A stretch of 63,938 nt of DNA, filler included, from Choristocarpus tenellus KU-1152 (taxonomy: Eukaryota > Protista > Phaeophyceae), in assembly GCA_964200185.2 (NCBI GenBank). It is 9 parts of 9 records of this genome, joined end to end, with 100 filler letters (N's around TTAATTAATTAA, not from the genome) between each part and the next. Parts side by side here need not be neighbours in the genome. Positions count along the whole stretch, not along the records: positions 38,474 to 41,860 come from CAXNAD020020379.1; positions 41,961 to 63,938 come from CAXNAD020000313.1; 7 more parts are not named here. One strand, given 5' to 3'. Positions 1 through 63,938 of the stretch are shown piece after piece. Every line of letters starts with the position of its first letter. Position 1 is the stretch's first letter. The notes under the pieces are model-generated. The model was not told the origin of the DNA. It searched no databases and worked only from the letters and a program-made list of their open reading frames with translations. Made by a program: the position numbers and the translations under genes.

Positions 1-3000
1 GGAGTTCCACTCCCTAGACACAAGCGTAAAAAACTCTACCATGCTACACCCCCCTCACCCCTCCCCCCCCCCCATCAACGTAATTGCTAAAAACAACACT
101 AACAAAGAAGTACCATCTTCACACCCACCTCCCCCTCGTCCATGTTGGGAAGTGGTGCACCTGATCGAACCCCCTCAAAGGCAACACCCATGTCCTCTCC
201 ATTGAGAGTAAAGCTCATGCAACCATTATCAACATCCAGCAAGCAGCCTACCACATCACCCACCTGTCAGTTCACATCAACCGGAAGGTAGAGTTATAAC
301 TACAACTACTACTTCTCATGGATAGAACACAGTGCATACGTGGTTGCCAGGCAGTCATCTTTGTATACTTCATCGATACTCCAAAAGCAATGAGCAGACT
401 TGCATCCATATGATCTTCGATAGAGCTGGTGTTAAGACGTATCGATTCACAAGATACAGTACAATTCTTGCCATTTTTTCACATGAGACTTGCCACACTC
501 GTCATGAGGTTACCCAAAAATCTCAGTGAAATCGAACTGTCAACCTATTGTACACCATCCACTGTAAAACCACTAGAAACCCCTTCACAACAGAGCCCCA
601 CCAACAAGTACAGCCCTAACCCTGATACACAAACCTCTTTCACCTTCACGCGATCACAATTCATTAGCTCATTAGCACTGGTGGAAACAGGGTTGAGGTT
701 TAGTCAGCGGTATACATATAACTGCCAAAAAGAACATCAACGCTATAATAGGTTTAGTTTGTATCATAAAAGGTATACCATGTACCATCATACAAACTCA
801 TCAACCCTCTGATGCTTAATTTGTGGCAATCCCAGATTTCATCTGACCTCCCATTCTTTGGAGTCCTTACATCCCTGCTCACCAAACACAGAGGTTTGAA
901 TGGTGTACAAGGGTGCTACAGAACAAAACTCAATGTGCTATGCAGCATTACAGAGCAATATTGTGAAAATGGCAAGTATCATTTGGCCCCTATCAGCTGC
1001 GAAGAAACTACAACAGAAACAGATTATAAGTGAGCACCAATCCACCCAAAAACGAGCAATTATGAAGGCTTGAGTCTTCTCTTTCTACAAATATGTGTGC
1101 AAGTCATTTAATGGAGACATTGTACAGAACTATAGACCAAAAAGGAAAACTTCGAATAGGACACAGTACATAGTATTGCATACAAACATTACAACCAGTT
1201 GTTCAAGCAACACACTTTCACAACAAACAACCAAAAAGTAATATCGACTCAAGCCTCCACAAAAACTCACACAAACATTCATCAAAATGCCTCAGCTAAA
1301 AACAACACTACTACCTCCACCACAGGGAGCCCATGTAAAGGGATTTTTTTTTTCTTACCATCCAAATGGAGAGGTATAATACAGGACCCTACCCAGTTAC
1401 TACAACCACGGTAAGGACCGATGCTGTCCCGTGGTCAGTTACACTTGGGGAAAATGTTTTACAGTTGGCAAATACAGCCACCCTACTGTCAGAAAAGTAC
1501 AACCAACTGTTGACACCCATAGAAATGTCAATATATCGAGCACAACCGTAATAATTCCGTAACAGTAACATAGTGACAGTAACATACCCTATCATCCAGA
1601 TAGTATTCAATTACAATGACCATACTGTCCAACTGTTCAGACCATAAAATTAGCACCACCCTATCGCAAATGGATTATATGTACCGTAAAAGTACCGTAA
1701 AAGTACTGTCCAGCGGTACACTGACCGTAACAAACGCAAGAATTCAAAATCGGTAACTATACACTCCTCAGTATATAATAACACCTGTAGAAGAAATAGA
1801 AGTAGAACAGGAATAGTAACAGAGAGCCTTCATAATAATTATCTTCAATCTTCAACCTTCAACTTCTCACCTTGGTACGACATTGCACTGCTGCTGTCCT
1901 AAAGAGTATCAATCATCAACGAAGCACTAAATCATGAACACATCAAATATAAAATAAGTTTCCTAGAATTCCCGAGCACATTTTTTCTTGAGAAAGGCAA
2001 GAATACATACATTCGTGTGCCCTATGATGGTAGGAATAACAGACTTACTACACGTGTAGATCATGGGGTTGACTCTAACATTCTAAACAGGCTTCAGTTT
2101 AGGGTTTCGTCAGCAGTTCACTACGATAAGAACTGTTCAAGGTACATGTGGAATTCGCTGTACTGTCACAAGTAAATGTACAGCATTATACCCCTCCACT
2201 GACCTCCGATTTCTTAGTCAAAAGAATCCCGGTGTATCCTGATTCATTGACAGTCCACCAAGCTATATCCTTCTACTTCATAAGTTAACTACCTCTCCTG
2301 TACACAAACACAGTCTACAGACTCCCTCCACTGACGTGAACAAACCTGGTAGGGCCATGCAGGTACACCTGTACTGTAACCCTACCATTAAAAAAAAGTT
2401 CGAACACCAACCAAGAAGTCAATTCAAAACTCCAATCACAACCACACTATCATAAACAGAACTCAAACTGGAGACTGGAGCATACCGTGAGGTCAACTGA
2501 AAACCACAACCACAACTGTACCAAATTTATTTGCTTTGAGTGTGTTTGAACTCTTGGCAAAACCAAAACATACCATGGAAAACCGTAACATACCGTTGCT
2601 GTGACCATGTCAGCATATCTCACACTTACATAAATCAATACATACCACTGGACAAACACCTTCACAGACAGATACCAAACCCATGCAGTCAAAGAGCAAC
2701 AATATAGGGCCCTGGAATATATATATATATATATTATATTGTACAGGGTCAACACCATATCTGAAAAAAGGACGATCATCATGAACCAATCTCATGAATC
2801 CATCTCTCCAAAGACCTACTCTAGCCGCAAGGACTTGCATCACAACAATCAGTGTGTCCTGCGATCTCAACCCCTGACCCTACAACACACACTAGTAAGA
2901 AAAACAATAATAATCCTCACCTTCCACATCTTCCCGTAGTCGCTGGGCTCTCTGTTCCACCTCTGTTGTCTAACGCCATCATAAGCCCATGAACCTTCCA

Positions 3001-5399
3001 TATCTCCAATCCCATCATCTGTATCCTGTCCAATCGACTTGAAGGTGTGATCGGACCAGCCAATCTGCATCAGTCCTGCCGTGAGCAATGTCACCTTCAC
3101 AGGTAGGTACCAAAGGTAGGTACCAAGGTAGGCAAGTTTGCATTACCATGGAGGATAGGTGGACATGGGAAGACAAAAAAAATAAATTCAAAAGCCGTGA
3201 TACATACATACATCAGAAAGTCAACTGACAAGCTTACATATGTTGGGTTCAGCTGATGACACACACAGAACGTGTCTGGTCCATTTCAGGGTTTGACATC
3301 CTAGTTCCAAACGGAAACTAAGCCAGAACGGCACCATACCCTATACCAGCACCTGTACCACCAGTCCAGTATAGTACAACATACCGCACTCAAACCTGGG
3401 TACCCCTCTACAAGACACAAACTTCGAACCTTTTCACTAATATTTCATCTTTACTTCAAGCGGAAGTACTGTACTTCTACCTTAACAACACGTCCAAGTT
3501 CATCCCCCGGTACTTCTGTAATCCGTAAGGTCCAAACAGGGGCTTGCCCCCTGAAGTGACAAAAAAAGACATTGAAAAAGTATGTGATAAACCTTGACTA
3601 AAAGATTTGGAGTTGGAACTTCCAAAGGCCTACCCAGATCTGAGCACGATAACAATCTTCTTGTCAATTGTCCTAGCAAACCCCTCACTAATAGACACTA
3701 CCCCTTTTGACAAGATGTGTTACCCATGATCTATGTATGCTTCTTGAGAACCAATGCAAACTATAGAACGACTATGTCATGTTTTCATTGTTGTGAACCA
3801 TAGGGTAACTGAATCCATTGTTACAATTTACTACATCATACCATGATGAACTAACCAAAATTGAAAAGCAAGAGAAAAATTTCCAGTGCTTATCATTGGA
3901 CCATTAGTTGACCAGACTGGGGCCACAGCCTGGACCACATCCTGGACCAGTCACATCTCTGACAGTCCTAAACTGACCCAATTAAACTTGTTTCACAGGG
4001 ACCAGCCCATGAACCGGAACAGCTGAACTCTGGCAACAGGACCAGCCCTGCTAAAACATTTTTGGGGGCCAGTCCATGGCCTGGTCCATTTCAAATATCT
4101 GATGGTCCTAGATAAAATGGTCCTTTGGCCACACTGAGCTGGGTGAGATGAGCTGGGCCATTCACATTCACCCAGTCCACTGAAAAGAACTTACTTCTTC
4201 AGTCCCAGGTAGTAATGGATACATTCCAGTACTACAGGGTTATGACTGGTCAACTGATCACTTGTCCATTATTGCATTGGATCACCCTCAACCAAGTTCA
4301 TTTGTGCTCTTTCAATCAGCTGAGAAAATTTTGAGCTAACAACTTTGTACCTACTTACAAGCATGCCATGTATTCCTGTTTTATTATTATTACAAAAGCT
4401 GAACAAGTCGAAAAAAAACTCTAACTCATACCCTAACCCTACAAAAAAATAATTATTTCACACACAATCACAAACACCACAGATTTATTGTGTGAGGATT
4501 GCAGTCAAGACACATGCGTCCATACCATTGACTTCACATGACACATGGGCTCAATCAAGGCAAAGTCACACTTTAGGTGTTTGTCACATGACATAATATA
4601 TATGACATATCACACATCAGTTCTTATATTTAATACCAAGTATAAAGCAAAAATTCATTCACCTATCCGTAGTATACTAATCCAAAGTATATTAGTACCA
4701 TAGAAGTACGCCTTCAGGACAATACAAACGCCGCATTGAACCTGAAAAAAAAAACTCCAGGCACGATCTGGCGCCCATTTCACACACACACAGGGGTTCT
4801 AAATATGAGAGGATGCTAAACATGAGCCAGATTACAAGTACCTTGGCAAATTGATACCAACAGAGCGCTTCAAAAAAATTGCATGGTCCGTCTCTTTGAC
4901 CAAGTACTCAAGTACCCATGAACCTGGTACTACGCTTGTGCTGTACCACACATGGTTCTGGTTCTAGTGACAGTTCCCAGTTTGTATGCATGAAATCTCG
5001 ACCCAAGAAACACGTTATGAACCAGTATCACTGCAACACTTCCAAGAACAGTAACAACTAACAGTAACAACACAAAAGTCTTCAGAAGCGCACCCGCTCA
5101 CCAACACTTTCAACCACCTAAGATACTACACATAAAAGGGTACACCTCGCCCCACGTCAATCCCATACCGACCCTAACCCTAACCCTTCAAACATGGTAT
5201 AGTAACAAGTCAGCAGCAATTAACACGCCTCAAAAGGGTACACCTCGCCTAAATCAATCACCTACTGACCCTTACCCTAACCATTCCTAGCCACCCCAAC
5301 TAGCCCCAACCAAATCCTTCCTTAGCACTACGTAGTACAGCACCAAGGCAAAACATCCACACCTCACAGAGGACATCACACACTCAGCCGAAGCACCCA

Positions 5400-8300
5400 T
5401 CATCACCTCTAGACCCACGGACTACCCACCTCATAGTACCACTTCTTCCTGCGAAGTCCCACCCCCACCATCTTGGCACCACCAAACTCACTGAGCCCCT
5501 GTACCTGACCATCCTCATTCAGAGCCACATCTCCTGCTACTGCCTCAAGCCAACTACACCCTGTGCCCTCCCCAGCAGCCTTCTCAGAAGGAACCACCAA
5601 AGACATCAAGTGGGCAAAGAGATCGCAACATCAGAATCACTTCTTCAAAGGCAGCAAGAACCCCTCCCACTAATCCCAGTCTTTCCCCAGTGCGGAGCTC
5701 AAAAATAGTCAACTGGTACAATTTAGTCAGAAAGTCGATTTTGTTCAATGGAATACTTGTTACCACTTAGGTCACCCTTCACAGGCAATAAGCCAAAAAA
5801 GTATTCACATATACTTAAATTATCCTTACATTTCACACACGCATTTCTTCCAATAACTTTCCAATAAATTTCCGAGAGCCTCCAAATGCAACACTGCACC
5901 TTTGTGCTCTCACAGACAACAAGAGCGTTCCATTGGTACATTGAATGTTCCAACACTATAGTATCTCAACAATTACACTCCAGAACAAAACATTCAGTCA
6001 ATGTCAGCATCACGTACAGTACTCTACAACAGTACACCTCAACCCCAACCCTAACATAAACTCAAAACTCTTGACAGTAATCCACCAAACATAGCACCTA
6101 ACATCCAAAATCAAATTCCACTTCTTAGCCCTAGCCCTGTACATCCCAACTCAGTTGGGAAACCCAATCCCATTGCAAGCCTCTCAACCTTGAACGCAAC
6201 ACATTACAGTACCTAGCTGTACACCCAAATAGCATGTTACCTTAGGTACATACCTCTCAGCTCCAGTACCGGTAACTGCATCACAGGCCCAACGCTATAT
6301 ATATATATCTATATATTATATCGGGGGTATACCTTGTAATGTCATACCAATCCAATGATACAACAAATATGGTTGGTGGGATGCTCTGTCCATCCTCAAA
6401 ATCATAGTGATGCTGATTTGTTTTTCCAACCATATTTACTTTCTATGAGCACAAGGTATGGAGGCATTCCTACCCACCTGCAGAGGCATAGACATGAATC
6501 CCCTGGTATCTTCGAGCTTTTGTGACACCTTCCTCTTCTTGGCCTTGACAGCAGCTAGAAGTCCTTGCTCCACAGCACCAGACATGTCTTCCGTAACTGC
6601 CACAGCCGAAGACGCCTCCACATAACTATCACACAAAATAAAAAAAAGGACAATTTGAGAGTCTTGTCAAAGATTCGTTGAAGGAAAAAAGGGAGATATT
6701 ATTATTATTATTATAAGACATCAGAATATTCACACGCCAGAAAATTTGGGCATGTGCATTTGCTCTGTAGTGTGTAACATAAGAGTACGTATAATGTTGA
6801 GCTAGTCAGAAGATGTACCTTGACATCAACTACCCCCTAAACAGTTGTGTTGTGTATACACCATAGTTGATTTCCAAACCTCCGCAGCAATCATCCTCCA
6901 AGTGTGCCAAGGGATCACCCTTCCAGTTTATCATAATCGCAATCGGTGTGAGGTGGTGGGAACACAACCAATTGCACCCTTTTGACTGATGCGGGCTAGT
7001 GGCGCGTAATAGACCAAAGGGGAGCCATTTATGAGACAATAGTAAAAAAAAAAAGCAGCAAAAACAAAAACGTAACCGAAAAAAACCTGCTGCGATTCAT
7101 GTTCCACACATAATCATCCCACACAAAATAATTGGCATCAACAACAGGTCTACCACACTCAAAGTCTGAGAATATATCCTATCCTCAATGAAAACACAAC
7201 CCGATTGTCACATCTCACAAAAAGGAGGGCATGTTACCTTTCACATCGAAGTAAGCATTTGTTTAAGTTTTTGTTTAACTTTACCTCCAAGCACCACTGC
7301 CACGCAAGGAAGAGCTACCAGGATACTCTTGTGTAGACAAATATTCAAACAAAAAACCTTCAAATTAGAGGTAAGGTTTGTTTACAATTTCAACACGCTG
7401 CTCCCAAGCAAACAAAAAAAGCAGCAGGAAACGCCTCAACCTATCATGTTAGCAAACCCTAACCCCTACCAAGCACTAAAAAAAAACACAGTTATACACT
7501 AGTTGTAGACACCTCCTGCAACCCAATGTGTCTCAAGTTAGTCATCAAAAGATACAGTAGGGAAGGTATAGCCATTGCATCAAGAACATCCCTTCCTTGA
7601 TCCAAGTACAGCCTCCAGGCTAATCACCATGCCAAGGTAGGCAAGGAACATTACGAGCAATAGTACTGTGAACAAAAAAATTTAGGTCATGTCTATTTCA
7701 AATTGACTCAATGAAAATCCTACATTCCCATACAGTCAAAATGCAAGGCACTGTGCACGGTGTTGGTGAGCAGAGCACACACAAACGCACAAAAAAAAGA
7801 AAATACCCCTCAATTCTTGGTTTCAATTTGACTGCAACACAAACCAAATTGAAACATATGCATCGCTGTGATCCAACACACCATTACACTAGACCAAAAA
7901 AGTGGTCGACACAATCAATACCCTTGTGTTACAACCCTTGATCACACCCCCACCCTCTGCCTCCACTGCTCACACTCCACCATGGCATCTCCTACCAAAC
8001 TGAGACGCCAATTTTGTCCACAAAACCCCATGCACAACAGTAGACAGAGCATGTATATGTCTGTGTGTGTTTCCCAAGCTTTTCCACGGTCTATCCTATC
8101 TCGTCTCCGGGGTATGCCTCTTCTGTTCAGAGCCATGTTAACATACGTGAAAGCTAGGTGCCCCATTTGCACCAATCATATTCAAAATATTACTGGCATC
8201 GCCCCCCGTTACATTACAACTCCCTGACCGCAACACCTCCTAGAGGGCAGCAATGCCCGATGTCCAAGGGTCCAATCAAAACAATTAATCACACATTGCA

Positions 8301-8730
8301 TAAGGTCAACGTCAACCCCTGAATACAAACTCCGAATGTATTTTTCAAATATAGGACTCCCAACTCACTGCAAACCCACACGCTAGCACATCCTTCATCC
8401 TAACCAATAGACCAGAGAATGGACACTGAGGGACTGACACCTACAATTGTACCCTGGTTACCAGCGGTGGTACCACATACCATGGCATTCAAAGGGTTCC
8501 TAGTGGTTCATACTTACATAGTACTTCCTCTGCTTGACGTCAGTTCAAACAGCTTGCACGGTAGGCTGCGTAATCCACAAGATGGAATCAGATTTATACT
8601 ATATATGGTTCTTGCCAAAAAACCCTAAGAGGCTATCCCAAAACCTCTATGAACCAGGATTCGGTCTACCCATTCTACGGCGCCCAGTGCAACGACAAAA
8701 GAACTGCCTTCCCAAGGTGGTGTAAACCCA
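5400..8730 (-). pseudogene. Degenerate multi-exon gene, possibly a KDZ/CxC-type transposase relic
   Basis: Broken coding-like segments on the minus strand: Cys-rich 8050-8720 (YNCRCQ...RCCG..VTGGDA), 6830-7040 (CSHH...WKSTMVYT), and an AG/GT-bounded exon at about 6478-6626. Many stops and frameshifts. The family call is weak. Confidence 0.3.
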
Positions 8731-9080
8731 CCCCAAACACTGAACTGGTGCTCAACAGGGCGAGTACTTCCTACCACACCAGGAAAAGGGTTCCTATTGG
8801 TCCACGTGAAACATACCATGATGTGTCGCAAGCAGGAATGCGAACTGCAAGAATTCGTGAATATAATAATACAAAAATAAACAGGCTGAAAAAAAAAAAA
8901 TGTGCATGTACCCAACTGAATCAGAGCACACACACACACGAACCGTCCAGGGAATGGAATTTAAAAAAAAAAAGAGAGAGTGAGTGCAGCACGCGTAAGC
9001 GAAATGAAATAAACCTATCGCGAAATGTTTTGATTACAATCTTGATTGTTTTCTATTGATCAATGTTTAATCGCAGCGAT

Positions 9081-9166
9081 TGATTGAATCTGATTGACAT
9101 TGATTGAATCTGATTGACATTGATTGAATCTGATTGACATTGATTGAATCTGATTGATTGAATCTC
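9081..9166. repeat. Minisatellite, 20-bp unit TGATTGAATCTGATTGACAT, about 4 copies
   Basis: Three perfect units at 9081-9140 plus partial units. Confidence 0.95.
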
Positions 9167-9460
9167 AAGACTTTTGTTGTATCCACCCATTCATCGAGCA
9201 TTTTTTTCGGAAAAGATATTGCCACATGCAAAAGAGGATGCAAAAAAGAACCTAATTAATACAACAGAATTTAAAAAAAAACGGAATTCAGAAATAAAGT
9301 CAGAACCACCTGTACATTCAAACTCCAAATAAAAAAATAAACTGGAGAGGCTGAGCAACATTTTGGCTCAGCAACTATCAATGCAACACAACAAAGGGGG
9401 GAAGGGGAGGGGAAGGGGGGGGGGATATACTTCGTCCTTTGCCAACATACACAAAGAGTA

Positions 9461-9560
9461 NNNNNNNNNNNNNNNNNNNNNNNNNNNNNNNNNNNNNNNN
9501 NNNNTTAATTAATTAANNNNNNNNNNNNNNNNNNNNNNNNNNNNNNNNNNNNNNNNNNNN
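9461..9560. other. Artificial contig linker (N run / TTAATTAATTAA / N run, 100 bp)
   Basis: The same 100-bp linker recurs at 15982-16081, 19449-19548, 23389-23488, 27608-27707, 34986-35085, 38374-38473 and 41861-41960. It puts stops in all six frames. Adjacency across linkers is not proven. Confidence 0.97.
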
Positions 9561-10602
9561 AAGGCTCGCACGGGGAAGAGCAATTAGTTGTAAGTGCAAT
9601 ATGTACTTTGTGGATAATGAGAAGTAGTAATGTCTCTGGCCACGGGTTGGGGCTAGGTAAGGTCGAGGTATAGTACCTCTAAACTATCCTCACAATAATT
9701 GAATGTTGTAGCGCATGCTCCATCCTAATTATCCATGCGTACAAATCTTTTACATACTAGTGTCTGTTGTCCACAGCCCTATTACAATTCAATATCACAC
9801 TTCAGCCAATAGTCTCAACTACGGAAAGGGTACATACACCTTTTGCACCAGTCATGCTACTCAATAAAAACTATCAGTCAGTCCTGTTATGCTTCCTTAG
9901 AAGTCTACCTTTTGAAATAGTGCTCGTTGTGATATTTGCAAGTCTGCTAGTGTTATGGAGACAATATTACCACCCCACTCAATACCTACTGCCGCCAATA
10001 CATACCTTCTGTGTTGCTGCACAGCAATAGGAGGTCACATAGGTGGGTAGGGAATCCAATAACGTGTTCGTGTATGTGTGTATATGACATCAAATAAATG
10101 AGGTAGACATTAAACGTGTCCTTCGTGATGGAGGATGTTATGGAGGGAGTTGATTTGCAAAAGCAATGACATTCATTCGTACCAGTACCAAATTTGTTTC
10201 CTTCCGTTGGAGTGGAAGTATATTAGAGGGTAGGAGTTTTGCCTTGTTTTTCCATTTGGGGCTTGGAGTCCCATTTTGTTTAATAACATTTTATCTACTC
10301 CGAAGTATCCCGATGCACATGTTCTTTGTATCGCCGTATGGGAGAGCAACAGCACCGCCATACCCCACGATCCGGTCACATCTCACGATTCCACCCAGGG
10401 CATGCACTACTTAGACCCGCATATACGAACAAGAGAGTTTGTCGCCCGGATGCACTGTGCGAACAGCGCGCTCAGAGGTACACTCTACACTAGCGAGTGT
10501 CGTCCTCTCAAATATTGCGCATATCCACCCTCGACACTTTATGGATTACTAATTGTAACATGTTCATCCTCGATCAACACAACTCTATATAATTTCAATG
10601 CA

Positions 10603-10913
10603 GAGTGGAACTATCTTAGAGGGTACGAATTTTGTCCTTTGAGCCAAAGTATTTTAGAGGCTAGAGCCGTGTCCATGTGGGGGCCAAAATCCAATGTTGC
10701 GAGTTTCATGGAATTTTGGCATCGTGTTTGTTAGGAAGTGTCAATATCCATTTTCTGGACAAACCTTTTCATAACATATATACATTTTATCTACTCCAAA
10801 ACATCTACTTCAAAACATTTTGGAGTAGGAAAATGTAGTAAAAAAACCCACGGGAAGCCAAGCCCCGAATGGACAAACAGGGCAAAATTCGCCCCTCTAA
10901 GATACTTTCACTC
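10603..10913 (+). mobile_element. MITE family A: full copy 10641-10913 preceded by an inverted end fragment 10603-10640
   Basis: Ends gagccaaagtattttagagg ... cctctaagatactttcactc. No TSD visible. Another partial end lies at about 10210-10315. Confidence 0.85.
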
Positions 10914-11039
10914 ACTGGGTAATTCTATGTTTCCTAACAGCCACAGGGTACCCAGTCACATACTGCATCATCCGTGTCCACATACAAGGGGTGCTAACCC
11001 ACCGTATTCCTCCCTCCACTCTTCCACGCAACACAGATC

Positions 11040-14000
11040 GTGGGTTTGCATTCACCACATGACCACCGAAGTCCAGGTTCAGTGTCTAAGAGAGAACTGG
11101 AAGATATACGAGAACTGTACATACGAGGACGTTCTTTGGCGACGATGGACAACGCACTTGCGCATGCATATGCGCATTCTGCGACAGAGGCAAAGGATGC
11201 GGGTCTGAAGAAGTGGAGGCCACACTCGAAAGTGGTGCTCATTTAGTGACCTTCCTCCTGTAAGTTGCAATGCTAGGCCACACCGACGAATGGGCGAAGG
11301 TGTGAGCACGACGAGCTTGAATGTATCCAAATTAATGTATTCACCCTGTAGATACACACCAAGGTACTCGCCCTCAAACCGTTTCACTACGTCCTCTAAA
11401 AATGTGGCAGTGACAGCCGGACTCCACTACTGACGTTAGATCCTCTACTCAAACCTCTACACCGACAACAAAAACCGCTCTTGGACTAATCAAAACAAAA
11501 CACATGCGAGAGGACCGTGCTGGAGCCCCTCAGCGAACCGTCCTCTGGCGGCTCCTTGGGCAGTTTCAAAAAATCTTGTGTCTACGGTACATGCGACCGT
11601 GTCACTGGAAATCTCACGCGATGTGGAAGTGCCATTGTATGTTGGACCCTCACAGCACACGTGTCATATGGAACGAGTTCGTCTATGCATACACCCCGGT
11701 GGTGGAGCACGACCTGCAACGAAAGACTTGCCAGGAGATGAAGGTGTGGCTTATCCGAACACTCACCAACTACTTAGATTTGGAAGACGAACCTGTCCGG
11801 TTCCACCCTCACGCCAGGTCCAGGACCAATACAGAAACCTACCCTACCAATCGACCATATCTCCATGTTCACATCCAGACCACACACCCATGCTCCTATA
11901 AATCTCTATTTCCGTCTACACTGCCACGCAGGCACTGTCCTCTCGCCTCCCCCAGCAGGACCACCGAAGATAACATGATCCACATGATCAAGGCAAAATA
12001 TGCTGAGCTGAGGGCGGAAGATCTCATGACCGAAGATTTGATCATCGCTAAGTGCATGGTGGGAGAGTGCGCCCCCGACTTCAGGAGGAACAGGACCGAG
12101 GAGAACGATGACGAAGACGCCACAGGGTCTAGAGGCAAGCACAGCCGGAGGTGAAAGGTGTGCGATATTTTCCTTCGAGTAATAAATTATAGTGTACATT
12201 GGATGTGTCGTGGCGTATTCGTCAAACAACCAGCAGATACTCCCTCCCTCAGCACCGGACACAATCGATTACACCCACAACAAAGCCTGAATCACCACGA
12301 CCTATCACCAGCAACAACGCTTGAAACGCGACCACCTGGCCCTTTCGATACAGATGCTGTTCCCAAGGACGGAGGGTTTCCCTACACTCCTAAAGGTCAT
12401 ATTTTCAAACTTCGAGAAGAGCTTCTTCCTTCATCACAACACCACCATTTGGCAGGCGCAACAATACAAACACTGCAAATCCCGCCTCCCCTAAGGACAC
12501 GCCGCATGTCCATGGACTTCAGTGCCCACCTGCAACACAACCACCAAGACTTGACACAACAAGAGTTCTTCAATCTATTCCTTACGGTGCTTCTGACCAT
12601 TATCTGGTGGTTGAGGGATTTCAGAGAAGAGGGAAATCTTGGGAAGGGAAGGGGTTGGGCTCACAGCATGACGGTGTGCAGTGAAGACCGAAGCCAAGAC
12701 AACGAGTTCGTCCAGAACGCCATGGAGATGCTTGTGAAAGACCACCTAATACCTCTGGCCAGTGAATACGGACAGACCCTAGAGATCCTCCACATCTGGT
12801 CTGATGGATGTGGGAACCAGTTCAAGAACAGACGGCAGATGTGGTGGGTTTCTCAGTCCTTAGTGCGGATGGGAATTTCCGTAGTACAAAACTTCTTTGC
12901 CTCCTGTCACGGCAAGTTGCTGTCTGATGGAGTCGGGGCTGTGGTGAATTTGCTGCCAGGAGACTGGAACTAGACGGGGTGCGCATTCCAGGAACCTCAT
13001 CCCTAGTGGATTTGATCAAGGCAACCAAACTTCAATACACATTGAGGGATCCAGCACTGGAGGAAGAATAGCGCTACCACAACGGTCATAAGGTAGGTTC
13101 CTTCTGGACAGATAATCGTCACAAAGGTAGGCACACTCCACATGACCACCCACTCACAAATTCGGCCTCTGCTTGACACTGGCGACAACCACAACGCGTG
13201 CACTCCTTGCTCACATATGCAACAAACACTCAATATGTACCGTTTGAACTTGTGTCACATCCGTCACTCCCTCCACGCTGACAACACGCGCAGCATCAAG
13301 ATAACACATACACACGTATATGAAATGACTGTACAGATAGTCCACACACACGTACAACTACCGCCACCTATTTCATACAAGTCTGCCAATCGGTAAACTC
13401 GCGCAAAACTCCAAGTTCTTCTTTTCTTTCTACTGTCAACGTCGACAATATACACATCGCTTGTTGCAGGAATACATACCACATACATTACATGGATGAT
13501 TCTCTCCGCACTCTGGACCTGATCCATCCTTGCCACTCCCATCAGTCTCGACCCTCTCGCCCCTCCACAACCCATACACACTAAACACGCAATAGATATG
13601 GTTGACCCATTATGTCACATCTGCGCTTTCCCTCACGTCGACACCACGAATCACATGATAATTGCACATACGCATTTACTAATCGACTGCACACCGTCCG
13701 AGCACACTTGCAACCATCGCCCTCGATTTAGAACGAGTCTGCCAATCGGTAAACCAACCCGAAACTCCAAGTTATTATTTCCTTCCACGTAACAACGTTG
13801 GCCATATATCCATCGCTTGCTGCAAGAATATATACCTCATGTACCACGTGCATGATTTTCCCACTCACAATAATTAATCCCTGTTTGTAACTCGCGACTG
13901 TCTACACCCTGACACACCTTGCCAACCCATATATTCCACCAAGGCAATAGATTTCGTCGACCCATTATGTCACATCCGTTCCTTCCCTTCATGCCTACAC

Positions 14001-14990
14001 CACGAATCACATGATGATCGCACATGCGCACTTCCTAATCGACCACGCAAAGTCTGTGCAAACTTTGAACTATCGTTCTCTATTTCTCAATTGTCTACCA
14101 ATCGGCAAACTAACACAAAGCTCCAAGTTTTGGGTTTCATCACACACTGCCCATCCGTCATTACCAAGCACTCGTTACAGCAATAGATAGCACAACTATT
14201 TACAATCGAATGCCATCACATCGAATCAGTCACAGCACACTGCCTCAGTGCCGACACAGACTCCCACACGTATCACCCCTCCCCTTATACGCACAATCAC
14301 CACAACCCTTAGGATTGGACGGAAAGGGACGGCAGACAGCATAGTAGCACCTGCACGAAACTTCTATACATCGATACGTTCCGCACACAGGAGATAGTCC
14401 ACCTTCTGTCATACAAGATCGACCGTGTGGGACGACATGACCCATGTGTCCCGAACCTTGGTGGAATCAAGTCCATGCACAGGTTCTTCACTGGTCGGCT
14501 CACCACCGGAGACTCCCGTACATTGATATACACCAAACTGTCGTGCTACTTCACGAACTGTTCAATCGGCAACCTTGCCCAATGCAGGTGGCAACTAACC
14601 CACGTGCCCCCACTTAAGGAGATAAACCTCGGATATTCCACCGAAGCGGGAGCGGGTGATATGTATCTGAGAAGTCAGCTGTCGAGCAAGAAGAGACAGC
14701 TCGACGAGGGGAACATATGCATTGTGCGGACGCAGCCATTGGAGTACAATGGTATAGAGTTCTTGCCGTTCACTATCCACCGCAAGGATACGATTTAATG
14801 GAACGCGAGACACCACTCCAGCTATGGAGGGATGTTCAGTGCTGGAAATGAGATCGTCTTTGTCACTGAAGACTTCGAGGTGCTGAGTGCTAGCTTCGTG
14901 CCAACTATTCACATGTCACGGACGGACAAGGTGAATAGCACCTCTTATTGCTTCGAACAAAACAATGCCCCACATGAATGAATCAACGCT
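11040..14990 (+). pseudogene. Disrupted DNA-transposon transposase (SDGC..QFKN / HGK..DG.G family, Sola-like), with introns
   Basis: ORF 12158-12973 carries SMDFS ... HIWSDGCGNQFKNRR ... FFASCHGKLLSDGVGAVV. An upstream CVYGTCDR Cys motif and downstream GIKSMHRF...LSCYFTNC...C (14427-14798) are present. Frameshifts split the frame. Confidence 0.75.
13251..14300. repeat. Diverged tandem repeat, about 356-bp unit, 3 copies
   Basis: Anchor (t)gtcacatc recurs near 13251, 13611 and 13966. Anchor gtct(g/a)ccaatcgg(t/c)aaac recurs at 13381, 13737 and 14093. Confidence 0.8.
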
Positions 14991-14999
14991 GTCCATATA

Positions 15000-15221
15000 G
15001 AGTCAAAGTATTTTAGAGGGTAGAGTCGCGTCCATTTGGGGGCCAGAATGCTATTTTTCGATTTTGGTGTAATTTTGTTCCGGACACACCATTTCATAAC
15101 GTATGCATATACCTACTCCGAAACATTTTGGAGTAGGAAAATGTCATAAAAAACCCATCGGAAGCCAAGCCTCAAATGGACAAACCTGGAAAAACTTGTA
15201 CCCTCTAAGATACTATCAATC
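15000..15221 (+). mobile_element. MITE family A (internally deleted), TSD TATA
   Basis: tata|gagtcaaagtattttagaggg ... ccctctaagatactatcaatc|tata. Confidence 0.9.
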
Positions 15222-15491
15222 TATACAGATGTCACATACCCCCCTATATCCCCTTCGACCAACATAGATTCCTTCCATAAAGTCCGATCCTGACATCCAA
15301 ACCAGTGTCATTTTGTTCTCCCAATCTGCAACCGCCACTGACACCTTTCATATTCTTTTTCGCAACTTACGCAGGGCAAACAAGCGCATCCCATACGTGC
15401 CACAGGCGATATGTCTTGATGGCGGTTTCATAAACACCATTATGACATATGGTCCCCGATTGTGATAAGACATCGTTGATCAGTTTCTTTT

Positions 15492-15748
15492 GAGACAGTA
15501 TCTTAGAGGGTAGAGCCTCGTTTATTTGGGGGCCAAAACCCAATGTTGCGATTTCAGTGTCATTTTGGCTATCGTGTTTGTTAGGAAGTGTCAATATCCT
15601 TGTTCCGGACACACCTTGTTATAACATGTACATTTTACCTACTCCGAAATCTTTTATAGTAGGTAAAATGTAAGAAAAACTTCGAGAGAAGCCAAGCCCC
15701 AATTGGACAACCAGGGCAAAGCTCGTACCCTCTGAGATACTTTCACTC
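15492..15748 (+). mobile_element. MITE family A, TSD TTTT
   Basis: tttt|gagacagtatcttagagggta ... taccctctgagatactttcactc|tttt; 257 bp. Confidence 0.92.
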
Positions 15749-16444
15749 TTTTTATACGATGATATTGACGATAATCCAAGTGAGAGATCCAGCACACTTG
15801 ACGACTTGTGCATCAGGAGTCCTATACGTACATCAGTATCATCTATAAGCCCGTAGATTGGAGCTATACATCCTGTGGAGGTAAGCTTTCTGGGGCGCCT
15901 GTAACATACGTTCCTTTCGCTACCAAAGTATATCCTCTATCATACATAAAACTATCCGTTCCTCAAAAAAACAACCTTCAANNNNNNNNNNNNNNNNNNN
16001 NNNNNNNNNNNNNNNNNNNNNNNNNTTAATTAATTAANNNNNNNNNNNNNNNNNNNNNNNNNNNNNNNNNNNNNNNNNNNNCTCCCAGATACTTTGGGTC
16101 AGAATGTGAAGAAGTAATGGTTGAAAGAAGCAGCGATACAAGCGCAGCCCATTACGGACAAAATATCCATAATGTGTTCTTTCGCGTGTATGAGTCGTTT
16201 GATAGAGACATGTCTGATTTGATGGGATTAGCATATTGGAACCGAACATTCTGGGATTGGATAAGAAGTGTATCCAGATTATTCACCAGGTGCGTGTTTT
16301 CACGCTATAAGGAAAGGTATGGCTACAACATAATCTTGTTAGGACATCTACGATGGTAGTAAACGTAGTTGTGGGCAAGGGGGGGTTAGGGTTAGTGGAA
16401 GTAGAGGTTAAATGAACTAGTTTGAAGAGTGCGTGTACGTATAG

Positions 16445-17340
16445 TACCGACCTTGGTTATAACTGTGTCTGTCCAGGAGGAACCTTGTGCTTCCAGCGGT
16501 GGCGCAAGTCTTCCTCCAGTGTCGGATCCCTCAAGGTGTATTGTGTCTTGGTTGCCTTGATTGTCTCCACTAGGGATGACGTTCCCGGCCTCTGTAACCC
16601 GTCTAGCTCCAGCCTCCTGGAGGCAGACTTGATCACAGCCCCGACACCATCAGACATGGACTTGCCATGGCAAGAGAAGAAGAAGTGGCGTATTGCCGAA
16701 ATCCCCATACGCGCTATGGACTGAGAAACCCATCACATCTGCCACCTGTTTTTGAACTGACTTCCACAGTCATCAGACCAGATGTGGAGGACATCAAGGG
16801 TCTATCCATATTTCTGACCTGAAGGTATTAGATGGTTATTTTACAAACATCTCCACAGCGTTCTGAACGAACTAGTTGTCCTGGCTTCGGTCCAAGCTAC
16901 ATATCGAAGTGCTGTGAGCCCATATTCTTCCCTTCCCCAGAATTCCCCACTTCTATGAGGTCACTCAACCTCCAAACAATGGTCAAGAGAGCTGTCAACT
17001 CTCGGATATATTTTCCAGAGTGGGGCTTCAGTTGGCAGGGAAGGAAAGGATGTTCAGGCCGAGGGTGTATCATTTTGAGCAGGTGAAATGCCTACACAGG
17101 TTGGAATTCACCTCTGTCAGTTGTAGTTGGAGAAGATATTCTTCTTGCTTTCTTCTGCTGCATTGATAAATTGGCAATTCAATATCCCTCGAGATCCTTA
17201 AAATGGGTAGAACAAGCTCTCCTTCCTCTACTCCCTGAATCGGAGTTCTCTGATGTCTTGTAGTGACCTTTGAATTTCCTACTGTTGAATTGTGGAGGTG
17301 CCACTTGCGTACACCGTTGAAGTACGACTTATCACGCCAA
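16445..17340 (-). pseudogene. Second, diverged copy of the HGK-family transposase
   Basis: MGISAIRHFFFSCHGKSMSDGVGAVIKSASRRLELDG (16457-16708) and upstream HIWSDDCGSQFKNR. Colinear with 12500-13110, with stops and frameshifts. Confidence 0.8.
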
Positions 17341-17381
17341 GCATGACCCCCATGACGAAACAACGTTCCCAAACCCGGAAA

Positions 17382-17563
17382 GACACAAAGTATCTGGGGG
17401 GGGGAGGGGGTCCTACACCAGGATGTCCATTAGGGCCCTGACCAGGAGAAGTGCACGTGCAATTATCCATCCGACGCAAAATCAACAAATCACCCAATAA
17501 TCGCGACATGAATGAGACCCCAAAAGGACAGCCGCCACCCCCACCCCCCAGATACTTTGATCC
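17382..17563 (+). mobile_element. MITE family B (about 180 bp)
   Basis: TIR gacacaaagtatctggggg ... cccccagatactttgatcc. Internal sequence is homologous to 18085-18263. Confidence 0.85.
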
Positions 17564-18084
17564 AAAGGTTGCAAGTATGTCAAGTGGGATGGACATTGAA
17601 TGAACTCTTCAGAAGCATACATGCAAAAACTCCTCAGTTAGACTTTTTCTGAGCTGAACGAGGATACCTCGTCCACCTATATTATATCTAAGAATCTCTC
17701 AATGATGTTGGATACTCCGGAATATAATGTAGGTAATTCATATTTTTCTGTTTCAGGGAAGATCAAAGCTTGACTAACGGTAGTATGCTGTATTCTTTGA
17801 AATACTTAGCACCTTTAGCACCAACAAATGCCATCTTCCATATTGCAGACGTTGTAAGGGGGAGAAATAGAAAGGATAAAAACATCTTAATTGTTATCTG
17901 TGTGCAACTACTGCATTAAGTTTTTTAATAACAGGAATAGTTGTTTACCAAACATATACAGGTTGTCTGTTTTCAACTCTCATCACACAGATGAAGAAAA
18001 TGCTACATATCAAGAGAAAAACGTGACACCAGCTAGGAGGGCGAGTCAACAATGCCATGTCATGAAGAATCTCTATCTCCTCAA

Positions 18085-18263
18085 GACCCAAAGTATCTGG
18101 GGGGGGAGGGAGGGGTCTACACCAGGGTGACCATTTGGACCAAAATCAAGAAAAGTGCATTTACATTATCCATCCGACGTACGCAACCAAATCACCCGAA
18201 AATCGCGATATGAAAAATTGACTCCAAATGGACAGCCGCCACTTCCCCCAGATACTTTGGACC
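18085..18263 (+). mobile_element. MITE family B, TSD TCAA
   Basis: tcaa|gacccaaagtatctggggg ... cccccagatactttggacc|tcaa. Confidence 0.9.
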
Positions 18264-18457
18264 TCAATTCAAATGGAACATGGGCACAGGGTACACAGGC
18301 AACAACTCATTGAACAAGAACGTAAACGGCAACAAGTAGATACTGCCGCCACTCTCAAGAAGACTTTGAGGGCAGGGACAGAGTCAAAGCTCCCTGCGTA
18401 ACGACTACCTCCATGCAGATGTATTTGTTGGCGCGTACATTTCTTGTACAGATTGGT

Positions 18458-18625
18458 GGCTCAAAGTGGTGGGGGTCTACACCAGCGTGTCCATTCGGGC
18501 CCTGACCAGCAGAAGTGAACTTACACTATCCATCCGATGCATGCAACCAAATCACACAAAACTCGTGACATGGAAAAACGGGTCCCGAATGGACAGTTAT
18601 CAACCCCCCCGAGATACTTTGAGCC
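18458..18625 (+). mobile_element. MITE family B, TSD TGGT
   Basis: tggt|ggctcaaagt ... actttgagcc|tggt; perfect 10-bp TIR. Confidence 0.9.
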
Positions 18626-19325
18626 TGGTGCGACATATGTGGCTAATATGGTGCATGGGAGGCGTGACCAAGACTTGCGCATCATTATTTATGTATCGTG
18701 GTAGTAAAATTTGTGGACATAGATCTAGAGTTACAACAGCAGAATAGTAGAAGCTTAGCATGAAGTGTGGAGAAATGGACAACAAACACAAACAGAAAAG
18801 TAAGGAAGAACAGAAAATTTCCATTTTTTATTCCTCCATCAATTCATAATTTGATTTTTATTATTTTCCCCTGTTCCTCCTGACTGGACAACAAGTAAAT
18901 GTATCAGTGGTGTTGAAATAGAAAAACACTCGAATAAAGACATTAGAGTGGTATAAGCGTACATGGTACTAATGGTCGAATGTCATCATCTGGAATATTT
19001 AGCATCTCTGCAAGCAGCAATTAAAAGTAAATCCTCCACTATATTCATTGCCTCGAATCAAAGGTGTTATTTAATACAGTGTCAAACATCAGCAGCTCGC
19101 AATGTCGCAGAGTTGATTTTTTATTCTTGCTTGCCATCAGCTACAGTGGCACCCCTGCCCACGACCTACTTAAATTCCTCCAAAAACGGATGACGTAAGA
19201 AGTAGAAACACATTAGACGAAAAAAGGTATTCACTTCCATGCATAATGAAATGCGTTTGACTGGGGATTTGGCAAGAGAACAAGACCTCAGGACTTGCAC
19301 TCCAATTGGAATTCCAGGAGCTTGA

Positions 19326-19448
19326 GAGTGAAAGTATCTTAGAGGATACGAGTTTTGCCCTGTTTATCCATTTGGGGCTTGGCTTCCCAAAGGTTTTTTA
19401 ATGACATTTTCCTACTCCAAAATGTTTTGGAGTAGGTAAAATGTATAC
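19326..19448 (-). mobile_element. MITE family A, truncated by the assembly gap
   Basis: gagtgaaagtatcttagaggatacgagttttgccctg... runs into Ns. Confidence 0.85.
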
Positions 19449-19843
19449 NNNNNNNNNNNNNNNNNNNNNNNNNNNNNNNNNNNNNNNNNNNNTTAATTAA
19501 TTAANNNNNNNNNNNNNNNNNNNNNNNNNNNNNNNNNNNNNNNNNNNNCGCGCGTTAAAAAAAAAAAGGGGGGGGGGTTCCATTGCCTTGAGCTGGCGTT
19601 GCCCGTGGACTTTTGCTCGTGAGTACTCGAGGGCTAGTTGCGTACGACTTGTAGAGTAGGCATCGCACTGTCATCTCATCTTTTTTTTTTACGTAGGTGT
19701 TGATTTTGTCGGTTTTGGTCTTTTAGAAAAATAAATAAATATATATATATATATTGTTGACATGTGTTCACTTACCCTGCTGGCTCTTGCTCGACCCTCT
19801 TTTCACTTTGTTGCCAACTCAACCCGATTCTGTCCGGCATAAA

Positions 19844-19880
<37 letters not shown>

Positions 19881-20431
19881 CTGTTGCTGTGTAAGATATG
19901 ATGTTTCTCGCTGGGTTTTGATTGCGAAGAAGGGTGGATAGTGTCCCCTGTGGATTTCAAGTCCCTCAACGAGTGCGATTCTCACCCCCCTTAACATATG
20001 TCCTGCTACAGAATTTTACAATTTTGTAGCGTAGAAAGCAATTTCCTGTTGCCAGAGATGCGTATGCGTAATTCTTGTGTGTACATATATATGTATACAT
20101 ATGTGTCTGTGTGTGTGTGTGTGTATGTAATTGACATGACTCCTCGAAGAGTAGTCAACATGCTGTTCATTTATATTTATATTTATAGTTATATTTATAT
20201 ATATATTGTATAATCGTATCCACTATGAGAGGGGGGGGAGCAAGCCCCCCCCCCCCGGCCCTGTACTTTGTGAGGGGTTTGTTTGTTTCTCCCCCTGTTG
20301 TAACGCTGGCACCAACGCATGTGTTCCTGACTTCCACGCTCTAAGTAAAGCTGTGCCTTTCTGCCTCGATGGGGTTGTGCCGTGCCACAGGGCTCGCCCT
20401 GGTGTTTGTTTTTGAAGTAAGTGGGTCAAAA

Positions 20432-20468
<37 letters not shown>

Positions 20469-21502
20469 ATTGTTTTTCTCACTCCAACTTTTTTTTTTCT
20501 CTACATAGTGTTTTATTTTTCCAAACATTATTTTGCGTCAGCACAGTACGTCATGGTACTCACTCTAAGAGCAAGTCTCGTTGCTGTAGTTATCAAATTT
20601 CAATAACAACACTGCATGGGATTAACAGGAAATTGAGAAATAGGTTACACACTGCATGGGGGATTCTGGGCACTAGCATGTATGTTACTGCAATTAGTTT
20701 TTTTTTTTTTTTAAGGGACTCTCGGACCGGCTTTATCTCGACTTTAGTTTCTACATGTTGCAATCCGTTTGTCCCCGATTATATATTTATTATATAGTTC
20801 CTATGCAGGTGTTACAGTATACGCCTCTGGTTTAGGAAACACTGCTGAAGCGGTTACACGCCCCTGCGCGAGTGCGTGCCCCTGTGCCCAATCTCCCCTT
20901 TATATAAATTTTGTTGGGCCCCTCTCACCTTTTAATTGTTGTTCGCCTCTCCTTACCCAAGCAATTGTGAGGTCGATCTCACCTGCCTGGCAAGAGTATG
21001 CGTAGGTCTTTGAACTCTTCCACGCATATGTATGCTTTGTACTCCAGAGTGGTTTTCCGTGCTTTTCAGGCGTGAAGACTTGTTTTGAAGTCTGAAACTG
21101 AACCTCCACAATCAGTTGTAGTTTGATGCTGGTTGGGGGGGGGGGGGGGGGGGGGGGGCAATATATATGTTTGTTTGTGTGTGTGTGTGTGCGTGTGTGT
21201 GTGAATGTGTATGGAGAAATGCAACACCTTTTCAGGCGTTTCATCAAGTAGCTTCGAGTTAGGCACTTTGATATCAGAAGAAGGGCATTCCTAGTTTGTA
21301 GATGCATGTTGTACTTCTTTTGGTAGTAGGGGGGAAATGGAAGGCGTTCACAATTTGTTTCATGTGTGTAAAGAAATTTATAATTTTCTGTATGTTATTT
21401 CATTACGTGAGCTGCGGGGGTAATGATGTGGGGTGTAAAACCGAACCTCTGCTGAATTGCCATGCTTGGTACGCCTTCCATGCGTGTGCACTGGCTGTTC
21501 AG

Positions 21503-22573
21503 GTAACCTTGTCTGAGTTCAAGAAGTGGCTCGCTAGGAGTGAGGCTGTGGGAGGCTTGGGCGAGGATGAGGTGGAAGAGCTGTTTCGATCCATTGATGG
21601 GGATAACACTGGTGGGACAAATTGGGGATGATGGGGATGATAGAGTTGGATTGTTTTCGAGATGTATCTGGACATTGTTTGACCTGCCTATCCTTCTGCT
21701 GTGTAGTTGGGGAAATGATTAACGGATACTACTATGGAGTGCTACATAGTGCTACAGAGCACCTTAGGGTTGAGTGCATTGGCAGGGTAATCTGCACTTA
21801 GACTGAAGGTGGAGTGTGTGGTGGTGCTCACGCACTCCCCAATGTTTAATTGGGATGGAAGGCGATATCAGTTTTTGGAGCTGTATTAGAGTTGGGCTTT
21901 TTTCGTGTCCTGTGTGAAATGACGAGTGATGAGATGGTTGTGTTGTGTTGTGTTGAGTTGTGTGTGATGGGTGATGGGTGATGGGTGGGGGTACAGCTAC
22001 CAAGATACTTTCCTACCTTTGAATGGTACACAGAGCCGAGATCACGAACACGGTAGAGGTGGCTGATGTGTGTCAAGAGTAATGCAGAACTTTGGGGGAC
22101 TTCGATTGGCATGGTCCACGGACTGGACCAAAGAACAATTAACGACCTGGTACTGGAGATTTCAGAAATGTGTTAGAACATGGGTTGCAGTCTGGACCTG
22201 TCCTTTCAGAAATGTTCTGAACTGGTCCGCAATCTAGACCAGGCCGTTTACAAACTTTGTGTGTCTCAGTACTGAACTGTTCAGAAGTGCATGAAACCAG
22301 ACGTGGCCTGGACCTGGACCAAACAATTCAGAAACATCAGCAGTTCGGGACCTCTCAGACCAGACCTGTTTTGTTTGTTTGTATTGCACTGGGCTCGCCT
22401 GGTCAAGACTCATCAGGCAGGCAGACCTCTCTCCTCATTGAGCCCTACTTCAATTCCTTCAGCCTACCATGTGTTGTACAATTGATTGACCGTATGTTTC
22501 TCGCTGTATGTAAGGTGAACAAGAGGGTGGTGAAGTGCATTTTGCTGATTTGAAGTAGAAGAACAAAACAAGT

Positions 22574-22620
<47 letters not shown>

Positions 22621-23036
22621 CCTTGATGCAGTCACGAAGATGGCTGCAGATGTGTACCATGTCTCACCAGGTTAGCACCGCAGTGAATAGCACAGGTGTA
22701 GTTGAAAGGGCCATGGGTTGTTTTGAACGCATTCGCTCGAGGGTTGGGATGGATGTCCTTGTTTTACTGAACAGAGCAATACCTTAGGTTGAACTTAAAC
22801 TTGTAAGCATGCAGATCAGAGAGTATATCGCTTCGAAGGAAGAGAAATGCTTCCATTGAGACCTCGTTCTGGACCTCTGGACAAGAGCCTCGGACCTACT
22901 CTTCTGTGGCGAAGAAGGGAAACCTTAAGAAAGAACTCATCGACTCGGTCAATCATTTGTTCGTTTGCATCCAACTTGGTCGATCATTTGTTCAACTGTA
23001 TCTAGTTACCGACCTTTCTCCGATTCTTCTCTCTTT

Positions 23037-23082
<46 letters not shown>

Positions 23083-23341
23083 GTGTGGATGGACCACCTC
23101 TCCGCTGGGTTGGGTACCCCTGCTCTGTTCAGGCATGATCCACTTCAATGAGTTCTTAGCAGCTACACTTCAGCGGCAACGGCTCGACGAGGTGGACCTG
23201 AGGGCTGCATTTGATCGCCTAGACCGGAGTCATACAGGGTCCATCACGGTTGAGGATGTGGCTCTCACTGTGGGAGGGGGGCTCTCTTCCGAAGAGGTTG
23301 GGGTCCTTTTGAGCCAGTTCGATATCAATGGGGATGGAAAG
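21503..23341 (+). CDS. Partial gene: calmodulin-like EF-hand domain, probably the C-terminus of a calcium-dependent protein kinase (exons 21503-21611, 23133-23341)
   Basis: AG/GT-bounded, phase-compatible exons give VTLSEFKK...ELFRSIDGDNTGMIHFNEFLAAT...LRAAFDRLDRSHTGSITVEDV...FDINGDGK, containing EF loops. The kinase domain is not seen in this contig. Confidence 0.85.
22576..22619. repeat. (CA)n microsatellite
   Basis: Seen directly. Other microsatellites: (ATA)n about 19844-19878, (AT)n about 20435-20461, (GTT)n about 23038-23080. Confidence 0.95.
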
Positions 23342-23488
23342 GTGAGGACTGAGGGATGAGTGGGGCCGCGGGGGGGGGGGGGGGGGGGNNNNNNNNNNNN
23401 NNNNNNNNNNNNNNNNNNNNNNNNNNNNNNNNTTAATTAATTAANNNNNNNNNNNNNNNNNNNNNNNNNNNNNNNNNNNNNNNNNNNN

Positions 23489-24823
23489 GGCTTGGTTGTG
23501 GAGGATAATCCCCTGCTTGTAATATACAACACCAAGGGGGGGGGGCGCCCTGTCGCAGGCACTGATAACCATCTCAGATCTTGCCAGGACATGATTCTTC
23601 TCGCGCACAACGGTGGGACAGAGTTCACATGCAACAAGGGAGTCACCGTCGACCATATCTTTGGCCACGAGCGTTGTGCATATCCTCCGGTGCTCCAAAC
23701 CATGTGTAACGTGGAATACCAAGGTGCTGCAACGGACATCCCCATGAGGGCCCTCCACTTCCTCGTTAACAGGTTCGTTAATAACGTCACACACGCCCTT
23801 CTTCACGGCAGCAGGGACTTTTTTTTACAGGTGTAGGACATCGTTAAGCAGTAACACAACAGGCTGGGTGACGGTTCAGGAGCGTCAAACCATACCACGA
23901 GTGACCTTCCCAAAATCATTATGTTAAGCGTCTGCCCGCACCAAGAGTGTGTTGCCCTGTATCGATAGGTTACTCTTTGATGTGTGATATGATGATGAAT
24001 CCGTGCGCAATACAATGTACTCCTCGAGATAATTGACGAACTACCCTCCTATGATAGGTACACGAATGCTGGGGACACTGTCGTCTCCTTCAGCGCAGAG
24101 AGGCACAACGTGGTGCAGGCGGCCCTTGAACGGAGCAGGAGGGTGGAGGTGTTCGTGTCCAACGCGGCATTGAAGGACGAGGTGAAAGAGAAGATGGAGA
24201 CCTCCTTCGCCAAAGCCTACAAGGACGGTAAGTGGAAGGTAAGAACAGTGTGCTGGCTTTTTTTCCATTGCTTTCCAACTTGTTGTCAGTCTTGTTCTCC
24301 TATGGATAGATGTCGGGCGTGCGATTGTTGTAGTGATGTTTCCTTGTCGATATTTACACGTTGCTCACACGGTGCACGCGGTTACTCACACCACAAACGG
24401 AAATCGCGAGACCCCAAGACTTTGTGTGTGAGCGTCGGTACATCGTAATGTCCTGTTTCCCGACACGAAAAAACAAACGTGCTGCGGTACACCACAAGAT
24501 CTTGAACCAACGCCGGAATAACCTCCACGTACGTGACGAAACCTTATCCCATGGCAAACACTTCAATGCCACATGGTTGGGTTGTCACATGTACGCACAT
24601 AACGTTGCAGGTATCCGCGTCTCTCGTTCAAGAACGCGTGATAGGCCCTTCCTGCCTGCCGGAAGCCTTGGGGCAGACCCTCGTCCCAATTCAGACGCAT
24701 CAATGTTTTGCTGAGGCCGTCAATCCTCAGGGAAAGGCAATGGGACACAATGAGGCGACCAATTTCGTTGCAAAGACCGTGGCGACCGACTTTGGCTACC
24801 AGATGGAGGTGAATGTGGTATAG
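23489..24823 (+). CDS. 3' part of a spliced gene of unknown function (exons about 23489-23830, 24057-24238, 24611-24823)
   Basis: GC-rich open frames ending in cag|gt and aag|gtaag donors, with a ttgcag| acceptor. No recognisable domain, and the middle exon frame is uncertain. Confidence 0.45.
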
Positions 24824-24998
24824 AATGCACTTCGTTACATATTTTGTGAAGAACGAACGGCAGAGTCAACATCTTGGCACGCAGAATAAGTTTTTTTTAA
24901 TTCCAGAGTCCGAACCTATCTAATGCTGAATCCAAATACGTCGCGTAGAAAAATATGGGCCTTGCAGGTAAGTATTTGATCCGTCGTGTCTTCAACGT

Positions 24999-25505
24999 GA
25001 GCCAAAATATCTTAGATGGTATGACCGCGTCCATTTGGGGGCCAAAACCCAATGTTACGATTTTGATGTTATTTTGGCTATCGTGTTTGTTAGGAACTGT
25101 CAATATTTATGAGTCAAAGTATCTTAGAGGGTAGAGCCGCGTCCATTTGGGGACCAAAATCCAATGTTGCGATTTCGATGTGATTTTGACTATCTTGTTC
25201 GTTAGGAAGTGTCAATATCCTTGCTTCAGACATACACATGATGCCTACTCCAAAACATTTTCAGAATAGGGAAACGTCATAAAAAACCCCGTGGGAAGCG
25301 AAGCCCCAAACGGACAAAAAGGGCGAAACTCGTACCCTTTAAGATACTTTCACTCTACGTTTCGGACACACCTATTCATAACGTATACATTTTACCTACT
25401 CCCAAACGTTTCAGATTAGGTAAAACGTCCTAAAAAAAAAATGTGAATCCAAGCACCAAATGAACAAACAGGCCAAAACTCGTACCCTCCAAGATGCTTT
25501 CACTC
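24999..25505 (+). mobile_element. MITE family A (TSD ACGT) with a second family A copy nested at 25111-25355
   Basis: acgt|gagccaaaatatcttag ... aagatgctttcactc|acgt. The inner copy has both TIRs. Confidence 0.92.
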
Positions 25506-25849
25506 ACGTTTGCCACAATAAGGTTGACTTTTTTGCACCACCTTCGCACGAGATTACCTCCAAAAAGCATTACATTCATGAATGACCGAACTCTGCCCCC
25601 CCCCCCAAAAAATACTTTGACCCACTACTTAAAACAATTTTGTCTTACTTTTTCAATTAAGTGCAGGGTAATTTGTCCGATCTATCCATATAACAGCAGA
25701 TTCTCAAAATTGAGGATGAAGCGGGACTATGAGGATGGNNNNNNNNNNGCCCCCCCCCCCAACACCCCTCCACCCCCCCCAACCACATCGCCGTCTTTGT
25801 CTTCCGCAATGCTCAGCCACATGCAAGCTCATCCTCGAATCCCGCAGAA

Positions 25850-26563
25850 ATGGTCTTATTCCCGCTTGAAGGGAAAGACTACAAGATCGGCGGAAATGGC
25901 CTCCCTGAGTGGGGTGATCTCGTAGTGTGCAACTCTCGATCAGAGGCCTTCCGTTCGATCTCTCTTGCAGACCAAGAAAAACAGTGCATTCGGCTGCTTC
26001 ATGTGGCCAACAACAGACAACTCAAGCGCATGCTTTCGCCTGGAATTGAGGTGGGTGGGCCGCGCGCAGAGCTCTACTTGCGCGTGGCAGCCACTTGCCC
26101 TCTCTGCTACATGCGTTTGACCGAGAAAGGAGACGATGCCAACATTGAATTCTCCTCAAAAATTCCGCAGAGCGGAAGCCGTGACCAGGTCCTCCTCCCC
26201 TTCTCCCAGGTTGGCCCCGGGCAGATGTTCGTCACGCCCGTAGTCGGGAGGGTGTACAAACCCCGGGCAAAGAATGACACGAGATCACCATTCTATGTGC
26301 TCCCGGGTGTTATGGTAGTGCGTTCTTGTGGGTTCGAAGTGATGGATTCGGACTCGGACTTGACGAAAATGACCACTAGAAAGCGCAAGTGTCCCTCTTC
26401 CCGCACGGGTGGAAAGGGGAAAGGTCGCGAGGTATGGAGGGGCGCAGGTGATTCTGCCATAGAAGACGAGTCGGAGTATGTCAGCGACGCGGAGGAGGAT
26501 GAAGAGGAAGAAGAGGATGATGAAGTGTATGATAGAGAGGAGGGTGAACAGGATGACGAATAG
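25850..26563 (+). CDS. Hypothetical protein (237 aa, or a last exon) with CxxC, basic NLS-like patch and acidic tail
   Basis: Long GC-rich ORF: TCPLC, TTRKRKC, EEDEEEEEDDE. The true start is unclear because of a 10-N gap upstream. Confidence 0.5.
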   Translation: MVLFPLEGKDYKIGGNGLPEWGDLVVCNSRSEAFRSISLADQEKQCIRLLHVANNRQLKRMLSPGIEVGGPRAELYLRVAATCPLCYMRLTEKGDDANIEFSSKIPQSGSRDQVLLPFSQVGPGQMFVTPVVGRVYKPRAKNDTRSPFYVLPGVMVVRSCGFEVMDSDSDLTKMTTRKRKCPSSRTGGKGKGREVWRGAGDSAIEDESEYVSDAEEDEEEEEDDEVYDREEGEQDDE

Positions 26564-26570
26564 GAGTAAG

Positions 26571-27081
26571 GAGTGAAACTATCTTAGAGGGTACGAATTT
26601 TTCCCTGTTTGTCCCTTTATGGGGCTTGGCTTCCCATGGGATTTTTTTATGATATTTTCCGACTCCAAAATGTTTCGCAGTAGGTTAAATGTATACATTT
26701 GTGGGGCTTGGCTTCCCATGGGTTTTTTTATGACATTCTCCGACTCCAAAATGTTTCGTAGTAGGTTAAATGTATACATTTGTGGGGCTTGACTTCCCAT
26801 CCATGCTTTTTTTTTAATGATATTTTCGGACTCCAAAATGTTTCATAGTAGGTAAAATGTATACATTTGTGGGGCTTGGCTTCCCATAAGTTTTTTTATT
26901 ACATTTTCCCACTCCAAAATGTTTGGGAGTAGGCAAAATGTATACGTCATGAAAAGGTGTGTCCGAAACATAGCTATTGACACTTCCTAACAAACACGAC
27001 AGCCAAAATTACATCAAAGCCACAACATTGTATTTTGACCCCCAAATGGATGCGGCTCTACCCTATAAGATACTTTGGCTC
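26571..27081 (-). mobile_element. MITE family A with internal fourfold tandem amplification of an 80-88-bp segment
   Basis: Both TIRs are present. The unit ggggcttg(g/a)cttccca...tgtatacatttgt starts at about 26621, 26703, 26783 and 26871. Flanks aag|...|aag. Confidence 0.9.
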
Positions 27082-27843
27082 AAGAAGAGAATCGGGACGA
27101 GGGGTGGAAAGGAGGGTGAGGTGGAGAGGCGGGCGGGCGCACACGTTGGCAAAGTAATGATTGACCAACGGTAAACAGAGCATACAGGAGTGTTTTTTGT
27201 TGATGATGCCTCGTTCGTCCAGTAGTTAGTTCGAGCAAGTTGTTCGTGTGTCTGTTGAACTCCTGATAACATGCTTACCAGAGTCGGAGTCCATTTTGCT
27301 TCAGGTGACGTGCACAGTTTCATGCGGTGGCGGGGGGAGGAGGGATACAACGAATGAGCAGGAAATTGATAAAGCTGGTATTTTTCTTATTTATTATGAA
27401 AGAAGATTTTTTTTTAAACCATATTTTTGATCTGGGCTGTTGTCGCCTTGTTCTCCCTCTTCTCTGTGTTGTTCTCTTGCGATATGTGACAAGTCAAACA
27501 AGTTTCCCGAAAAAATAGATAAATGCAGATCGGCGTATCTGACAGGGGGTGGGAGGGGGGGCAGATCGCAACAAATGGTAATTCGGGCATGACTGAGATG
27601 AGACAAANNNNNNNNNNNNNNNNNNNNNNNNNNNNNNNNNNNNNNNNNNNNTTAATTAATTAANNNNNNNNNNNNNNNNNNNNNNNNNNNNNNNNNNNNN
27701 NNNNNNNTGAGGTTTTTTACACCAAAAAACACTCCCCTACCCATTATTTTTTAAATTACTTCCCCCACAAAAAAAATTATTTTTTCCCCCCCCCCCCCCC
27801 CCCCCATTCATGGATTTTGTTCCTATTGTCTTATTTTACAAAG

Positions 27844-29367
27844 CCATACGAGTTCCAGCCATGCGCTCACCATGTGGACCCTACAGGGACCGGTTACCCT
27901 GCCTGCCCCGATGCTGAGTACCCCTCCCCACAATGTGTGAAGGAGTGCTCCGAAGAGAGCTATAGCGTCACCTATGAGGGGGACAAGCGCAAGGCGTCCC
28001 AGGCGTACACTCTCAAGGTACTTCCAAGCAAGAAGCCTCTACTCTTTGGTGTCCTCCAGGCTATTTATAGTGTTGCTTCCATGCACTTGAGGACCAACCC
28101 TGACCCAAACCCTATCATATCACATTCTATTGCTACAACCCTAACCCTATTCTATTCTGTTTGTAAAGGTGCACTCTCTTGGGGTTGTATTTTCTAGGAG
28201 TTAGTATTTAGTGTCCACCATGCTACTCTAGTATTTCAAGTACCCTCCCGCTAACCCTAACCCTAAGCCTTGAAGGTGAACTAGGACTAGGTGCTACTGC
28301 ACTAGTCACCCAAATGCTTGGTACTCTTGTCTTAGGGCTGATTCTGAAGGGGGTAGTAGAAGTGAGGTGAGGTGGAAGAATATCTGAGTGATACACAAAA
28401 TGTAACTGGGGGGAACTGAAGAATTCAAACCGGTTGACGGTGCTATTTTGTGTCCCAGCTGGATAGCCTTTTTGTTTGTTTCAAGATATTGGGTATGAGG
28501 TGCACTAAGGTACACAAGGTGCACTAAGGTATTTATTTTTAGTTGCCTCTCATCTCACCTCTTCCGATATTTTTTTTCTTACTACTTCTGGGCCGTAGTT
28601 GAAAGGGTTAGGGTTAGGGTTAGGCTTTGAATAAATGGCAGGGGATTCCTTGTGTTTAATAGTCAGGTAATTGAAGTAGTTCTCACTGACTACTGTTATG
28701 AAATGGCATTGCTTTCTAATGCTGTGGAGATTGTTTGCTGGTAAGGTTGGGTCTTTTCTGGGAGGTTTTCGGAGGACTTGTGGAAGATCTAAGAAGTTGG
28801 AGGTTAGAATTACAATGGAAAATCTCGTGAGTGTAACTCTACTAGGGTTAGGGTTAGAGTTAGGGTTCAAGTGATGTAAAATGCAAGTATATGCAAATGT
28901 GTACTTTCTACACATTATTGTGTAGAGTAGAAGGTGCGATTGAATGCGCAGCTTACTCTTTTTATTATTATTTTAATATTATTATCATTGCTGCGGTCAT
29001 GTTCTCTTGTCAATACTAAAATTACTATTAATAATTTAGAAAAGAAAAAACCTCCTCAGCTGTTATTGCGTTTTGAATACAGGTGAAACATGCAAATAGT
29101 TTTACAACTCTACCAATTTTTTTTGTCCATAAGCTGACAAGAATGAAAAATATATAGAAATTTTTCAACCCGGGATGGACCTAACATGAAAATAAAAATA
29201 CATTTTTGTAATGTGCCTAATGTGCTCTAATTTGTCGGTGACATTGCTCTTGTTCTTTCAAGGGTGTGGAAGACATCCAGCGGGATATTATGGTTCTGCC
29301 ACAATAGCCATCTCAGTGTATGGTGACTTCCCCACCTACTCTCATGGTGTTTACGAACATGTTGATG
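27844..29367 (+). pseudogene. Cathepsin B-like (papain family C1A) gene fragment, exons 27844-28017 and 29263-29367, second exon frameshifted
   Basis: PYEFQPCAHHV (occluding-loop HH)...PSPQCVKEC...YEGDK; then GVEDIQRDI / GSATIAISVYGDFPTYSHGVYEH with a frameshift near 29290. Splice sites are canonical. Confidence 0.8.
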
Positions 29368-30146
29368 GTGAGGTTCCTCTCTTTTCGTTGGGTAAATAGT
29401 GACACCTATTATTGATTTCTTGTTTCCCCCCCGATTTTGTTCGATAGGCACGGGTGGGTTTTTTTTCTGGAGTATCATGGTGTTGTTATTTTTTACCTAT
29501 TTTTTATTTGGATGTGTTAGGGTTGGGGTTGGGGGTTTATGTTATTGCTGTTGTGTGGTGTTGGTTTGACTCTGTTCGGTGATGGAAACGGAGACCATGC
29601 TTGTTATCTCCACTCCAAAATGCACAACAAAACGACTATTATAGATTGTAATGTCGGGAATAACCTCGGGTATTGAAGACTCGATTAGTTGATGTGATGC
29701 TGATCTCCTCACGGAGATCAGCATCACATCCCAAATACAGGAGGTTGTGGACATGGTTATAAAAATTACATGCGATCTTTTGACCAATCCAACGGAACCC
29801 AACAGGAAAATTAAAACGTGATGACTTTGGGTGTTCTTAACATTCCCCACCACTATTTTAAGAATTTGACGGAATACAGCTACAGTTCACATGTCACTCC
29901 CACCTTCAGGAGTTTGAATTAGTTCTTGCTTTGCCTGGTCCAGAAAGGTAGGAGATCCTGTACACTGGAGGTAGAAAGGAGGAAGGAAGGAATATAATTG
30001 GGTAGGCCTCTATCAGATATTTATTGGATGCAAGTCGAGATTTTGATGGGGGGGGATTTGATACGCGAATATTGGGACTGGAAAACAAGAGTGGTGTGGG
30101 GATATCAGAACTCTCCCTAAACTGTCACTCTGAGGTAAAATAGAAA

Positions 30147-30205
30147 GAGCTAAACCAATTGGGAGAAGAGGCGCAAACCTACCCACCTCTCAATTGGTTT
30201 GGCTC
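30147..30205. mobile_element. Minimal 59-bp family C element (essentially two TIRs)
   Basis: gaaa|gagctaaaccaattgggag ... ctctcaattggtttggctc|caaa. Confidence 0.75.
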
Positions 30206-30714
30206 CAAACCATATATAGTAAGAGTCACAACATAGTATACCTTATAATGGCAAGCTATGGCTGGGTAGAAGGGGTGGGGCCTGCCAGGGACAGTCTGTC
30301 CCTGCCTGTGCAATATTTGATATTGAAGTTAAAGCACACACCTCATCCGTGTGTGTGTGTAGCTGTGGGGTCTGTGCGTAAGTTTGACCTTGAATACATG
30401 TGGAAGGGAAGGGGGGGATGCCGGACGTTAGTTACAGATATCCACTAGTCAGTGTGTAGCGATAGCCACTATTGATATTAATAATATAATTACTTGGTCG
30501 CTTTTTCATGGAGAAGGTCCAAACCTGTGTGGGTAGGGATACTTCTGTATATTATGACAGAGTTTTGACCATCAGGCTGTCCGCCTGCACTCTGTCGTGG
30601 GAATGCTCAGATTCGAGCCCCAGTTGTATTTTTTTGAGGAAGCTTGACTTTGAAGGACCACGCGGCAAGTGAATTGAGAAGGTACACCTGCACATGATTG
30701 CCTTGCGCTAAATC

Positions 30715-31150
30715 GAGCCAAATCAACTGAGAGGTAGGTAGGGTTGCATCATAACATTTTGGATCCTGAGAATGGGCAAACGGGCGCCATTTTGTACAAG
30801 CCTTTCATAAATAGTGGTACGGCTTTGTGTGTGAAAGGGGGAATATCAATTTTGCATACACAATTGTTCACATAATGCAATGGAATATAGTGTATTGGGC
30901 TTGAAGTATCAGGGGGTGGGTGGCGGCTGTCCATTTGGGGTCAATTTTTTCATGTCGCGATTTTTGGTGATTTGGTTGCGTACATTGGATGGATGATGTA
31001 AATGCACTTTTCCTGATTTTGATCCAAATGGACAACCTGGTGTAGATCCCCCCCCCCCCCAGATACTTTGGGTCTTTGCCCAGGGATGGAAAGATGACTT
31101 ATAGGATGCAAAACGGACCAAACCTGCCTACCTCTCATTTGGTTTGGGTC
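30715..31150 (+). mobile_element. MITE family C with a nested family B copy (30898-31074, inverted)
   Basis: aatc|gagccaaatcaactgagaggtagg ... cctacctctcatttggtttgggtc|aacc. The inner B copy is flanked by attg/tttg. The empty site is visible in the C copy at 35633-35897. Confidence 0.88.
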
Positions 31151-31731
31151 AACCAATCACAAGAAGGGACGTGGTGAAAGATCTGGATCATGGTGGCAAA
31201 GAATCATTGCAGATGGTGGAGGGAACATGCTACCCCGGTTTTATGTGATTTGACGAAATTATGGGCTTAAGCCATCTGTTTTTTGCGGTTGAGTTTGGTT
31301 GTTCTTGGAACAGTGAGCAGTGGGACAGCTAAACCCAACTTGCAAGGAAAATGCAATGCATGCACAGGGCAGTGAGATGAGTTTTAGCGAAATAGGTAGT
31401 TCAATGGATATATATGGCAGTGTGCACTGCCATCTGGACACTCCAACAGGGTCTACTGTTCACATTGAACCCGATTGCTGACAACTCCTCACTCTGATTC
31501 GCTGTGTGGGAACATATCCATGTATGGAGTGTACAAATCTGACTGGTTTGAGGGCACACCTTTTAGCAGTTGATGTGAACGGTGTTGGTATTTTCCATTT
31601 AAGAATTTGACTTTAAAAAAAGCATGATCAAAATAAAGTTGACAATAGAAAAAAATAGAGAAATGCCCTTCTCCACAATGAAGAAATAGAAATATGGTAT
31701 TATACAAGTTCGAAACAGATGGAACCAATTG

Positions 31732-31778
31732 GAAATCAATTGTGGTTACCGCGCGCAGGTTCGAATCCTGCCATCGTC
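31732..31778 (+). pseudogene. 3' half of a tRNA-Ser-like sequence
   Basis: gaaatcaattg-tggttacc-gcgcgcaGGTTCGAATCCtgccatcgtc: long variable arm plus T-arm/B-box. No 5' half or D-arm found. Confidence 0.55.
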
Positions 31779-33407
31779 CCACCTTGAAACATATGGAAAC
31801 AAGTCGACAGGTTCTTCGTAATGAAGGGGAGCGGGAAGACCCACAGGAGGAAAGGAAAAGGAGAGAGACAAGTCAAGAGGGAGAGCAGTCCCTCAGAAGA
31901 TCACTCAGGAAAGAAGTGAACAAGTAGTAAGTGAATGAGGGGGGATTGTAAAGTCCCCTCAAGCCACCCGCTCTTACTTCAACCAGATGTTACCTTCATG
32001 CAAGAACAAATGTCATACGAATATCAGATTCTTCTAGATAGGTTATCTTCAGGGTACAACTTCTTTGGAAGATGACTCTGAAGTACAATATATTTAAAAT
32101 TTATATTTGGTATTCACAATAGTAGTAGTAGTATAGAATATAACATTCAATATTCAAGTAGAGTGTATTGTGAATGGAGAGCCAAGGCCATGACATGACC
32201 AGCCCGATCCTCAAAAAAAATTACCCCTCCAGCCATAGATAAAATTTTCTAACATGGTCAAGCCCATGGCCTTCTCTGCAGCAACATGACTAGGGCCATT
32301 GGCCGGCCAGGTACAAGTTAGTTCAAATATGGCCGAGTCCATGGCCATCTCTACTCAACATGAGTAGGACTGTCAGCTGGCTGTGTACAACCAAGTTCAA
32401 ACACGACCGAGTCTATGGCCATCAACTATTTCAACATGTCCAGGCCGCAGGTCGGACCAGGACCATATGGCCAACATTAGACATGGTAACTACCAAACCT
32501 TACGAAATACCCTGTATATTTGCATCAAGAGGAAGGTTAGATATCTCCACAAAATATGCACAATAGTTTGATCATTGGGGTAGGGTCAGGGTGGGGGAAA
32601 TAGATCTCAGCAAAAAATTTCCAGGGAACTTCAAAAGTGACGTACTTGACACCAAAAAACATCACATATTTGTTGGATCCATTGATCTCCCACAAAAATA
32701 AAGGGGAGAGACCTGCTCCGTGATTTACAACCAAAGTAATTACTCTGGAATAATCATGATTTAAAAAAAAAAGGAGCATTTCCCACAGCTACTATTACTG
32801 CATATGCAAAAAGGTTGTACCAAAGTATAGATGCCACTTCAATGACGAAGATGGTAAACAAACAGTAAAAAAGGATCAATCAAACACCTTGAATTTCTAT
32901 TCTTGTATGGTGATATTCATACTTAGGGGGGGTAACTGCACACTGCATGCCCATACAAAACAACTCCCAAGTGCAGGTGTAAAATGGCTACGACTTCACC
33001 CCTCTCTCAAGGCTCGAAATTCTCTCTAATACAACTCAAGAGTGTGTACCAAAGGTAACATTTCTGACTTACTTCAATTTTGTTACTTCTGAACAATCGG
33101 GCACTGCTCGCAAGCACGCTTTCAATACAATAACCCATCAGAAAGGGGCAATACGCACACGACACAAACATCCGTCACCTACTTTTTTTCTTTTCTTTTC
33201 AGAGGCAATTTTCAACCCATCAGCAACAATACCTTAGTTCAAACGCCTTTCAACCTAACCCTGGCTCTAAGTCATTGTCATTTAAACCACCACAAAAAAA
33301 AACGAAACACAAAACACAGAACAGGTCCTTCCATGCATGTGTACATACTACACGAACATACACACACACATACTTGTATACGTATGTGTGTATGTGTATC
33401 TATCAAC

Positions 33408-33531
33408 CTTCGTAGCTTGCTGCAAGGTCGCACAGTACTTCCCGTGCTTCCAACGCATCATCCCTGTGAAGGCCATTCTTCTCAAGCTCAAGGAGGACAC
33501 TGCCATCAGACAGGTTCAGTCCAGTCAATGC
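33408..33531 (-). other. Orphan exon-like segment
   Basis: poly-T...aag|ALTGLNLSDGSVLLELEKNGLHRDDALEAREVLCDLAASYE|gt. No partner exons identified. Confidence 0.3.
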
Positions 33532-33660
33532 CTTAGTTGAAAAAAAAAAAAAACACCCAAACGCAGAAAAAGGAGGCAAGAAAATCCACACAAAACACAC
33601 ATACATTACAGGGCAAAACAAATATCAATCCCCAACATCACAATACGCACAAGAACACAT

Positions 33661-33691
33661 ACACACACACATAATATTTGTAAACAACATA

Positions 33692-33723
<32 letters not shown>

Positions 33724-33818
33724 TAATATTTGTAAACAACATGCATTCACACACACACACACACATAATATTTGTAAACAACATACATTCACACACACAC
33801 ACATACACACACACACAC
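33661..33818. repeat. Compound repeat: ataatatttgtaaacaacat(a/g)cattc x3 separated by (CA)n
   Basis: Seen directly. Confidence 0.9.
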
Positions 33819-35127
33819 AAAATGCAAGCAATCAAGCCACCGCATCAAACCACACCAGTCAAGTGGCACAGACATACGTCACACCACAAGTAGAGGACAC
33901 ACCAGCAAATCCGTTCATCAATTTAGAGCGCACCAGTTGGGGACATGAAAATTTGTCCACGATCATGACCCAACATATATATAGAGAGAGAGGAGAAGGA
34001 ACAGAACATTAGCACCACCAACAGCAGGAAACGGTAAGGAAGGGAAGGGGGGCAAAAACGTATTGTGAACTTGCTGGCATACATGCATTAATCGGGACAA
34101 CAAGCCCGCGAATTGGGAACAGGATCAACAGTGAGGGGGGGAGGTGCTAGACTTGAACGGAACTGAATAGAGACAGTTGCGTTGACTGCTTGGAACAGAT
34201 TGGCTGGGTATGGACAAAAAATATATATATGAAAGTGATAATCCACTAACAAAGCAAAACAAACAGCATAAACATAGTTGGGGGAGTTATTTTCGATTTT
34301 TTTTTTTACATTTTTTATTATGCTGCCCCTACGTAACACGCCGATGCTCTTAACTGGCCACATAAGAGCAATAGGGGGTACGAACAACCTTGAATAACCT
34401 ATGATCCGGTTTGCGATAACCCTGGAGAAATCAGCACAACTCACGCCAGATTGTGTCTCATAAGACACTATGCAAAAGAGAGCTATTCTAGTAGAGTCTT
34501 TGCTTTATGTGGTATGGATGTAATTATTAGCGGAGTAAGCACATCCCTCGAGGTGGGGGGGGGGGGGGGGGGGGGGGGGGGTTTTTTTTTTTTTTTTTTG
34601 CGCACCGCACCCGACCAAACCCTCTCTTGACTTCATATCATGAAAGTACTTCAAGGTGGGCAAATCAGGTGTTACCATTTTGATGTCAGCAGAAATTCCA
34701 GTATCAGAACATTTTCGTGCGATGTGTGTTTGTGATTGGGTTTCAAAAAATACAGATGGGATGCTTACTGTACTGTATTTTTTGGACCAACTGACACTGA
34801 ACATTTTTCAGAATTACGAATACGTAAGAATACGTATGAATCGGAACTCCCCACGAGTTCGTTTCAAGAATAGGTTTATGATATCGTTTGTGCCGGGGGG
34901 GGGGGGGGCTATCAAGAAACAAGCACGAAGTGGTGAAACACTTTTTTGTTATTGTGCAAACCCCCCAGATGATAGGGATAGCCCCNNNNNNNNNNNNNNN
35001 NNNNNNNNNNNNNNNNNNNNNNNNNNNNNTTAATTAATTAANNNNNNNNNNNNNNNNNNNNNNNNNNNNNNNNNNNNNNNNNNNNCTTCTAATTATTAGT
35101 GTAGTGTTGGTGAGGTGGTGGGGGTGG

Positions 35128-35313
35128 GATGTATTCCGGGGTGGGGGGGGGGGGGGGGGGGGGGGGTCTAGACCAGGCTGTCCATTCAGCCCCTGACCAG
35201 GAAAAGTGCACTTACATTATCCGTCCGAAACATGCGACCAAATCACCCAAAAATCGCGACATGAAAAATGGGCCCCAAATGGACAGCCAACACCCCTCCC
35301 AAATATTTTGATC
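35128..35313 (+). mobile_element. MITE family B (diverged)
   Basis: Internal gaaaagtgcacttacattatcc...aatcgcgacatgaaaaa...aaatggacagcc is shared with the other B copies. Confidence 0.8.
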
Positions 35314-35632
35314 CAGTAGAAAAATACAAAACAATACCGAAGTCAACGTAACGATTGGCATAATCCTCGCTGTAGTGGTAGAATGTCGGAGTCAGACCGT
35401 ATAATTAGGTAAGTAGACTGTCAATTAACATGGAAGCAATGTGTTCTGGAATGAGGGGGCGAAGTAGATTGAAAGTACGAGATTGTCAGAGTGAGAAGAA
35501 GATTATCAAAACAAAAGTGGGTTTGATTGGGATGTATTTTGGTGTGAGAGTTACAAGTTTACAGTACTATTGATTGTTTTTTGGGGGTTAAATGAATTCC
35601 AACTGTGCAAAAAAATCGTTAGGATAAGTGAT

Positions 35633-35897
35633 AAGCCGAACCAATTGAGATTTAGCAGATTTGTTACCCTTTGCATTCTAAGCCATCTTTCTCACCCTGT
35701 GCAATACACTCTATTTCATTGCCTTACATGGGCACAATAGTTTATGCAAAATTGACACTCCCCCTTTCCACAGACAAATTGAAACCAAAATTCAGCCAAA
35801 ACTCTTTCTTCTGTAATTATTATACAAAATGGCATATTTTTGCCCTTTCTTGGGATCCTTAAATGCAACCCTACCTATGTCTCATTTATTTTGACTG
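35633..35897 (-). mobile_element. MITE family C, TSD TGAT
   Basis: tgat|aagccgaaccaattgaga ... tctcatttattttgactg|tgat. Homologous to 30715-31150. A further fragment lies at about 38081-38193. Confidence 0.85.
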
Positions 35898-38473
35898 TGA
35901 TGCGATGTGGCGATATGTTATCTAGTGTATGGGGAATGTTTTGAATGTAACGAAAGTACAGTACCTTGTGTTGTGATGGATGAGGAGGCTACAGGTTGAT
36001 TATGTTGTCTAAAAAGATGTTTTGATTATTGGGCAAATCGAATTTGTGAATAGATTATGTGAACGGGTGATAATGCATGTTATTGAATCTGGCATTTGAC
36101 CCTGGTCGTGGTGTATGTCAGTGAAACGATGGTTGAAGGAGCCAGATTGACATTAGAGTGTTAATATTTCTATTGTTTAAAAAATATCGACAGAATTAAT
36201 AAATTTCCTTTACGAATTTGTGCAAAAAGTCCGATTTTATGTTAAATTGTTTGGCATCCTTAAAATGCAAACCTGTGTACCTCTCGATCGCTATGACTTG
36301 GTATTAGTGTACTGTTTTTTTTTAAACATCACTCTGAACATAATGACGACCCGTGCACTCCCATAAAATCCGCTAACACCCGTGACAAAGCGTATGCTCA
36401 CTAAAATTATATCCTCCAACAGGACGGAGCCGAGGGGGTGGGGGTGGTCATAATCAGGTTCTTCCCGAAGATTACACCCTATTGAACATACCAGTAACAG
36501 CAATCCGCCATGCACAACCCTAGAACAACCCAGAACAGAAAAGCCTTCCATACAGTAGTTGATAAAGTCTGATGGGCGAACGCGACTTGCTACGACATAT
36601 TGACAACTCTATGTCATCAATACGACTTCATCCCTTGAAAATTCAGGTTATCTCTCTTAGGGAGGGAGTGTTCGACACTGGCATTGTTACAAATATTTCT
36701 TCTAATATGTTCTTCTGTCAGGTATCCTTTTGAGAGAGTCACAGTCTCTCACACTCGGAAAAAAAATGGTAGTGTTTAGAATGAACACTTGTATCCAATC
36801 CAACTTGTTACGCCTACTCACTCATTTCGTGTTCTGAACCGTATTGAAATAGACAATATTCAGGCAACTGGAGCTCTGTCCCATCATATTCAGGTCATCC
36901 CCGCTTGCTTGTTTTTCATGGGGAGGACCTTCCCAGCCCCATTGAAAATCTTCCCCGTGCAGGAGCAATTTCATTGTGTACGTGAGAAGGCAACAACACT
37001 ACCAGCTGTCGACCGCAAAATAGGAGTACGGGTAACAGCATTGAGAAGTATTGTTGGACTCTACTTTGGCCACCTACCTCGCTTCTATCCAGCATATAGC
37101 GGAACATGTCTCCTTCACCCTGCCATTAGGATCAATTACACTCTGTATAACCTTCAACTAGATTTGCTCCACTAGTGATAAAATATCACATCATAAACAG
37201 TATTCAAACCTAATGCTATTACAATGAATAGTATGCCCACTTCCCTTCTGGACATAGTATCACCTAGGAGAAAAGAAGAAGCACAAAGTAAAAAAACTCA
37301 ACGAACACAGTAAAAATAGAGTCCGATTTTCTTGCGAAAATATTATTCTACACAGCATTATAGTTTCTCCTGCAGAAAACCGAGCTCGCCACACTATTTT
37401 CATAGACATGGGGGAATCAGAAACGAAGGGCTTTGGGTGTTAACCAGATCCATCCCAACAGGGATATATAATAGAGCAGTGCAATCTTGGTGTATGCTGT
37501 GTAATATTTATACTTCATACATAGTTTATGGACTTTGTTTCGAATTTACACAATGACTCCCATTCAGATCCATGATGAGCTCTAGGTACAGTACAAGCAC
37601 TTGCCATTCCGTGGCCCTGACTGAAATATTGCAACTAATACCAGGTAGGTCACAAGCGGTCACAAACGTTTGTAAGCCCGAATGAGAGGAAAGTCGAAGG
37701 TTATTGTAAGATGCCATGGCCCACCTCCAACCATTACAGAAGGTAGAAGTGGGGAAGGAAATATCTCCCCTAAGGAGAGTACTGGTAAAAAACGTTGTAG
37801 CACCTCTAAAAGAAACCCCAGAAATATCGACCTTGTTTGGGATCCATGAGTGGAGTGAAAATTAAATGTTGGATGAATCGCTACAGGGTCTACTAACACA
37901 CACAATCCCGCCTGGAGACGGACTCCGTAGGTGATACTTGCATGCTGTCGAACAGGACAAAGAAGGTTTCCTTGACTGACGAATTTGAGGCTTTCAAGAA
38001 CTGGTTGATTTCGTTTCGCCTCGCAGATTGCAAATACATCCGTTTCAAATTTCGAATCATTTAGAAAACTCTTTCAGTTTGTGGCAAACTAATTGAAAGG
38101 TAGGCAGGGTTGCATATTATGTTCCTGAGAAAGGGCAAAATAATGTCATTTTGAGCAATTTCCGAATTGTGGTATGACATTGTGTGTGGAAAGAACAGAG
38201 GATTTTCAAAATTGAGGATGGAGCGGGGCTATGAGGATGGTTGTTCTGCGAAAACGGTCTAAAAAAGTACCGAAAGTTTTTTTTTGCGACTGTTTTTGCA
38301 CTTGGAAGGACCCCTTTTATGATCTTTTTTTTGAATTTTTTTGGGACTTTTTACTGTTCCGGATATATTTTTGNNNNNNNNNNNNNNNNNNNNNNNNNNN
38401 NNNNNNNNNNNNNNNNNTTAATTAATTAANNNNNNNNNNNNNNNNNNNNNNNNNNNNNNNNNNNNNNNNNNNN

Positions 38474-41400
38474 CCGGTCAACGAACAGGGTGATTGCTGC
38501 AAGTGCTTAGCCTGTGTGAAGAAGTTCACAGCAGATAGCAAGTCCTTTCTTGCCCGCACGTTGGCCAAAGAGAAGGACATCATCCTGGCGTGTGAGAACC
38601 GCCGCGATCGTAAGCGCTTCGTTGGTGACAGTATACCTGTCATTGAGTTGGGGCCTGGAGGCGGATCTATGCTTGCGGCCGGCATTCCCGTTTGTACACA
38701 GTTTTTCAAGGCATCGTTCGGAATATCCAATCATGTCATGCAAAGGTACACCTAACGCAAGAGTATCCTCTGGCGTGGAGAGGTGGGTTTGATGTATGTA
38801 CACAGTGTTATTTGTACCCGGTATATATTTTCCCCTGCTTGATGATTGAACAGTAGTCCTATCTCAGAACAATGTAATCCAACCGTACTTGCCACATTCA
38901 GTTTGCAGTTACCACACCTAGATGTTTGATGTGCAACGTTAGAGATCCCTCCAGTGTGGAGTTATGTGTTACATATATGTGTATGTATATGTGTGATACG
39001 TTTATTTATACTTCAACAATATCATTTCATCCGGCCGTCCTTGCGCTGCTGCTGCGTTACCACTGGAAACACCTACAGAATTAGAGATCCGCTGCCGGCC
39101 TACGATTCCTCTACGATTCCATCCCCCGTCCCTTATATCCACCTCCAACACACTTCCCACCCATATATACATACGTGCGCTACTACAACAGGAAGGGCAC
39201 GAACAAAGAGAAGGACATGGCTCCGAAGCGAGACCTGGTGATGTCCTGGATAGACTACTGGGCGGATAAGTACGGGCAGTTCATGCCTCACAAGAGCGCA
39301 ATTGTGATCTACGCCGCGAACAAAGAGGTAGGTTTTGCCCTTGGTTGTGGAGAGGTTGGCCACACCCTGCATTGGAGTTAGTTGCAAACCGTGTAACCCA
39401 GCAGTACGTAGAAGAAGTGGAACGAAGGAGCATTTCAAGTGGTGGGTGGTTATTACTTTGACCGGTCTGAGGTTATGGTAAAAAAAAATGTGAAGCTTTG
39501 TACGGAGTACTACTTCTTTTCTTTGTAATGTCAAGACTACAATGATGATGATGATACACTTCGTCGCTTTTACGGAGGAAGGCACAGTAACCGTTATGTC
39601 ACCGCTGTGTACACCTACTCTGTGGCCCCGGGCCCGGTCTGACCTTTGTAGTAAAAGTGTGTACTTCGTATGTCTCAAGGACTTCGCGATGATGATGATG
39701 ATGAGGGTCGATTCACCTCCTTTACGTTTCTGCAAACGGCGGCGAGACCCGAAGAGAATGGCGCTCATGGCAGATTTACGAAGATCATTCTATTTGCTTT
39801 TTCATTACGCACCACGCAAATTTGCTTGATCCTGTCTTCCGTGTTTGTCAGTTAAGTTCTTGGTCATCCCGCCTTCGAGAGATCATGTAGCGGTGTTCTT
39901 CGAGTGTACCCTCTCAAGAATTCCTCACTTGCCCACACAAACAACATTATTAATTAGGAGCTATACAAGGATTTTTGCAAAGAGGCAATACGGGTGTATC
40001 CTGACGACACTTCCAAGCGGGTAAGCAAGGCGAGTCAGAGTATCTTAGAGGGCAGAGCCGCGTCCATGTGGGGGCAAGAATCTAATGTTGCGATTTTCAT
40101 TTAATTTTGGCTATGGTATTTGTTAGGAAGTGCAAATGTGCTCGTTCCGAATACACCTTTTCGTAAGGTAAACATTTTATGTATTCCGAAACATTTTGGA
40201 GTAGAAAAATGTAACTAAAAAACCCTTGGGATGCCAAGTCCCAAATGGACAAACAGGGCAAAACTCGTACCCTCTAAGATACTTTCACTCAGGCGCACTT
40301 CCTCCGATTGCTCAGAGAGGACAGGCCCAACATCAGGGTGAGGGTAGGAGGCGAATTTATGAAATGTGACATATGTGTCACGTTAAAAGAGAAGCGGCAC
40401 GGTGCGCCTGGTGTAAAACCCTCGAACGACTCCACTGTCCTCGAGTCCATCGACAAGGAGCTGTCAGACCATCGAAAGGTAGGTGTCCAGCGTTAATTTT
40501 GCGACAATCGTGCAGTAGCAACATGTCACCGTCATTGCCCTCCGTTGGGAACAACATCTGTTGCCTTTTGCGAATGAAGACTCCGATGCAGGTGCTTATG
40601 GAAGCAGCAGCAGCCTCACTCAGTGCCAACTGTTGTTATTAGTTGCCCAAACACCCTGTGTGATGGACTGTTTCCTGGTCGTCTACAACGGGCTGTGGGA
40701 GGGACATGTCATGTTGTGGTCTTCTGGTCCCGTACGTACGTAAGTGCTCCTGTGCCGATAATACTGTCTTTGCCTTGAATGCAGCAGTAAAAAATAGGAG
40801 CAAAGACAAACATTTATTGTTACCTACACTCGATTTTGTCACGTACCTGGTACGTGTTAACAAGTGGCCATTTTTTTACACCTCTAAGCAGATTTATTTC
40901 ATTTATAGATGTGATGTTGCTCTCCCCCGTTCGCCAGATTATCCAAGCGGATCGGCTGGTCATCGCCAACAACACCAGCAGCGCCATGCGGGCCAAAGCC
41001 GACGGTAAAACTCTCGGCTTCGTGTTCATGTCTGTAGACGCGGCGAACCAGACATCCCACGCCCTCCCAGCACTTTACCCACCTACCCACGGCGGTGACA
41101 GGTAACCACACGCACGTATAGTTCATTTGTCAACAAGTTTGCAGCCGCACGCAGAAGAGAATAGACCACCCTGTCTAGTGAGTGCAAATTCCCAAGAAAT
41201 AACCGCCAAAACAGACGCACATAATTCCACTACCTATTTCGTTCATCATGATGATGACGCCCCGTAACACCTTTCTTTACACCTTTCTTTGATTCATGTC
41301 GTTGTTATCAGGGGCTACTCCGAGCTCCAGAAGATCATGGCCGCACACATCGAAGGCCAGTTCGCAGAGGTGTTCTTTACTCCTCAAAATCTTGGAGGAG
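38474..41400 (+). CDS. Spliced Sola-type (DUF7869-like) transposase, partial, interrupted by a MITE
   Basis: Exons about 38474-38745, ?-39327, 39958-40478 (MITE inside), 40938-41101 and 41312-41400; the last four are phase-compatible. Motifs VCTQFFKASFGIS, GQFMPH, FMKCDIC, FMSVDAANQTSHALP (first catalytic D), NLGGG. Both ends are lost at gaps. Confidence 0.75.
40032..40290 (+). mobile_element. MITE family A, TSD AGGC, inserted in a transposase exon
   Basis: aggc|gagtcagagtatcttagaggg ... ccctctaagatactttcactc|aggc. Removing it restores ...SKRVSKAHFLRLLREDRPNIRVR. Confidence 0.95.
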
Positions 41401-42381
41401 GTATGTATTGTGGGTTGTGGCACAACAATCACACGACCGAATAGATGCTGGTTGTGCACGCACCACTTGATTGACCGACATGGTGAAGGGACCCCCCGCA
41501 GGTTAGATTCCCAAGGATGAGTACATCCTTGCACGATTTGCCTACAGATACCGTAGGCCTGGTGAACAGTCGATTAACTGATGATGCGCTGTGCTCCCCT
41601 GCCCTCGTACGCCTCAGCTTTGGAAGGGCGAGAGGAGCGTAAGAGCTAATCAAGGAGGAGGGAAAGCGACAGACATCTATATCAGTCAGTCGGGTGTAAT
41701 GTGCTCTACATCGCAAAAACACACTGCATTACCCCTCTTTTTAGCTCCAAGTAAACAATGCGTAAGTAAGCAGAGTACTATTTGCCAACTAACGACAGAC
41801 ATCATCGTTCGTGCAGGTTGTAACCTTGTCTGCACAGCCACCCACCTTGCCCTCACAAGGNNNNNNNNNNNNNNNNNNNNNNNNNNNNNNNNNNNNNNNN
41901 NNNNTTAATTAATTAANNNNNNNNNNNNNNNNNNNNNNNNNNNNNNNNNNNNNNNNNNNNGATTAGAAAATTTCTAGGAAACGGAATGATAAATTACAAC
42001 GATAGATACTCCTTGCAAAGCATAAAGGATAATATCTCTCTTCTTACCGAAGATGCTCTATATGAAATCAATACTGCTGGTTCTAATAAATCATGCCTAG
42101 TTAAAAAGGCTAGTTTTTATCAATCTCTCCGCTTAGTTCTGTTCTATTTCCTGTTGTATCTAAATAACGTATCTTCATAACCTTTCCCCCCAGAATTATT
42201 AATTGATTGATACAATAAAATTATAAATATATTATAATTAACAACCAATTAATAAAAACGAAAAAATTAAGAAATTAGTCTGGGTATTAGATAGTTATGG
42301 AGAAGAAGACCTATGCTTTATCAGTTCTGTGTTCGGGAACTACGTATCCAAGAGTAAAAACAGCATCTTCATAACCCTTAC

Positions 42382-42670
42382 TTAGAGAATCAAAGTTTTC
42401 GCTATAGCATACTGATGCATATTCCCATTTTGAATACGGTAACATAAAATGAAAAAGCAGATGCTTAACTCTTCGCATATATCACTGTCTGTATCATTTA
42501 TATGGTCTTGGATATAGTTAATACTTTCAATTGCTTTTTCGGTACCTTTTTTATTTAGGTGCAACCTCTTAAGGATATCTTCTTGTTTCAATTTTAAGTC
42601 TAAAAAATCTTTTACCTTAGATATTTCACCTTTAATTTCGCCCTTGAGTTTTCCATTATCAAATCCACTT
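42382..42670 (-). pseudogene. Bacterial-like gene 3' fragment, possibly an Rpn / PD-(D/E)XK nuclease-transposase C-terminus
   Basis: AT-rich frame GFDNGKLKGEIKGEISKVKDFLDLKLKQEDILKRL...; the KGEIKGEI repeat resembles Rpn C-termini. The 5' end is replaced by the intron fragment. Confidence 0.35.
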
Positions 42671-42789
42671 TGCCTTCAGCTTCTTTCAGCCAACATCTCA
42701 CGATGTTAACCCTGCCTTAGCTAATGGACCGCTCTAATTCAGCCCATAGGGGACTTTAACCCCTCACTCTCGCACCATGCCCGGCGCAC
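42668..42789 (-). ncRNA. Bacterial group II intron, 5' fragment (domain I only)
   Basis: Minus strand reads GTGCGCCGGGCATGGTGCG..GGGGTTAAAGTCCCC..TTAGCTAAGGCAGGG..CATCGTGAGATG..CTGAAAGAAGCTGAAGGCAAAG. This has the canonical GUGYG start and the domain I pattern of IIB (class E-like) bacterial introns. Confidence 0.8.
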
Positions 42790-42935
42790 ATATATGTATT
42801 CTTCATGGTTGGTCTGAGATTGGTAAACGTTCTTATGGAGAAGTTGATGGATTTCGCAGCGAAAGAAGAAGCATTGTTGCTGACCATGTACCAAACAGTA
42901 AAGATATCACTGGCTGCGCAAATACTGATTGCTTC
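42790..42935 (+). pseudogene. IS630-family transposase fragment
   Basis: HGWSEIGKRSYGEVDGFRSERRSIVA...GCANTDCF resembles the IS630 (DDE_3) segment after the first catalytic Asp. Confidence 0.6.
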
Positions 42936-43198
42936 TGGCTTTTTCACATCCATCATATTCTGCTTGATATTCATATTATGGAGCAAGTTTGGTAAAAACC
43001 TCAAAGCTGAAAAAACCAAAGATGGAGCAAATAAGATTTTAACTGCAAAAGAAGTTAAAAACGCTCTTCGCAAGTGATCTAAAAATAGGCGATATGCTCC
43101 TTGTAAAGGATATGGAAACCATGAACTTTCTACTATCTGGCGCTATAGGTTCTGGTAAAGCCAACTTAATGCATAATATGTTGCCTCAAATAGTTGAA
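42936..43198 (+). pseudogene. traD: F-type conjugative coupling protein TraD fragment (Rickettsiales RAGE-like)
   Basis: TM segment + WSKFGKNLKAEKTKDGANKILTAKEVK / DLKIGDMLLVKDMETMNFLLSGAIGSGKANLMHNMLPQ. Frameshift at about 43075, degenerate Walker A (GKA), truncated after about 43198. Confidence 0.8.
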
Positions 43199-44499
43199 CC
43201 AAGGTTCACAAAATTTTGTTCCCCTCAAAAACATGATTTTAAAATTCACCATTATCAAAGTAGTCACAAACAGCCATGTGTCTAAAATGTTAACTCACAG
43301 AAAGCTGTCAGGTGGATCTCTGTCAATAAAGATTTATCGACCAATTGATGGACAAACAAAGAAGCTGTTTTTGAAGGTTTCGCCAGTAGTGAGGACGATT
43401 CCAGTCATTTTGAAATCACCGTTTGATACGATCGACTCCACAACAAATCGAAACATCCACACCAACACCACATACCAAGGCACGAACCAACCATAACTTG
43501 CAAACTGTAAGCCTGTAAGCATTATAGTTCGAAGTAGTGGTCGTGACGCGACAATGCCTCGGCAATGCTTGTCATTTACTTACGGTATATCATTGATTGG
43601 TGTGAAAGAGGGTACATCAAGTGAAAGCCAGGTCCACCTGCGCAAGGAGCACAGTAAGTTCTTGGATGTCCCTCCTAGTCAGGCAGGACCTGCCCCCTCA
43701 TACTCGGGAGGATGCTCCTTCTGCGATCTCTCCTTTGGGATGTGCATGGATTAGCTGGTTGCATATTTTACCAAAATTGATGTGCATGGTGTTCGGACTT
43801 CCCAAAATCCCCACTAGGATGTGCAGTAGTAGAGGTGGCCACGAGGTGTTGGGGTGACATGAAGACTAGACCTACCAACCAATGTGGACAGTTGCCTGAT
43901 GTGTAGGAAAAGAAAGCCTGTGAGCCTATATGTGTGCAATGGAAATACAACACTTGGCAATCAATCGATGCCGCCCACACAATTAACTATTGGCTTTGAT
44001 AGTATTCCGATATCCGTCGTTCACGAACGAACGACATATCAAAAAGGCCGTCAAAGACGACAGAGAAGGCAAGAGCTCAGTATCAGGCAGTCAAGACTCA
44101 AAGTAATTTTCACCTAACTTCTTTGAATTCTGTAATCATAATAAACAAGTAGGTGTGGAAAGAGGGGCTGTCTATTGTCATACCGATATTACGATATTGC
44201 ACATTCTGCAATGATATCGTTTGAGGTTCCCTGTCAGGAATCCTGGATTCCAGGGTAGGATCTTCCATGGGACTGAACCATAAATCTCTTCAAGACAACA
44301 GTCCCACAGGTAGTGGACTTCTCTTCATTCAGAAATACCAAGCATCAAAGCTTGTGTCTTTGATGTTATGTCTTGTCACTCTGATGATCGACACACTCAT
44401 GAGATCCCCCACACACTGCAGTCTTGCACTTGTCCAACCTTAACCTCGTCCCCTCGGTTACTGTTTGTCTTGGTCCGTCTGGTTCATCTTTCCTGGTAA

Positions 44500-46250
44500 T
44501 TCTCCTCGTCACTTGTACCTGAGTGAAACATGCCACCGCAGAATCACACGATTCACTCCAGCGGATTGATGGGGTGGTGCAGGAGCAGTGTCGTCATCCT
44601 TCAGCCATCGTGTCAGTTCAAGGTGACCATGACACCTACCATGTCCTTTTAGAGGACAGTGCATTTCCTCTCCTCGTTCAACCAGTCAGGAGGTGGTTAT
44701 CTAACAGGCACAGTTTGGTGATGTCATTGCATTATGCCTGCATTCATCATGCACCACGTTAACAGCTGTGCAAGAACCAATGCTGTGCCACCCTGATGGC
44801 TTCAGGACCTCCTGAAACTCCAGCCTTATGGACACAGCTCCAATCATGTTTTTTGCATATTCTAGCGATGTCTCACATTCTCGTTCAACACCAGAGGGAA
44901 ATCATTTAAGGTATTCCACCGCAGAGGTTCCTACTTAACTTTACTTTCAGATGAGCATGTCACCATAACTCTACACTCCCATCAATAGGGCCCAGTATCC
45001 CCTGAGATTATTGGTATTCGTTGTATGGAATTTTTGCTGAAAATCCTAAAGTATATTATTTTCGAGCCTTGATTGATACCGTGGAATGGTGTTCACCTAG
45101 CAATTTAGCCAGATTACACTCTTCCCCCGATATCCCAGTTCTAAAGATCGGTCTGGCATTATAGGAAGATGTCCAAAAGGTTTTGATCTTGGCGTTCACC
45201 CCTGCCTATGGTCTTCCTCGTTCGGACTATGTCCGACTCCAAAGACATAATCAACTACAGGGAAAGGTGGATCGTCACGGAACAGAGGAAGCCACCCTAA
45301 CCTCGTCTTCAGATCGGTCATCAATAAGTGCACCTGTGACCCTGTTGTCGTCCTCATCGTGCTGAGCCCCCAGTCATGCTCCATCAATGTGTGTCATACT
45401 AAACAATATAGCATACTGCGAAGTATTTTGTGCCAGTATCCTGGTTATCGGGTAGCAACTCATTACAGATTCAGTCATGCCTGGACAATCCAGAGGTCGT
45501 TCTTGCATTGTAGGTAAGAGGTCGTGGACACTAGGGTCAGTTGCTATCGCTATACTCCTCGTCCCTAAGGATGATCAGATGGATTTGACTCCTATCCATT
45601 TGAGAATGAGTATATTTAATTGACATCTTCGCATGGAGTGGCAAGGGTCAGAAGTTGACACCAGTCAAAAACCACTTGATCCTCACGCCTTGCTTATAGC
45701 CTGTTCGTCTGTCTCCAAACATTTTTACGTACCCTTAGTTAAGGTCTTACCCTTACTTAAGGTCTTACAATAATATTCGAAGAAATCAAACTTGGTTAAA
45801 TAGTTCTTTGCGCAGATACCCATCAACTCCAATACCTTAATAAAGAATATATATGTTAGCAGGGTTTTTACATCTGGCACCCGTCAAAGAACAAGAAGAA
45901 GGTAACTTAATCGTAGACACAGTAAGCGATGTGGTATGTATTTCAGATGCACTTGTTTGCAGTCCCCCCCAACTCAAACGTTTGGGTGCGCATCCTGTTC
46001 CACCTAGTGCAATACATTTGCGTACAGCTGACTGTTCACCACTGCCTGTACTTGGATTTATTTGTTTTGCATTTTAACTTGGTGATACCGCATTACCCAT
46101 TGAAGCTCTGTTGATCCCAACTAGATAAAATAATACTTGATAATAGTTTCGTACAGACCTTCAGTGCAATCCTTGATTGGCAAGAACGTCTCTCATTCCA
46201 CAACAGTTTGTGTATCATTCCAGCAAGATATCACATGACAAGGAGCCCCA
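44500..46250 (+). mobile_element. Ty3/gypsy LTR retrotransposon relic (gag to aspartic protease)
   Basis: 45853-46190 reads LIVDTVSDVVCIS...LRTADCSPLPVLG (retropepsin-like). A degenerate knuckle LCQYPG...SCLDNP lies at about 45428-45492. DNA is homologous to 62760-62965 (minus). The left boundary is approximate. Confidence 0.65.
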
Positions 46251-46255
46251 CACAA

Positions 46256-46514
46256 GATCCAATGTATCTTAGAGGGTAGAGCTGCATCCATTCGGGGTCC
46301 AAAATTCAAAGTTGCGAATTTCATGTAATTTTGTCTTTCCTGTCTGTGTGGAAGTGTCAATATCCTTGTTTAGGACGCACCTTTTCATAACGTACACATT
46401 TTACCTACTCCGAAACATTTTGGAGTAGGAAAATGTCATAAAAAAGCTCATGGGAAGCCAAGCCCCAAGTGGACAAACGGGGCAAAACTCGTACCCTCTG
46501 CAATACTTTCACTC
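46256..46514 (+). mobile_element. MITE family A, TSD ACAA
   Basis: acaa|gatccaatgtatcttagagggta ... taccctctgcaatactttcactc|acaa. Confidence 0.92.
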
Positions 46515-47031
46515 ACAATAAGTACGTGATACAAGTACTACTCCTTGATGTTATGTCGTGAGTGTGCAACATGATTTTGACCCTGTACCCGTCCGTTTAC
46601 ATAGACAGTACAATACACCACCTGTTCATGAAATCATTGTCTCCGTTGCACTGACAGCCTGTCCGTTGATGCTGACATTGCATGGAGCCAATCATCTTCG
46701 GTGGTGAGAAAACCAAAACATACCGTATAACACTCAGGAAATTCCATGTTAGATATAGTACAAGTTATGTTGCATTCTATGTTATTTATTTTGGGAAGAT
46801 ATCATTATTGTAGGTGGTACTGTGACAGACAGGTCCCGTTGGGAGCTAAATATCAGTTTAGATCCACTTTCTCGCGTGCACACATGTGTAATGCGCGCAA
46901 CACTTTGTCATCATTGGTGGTATTCAGAGCAACATAATCCATCGAGATGTTCTGATAATTCCCCGACCACTTGCCGTTAATGGTCACGATGTGACGTCTA
47001 ACCACCAGATCCAGGATTCAAGATCTGTTTT

Positions 47032-47821
47032 GAGCTAAAGTAAACGAGAGGTACCCAAATTTGGGTTGTAGTATCCTAGAGGGTAGGAAGTTCAGACCAG
47101 GTTATCAATTCGGTGCTTGATTGTGCCAAAGTATCTTAGAGGGTAGAGCCGCGTTCATTTGGGGCCAAAATCCAATGTTGTGATTTCCATGTAATTTTGA
47201 CTATCGTGTTTGTTAGGACGTGTCAATGTCCTTGTTCCGGACATAGCTTTTCATAACGTACACATAACACCTACTCTGAAATATTTTGGAGTAGGAAAAT
47301 GCCATAAAAAATCCGAGATAAGCCAAGCCCCAAGTGGACAAACAGGGCAAAACTCGTACCCTCTAAGATACTTTCACTCATTGGGTGTTGTAATATACCT
47401 CACTTTGATGCCCATTTTGCGGGTGATTTTCCTTCGAGTTTGGTTCAGGCAAGGGAATGCAAAAGGAAGGTGCGTTCAGATGAAGAAAATTGCCCTCACA
47501 TCTGACGCGTTCTCTCATGTGACAAGGAAATCGCTACAGGGTCGTCCAGGCCCCCAATGGATGCCTGACCCCCCCTCTAGGATACTATGGGTCCAAGGTC
47601 GTTTTGGGTTTTAAGTCACCTTTTTCATGTTTTACAATTCACCCCTTACTTTTATGGATTAAGAGCAAAGAGTGACATGATGAAATCGTTGATTTCTCTG
47701 TTGTTTCCAAGTTTTGACAGAAATCAAAGTCTCTATGCATATTTGTACGAAGAGTCAATTTTTCCACATTTGTCAGCATCCTCAAAATGCAACCGCAGGT
47801 ACCTCTTGTTTACTCTGACTC
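47032..47821. mobile_element. Triple-nested TIR elements: outer 47032-47821, middle 47063-47593, inner family A 47123-47379
   Basis: Outer TIR gagctaaagtaaacgagaggtacc / ggtacctcttgtttactctgactc. Middle TIR tagtatcctagaggg / ccctctaggatacta. The inner A copy is flanked by att/att. Confidence 0.8.
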
Positions 47822-50800
47822 CTTCATCTCACATATTGATGACTTAGGTATTGGGCTTCGCACAACCAAGGCCCCTCATTCTCTCATGGAGATTTTTGCA
47901 ATGATCTATCCCTAAAAAGTAGATGGCACTGATACAATTCATTCAATACAATCAAGCCAAACCCTCCGTTGGATGTAGATCCTCGTGGGATGTTTGCTAT
48001 TGCATCCTAACGCAACTCTGTTGCTGTACCTCGAATGTCTACTTGATGTTAGTGTTTGAGATGGTCATGTACAGGTATGATAGTTGACTTGAGCATGAAA
48101 AGATTGAGATCCCACGTCCCTCTCAATGGTTTTCCCCTGAAGTAATAACTCGAAAAAATAATCTCTGTGGGAGATTTGTGTCCCTCCTAGATGGGCGCAT
48201 GATCTCTGGTGGACGAGAGTCCAAAAGTTTGGAACTGGAAGAGAACTGGATCTCATCCGGGTATTAGGGTTGTTACTCAAAAAGTAGGGAAACGAAAAAT
48301 TCGTTTCATTTTCTCAACAAGGATTAGACAAAAAAGACGTGCAATTCCTCAAAGTGAATTGGACAAGCTCTTTCTTCGCAACACACCTTACGACCTTTGA
48401 CCCCCATTAAGGCAAGGCAATGTCTAGCGCAATTTTCTATCCCTGCAAAGAAGGAAAACACAGATCCAATTCATTATCAAGGTAGGACAACTTTTCGATC
48501 ATATAAAGGACAGTAAACCCTCCGCTTCTGTGCAGTTCCTCTTAAGAGATCTGTTTTAGCGTAACCCACAAGAAAGGGTAGGGAGCAATTGTTACCCACT
48601 CACTATTACATAAGCTAAGCAAGGCATTGTGACTTGATCGCCACAGACTCAAGAACTTCTTTGTTACCAAATTACCTGGGACATTATGGTAGTAACCCTG
48701 GGTGACTAATTGTACAGTATTATGCTTCTCCATCATCGTGGATAAATTTTGGGTTCAATCCTGGAGAGGACAACCTTTCAAGGGACTCCCCCAAATTGGC
48801 CACATGGGCACTCTCTTGAGAAACCCAGATGATTCCTTTTCTTTTTTTTCCATGGGACTGCCTGCCCATGATGTGCTGGCCAGACATTTTTTTTTCTTGT
48901 GTGCAGGGACAGAGCCCATACTGGGGAGGGGAGGTGATGGGATGAACAGGTCCTGCTGGGAGCTCATCTCAGTCAGAGTCTTTCCGCACGCACACTTCTC
49001 CGTCGTTGGTGACATTTCAGAGAAACATAAATGATGGAGATGTTATGAGAGTTCTCCGACCACTTACCATTAACGGCCACAAATGACGTGACGTCCAACC
49101 ACCGAATCCAAGATTCCAGATTGGTTTTCATCCAATAGATTGAAGTCTTCAGTATTGGCGTCAATCACGCAAGGCATCTCGTTCACTCGTGGCGATTTGT
49201 CATTACCCCTCAGGGCTGATCGGATGCTGCCTTGTGCAGTACTAGATTTTACAACAATACTATTACGAATGAACCTAACGGGTAGGGCAGAAATCTCGCT
49301 TTCTAGATATTTTTTGAAGCGAAAATTCTTGTTAAATTTGGGACAATGAGAACATGTGTCAGAGGCGGGTGCGCATAGGATAGTACACACATTTTGTCAC
49401 CTTAAGGGTCTTAGCCAAGGACGAGGAAGCCTCAGGCATGCACACTTCTGCAGGTTGAAGCCTATTGGCGGTGTTCCTCAACACGCTCCCAGTGCACTGA
49501 AGGGGCCCTTGCACCTAGGCAAGAAAGTTGTACCACCACGATCTCAAGTATTTTGCTGGCCTTACACACCAATTACACCTGCCAATGGTTCTTGGACTGA
49601 CTTCAATATTCACCCATCCATATGTTGAGCACCTTGAATTCCTGTCCATATTCCACGGCAATGGGCTTCATGTAGTGGGTGATCATCTTCTCCGGAATGT
49701 GCTGCATGGAGGGTTTGTACTGTGTGGTTTCGACCCTTCATCCTAAATTTGTATAGCCGCTTCAAGCGATATAACCTCCCTCAAGACCTTAGCACTGATC
49801 CCTTCTTCATCACGTACCCCCATCACCTGTTTTCTACCCCATACGTTACCTTTATAAAGTTCTGAACTCCAGATCCATGCTTCAATTCCTTCCAATTAAC
49901 TTTCCCTTCTACACTTCATACTTTTGCCTTTTCATATGTTAGGACACTAAACGTTTACTAGTCAACCAAAACAACATCCCCCCTCACAAAACTCAGATTC
50001 GGATTACTTCAACTACTGTTCATGGTTTCACACTCTTAAGAAATACGTAATTATATTATATCTCAAGAGTTGATCAGACTCGGCATTTTAACTCGATTCA
50101 GAACAAGAATTCAGCGAATTAATAACCCTCCTGGCTATAGATTCAACACCTTCGCAGTGGAAAGTTTTGGGCGGCTTGGTAAGCAAGCAGAAAGTTTCTG
50201 CTGAGTTAGCTACGCACGCGGTGGTAGGGGGAGAGGGGTAGGAGGCAACAGTAGGAAAGGGGCTATCAAATCCTGTTAGCAACAAATAGTGTCTGTCACA
50301 ACACAAATAGCTCTATTATTGAGACCTGTCATGGATTTTAAGCTGGAGACACCAGGGAGATGGGCAAGGAGGGGATTGTTAGATTCCTGACATGCTTTCC
50401 TAGGTCCTCACCATGGGGTGCAGGACTAAATTAGGTTGGAGGCATAGAAGGGCAGTGGTATAGCACAGCTGGTAGAAACTTAGTAAGTAGATTATAGTTT
50501 TATATAGTGCCCTTTGGCATTTTGTAGATTTGTCAGGGGAAATTATGTGGAATTAATTGTACCATTCGGGGATATATGCATAGCGTCATATCGCTCTGCT
50601 GAGTGCTGATTCCCAAGTATTTCCAAGTTGGCGTTAAACGGCTAAGTTTGTGGAATAGTTAGTTGCTGGGCCCCCATTATAATATGCTTCTATTATGCTT
50701 TATTATTATACCCTCTGACATTTTACAGATGTGTCGGGGGAAAAACCGATGAAAACCCAATCCAACATCAGAACAACACCTGAAAAAGTAATAGTTGTCA

Positions 50801-50982
50801 ATGTGAAAGACATTTTCTATTTATTTTTTTACTATCACCTATACTACACCACTCCCGTCCTATTTTGCATCTAACCTATTTTATTATTTTACCCCCTGAC
50901 ATTCTGTAGATGTATCATGTGCTTCTATTGAAAACACTAGACTAGGAGTACCAAAGAGTCTCGAAACAAAATTTTCTAGGAC

Positions 50983-51194
50983 GAGCCAAAGTATGTTGGA
51001 GGGTAGAGCCACGTCCTTGTGGGGGCCAAAATCCAATGTTGCGATTTCGATGTAAATTTGGCCATCATGTTTGTTAGGAAGTATCAATATCCATGTTATA
51101 GACACACCTTTTCATAACATACACATTTTACCTACTGAAATATTTTGGAGTAAGAAAATGTCCTAAAAAAAACATGGGAAGCCAAGCCCCAAAC
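50983..51194 (+). mobile_element. MITE family A, 3'-truncated
   Basis: gagccaaagtatgttggagggtagagcc ... gggaagccaagccccaaac. The right TIR is missing. Confidence 0.85.
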
Positions 51195-52866
51195 GACACT
51201 AAAACACCTAGCTGTTGCGAGAACATGTCTTAGATGCATTACTAGCAGCAGTTATGGGGCATACACTCTCTAAAAAAAATAACTCTACTAATGGAAGGAT
51301 GAAGCCGTATGGTAGCTATAGGAGTGAAGACGTAGAAAGTTGCGCCTGTGTAATAGATTGTATCAACTACCAATATGAAAGGCCTTCCGTTCTTACTTCA
51401 CTAGGGTTGTGCTTGACGGATTGCTGGCATTGATATGTCCAAACGGGCCTACTCTTCACAACAAACCCGATGGTGCCCAACCCCCCACTCTGATTCATCC
51501 TGTCGTGGGATATCATTTGACCAAGTGTATACACATTGTCACAGTTGGAAGTGATCTTTATGGGCTTACTGTACATAATGCAGGAACAATGCCTGTAAAT
51601 GGAGGCCTTCCATACGCTAGTTGATACTATTTGATTGGCGAACACGACTTGCAATGACATATTGACAACTAGATGTTGTCTACAATATATGGCTTCACCT
51701 ACAGTAATTTAGGTGAATTTTAAAGAAGCGAGTGTACCCACCCATGACCTTTGCTAATAACACCTCTAAAAAATATATGCTTTCCAGGATTGTTAGCGAC
51801 CGTTCCAGCCTCTTACACTCGCTAATGTGGTACTACTCACTATTGGTAATATTTTGCATTCTAGGGTACCTAGAAAAAAAAAAGCGTCCGCCCCTGATTC
51901 TTCTGCCTATCTCACTAATCTTGAGTTGGCACTATGAAGGCGGTATTGGAACTAGTCAAGCCCTATCCATCTTGCCCACCAGCATCGCATGTCTCTCTAC
52001 CACCTTGAAATGCATGATGAGATGCCAAGAAATCGCCACTACTTGTGTTGTGGCGCAGATATAGTTCGTCACAGGTGTACTACTACTCCCCCCTCTTCCT
52101 GCTAAGCCCTCTCGACCCCTCTAACACTCACTACATGATGACTCACCAACTCGTTCAGTAATACCTCTATTGTTATATATCAACACCCCCAAAGATTTCT
52201 TCTACACTATTATACCACGACGGTATTGAGGTGGAATAACTACTTCTACTACGAAAAGATAAAATCATAATAGTTGTTGGGCTTTCGGACCTTAAGCTGT
52301 TTTTCAACAGTGAGTCTTGTAGGTGGTAGTGCACTTGAGAAAGACACATCCAACAGAAGTACTATATATTTTTCTCGGTAAGAAGCACGACTGTGTGCAT
52401 TATTGGATAATGGTGAAGTATATATATACATTGTGATCATGTATTGATCTTGAAGTTGAAACTACAAATCAAATTCGTCGAATGATCCCATTTTCTTCTC
52501 ATTTAATAATATTTTTCTCAATTTATTCTTATGTATGTTGGGTTTTTGTATATAGGAGAGTTACGTTTTACTAGATAGGATGCATCCATCTACTTTGATA
52601 AGAACATGGTCTTGAGGTATGTCACGCCATAATTTTTTGTTAAACCTCACCGTTTTTACCCCGAACAGACAAGGCATTTGATTTGAGATAGACAACTTCT
52701 TCTGCGTGGCAACAAGCAACGGGATGTTGGACTGGCAAAGAGCAGAGAGTGCATGAGACACAGCGAACCTGGCGGAACTATTTGTCCCCCTCGGTCACGA
52801 AATATTCTGTGGAACGAATTCAGTTGAAAGGTTGCTTGAAGGTTTCCATCTATTTCCGAGACGATC

Positions 52867-54571
52867 ATGGCCTCTCCCAGGCGGTTCCAGCCAGGACGCA
52901 TCCTCCTTGCTCTGGCAGCTCTTCCGAGGCATGTAGCGAAAGCTTTTACTTTTGCTGGCCACGGCATGGGTCAATCACCCCAGCCGAAACTCCGCCTTCA
53001 ACACTCCATCACGGATATCAATGGGTCTACCCCTCCTGTCTCACCTGTATGTGTATCACCTGTACAGGGGGACAACGAACTAGTTTCCTTTTACCTTCTC
53101 AGGCACGGGGAGACGAACTTCAACGCCATCGGTCGCATTCAGGTTTGTTCGTTAGATAAACAAGGGGTCCACCTAAAATCGTTAGGAAGTATTCGATCTA
53201 TCCAGCCTATCACAGCACTGACTGAATTTCCTTTTGTGTTCATGTGCTCCGATGTACTCATTAGGGTACCCTCGACTCTTCAAGGCTTACAGATCAGGGG
53301 ACTTCGCAGGCCGTGGAGGCGGGAAAGAACTTGGCGTCGCTCCCGGACCTCGACCTTGGTAGTACTGTGGTGGTTTCACCTATGCGTCGGGCACAGCAAA
53401 CACTGGCCTGTGTAAGGGATGAGTTGAAGTTGGTGGGCAAGGACTTCTCGAACGTGGAGATCGTTCCAAGCATTAGAGAGATAGAACTCTTTGAGTGGTA
53501 AGTGAATAATTTAACCAACAAAATATACAAACCCGATTTAGCTCAGTACCTAGGTCTCTGACATCTCTATGGCCTTGCATCCCTCCTCTTCGAATGAGCG
53601 AATTCACACTGCAACCATTTGTGTTACATATTTTTCACAAGGTGACACTCGTGGTTCCTGTACCCTACGACTCGTTTTTTTTGTTTCGTTTCCTTCAAGG
53701 CAAGGTCAGCTGAAAGATGATTTGATTAAGGAGAGACCAGACCAGTATGCTAGCTGGGTCAAGGATCCCGCAAACTTCAACTTGGATGGACGGTGAGGAG
53801 AAAAAATATTTGCATTGCAGCTCTGTCCTGGTATCAATTGTTGGGTAATAGACCGGGGAAACTGTTGCTTGAAGAAGCAATGCAATCCTTCCTGTGTACC
53901 AGATTATGGAGTGGGACAGTGCAGATTGTTTTCTGTTCCGAGGACTTGGTAGTTTGAAAGTTCGTTCCATTTGTAGTGCTGCTTTGTAAGTTGCGTTGCG
54001 CCCAAGCATCGGATGTAGTGAATATATGAATGTATCTGCCATTGCTTATTTCCTCTCAGGCCTGACCCTGTAAACTTGTCAATTTGGAAAGTGGTGCAAG
54101 AGGTTACATTCCAACCTTTTTGATTGGCTTGAAGTGACACGCTCTATACTAATAGTATTATATCATATTGACGTAAACATTGCTCATGGTACCAACTCCC
54201 TTAACTCTTGATTATCATGACTCCAATCCCAATCCTCCAGATATCCTGCCCGAGACCTCTGGGCAAGAGCAGAAAAGGCGTGGGAGGAGATTCGCTCCTT
54301 GCAGTCTGTCCAAAAACAACGGAAAACTCTGGTGGTAGCACACAATGCCATCAACCAGGCACTCCTCTGGACAGCACTTGGATCAGACGCCTCCTTGTTT
54401 CGTAAAATATCATGGCCCAACTGTGCAATCCTGGAGCTGCAGTGGCGCCAAGGTGAAGAGCGAGCAGAGAGGTATCGCTGGGTTCTTCCTGGTGCTTCAG
54501 AATTTGTGGAGGCTCATGATGCTGAAGCTCTTTGCAAGGGAACCCAAGATGACACCAGGTTCACATTGTAA
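52867..54571 (+). CDS. Histidine phosphatase / phosphoglycerate mutase family protein, CA1Pase-like, predicted plastid-targeted (exons 52867-53142, 53265-53497, 53700-53792, 54241-54571)
   Basis: All introns are GT-AG and phase-compatible. Motifs LLRHGET..N..GRIQG, SPMRRAQQT, IREIEL..WQG, LVVAHNAINQAL, NC. The N-terminus has a hydrophobic signal ending AKA-F followed by a Ser/Pro-rich transit-like peptide. Confidence 0.92.
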
Positions 54572-56219
54572 TGAACTTGTGTGTGCAAGATAGAGTTTTG
54601 ATGACATGACCCTTTCCACAATGGGAAGGAATGGAATATTTTGTTCATTTGGGATACAACAGCAGTCCACATTACCAATACCTTGCGGTTGCCGTCTTGG
54701 AATGGGGAGTGACACAAGGGAATAGAATATGTGCATTGAGCACACAAGTGAATGCTCTGCTTGGTCAGTATAGATTGCACCTGAAAAGGCAGAGCACAAT
54801 AGTTGGGACTGAGACTCAGCAGCCAAGGGCGGGATTATTGCTGAGGTGAATCTGACTAGGGAATTTTTGATTCAGAGTTACATTTTTTTTTTTACAAGTA
54901 TGCCAGGATTAATTGGTTTTCTGGTTAGACCAGAGGAATTTGTTGTTGTGATGTTAGGTGAAAGTGGGTGCTTCATAATATTGTTCAAAATGGGACCCAA
55001 GAATGGTGTTGCTGGTGATTGTAGAGGTGACAAAGTGGGAGGAGGCAGGGGCTGATGAGATATCTTATTCAAGAGACCTTATAGTACAACTGAGACAGGC
55101 ACAACCTCGTTTGATGTTTTGGTTCTGGAGCACTATATTTATAAAATAGCTCTGCTGTATGATAGAACTTCTCTTTTGGAGTTTACAATTTTTGTTGGAG
55201 GCAAATCCGAGGTCGTACAGCATGGATGGCAATGTTATTTTTTTGTTTTCCAGAGTAATGTCAAAAACTGCTCTACAATCTGAGTACAAAGTGGGGTTAA
55301 ATCAGATGACATGGACACCACCTATTGTATCACTCGGGGAACACATGCCTCATGCCTAAACAATAACTTTTAATGCATACATTAGAGTGTTCAATTAAGA
55401 ACATGAAATATGGATAGCCAACCGAACATGGGGATATATTTTGGACTAAAATAAAAGCTTCTTCAGCGTGGTGAAACGGGAGGAGGAACTCAAAGTCTAT
55501 TACATGTGAAGAGAAATGTTGGGGCATGCATTTAGAAATACTCTCTTTTTACTTCCAAGGAGTATCGTGATTGTTCTTTACAATCATTCAACACTGATAC
55601 CAGTGATTGTGTATGCGTGGGTAAGCCTCCAAAAGCAATACTAAACATTACATTTCAGGTGTTGCCCACTTTGCCCTGAAAGTAGACAACGGATTAGGAG
55701 ACCTCATACATACAATACGACACCCAAGAAAAATATACCAACTCTAGGGATTTACAAAGAACCACAATCACATGAATAATTCAATACATGTATGGTTGTA
55801 ATCTACAATGCTCTAATAAAGGTGTAAAGAATCGGCTCAACGTTGGCATGCCCCACCAATACCTACTTCTCCAGTATCCACTTTCTACTGCATCCAAAAC
55901 GTCAATGAACTCATCAAAGACTGCCCCAGCTCCTTGGATGTAGATAAGGTTGTAGTTCAATTGGTAGCACTGTGTGACTGTAGCGTATACGTACTGCTGC
56001 CAGCAACTAACATCATATTGACCTGCCAACTCTGTCATGTTTATTAGTCAGCCGTTTCATGGGGAAATCGCCAGCCAACCATACACTGGAGTCCTACTTC
56101 ATTCATGTTGCACAAATAACAAAATTCATTGGTAAGCACACAGTCTTAATGGCTTGACTCTGCCTCAACCTCAATCAAAACTCAGCCTTTGGAGGAGAAC
56201 ATCTTTCCAGAGCAGATCC

Positions 56220-57730
56220 CTACAACTCGTTCAACGTAAATTCCAACCTTGAAATACATGCGTAGTAGGGCAGAGCCTCCTGGCCATACTCTTCCGGCAC
56301 TGGGGCAGGTTCATGCTGCTCCATGCTAGACAGTTCCAATGCTGCTGGGGTGTGACTTCCGAAGCAAGAATCTATCCCATCGTAGCAATCTGGCGGGATA
56401 CTGATGCGGATATGGGCCTTGCTGTCCCCCCTATCCCTCCGTCTACTCTTTTTAGTAGGTCTGTGCATTTTGGACGTCTTCATGATTGTTAAGTGTGGGG
56501 TGAATCTAAAGTCGTTGTCATTGGGAGAAGGCTCAACTAGCTTGGATTCGACAAAACGGGCATGGATAGCAGCTGTCAGGCGACGCAGGCGATCTGCTTG
56601 CCTGTCTTCAACAAGGCAGGCATAGAGTACCCTATCACTGAAAGATCCCAGCCCTTCGAAAGTGAGACAGAGAGGTCCCCTCCAGGCAAAGTCCACCTCC
56701 AGTTCTCTTTGACGATCCTCATATTTTCCTTCTTGTGATTCTTCAACTTGTTTTCTTAACTCCACCTCTATCTCTTTGAGTCCTGCAGATGCTGATGTGG
56801 GCTTGTCTTTACCGTCATTTGCACACCTGGGCGACTTGTATCCCACTTCTTGCATAGGGAGGAGGCCGTATTCAACAAGTAGGTCACCACAGGAGGTCAA
56901 CACGTCCTGGGCCATCTGTATAAAGCGAAGATAATTCGGATGACACAAGAATGTACATATATCTTCGAGTAGGATATGATCCTAAATATATATATCGTAA
57001 ACAAGTAATGCGTCAATTGATCAGGCACAATACTACATACACTGGACAGGGATATCCTTAGGGTGTCAAGAAGGTAGGTCTGCACAGGGACATGGCCACT
57101 TGGATGCTTGTCCATGATCACCAAGTAAAGACGTATAACAAATTCGACCGTCGTACTGCATCGTACGATGTGCACCTGCTCTCATACAATCCGCCTTCCC
57201 ACCCTGTCAACAGTCAAGGGAAAGCACAATCGCAGAAAAATCACCGATCACCTTCAAAGTGCCATCATTATCTGAGAGTGTGGCAACAAATAGGGTGAGG
57301 TGGAGATTTTGGACGGGAATCACAGCTCCCTGCAAGTCTGGCCTTGAACTTAGAACTCTTTGCTGGACCAACTCAATCTGTGACAGCAACCAAGGGTTGA
57401 ACTTCAACAGGTCATTTAGCGTCTGGGGAGTGACATTTTGAGTTTTTGGCAGAAAAGGCTGCAGTGATGATTTGGGAGGACAAAAAATTACTGCACTGTC
57501 CCTATAGTCACCTCTTGCCATATCTTGGCGTTGTTGATCCTGACCGAGAGGAAATGGTTGGGACGAGAACGACGTCCTCCATGTTGGTCACGAATAGACA
57601 TATATAGAGCTCGGATATCTGAAACGTACGAATCCTTTTCCCAGAAGCCCCTGGGGATAACCCTCCGACTGGAAAGGAGGATCGAGCTTGTAACTAACGA
57701 GTTGACTGGAATGGTTAGTGGGCATCTCAT
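56220..57730 (-). CDS. AKAP7-like 2H phosphoesterase (2',5' RNA ligase-like domain); exons 57730 (or 57601)-57512, 57377-57252, 56915-56220
   Basis: RPNHFLSVRI, LHLTL, LTFEGLGSFSDRVLYA, FTPHLTIMK: two HxT motifs. Introns are GT-AG, phase 0. The start codon is uncertain. Confidence 0.9.
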
Positions 57731-58153
57731 GACTCTACAACAAAAACATGCTCTGAGGCCAGACGTCGTGGACTCTTCACCTGGTTTAAGCTCTCTTCCA
57801 ACAGAGGGAATACAAGGAAGAAATCGCGATATTGCAACCCCAAGATAGTCTAAATTGCGCTCTGCTATCCTCAATCACTGTGTCTATCTTTATCGATGTG
57901 TGAAAGTCATACAATATTAATAATTTTTACATTGAAGGATTAGGGGTGTAGTTTGTTGGGAAAATGCAAGGTGACAAATGATGAATTATGGTGCACTATC
58001 TAATCCCAATCTCATATGAATCGTGTGATTCTGTGGAGGCGTGGATCACAAAAAAATCCCTGTGAAGAGAATCACCAGCCAACACAAACAAGACAGACCT
58101 AAACAGAGAGGACGAGGTAAAGTTTGACAAGGAGGGTGGAGGGTGGAGAGTGT

Positions 58154-58431
58154 CAGGAGGTGACGTCATAAGGAATCCCTTGACTCTTGTATCTCTTGAT
58201 GAAGAAGTCCACCTGTGAAACTGATCTCTTTAAGAGAACCACGCCGATGAATGGACCCTATTTCACTAAAGATCTTTCACTGGAATCTGTCCAAGATTCC
58301 TGACAAGGAACCTCAACCCCGACAGGCGAGAGTGAATGATCAGAGCGGCAGGAGGTGATGTCTTAAGGAATCCCTTGACTTCTACTATCTCTGAAAAAAT
58401 AAGTTCACCTGTGAAGCTGATCTCTTGAAGA
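58154..58431. repeat. Local direct duplication (about 83-bp core, 195-bp spacing)
   Basis: caggaggtga(c/t)gtc(a/t)taaggaatcccttgact...cacctgtgaa(a/g)ctgatctctt at 58154 and 58349. Confidence 0.85.
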
Positions 58432-59219
58432 GTAGTGTGTACACAGAGTTGGAATACTGTTACAGCACGCTCCAGTAGCTTAGCTCCGCAGGATATATTA
58501 TAGCTCCATACCACAAGCCTATATATATATGACGCTGATGATTTACGTACAGGACTCCTGATGCACAAGACAAGTATGCTGGGTCTCTCACTTGGATTAT
58601 TCCCTTCATAAGTATCATCAATGTCATAATATAATAGGAACTGGCAACGATGTACCACTTGGGGTCATGATAATAACTAAATAAGTAAATAGTCAAGAAA
58701 TACAAATATATCAAATCTAGGACTTCAAAGTCATAATAATGGTGTTTATGAAATCGCCATCAAGACATACATATCGCATTTATTAACATTACAACAGGTA
58801 TTCGTTGGTAAACCCAGAACTGTTCTATCATACACGGATGGATAGAAAATTGTTATGTTATCGGTAGAGGTACTATTTCAAGGTGTTAACCCTTCTACGT
58901 TCTTGAGCTTGATCACTCAACAGCATTTATTTGGCAACATCCTTGTGTTTGTCATTCCCATCTTTACATGAGACGGGTGACACTTAAAAGTAATACATGA
59001 GTGTGGCATTAATGGAATATCCTGACAAAGTTGATGGTATGTGGTCAGCTAGCAATCAATCTTTTAGGAGGTCTGAATTATGGGATAAGCATATCAATCG
59101 GCATAAAATACAGTGAAGTTGACGGCATTTGGTCAGCATACCATTATCAAGCTCATGCCCAAAGGTCTGAGGACATGGGGTCTCCGAAGCAGTGACATGC
59201 ACCAGGAAACCACCTTCTT

Positions 59220-59564
59220 GGGGAACCACCACAGATATACCTTTTCCACTTCCTCACGCGAAGGACAGAGATATTTTCCACTCAAAGGTTAGGGTTAGGG
59301 TCAGGATCAGGGTCAGGGTTGGGGATGGGTTTTCCAAAATGAATGTGAAAATGTGAAAAAGAGATTAAAGTGGTAGATCTATATTATTAGGTGGTGGCTC
59401 CCCAGTGCCCACTGCACTGTTGTACCACAATGTGAAACTTCTCCAAGAAAGTTTCCTTGACAGTTAGGGATATTTTTCACACACAAGTTAGGGTTAGGGG
59501 TCGGGGTCAGGTTTTTTAAAAAGCGTGTAAAAAAGTAAAATTATTGGTATAGTGGTGGTTCCCC
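59220..59564. mobile_element. Putative MITE(s) with TIR GGGGAACCACCAC and internal TTAGGG tracts
   Basis: ggggaaccaccac at 59220; inverted copies at 59391-59403 and 59552-59564. gttagggttaggg occurs in both halves. Confidence 0.6.
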
Positions 59565-60699
59565 ATTGCACGTCATCGTCAGCCAGGATACGAGTTGAGA
59601 GGTGTATGAGACCAGTAGTATAGAGGTCTCTGGTATCTTGCACAAAACGGAGAATACTCCAGGAATGAGGAAACCAGAAATACAGTCTTTATGAAGTTAA
59701 TAACTGTTGGGTAGCAGTGTGTTTGTATTCTGAACGAAAATACAAGCATGTGTACGTCCTCAAAATAAGCTCATCAGACGAGATCAGTGGATGATGTGTG
59801 CACAATTCTCCTTCCTCACATTCTGATATGATGATTGAAAACAATGTTGAATGTCTCAACTCTCAATACGATACGAGGCGACTATATGGTCATTGTATCA
59901 TGCTGAGGGGATTCTTCCACTCAAAAACAAGAAAAATTGATGTGACTCACCTAATAAAATCTCCACCACTTATCTGGAGGTGAACTGGAATCTTTGGTTA
60001 TTATGTCGAGGTTGGTCAATATATAGTGATGAATAATAATACATTTAATGAAAGAGAGGCATGGTGCAATGAACAGCCACAAGAGTGCCAAGCAATGTGC
60101 CCAATGAAGGACGTTCTCTTCACCACCGCAAAACAACGTGTCCAGTCATGCGAAGTGAGGAGAGTTGAGAAAAAAATATATAATTAATTTATCTAAACAT
60201 CCAATATATTTGCAGCCTATTTTCGAAGGAATTATAAACTTGGTAAACAAGAGATATCGAGTCAACGCTGGTCATGAACAAGGCTGACTGAGATCCATTA
60301 CTAGGTATCTCATCTCTTTGCAAACGACAAACTATACCCATCTATTACACTATGACATGTAAACGATTATCTAACGAGATGGTGAACATATTATGTAGAG
60401 GATTGTGATGTGTGGGTAACACGAGATCTGGGCCAAGAAGACGGACACGTCATAAGTAAGGTTGATGGGGGATCTGTACCAGACACACACCCAGTAATCT
60501 CTTTACTTAGGTAATAGGATGTACTATTGTAGGAATGCAAGATGCACAAACTATACAAAAGTGTATGATATCTGTAAATCATGAACTCTCAAGTTGAGAC
60601 AATTTGGGAGAAGATTTTACTGATTATAAAATCAATTTACTGCACGATAATAGGCTGCAATCAAATCACAACATTTTGGGGGTCGTTCTGATCTTTTGT

Positions 60700-62620
60700 G
60701 AAGGTCACAAGAGTGCCCATAGCCACAAAGACGAAGGAAATAATCAACATTTGTGGATAAGCGATGACCAGGGCCGAGTCCATGTCCAGCAATGTTGTCT
60801 ATAGGGTACTGGACAAAAACGGGTTGAGAGACTGGTGGTTTACGTCTTGCAGTGGTAACGGTTCGCGTTTGGCGTGGGAGGTTGGCCTTGTGGGTAGCAA
60901 CGTTTCAATCTATCGAAATGAATGGAAAGCGAAAGTGGGTTTCCAAGAAATACGACCTTGTAGCTGATGGGTGATATCTTAAATATATCCACCCTTCTAT
61001 GGGTAAAGTAGCTTTGGATTCGGATAATCAGTTCTCTCATGTGGCCTATAGACTTGAGATATATCACCGAGTACGAAAACGGGGAACGTTTGACGTTGAT
61101 TGGCACGTTCCTGGTTCTCAACGTGTTTACGGAGGTTCCAGCGTGCAACTCAATGCACGCTGTGAAGTATCTATGCGAATCAGAATTAGACAAACCAAGG
61201 ATAATATCAACGGACAAATGAGCTTGTCTTACAAATAGATTGAAAAACAGAGTTTCACGCAGCTTTGAGCTGAAAGCTGTTTTATGGGTTATCTTTACGA
61301 AAGGCAGTAATGATGCCCAGCTATGCTCAGCAACATAGGTATACATTGCTAACACAGAACATTTGTAACATAGCATGGACTCTCTCCAACACGGAATTTC
61401 CTTGAGGGTGATACTGTGTGATTTGGTTTTCTTTTGCCTGAAGCTAAACTGCAACTCTGCAACTTATACTGTTTTCAAATTCGGGAACTTATTTTGGAGC
61501 AGAACAATGTAGGTGCTCTGAAAATTGAAATAAACGTGCTACCAACATACGACGAACAATTGTTGCGGCCTCTTTGTACGGAGCAGGGCAGAGTACAACA
61601 AAACGAATGAGGTGATAAGTGACAGACAACTAGACGTATGAGCAGCACATCACACTATTTGCTGCAAGGGAATATGTTTCATGTTTTACCAAATCAATAG
61701 TAACTATTTGAAAATGTATGTCAACAGCCAATGTGGCTGGTGGGAAGCATAGCTTTGCTATGAACAGTCTCATGTAGTTGGCATTCCTGACCATTTGATA
61801 CCATGTGTACGAACATCAATATTGAACGTTGGCCAACGTTATGAGTCTCTAATTTATCTAATATATCCATATTCTACTTTGATAAAGTCAGTTGGATTGA
61901 TTTATTTGACTCTAAATCCTTGCTTGAATTAAGTAGTTACTATCATACCAACCTATAAAAAATCAAGAAGAAAGTACTAACTTCCCCTATTGAAGCTCAA
62001 TTTAGCCTAGATGTGTTAGAATTACATTAATATTATGTTTCCCAACAGGAAATCAGGTGTGCTAAGAAAATTATATTAGATAAATCTTGATTGGATGTAA
62101 TAACTATAGCCATCCTCTATTTACAATATGTGGAAATGCAAATAGTTTGATCCACTCACGATAATATAAAACACTGGAAGCTGTAAACAAATTGGCTCTA
62201 TGACGAACGAACCATTCCATAAGTTTAGACGTAACAATTAACTTTGTGTCAGACGTGAGTTTGAAGCCTAAGTGACCTCCAGACACGCTTCAACAGGCAG
62301 CGTGTAGTATCACCTAGTGTACGTGAGAAACGAACAAACTAATGAAAAATAAGTGGTGAACCAGTGGCAATATACAGGTGTATCGCACCAGGTGGAACAG
62401 GATGCATATCAAAGAGTTTGAGTTTATGATTATGAACCAAAAATCGCTTGAAATATAAGGCACATCACTTGCTGTATCTGCAGGTTAAGGTCTCGTCCTT
62501 ACGCTCTTCAATTATGTCAGATATACGAACCCTTTGCCATGAGAAATAAGAAAGCTTTGGTGTAGATCGGTATCTGCACAATGAATTGTTAACCAAAATT
62601 AAATATTACCATATGACATT
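60700..62620 (+). mobile_element. Highly degenerate Ty1/copia pol relic
   Basis: Eroded motifs in copia order: WISDDQG..HV (protease), MWPI / LQHGISLRV / LFWS / NVLPT (integrase), KYKA (RT). Many stops. Confidence 0.4.
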
Positions 62621-62639
62621 GACTGAACTAAAGGTCCAA

Positions 62640-63938
62640 GAAAGTACTTCGAGACAGACAGGCAGGCTATAAACGATGCTTGAGGAGCAAGTGGTGTGAC
62701 CAGTGTCTACCTACGACCCTTATCATTCCCTATGCTGGTGTCAAGAACACCACATTCCTTCCCAAATACACAGGAGTTCGTCCTATCTGACCATCCCTAG
62801 GGACGAGGAGTTTAGTGGGTCATCTACGTAATGTCTATCCTAGTGCTCTTGGCGCCAACGATCCTTGCCTCTCTGACTCGACAGTAGCCGACAAGTAGCC
62901 TCGGGATTGCTGAGGCATAAATGAGTTGAGTGACCAATATTTCTCCTTGCCGAGCAATCCGGGTACTGAGTGAAAGTGAGTAAGAGCTTTTCCCTGTTCG
63001 TCCAATTGGGGCTTGGCCTCTCAGGTGTTTTTTTATGACATTTTCTCATTCCGAAATGTTTTGGAGTAGGTAAAATGCATACGTTATGAAACGTTGTGTC
63101 CGGAACAAGGAATTTGGCGCTTCCTACCAAACACGATAGCCAAAATTACATCAAAATCGGAACATTGGATTTTGGCCCCCAAATGGAACCGGCTCTACTC
63201 TCTAAGATACTTCGACTCCACTGACAAATGTTGTGTGGTGGGGTAGTACAATGGTGACCTATACAATTACTTGCCATAGCAGGGGTGCCGGTAGGCGGAG
63301 GTAGATACCTGGGCTGTGAGGTTGAACGACTAATAGCATGGGCTGATACAGATGGTATTGCTGATGACTGGACTGAAGAACATGTTGTAATTGGTTCTTC
63401 CTCCCAGTAATCCACCGTAGTGCATACACGTTGGTTCATTCATTATGAGATGCGTGGAGGACAGCACCAGAGTAAGTGGTGGGGAGAGAGGATCGACCAG
63501 ACAAGATATTGAACTCGGACGTTTTGCCCGATCACGGGCCTGAGCAAATGTAGCAGCAGGCTCTTCATGGATCTACTCAAGATGTATTTTGAGGAGTAAG
63601 TCATTTTCCATGAGCGCAACTTTCAATTGCTCAACGACTTCAGTGGTAGTATCTACAATATCAGATGGAAGTTTGGTACGACGAACATTCTCCAGAAAAC
63701 AATTCATGGCAGTGGTACATCGTGGCGTATATTGGTCTGCAGAGTCACTATCTCCTTGTTTCAGGGACGTTTGCCTACGGACAGACACACGCAATAATTG
63801 TGCCATTGTGAATGTATTGAGTAATTAATCCTGTACATCTTCCGACGAGGTAGGAGGAGTAATGGGGATGAGATGTTCGTAGATAGTGCTGCTGGTACAC
63901 TGTAGACACCATCGGTGGAGTAGATTAGGAAATGCAGA
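62640..63938 (-). mobile_element. Ty3/gypsy gag relic, same family as 44500-46250
   Basis: SLKQGDSDSADQY..R (retrotransposon gag). CCHC knuckle CQYPDC...GHSTHLC after MITE removal. actcctcgtcccta(g/a)ggatg(g/a)tcagat is shared with about 45555. Confidence 0.7.
62968..63218 (-). mobile_element. MITE family A inserted in the gag zinc knuckle
   Basis: tact|gagtgaaagt ... ctctaagatacttcgactc|cact (TSD with one mismatch). Confidence 0.9.

Follow-up and report, generated by a model that had tools for sequence, protein, structure and literature searches.

Relics of Rickettsiaceae-type mobile elements, probably a nuclear insertion, in a contig of the brown alga Choristocarpus tenellus

A contig of Choristocarpus tenellus (CAXNAD020000313.1, assembly GCA_964200185.2) starts with about 1,240 bases of AT-rich DNA made up of fragments of bacterial mobile elements. 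We regard this block as probably a non-functional nuclear insertion of plasmid or integrative-element DNA of Rickettsiaceae type. The block is bacterial in origin, truncated, physically joined to algal DNA and, with the exception of 42667-42882, present at a single-copy-like depth. Coordinates are given along the window, i.e., the whole stretch of DNA that was analyzed (63,938 nucleotides), in which the contig occupies positions 41961-63938 (21,978 bases, zero N). The features of the contig are listed in Table 1.

C. tenellus is an early-branching brown alga, and its genome was obtained in the Phaeoexplorer project (10.1101/2024.02.19.579948). The cultures were non-axenic, and for short-read genomes the reads mapping to bacterial contigs were discarded ahead of the final assembly (10.1101/2024.02.19.579948). 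For comparison over 41961-46460 we used two public runs of C. tenellus from a single study, designated X1 and X2, in the form of Logan contigs (k=31). These contigs come from unfiltered reads and were assembled independently of the deposited assembly.

Table 1. Features of the contig in window coordinates
Position	Strand	Feature	Basis
41962..42078	+	AT-rich contig start; weak ISNCY-transposase-like match only	NCBIfam, tblastn
42311..42478	-	IS21-family IstA transposase fragment, ~51 residues	NCBIfam, tblastn
42479..42666	-	Coding-like piece within a 97-codon open frame (42385-42675), of which it forms the upper part	Open frame; no match
42667..42789	-	Bacterial group II intron, first 123 nt only (beginning of domain I)	blastn, intron copies, Rfam
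42790..42882	+	IS630-like transposase fragment; its opposite strand is the 5' exon of the intron	tblastn
42883..43204	+	Internal fragment of F-type traD (type IV coupling protein)	NCBIfam, Pfam, tblastn, alignment, tree
43199..43857		Junction and first non-bacterial flank; single copy, GC up to 48%	X1/X2 contigs
44221..44555		Host repeat; second, inverted copy at 58017-58316 of the same contig	Inverted repeats I7 and I9
52840..57600	+ / -	Two host genes with introns, both annotated: His_Phos_1 phosphatase (+) and AKAP7-like 2H phosphoesterase (-)	Gene table, Pfam

Fragments of mobile elements at the start of an algal contig

The GC content is 30.8% at 41961-42460, 38.8% at 42461-42960 and 36.4% at 42961-43460, versus 43-48% further on. 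The first-pass annotation was thus right in describing an AT-rich block. GC of 31-39% is a typical value for Rickettsiales. The description of the block as embedded in the contig had to be dropped: it sits at the contig start, and only its right border is visible because the contig ends inside the block. The break inside the block may have arisen from repeats together with the removal of bacterial reads by the project.

The remainder of the contig is algal. It has no gaps and, as the first-pass annotation stated, includes two intron-containing genes and host repeat families. The region of the host genes matches Pfam AKAP7_NLS (E 6e-13), and a 242-residue exon at 56220-56948(-) has 92% identity to a deposited C. 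tenellus protein. The host repeat at 44221-44555 reaches a summed depth of 29,707 in X1 with numerous deletion variants, and its inverted copy adjoins the host genes. Gypsy relics had also been proposed for this part, and the Pfam scan of selected ORFs gave none. No bacterial sequence was found past 43204 by tblastx against Rickettsiales loci or by blastn against plasmids. In particular, tblastx against 15 Rickettsiales loci gave nothing past 43200, and blastn gave no plasmid match for 43199-44400.

The traD fragment is the best characterized piece. A 51-residue translation of 43046-43198 matches the NCBIfam family TraD_Ftype (TIGR02759, E 5.3e-7) and Pfam TrwB_AAD_bind (PF10412, 23.5 bits with a cutoff of 20.5, E 3e-5). 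The TraD score is far under the full-length equivalog cutoff because only about 112 of 652 residues are present. The first-pass annotation predicted that the best protein matches would come from Rickettsiales, and this is what we observed: in tblastn (E 1e-16 and 2e-14) the top matches are plasmids of Megaira and of a Rickettsia endosymbiont of Culicoides. For the 43046-43198 piece, searched against 72,556 plasmids, Candidatus Megaira plasmids account for four of the five best matches (85%) and the plasmid of the Culicoides Rickettsia endosymbiont for the remaining one (80%), followed by enterobacterial F-type TraD at about 50% identity. For the upstream 90-residue frame, Rickettsiaceae plasmids are the only tblastn matches (55-63%, E down to 2e-14). 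Identity to Megaira plasmids is 57-63% in the transmembrane part and 80-85% in the Walker part.

The fragment corresponds to residues ~109-220 of the 652-residue Megaira TraD. It carries a frameshift near 43058-43075, and its Walker A motif reads GSGKA, while all relatives have GSGKT. An intact traD gene, with the full Walker A (GxxGxGK[ST]), Walker B and the C-terminal domain, is not present. Ten proteins in all match among 1.84 billion cluster representatives; the closest have 61-62% identity, and two of these are located on small metagenome contigs. No short TraD-like protein was found with the 90-residue piece as query, and a 63-residue ORF spanning the junction has no record among 153 billion gene positions. 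A TraD tree had been suggested as a check on the Rickettsiales origin. It places the fragment within Rickettsiales-type TraD, outside the well-supported clade of Megaira polyxenophila; with 107 columns, the exact branch position is beyond the resolution of the tree.

The group II intron fragment noted at first pass is also well borne out. By blastn, 42667-42795 is 86% identical to six places of a Candidatus Bandiella woodruffii plasmid, where the intron copies lie just upstream of ltrA. Among 185,579 species, each represented by one genome, a 38-nt degenerate pattern of the intron is found in only two Rickettsiaceae MAGs: SGMAG-38 has twelve copies, at contig ends, and SGMAG-19 has one, all with 93% identity over 42667-42791. 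This intron family occurs in multiple copies in Rickettsiaceae MAGs, whose contigs it breaks. The flanks of these 13 copies all differ, and therefore the first base of the intron is 42789 (minus strand). The alignment begins there with the GTGCG end, so that the 5' GUGCG start and domain I homology are present. Contigs with full-length introns align over the first ~125 nt only (85-93% identity); homology ends at 42667, while full-length relatives run on for about 1.8 kb. The Rfam family group-II-D1D4-3 scores 30.2 bits, slightly below the gathering score of 32. The reverse transcriptase ORF and domain V are absent from the piece, and the ribozyme domains I-VI are incomplete.

The neighboring IS630-like piece is less clear. 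Tblastn matches it to a Francisella transposase (E 3e-4, 56% over 32 residues) and to IS630 transposases of Piscirickettsia (E 0.07, ~32 residues), and Pfam and NCBIfam scans gave no HMM match. The assignment made at first pass is thus weakly borne out by tblastn. On the minus strand 42790-42882 is the 5' exon of the intron, and therefore the joint 42789/90 is a natural, bacterial one. The exact 28-mer over this joint does not occur in 185,579 species genomes or in the JGI metagenomes.

The stretch read at first pass as a possible Rpn-like 3' end did not hold up. A part of it is a fragment of IS21 IstA: NCBIfam transpos_IS21 (NF033546) matches at positions 134-185 of its 294-position profile with E 2.6e-8, and tblastn finds matches annotated as istA in 575 plasmids at 44-49% identity. 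A second IS21 copy, suggested by a repeat at 42113-42248 (D8), was rejected; it has no HMM match, and the shared core is just 12 nt. For the 97-codon frame that covers the coding-like piece (minus strand), Pfam, NCBIfam and tblastn searches gave nothing significant, and neither did a comparison with two Rickettsiales Rpn proteins; we rejected the Rpn reading. A language-model search with this frame listed HTH_Rpn_C with a high score, unaligned, which the search tool itself grades as a lead only. At the contig start, the match to NCBIfam transpos_ISNCY_1 falls far short of the cutoff (E 8.9e-4; tblastn E 0.03) and is too weak to claim an ISNCY element, and a language-model search of 41962-42078 gave no lead. 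The reads contain extra copies of the contig start (X1 depth 186), with variant letters at 41992-42006.

The pieces are 93-320 nt in length and all are truncated, in agreement with the first-pass description. Each identifiable piece is cargo of plasmids or integrative and conjugative elements (ICE), and there are no housekeeping genes. Among features of RAGE-type elements, no integrase and no tra gene beyond the traD fragment were found in the block by Pfam, NCBIfam and plasmid DNA and protein searches, and the Rfam scan showed no tRNA. Judged by its sequence, no piece of the block can work, because the intron lacks the catalytic domains and the reverse transcriptase, and traD contains a frameshift and is missing its two ends as well as the threonine of Walker A.

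The joint between bacterial and algal DNA

A contig of X1 (43071-43857, depth 19.2) and a contig of X2 (43072-43632, depth 7.67) span the joint of traD and host DNA with zero mismatches. On the traD side both extend over 128 nt, Walker region included, and on the other side over 430-660 nt of the flank with 48% GC. The next contig of X1 (43828-44446, depth 20.5) enters the host repeat family, which has a summed depth of ~30,000. Of the sampled words of 41961-44460, 81% are present in one run and 65% in the other. A third run of the study, X3 from another organism, had no reads on this stretch and does not bear on the insertion. Within the block, the X1 contigs 42031-42347 (depth 25.7), 42433-42696 (28.1) and 42853-42991 (37.7) are exact or one letter off. 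The last two end exactly 30 nt into a repeat and therefore carry the joints 42666/7 and 42882/3. Low-copy unitigs of the block have a depth of 25.7-37.7 in X1, where host unitigs have 18.8-20.5; the corresponding values in X2 are 6.75 and 7.6-8.4. In consecutive bins around ~43200 the depth is 35.5, 23.1 and 32.0, without a step.

The first-pass annotation named two observations that would speak against an insertion: an absence of reads across ~43200 and a jump in depth there. Neither was seen, since contigs of raw reads do cross this position in both runs and the depth shows no jump. It is unlikely that the block is a contaminant or a chimeric contig end, because k=31 contigs cross the joint mismatch-free and the depth matches that of the flanking single-copy DNA. 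Integration at the joint of traD and host DNA is well supported.

The block could in principle be an artefact of assembly, in which leftover Rickettsiales reads from the culture were wrongly attached where an algal contig ends and no integration took place. Several observations fit this: the block is at a contig end, its pieces are about the scale of a k-mer (93-320 nt), the removal of bacterial reads could leave scraps, and the cover by exact contigs is interrupted at 42992-43070. We nevertheless consider it very improbable. Logan contigs of unfiltered reads repeat the traD/host joint exactly in two runs and reproduce both inner joints as well, at nuclear-like depth; each false joint would require a 30-mer common to both genomes; and the traD piece is itself frameshifted and truncated.

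Two points define the scope of this comparison. X1 and X2 come from one study and may be the reads of the assembly itself; therefore they provide an independent assembler but not independent DNA. In addition, 42992-43070 has no exact contig among those listed, only a copy with 95% identity (depth 51 in X1 and 6 in X2). Therefore, the link between the left part of the block and the traD piece that bears the junction rests on the deposited assembly.

An abundant intron unit and the source of the inserted DNA

The intron start and the IS630-like piece form a 216-nt unit (42667-42882) that differs sharply from the rest of the block in depth. The summed depth of its two bins is 73,459 and 163,448 in X1 and 64,574 and 175,204 in X2, compared with ~20 and ~8, respectively, for single-copy DNA. 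All variant letters in this unit are below 10%; since no variant reaches 10%, the abundant copy is identical to the window. The limits of the repeat, 42667 and 42882, follow from a unitig end at 42696 and a unitig start at 42853. Past both limits the abundant copy runs on differently from the window, as indicated by unitig breaks. Several other pieces of the mosaic have extra copies that are ~95% alike and a few times deeper than nuclear DNA.

The X1/X2 depth ratio of the unit is ~0.9-1.1, while it is 2.5 for single-copy DNA and 3.9-4.5 for host repeats. A ratio of ~1 is unlike that of nuclear DNA and thus points to a location of the abundant copy in a genome compartment other than the nucleus. 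An organelle origin was rejected, since the published plastome and mitogenome of C. tenellus are intron-free (PMC13280774). With intron-free organelles two options are left for the source of the unit: an abundant bacterium of the culture with many intron copies, or nuclear amplification. The full-length intron of X1 and X2 was sought through 120 reverse-transcriptase relatives and nine contigs, none of which is identical; the best 5' ends have 92.8% identity, or 97.8% over 45 nt, and belong to relatives from other samples. The extra copies and the abundant identical unit in the samples mean that such bacterial DNA may exist outside the nucleus too.

Accepting that the insertion is real, one can suppose that the alga in culture currently harbours, inside its cells or on them, a Rickettsiaceae-type bacterium with a multicopy intron, and that the mosaic is a recent spill-over or the result of conjugation from a surface bacterium. 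The window-identical unit, with a summed depth on the scale of 73,000-175,000 per bin in both runs, speaks for this, as do the X1/X2 ratio, which suits another genome compartment, and the intron-free organelles. The intron family is known to be multicopy in Rickettsiaceae MAGs, where it breaks contigs; the cultures were not axenic, with bacterial reads taken out ahead of assembly; the identifiable pieces are exclusively plasmid/ICE cargo. However, the traD, IS21 and coding-like pieces are only 25-186 deep in X1, so an abundant donor must lack close copies of them. The required depth is extreme (~10^4 times the nuclear one), and the full-length intron was not recovered. We regard a living source as possible, though the less probable reading. 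A more specific version, in which C. tenellus has, or had until very recently, an intracellular bacterium of Rickettsiaceae type whose intron in IS630 copies is the ~10^5-depth sequence and whose DNA leaks into the nucleus, seems rather unlikely to us.

The first-pass annotation interpreted the block as a decayed insertion from a past rickettsial endosymbiont. What stands is that the block is Rickettsiales-type bacterial DNA, pseudogenised and joined to algal DNA. The word "past" has to be weakened: the identical unit of intron and IS630 is present in the samples at ~10^5 depth, and therefore a bacterial source could still be in the culture. A past endosymbiont of this lineage is plausible.

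Under the preferred reading, that of a relic insertion in the nucleus, the donor DNA would belong to the mobile gene pool (a conjugative plasmid or an integrative element) of a Rickettsiaceae-type bacterium related to Candidatus Megaira and Torix Rickettsia, yet distinct from them. This bacterium presumably lived inside the algal cell or tightly on it, and its DNA may have entered through lysis of an endosymbiont or through conjugative delivery from the cell surface. The block would then be built from five or more short pieces, every one of them cut internally: the IS21 piece, the coding-like piece, the intron with the IS630-like gene it had invaded, and traD. These pieces may have been end-joined at or after nuclear entry, as in insertions of organelle DNA or of Wolbachia. 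We narrowly favour end-joining because three of the joints cut the interiors of a ribozyme domain, a transposase and a coupling protein, and because the flanks of the abundant copy differ.

Alternatively, the scrambled order could have pre-existed in the donor, for example in a degraded integrative element or plasmid region, and could have been copied in one contiguous piece with no NUMT-like stitching. The joint 42789/90 is indeed a natural bacterial arrangement, plasmids of Megaira and Bandiella have traD beside intron reverse transcriptases, Rpn genes and transposase fragments, and AP017966 has a split traD. On the other hand, the abundant copy of intron and IS630 diverges beyond both 42667 and 42882, the 28-mer of the intron/IS630 joint occurs in no bacterial genome or metagenome contig searched, and the joints lie inside the ribozyme domain, the transposase and the coupling-protein gene but not at element ends. 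In our opinion, an order inherited from the donor is possible but less probable.

Comparison with known insertions of bacterial and organelle DNA

Known hosts of Rickettsiales include green algae, cryptomonads, eustigmatophytes, ciliates and animals. Literature searches for Rickettsiales in brown algae turned up no report. The block hints that brown algae have been in intimate contact with Rickettsiaceae-type bacteria. If true, a nuclear relic in an early-branching brown alga is a molecular fossil of contact with Rickettsiales, and the host range of Megaira-like bacteria reaches a marine multicellular stramenopile. A resident Rickettsiaceae-type bacterium in C. tenellus, if true, would be the first for brown algae. 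The case also has a practical side: removal of bacterial reads before assembly can cut true insertions short at contig ends.

The type of source is represented by conjugative plasmids and RAGE-type elements of Rickettsiaceae, such as those of Megaira (CP113868, CP104167, CP084577) and pRiCimp001 (CP084574). Their F-type traD agrees with the fragment in the Walker region and in the N-terminal membrane part, and the plasmids also carry IS elements and group II introns. In plasmids of Megaira, Bandiella and Torix Rickettsia, traD lies beside intron reverse transcriptases, Rpn genes, transposases and toxin-antitoxin genes. In contrast to such elements, the block of C. tenellus is a relic with no intact gene, other tra gene, integrase or tRNA site.

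NUMT and NUPT mosaics consist of short non-contiguous pieces of donor DNA joined end to end, head to tail, in nuclear DNA. Their donor is an organelle, whereas the donor of the C. tenellus block is a bacterium and the stitching is inferred. Dunning Hotopp and co-authors reportedly described nuclear insertions of Wolbachia in arthropods and nematodes in 2007. Like the probable insertion of C. tenellus, they bring Rickettsiales DNA into the nucleus of a host; most of this DNA has no function, and it is often fragmented and rearranged. They differ in that the hosts are animals, the symbionts reside in the germline, and the inserts are up to genome size, while C. tenellus has one small block.

The closest known case is the rickettsial insert of ~9 kb in the nucleus of Volvox carteri, described in 2015 (PMC4324946). 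Volvox, and probably C. tenellus too, has Rickettsiaceae (Megaira-group) DNA in its nuclear genome, and in both algae this DNA is read as a trace of an endosymbiont that may be missing from the sequenced strain. Volvox is a freshwater green alga with rickettsial endosymbionts in its relatives, and its insert of ~9 kb holds four genes of chromosomal type in synteny. C. tenellus is a marine brown alga (a stramenopile), and at least 1.24 kb of its block is visible, with scrambled fragments of mobile elements only. Thus, insertions of this kind are already known from Volvox and from the hosts of Wolbachia, and the host group is new.

Copies of the mosaic pieces in the reads

Depths were taken from the k=31 Logan contigs of X1 and X2, two public C. 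tenellus runs of one study. The unit formed by the intron start and the IS630 piece reaches a summed contig depth of ~10^5 in X1 and X2 alike, and contigs of both contain an abundant copy that matches the window letter for letter. Its sample-to-sample depth ratio differs from that of nuclear DNA. The high-depth unit may come from a culture bacterium or from nuclear amplification. Other pieces of the mosaic have further copies, ~95% alike, within the same samples (depth 50-150 in X1 and 6-22 in X2); these could be additional inserts or a low-abundance donor.

Host repeats and weaker features of the algal contig

Features considered in this part
Feature	Position	Strand	Remarks
Intron start + IS630 unit	42667-42882
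Other mosaic pieces with further copies	42962-43061, 41992-42006, 42396
~250-nt host repeat (n=4)	46259-46515, 47126-47380, 50983-51192, 62975-63218		72-93% alike; one copy inverted
Match to plant snoRNA Z118	48723-48825	-	25.9 bits
Direct repeat pair, ~34 nt each	59267-59300, 59466-59499		199 nt apart
Open frame, 207 codons	60843-61463	-	resembles, by eye, the stretch that follows the core of a retroviral-type integrase

The ~250-nt repeat contains an internal palindrome and is a MITE-like family of C. tenellus, of very high copy number since its summed depth is up to 1.1 million in X1. Both ~34-nt direct repeats end in two TTAGGG units and are interstitial telomere-like motifs.

The first-pass annotation also named gypsy relics on this contig. 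Because a Pfam search of the 207-codon frame gave no match, a relic there is left unconfirmed. The weak Rfam match to Z118 (gathering score 48, E 0.84) is most likely due to chance.

Intron and traD in Rickettsiaceae relatives

At the end of contig38 of the Rickettsiaceae MAG SGMAG-38 (positions 1-120), the opening ~31 nt of the intron stand three times in tandem, either as an odd local repeat or as an assembly stutter. The sequence of the Candidatus Megaira plasmid AP017966 shows that traD fragments beside mobile genes already exist in living Megaira plasmids, because an integrase gene splits its traD into two.
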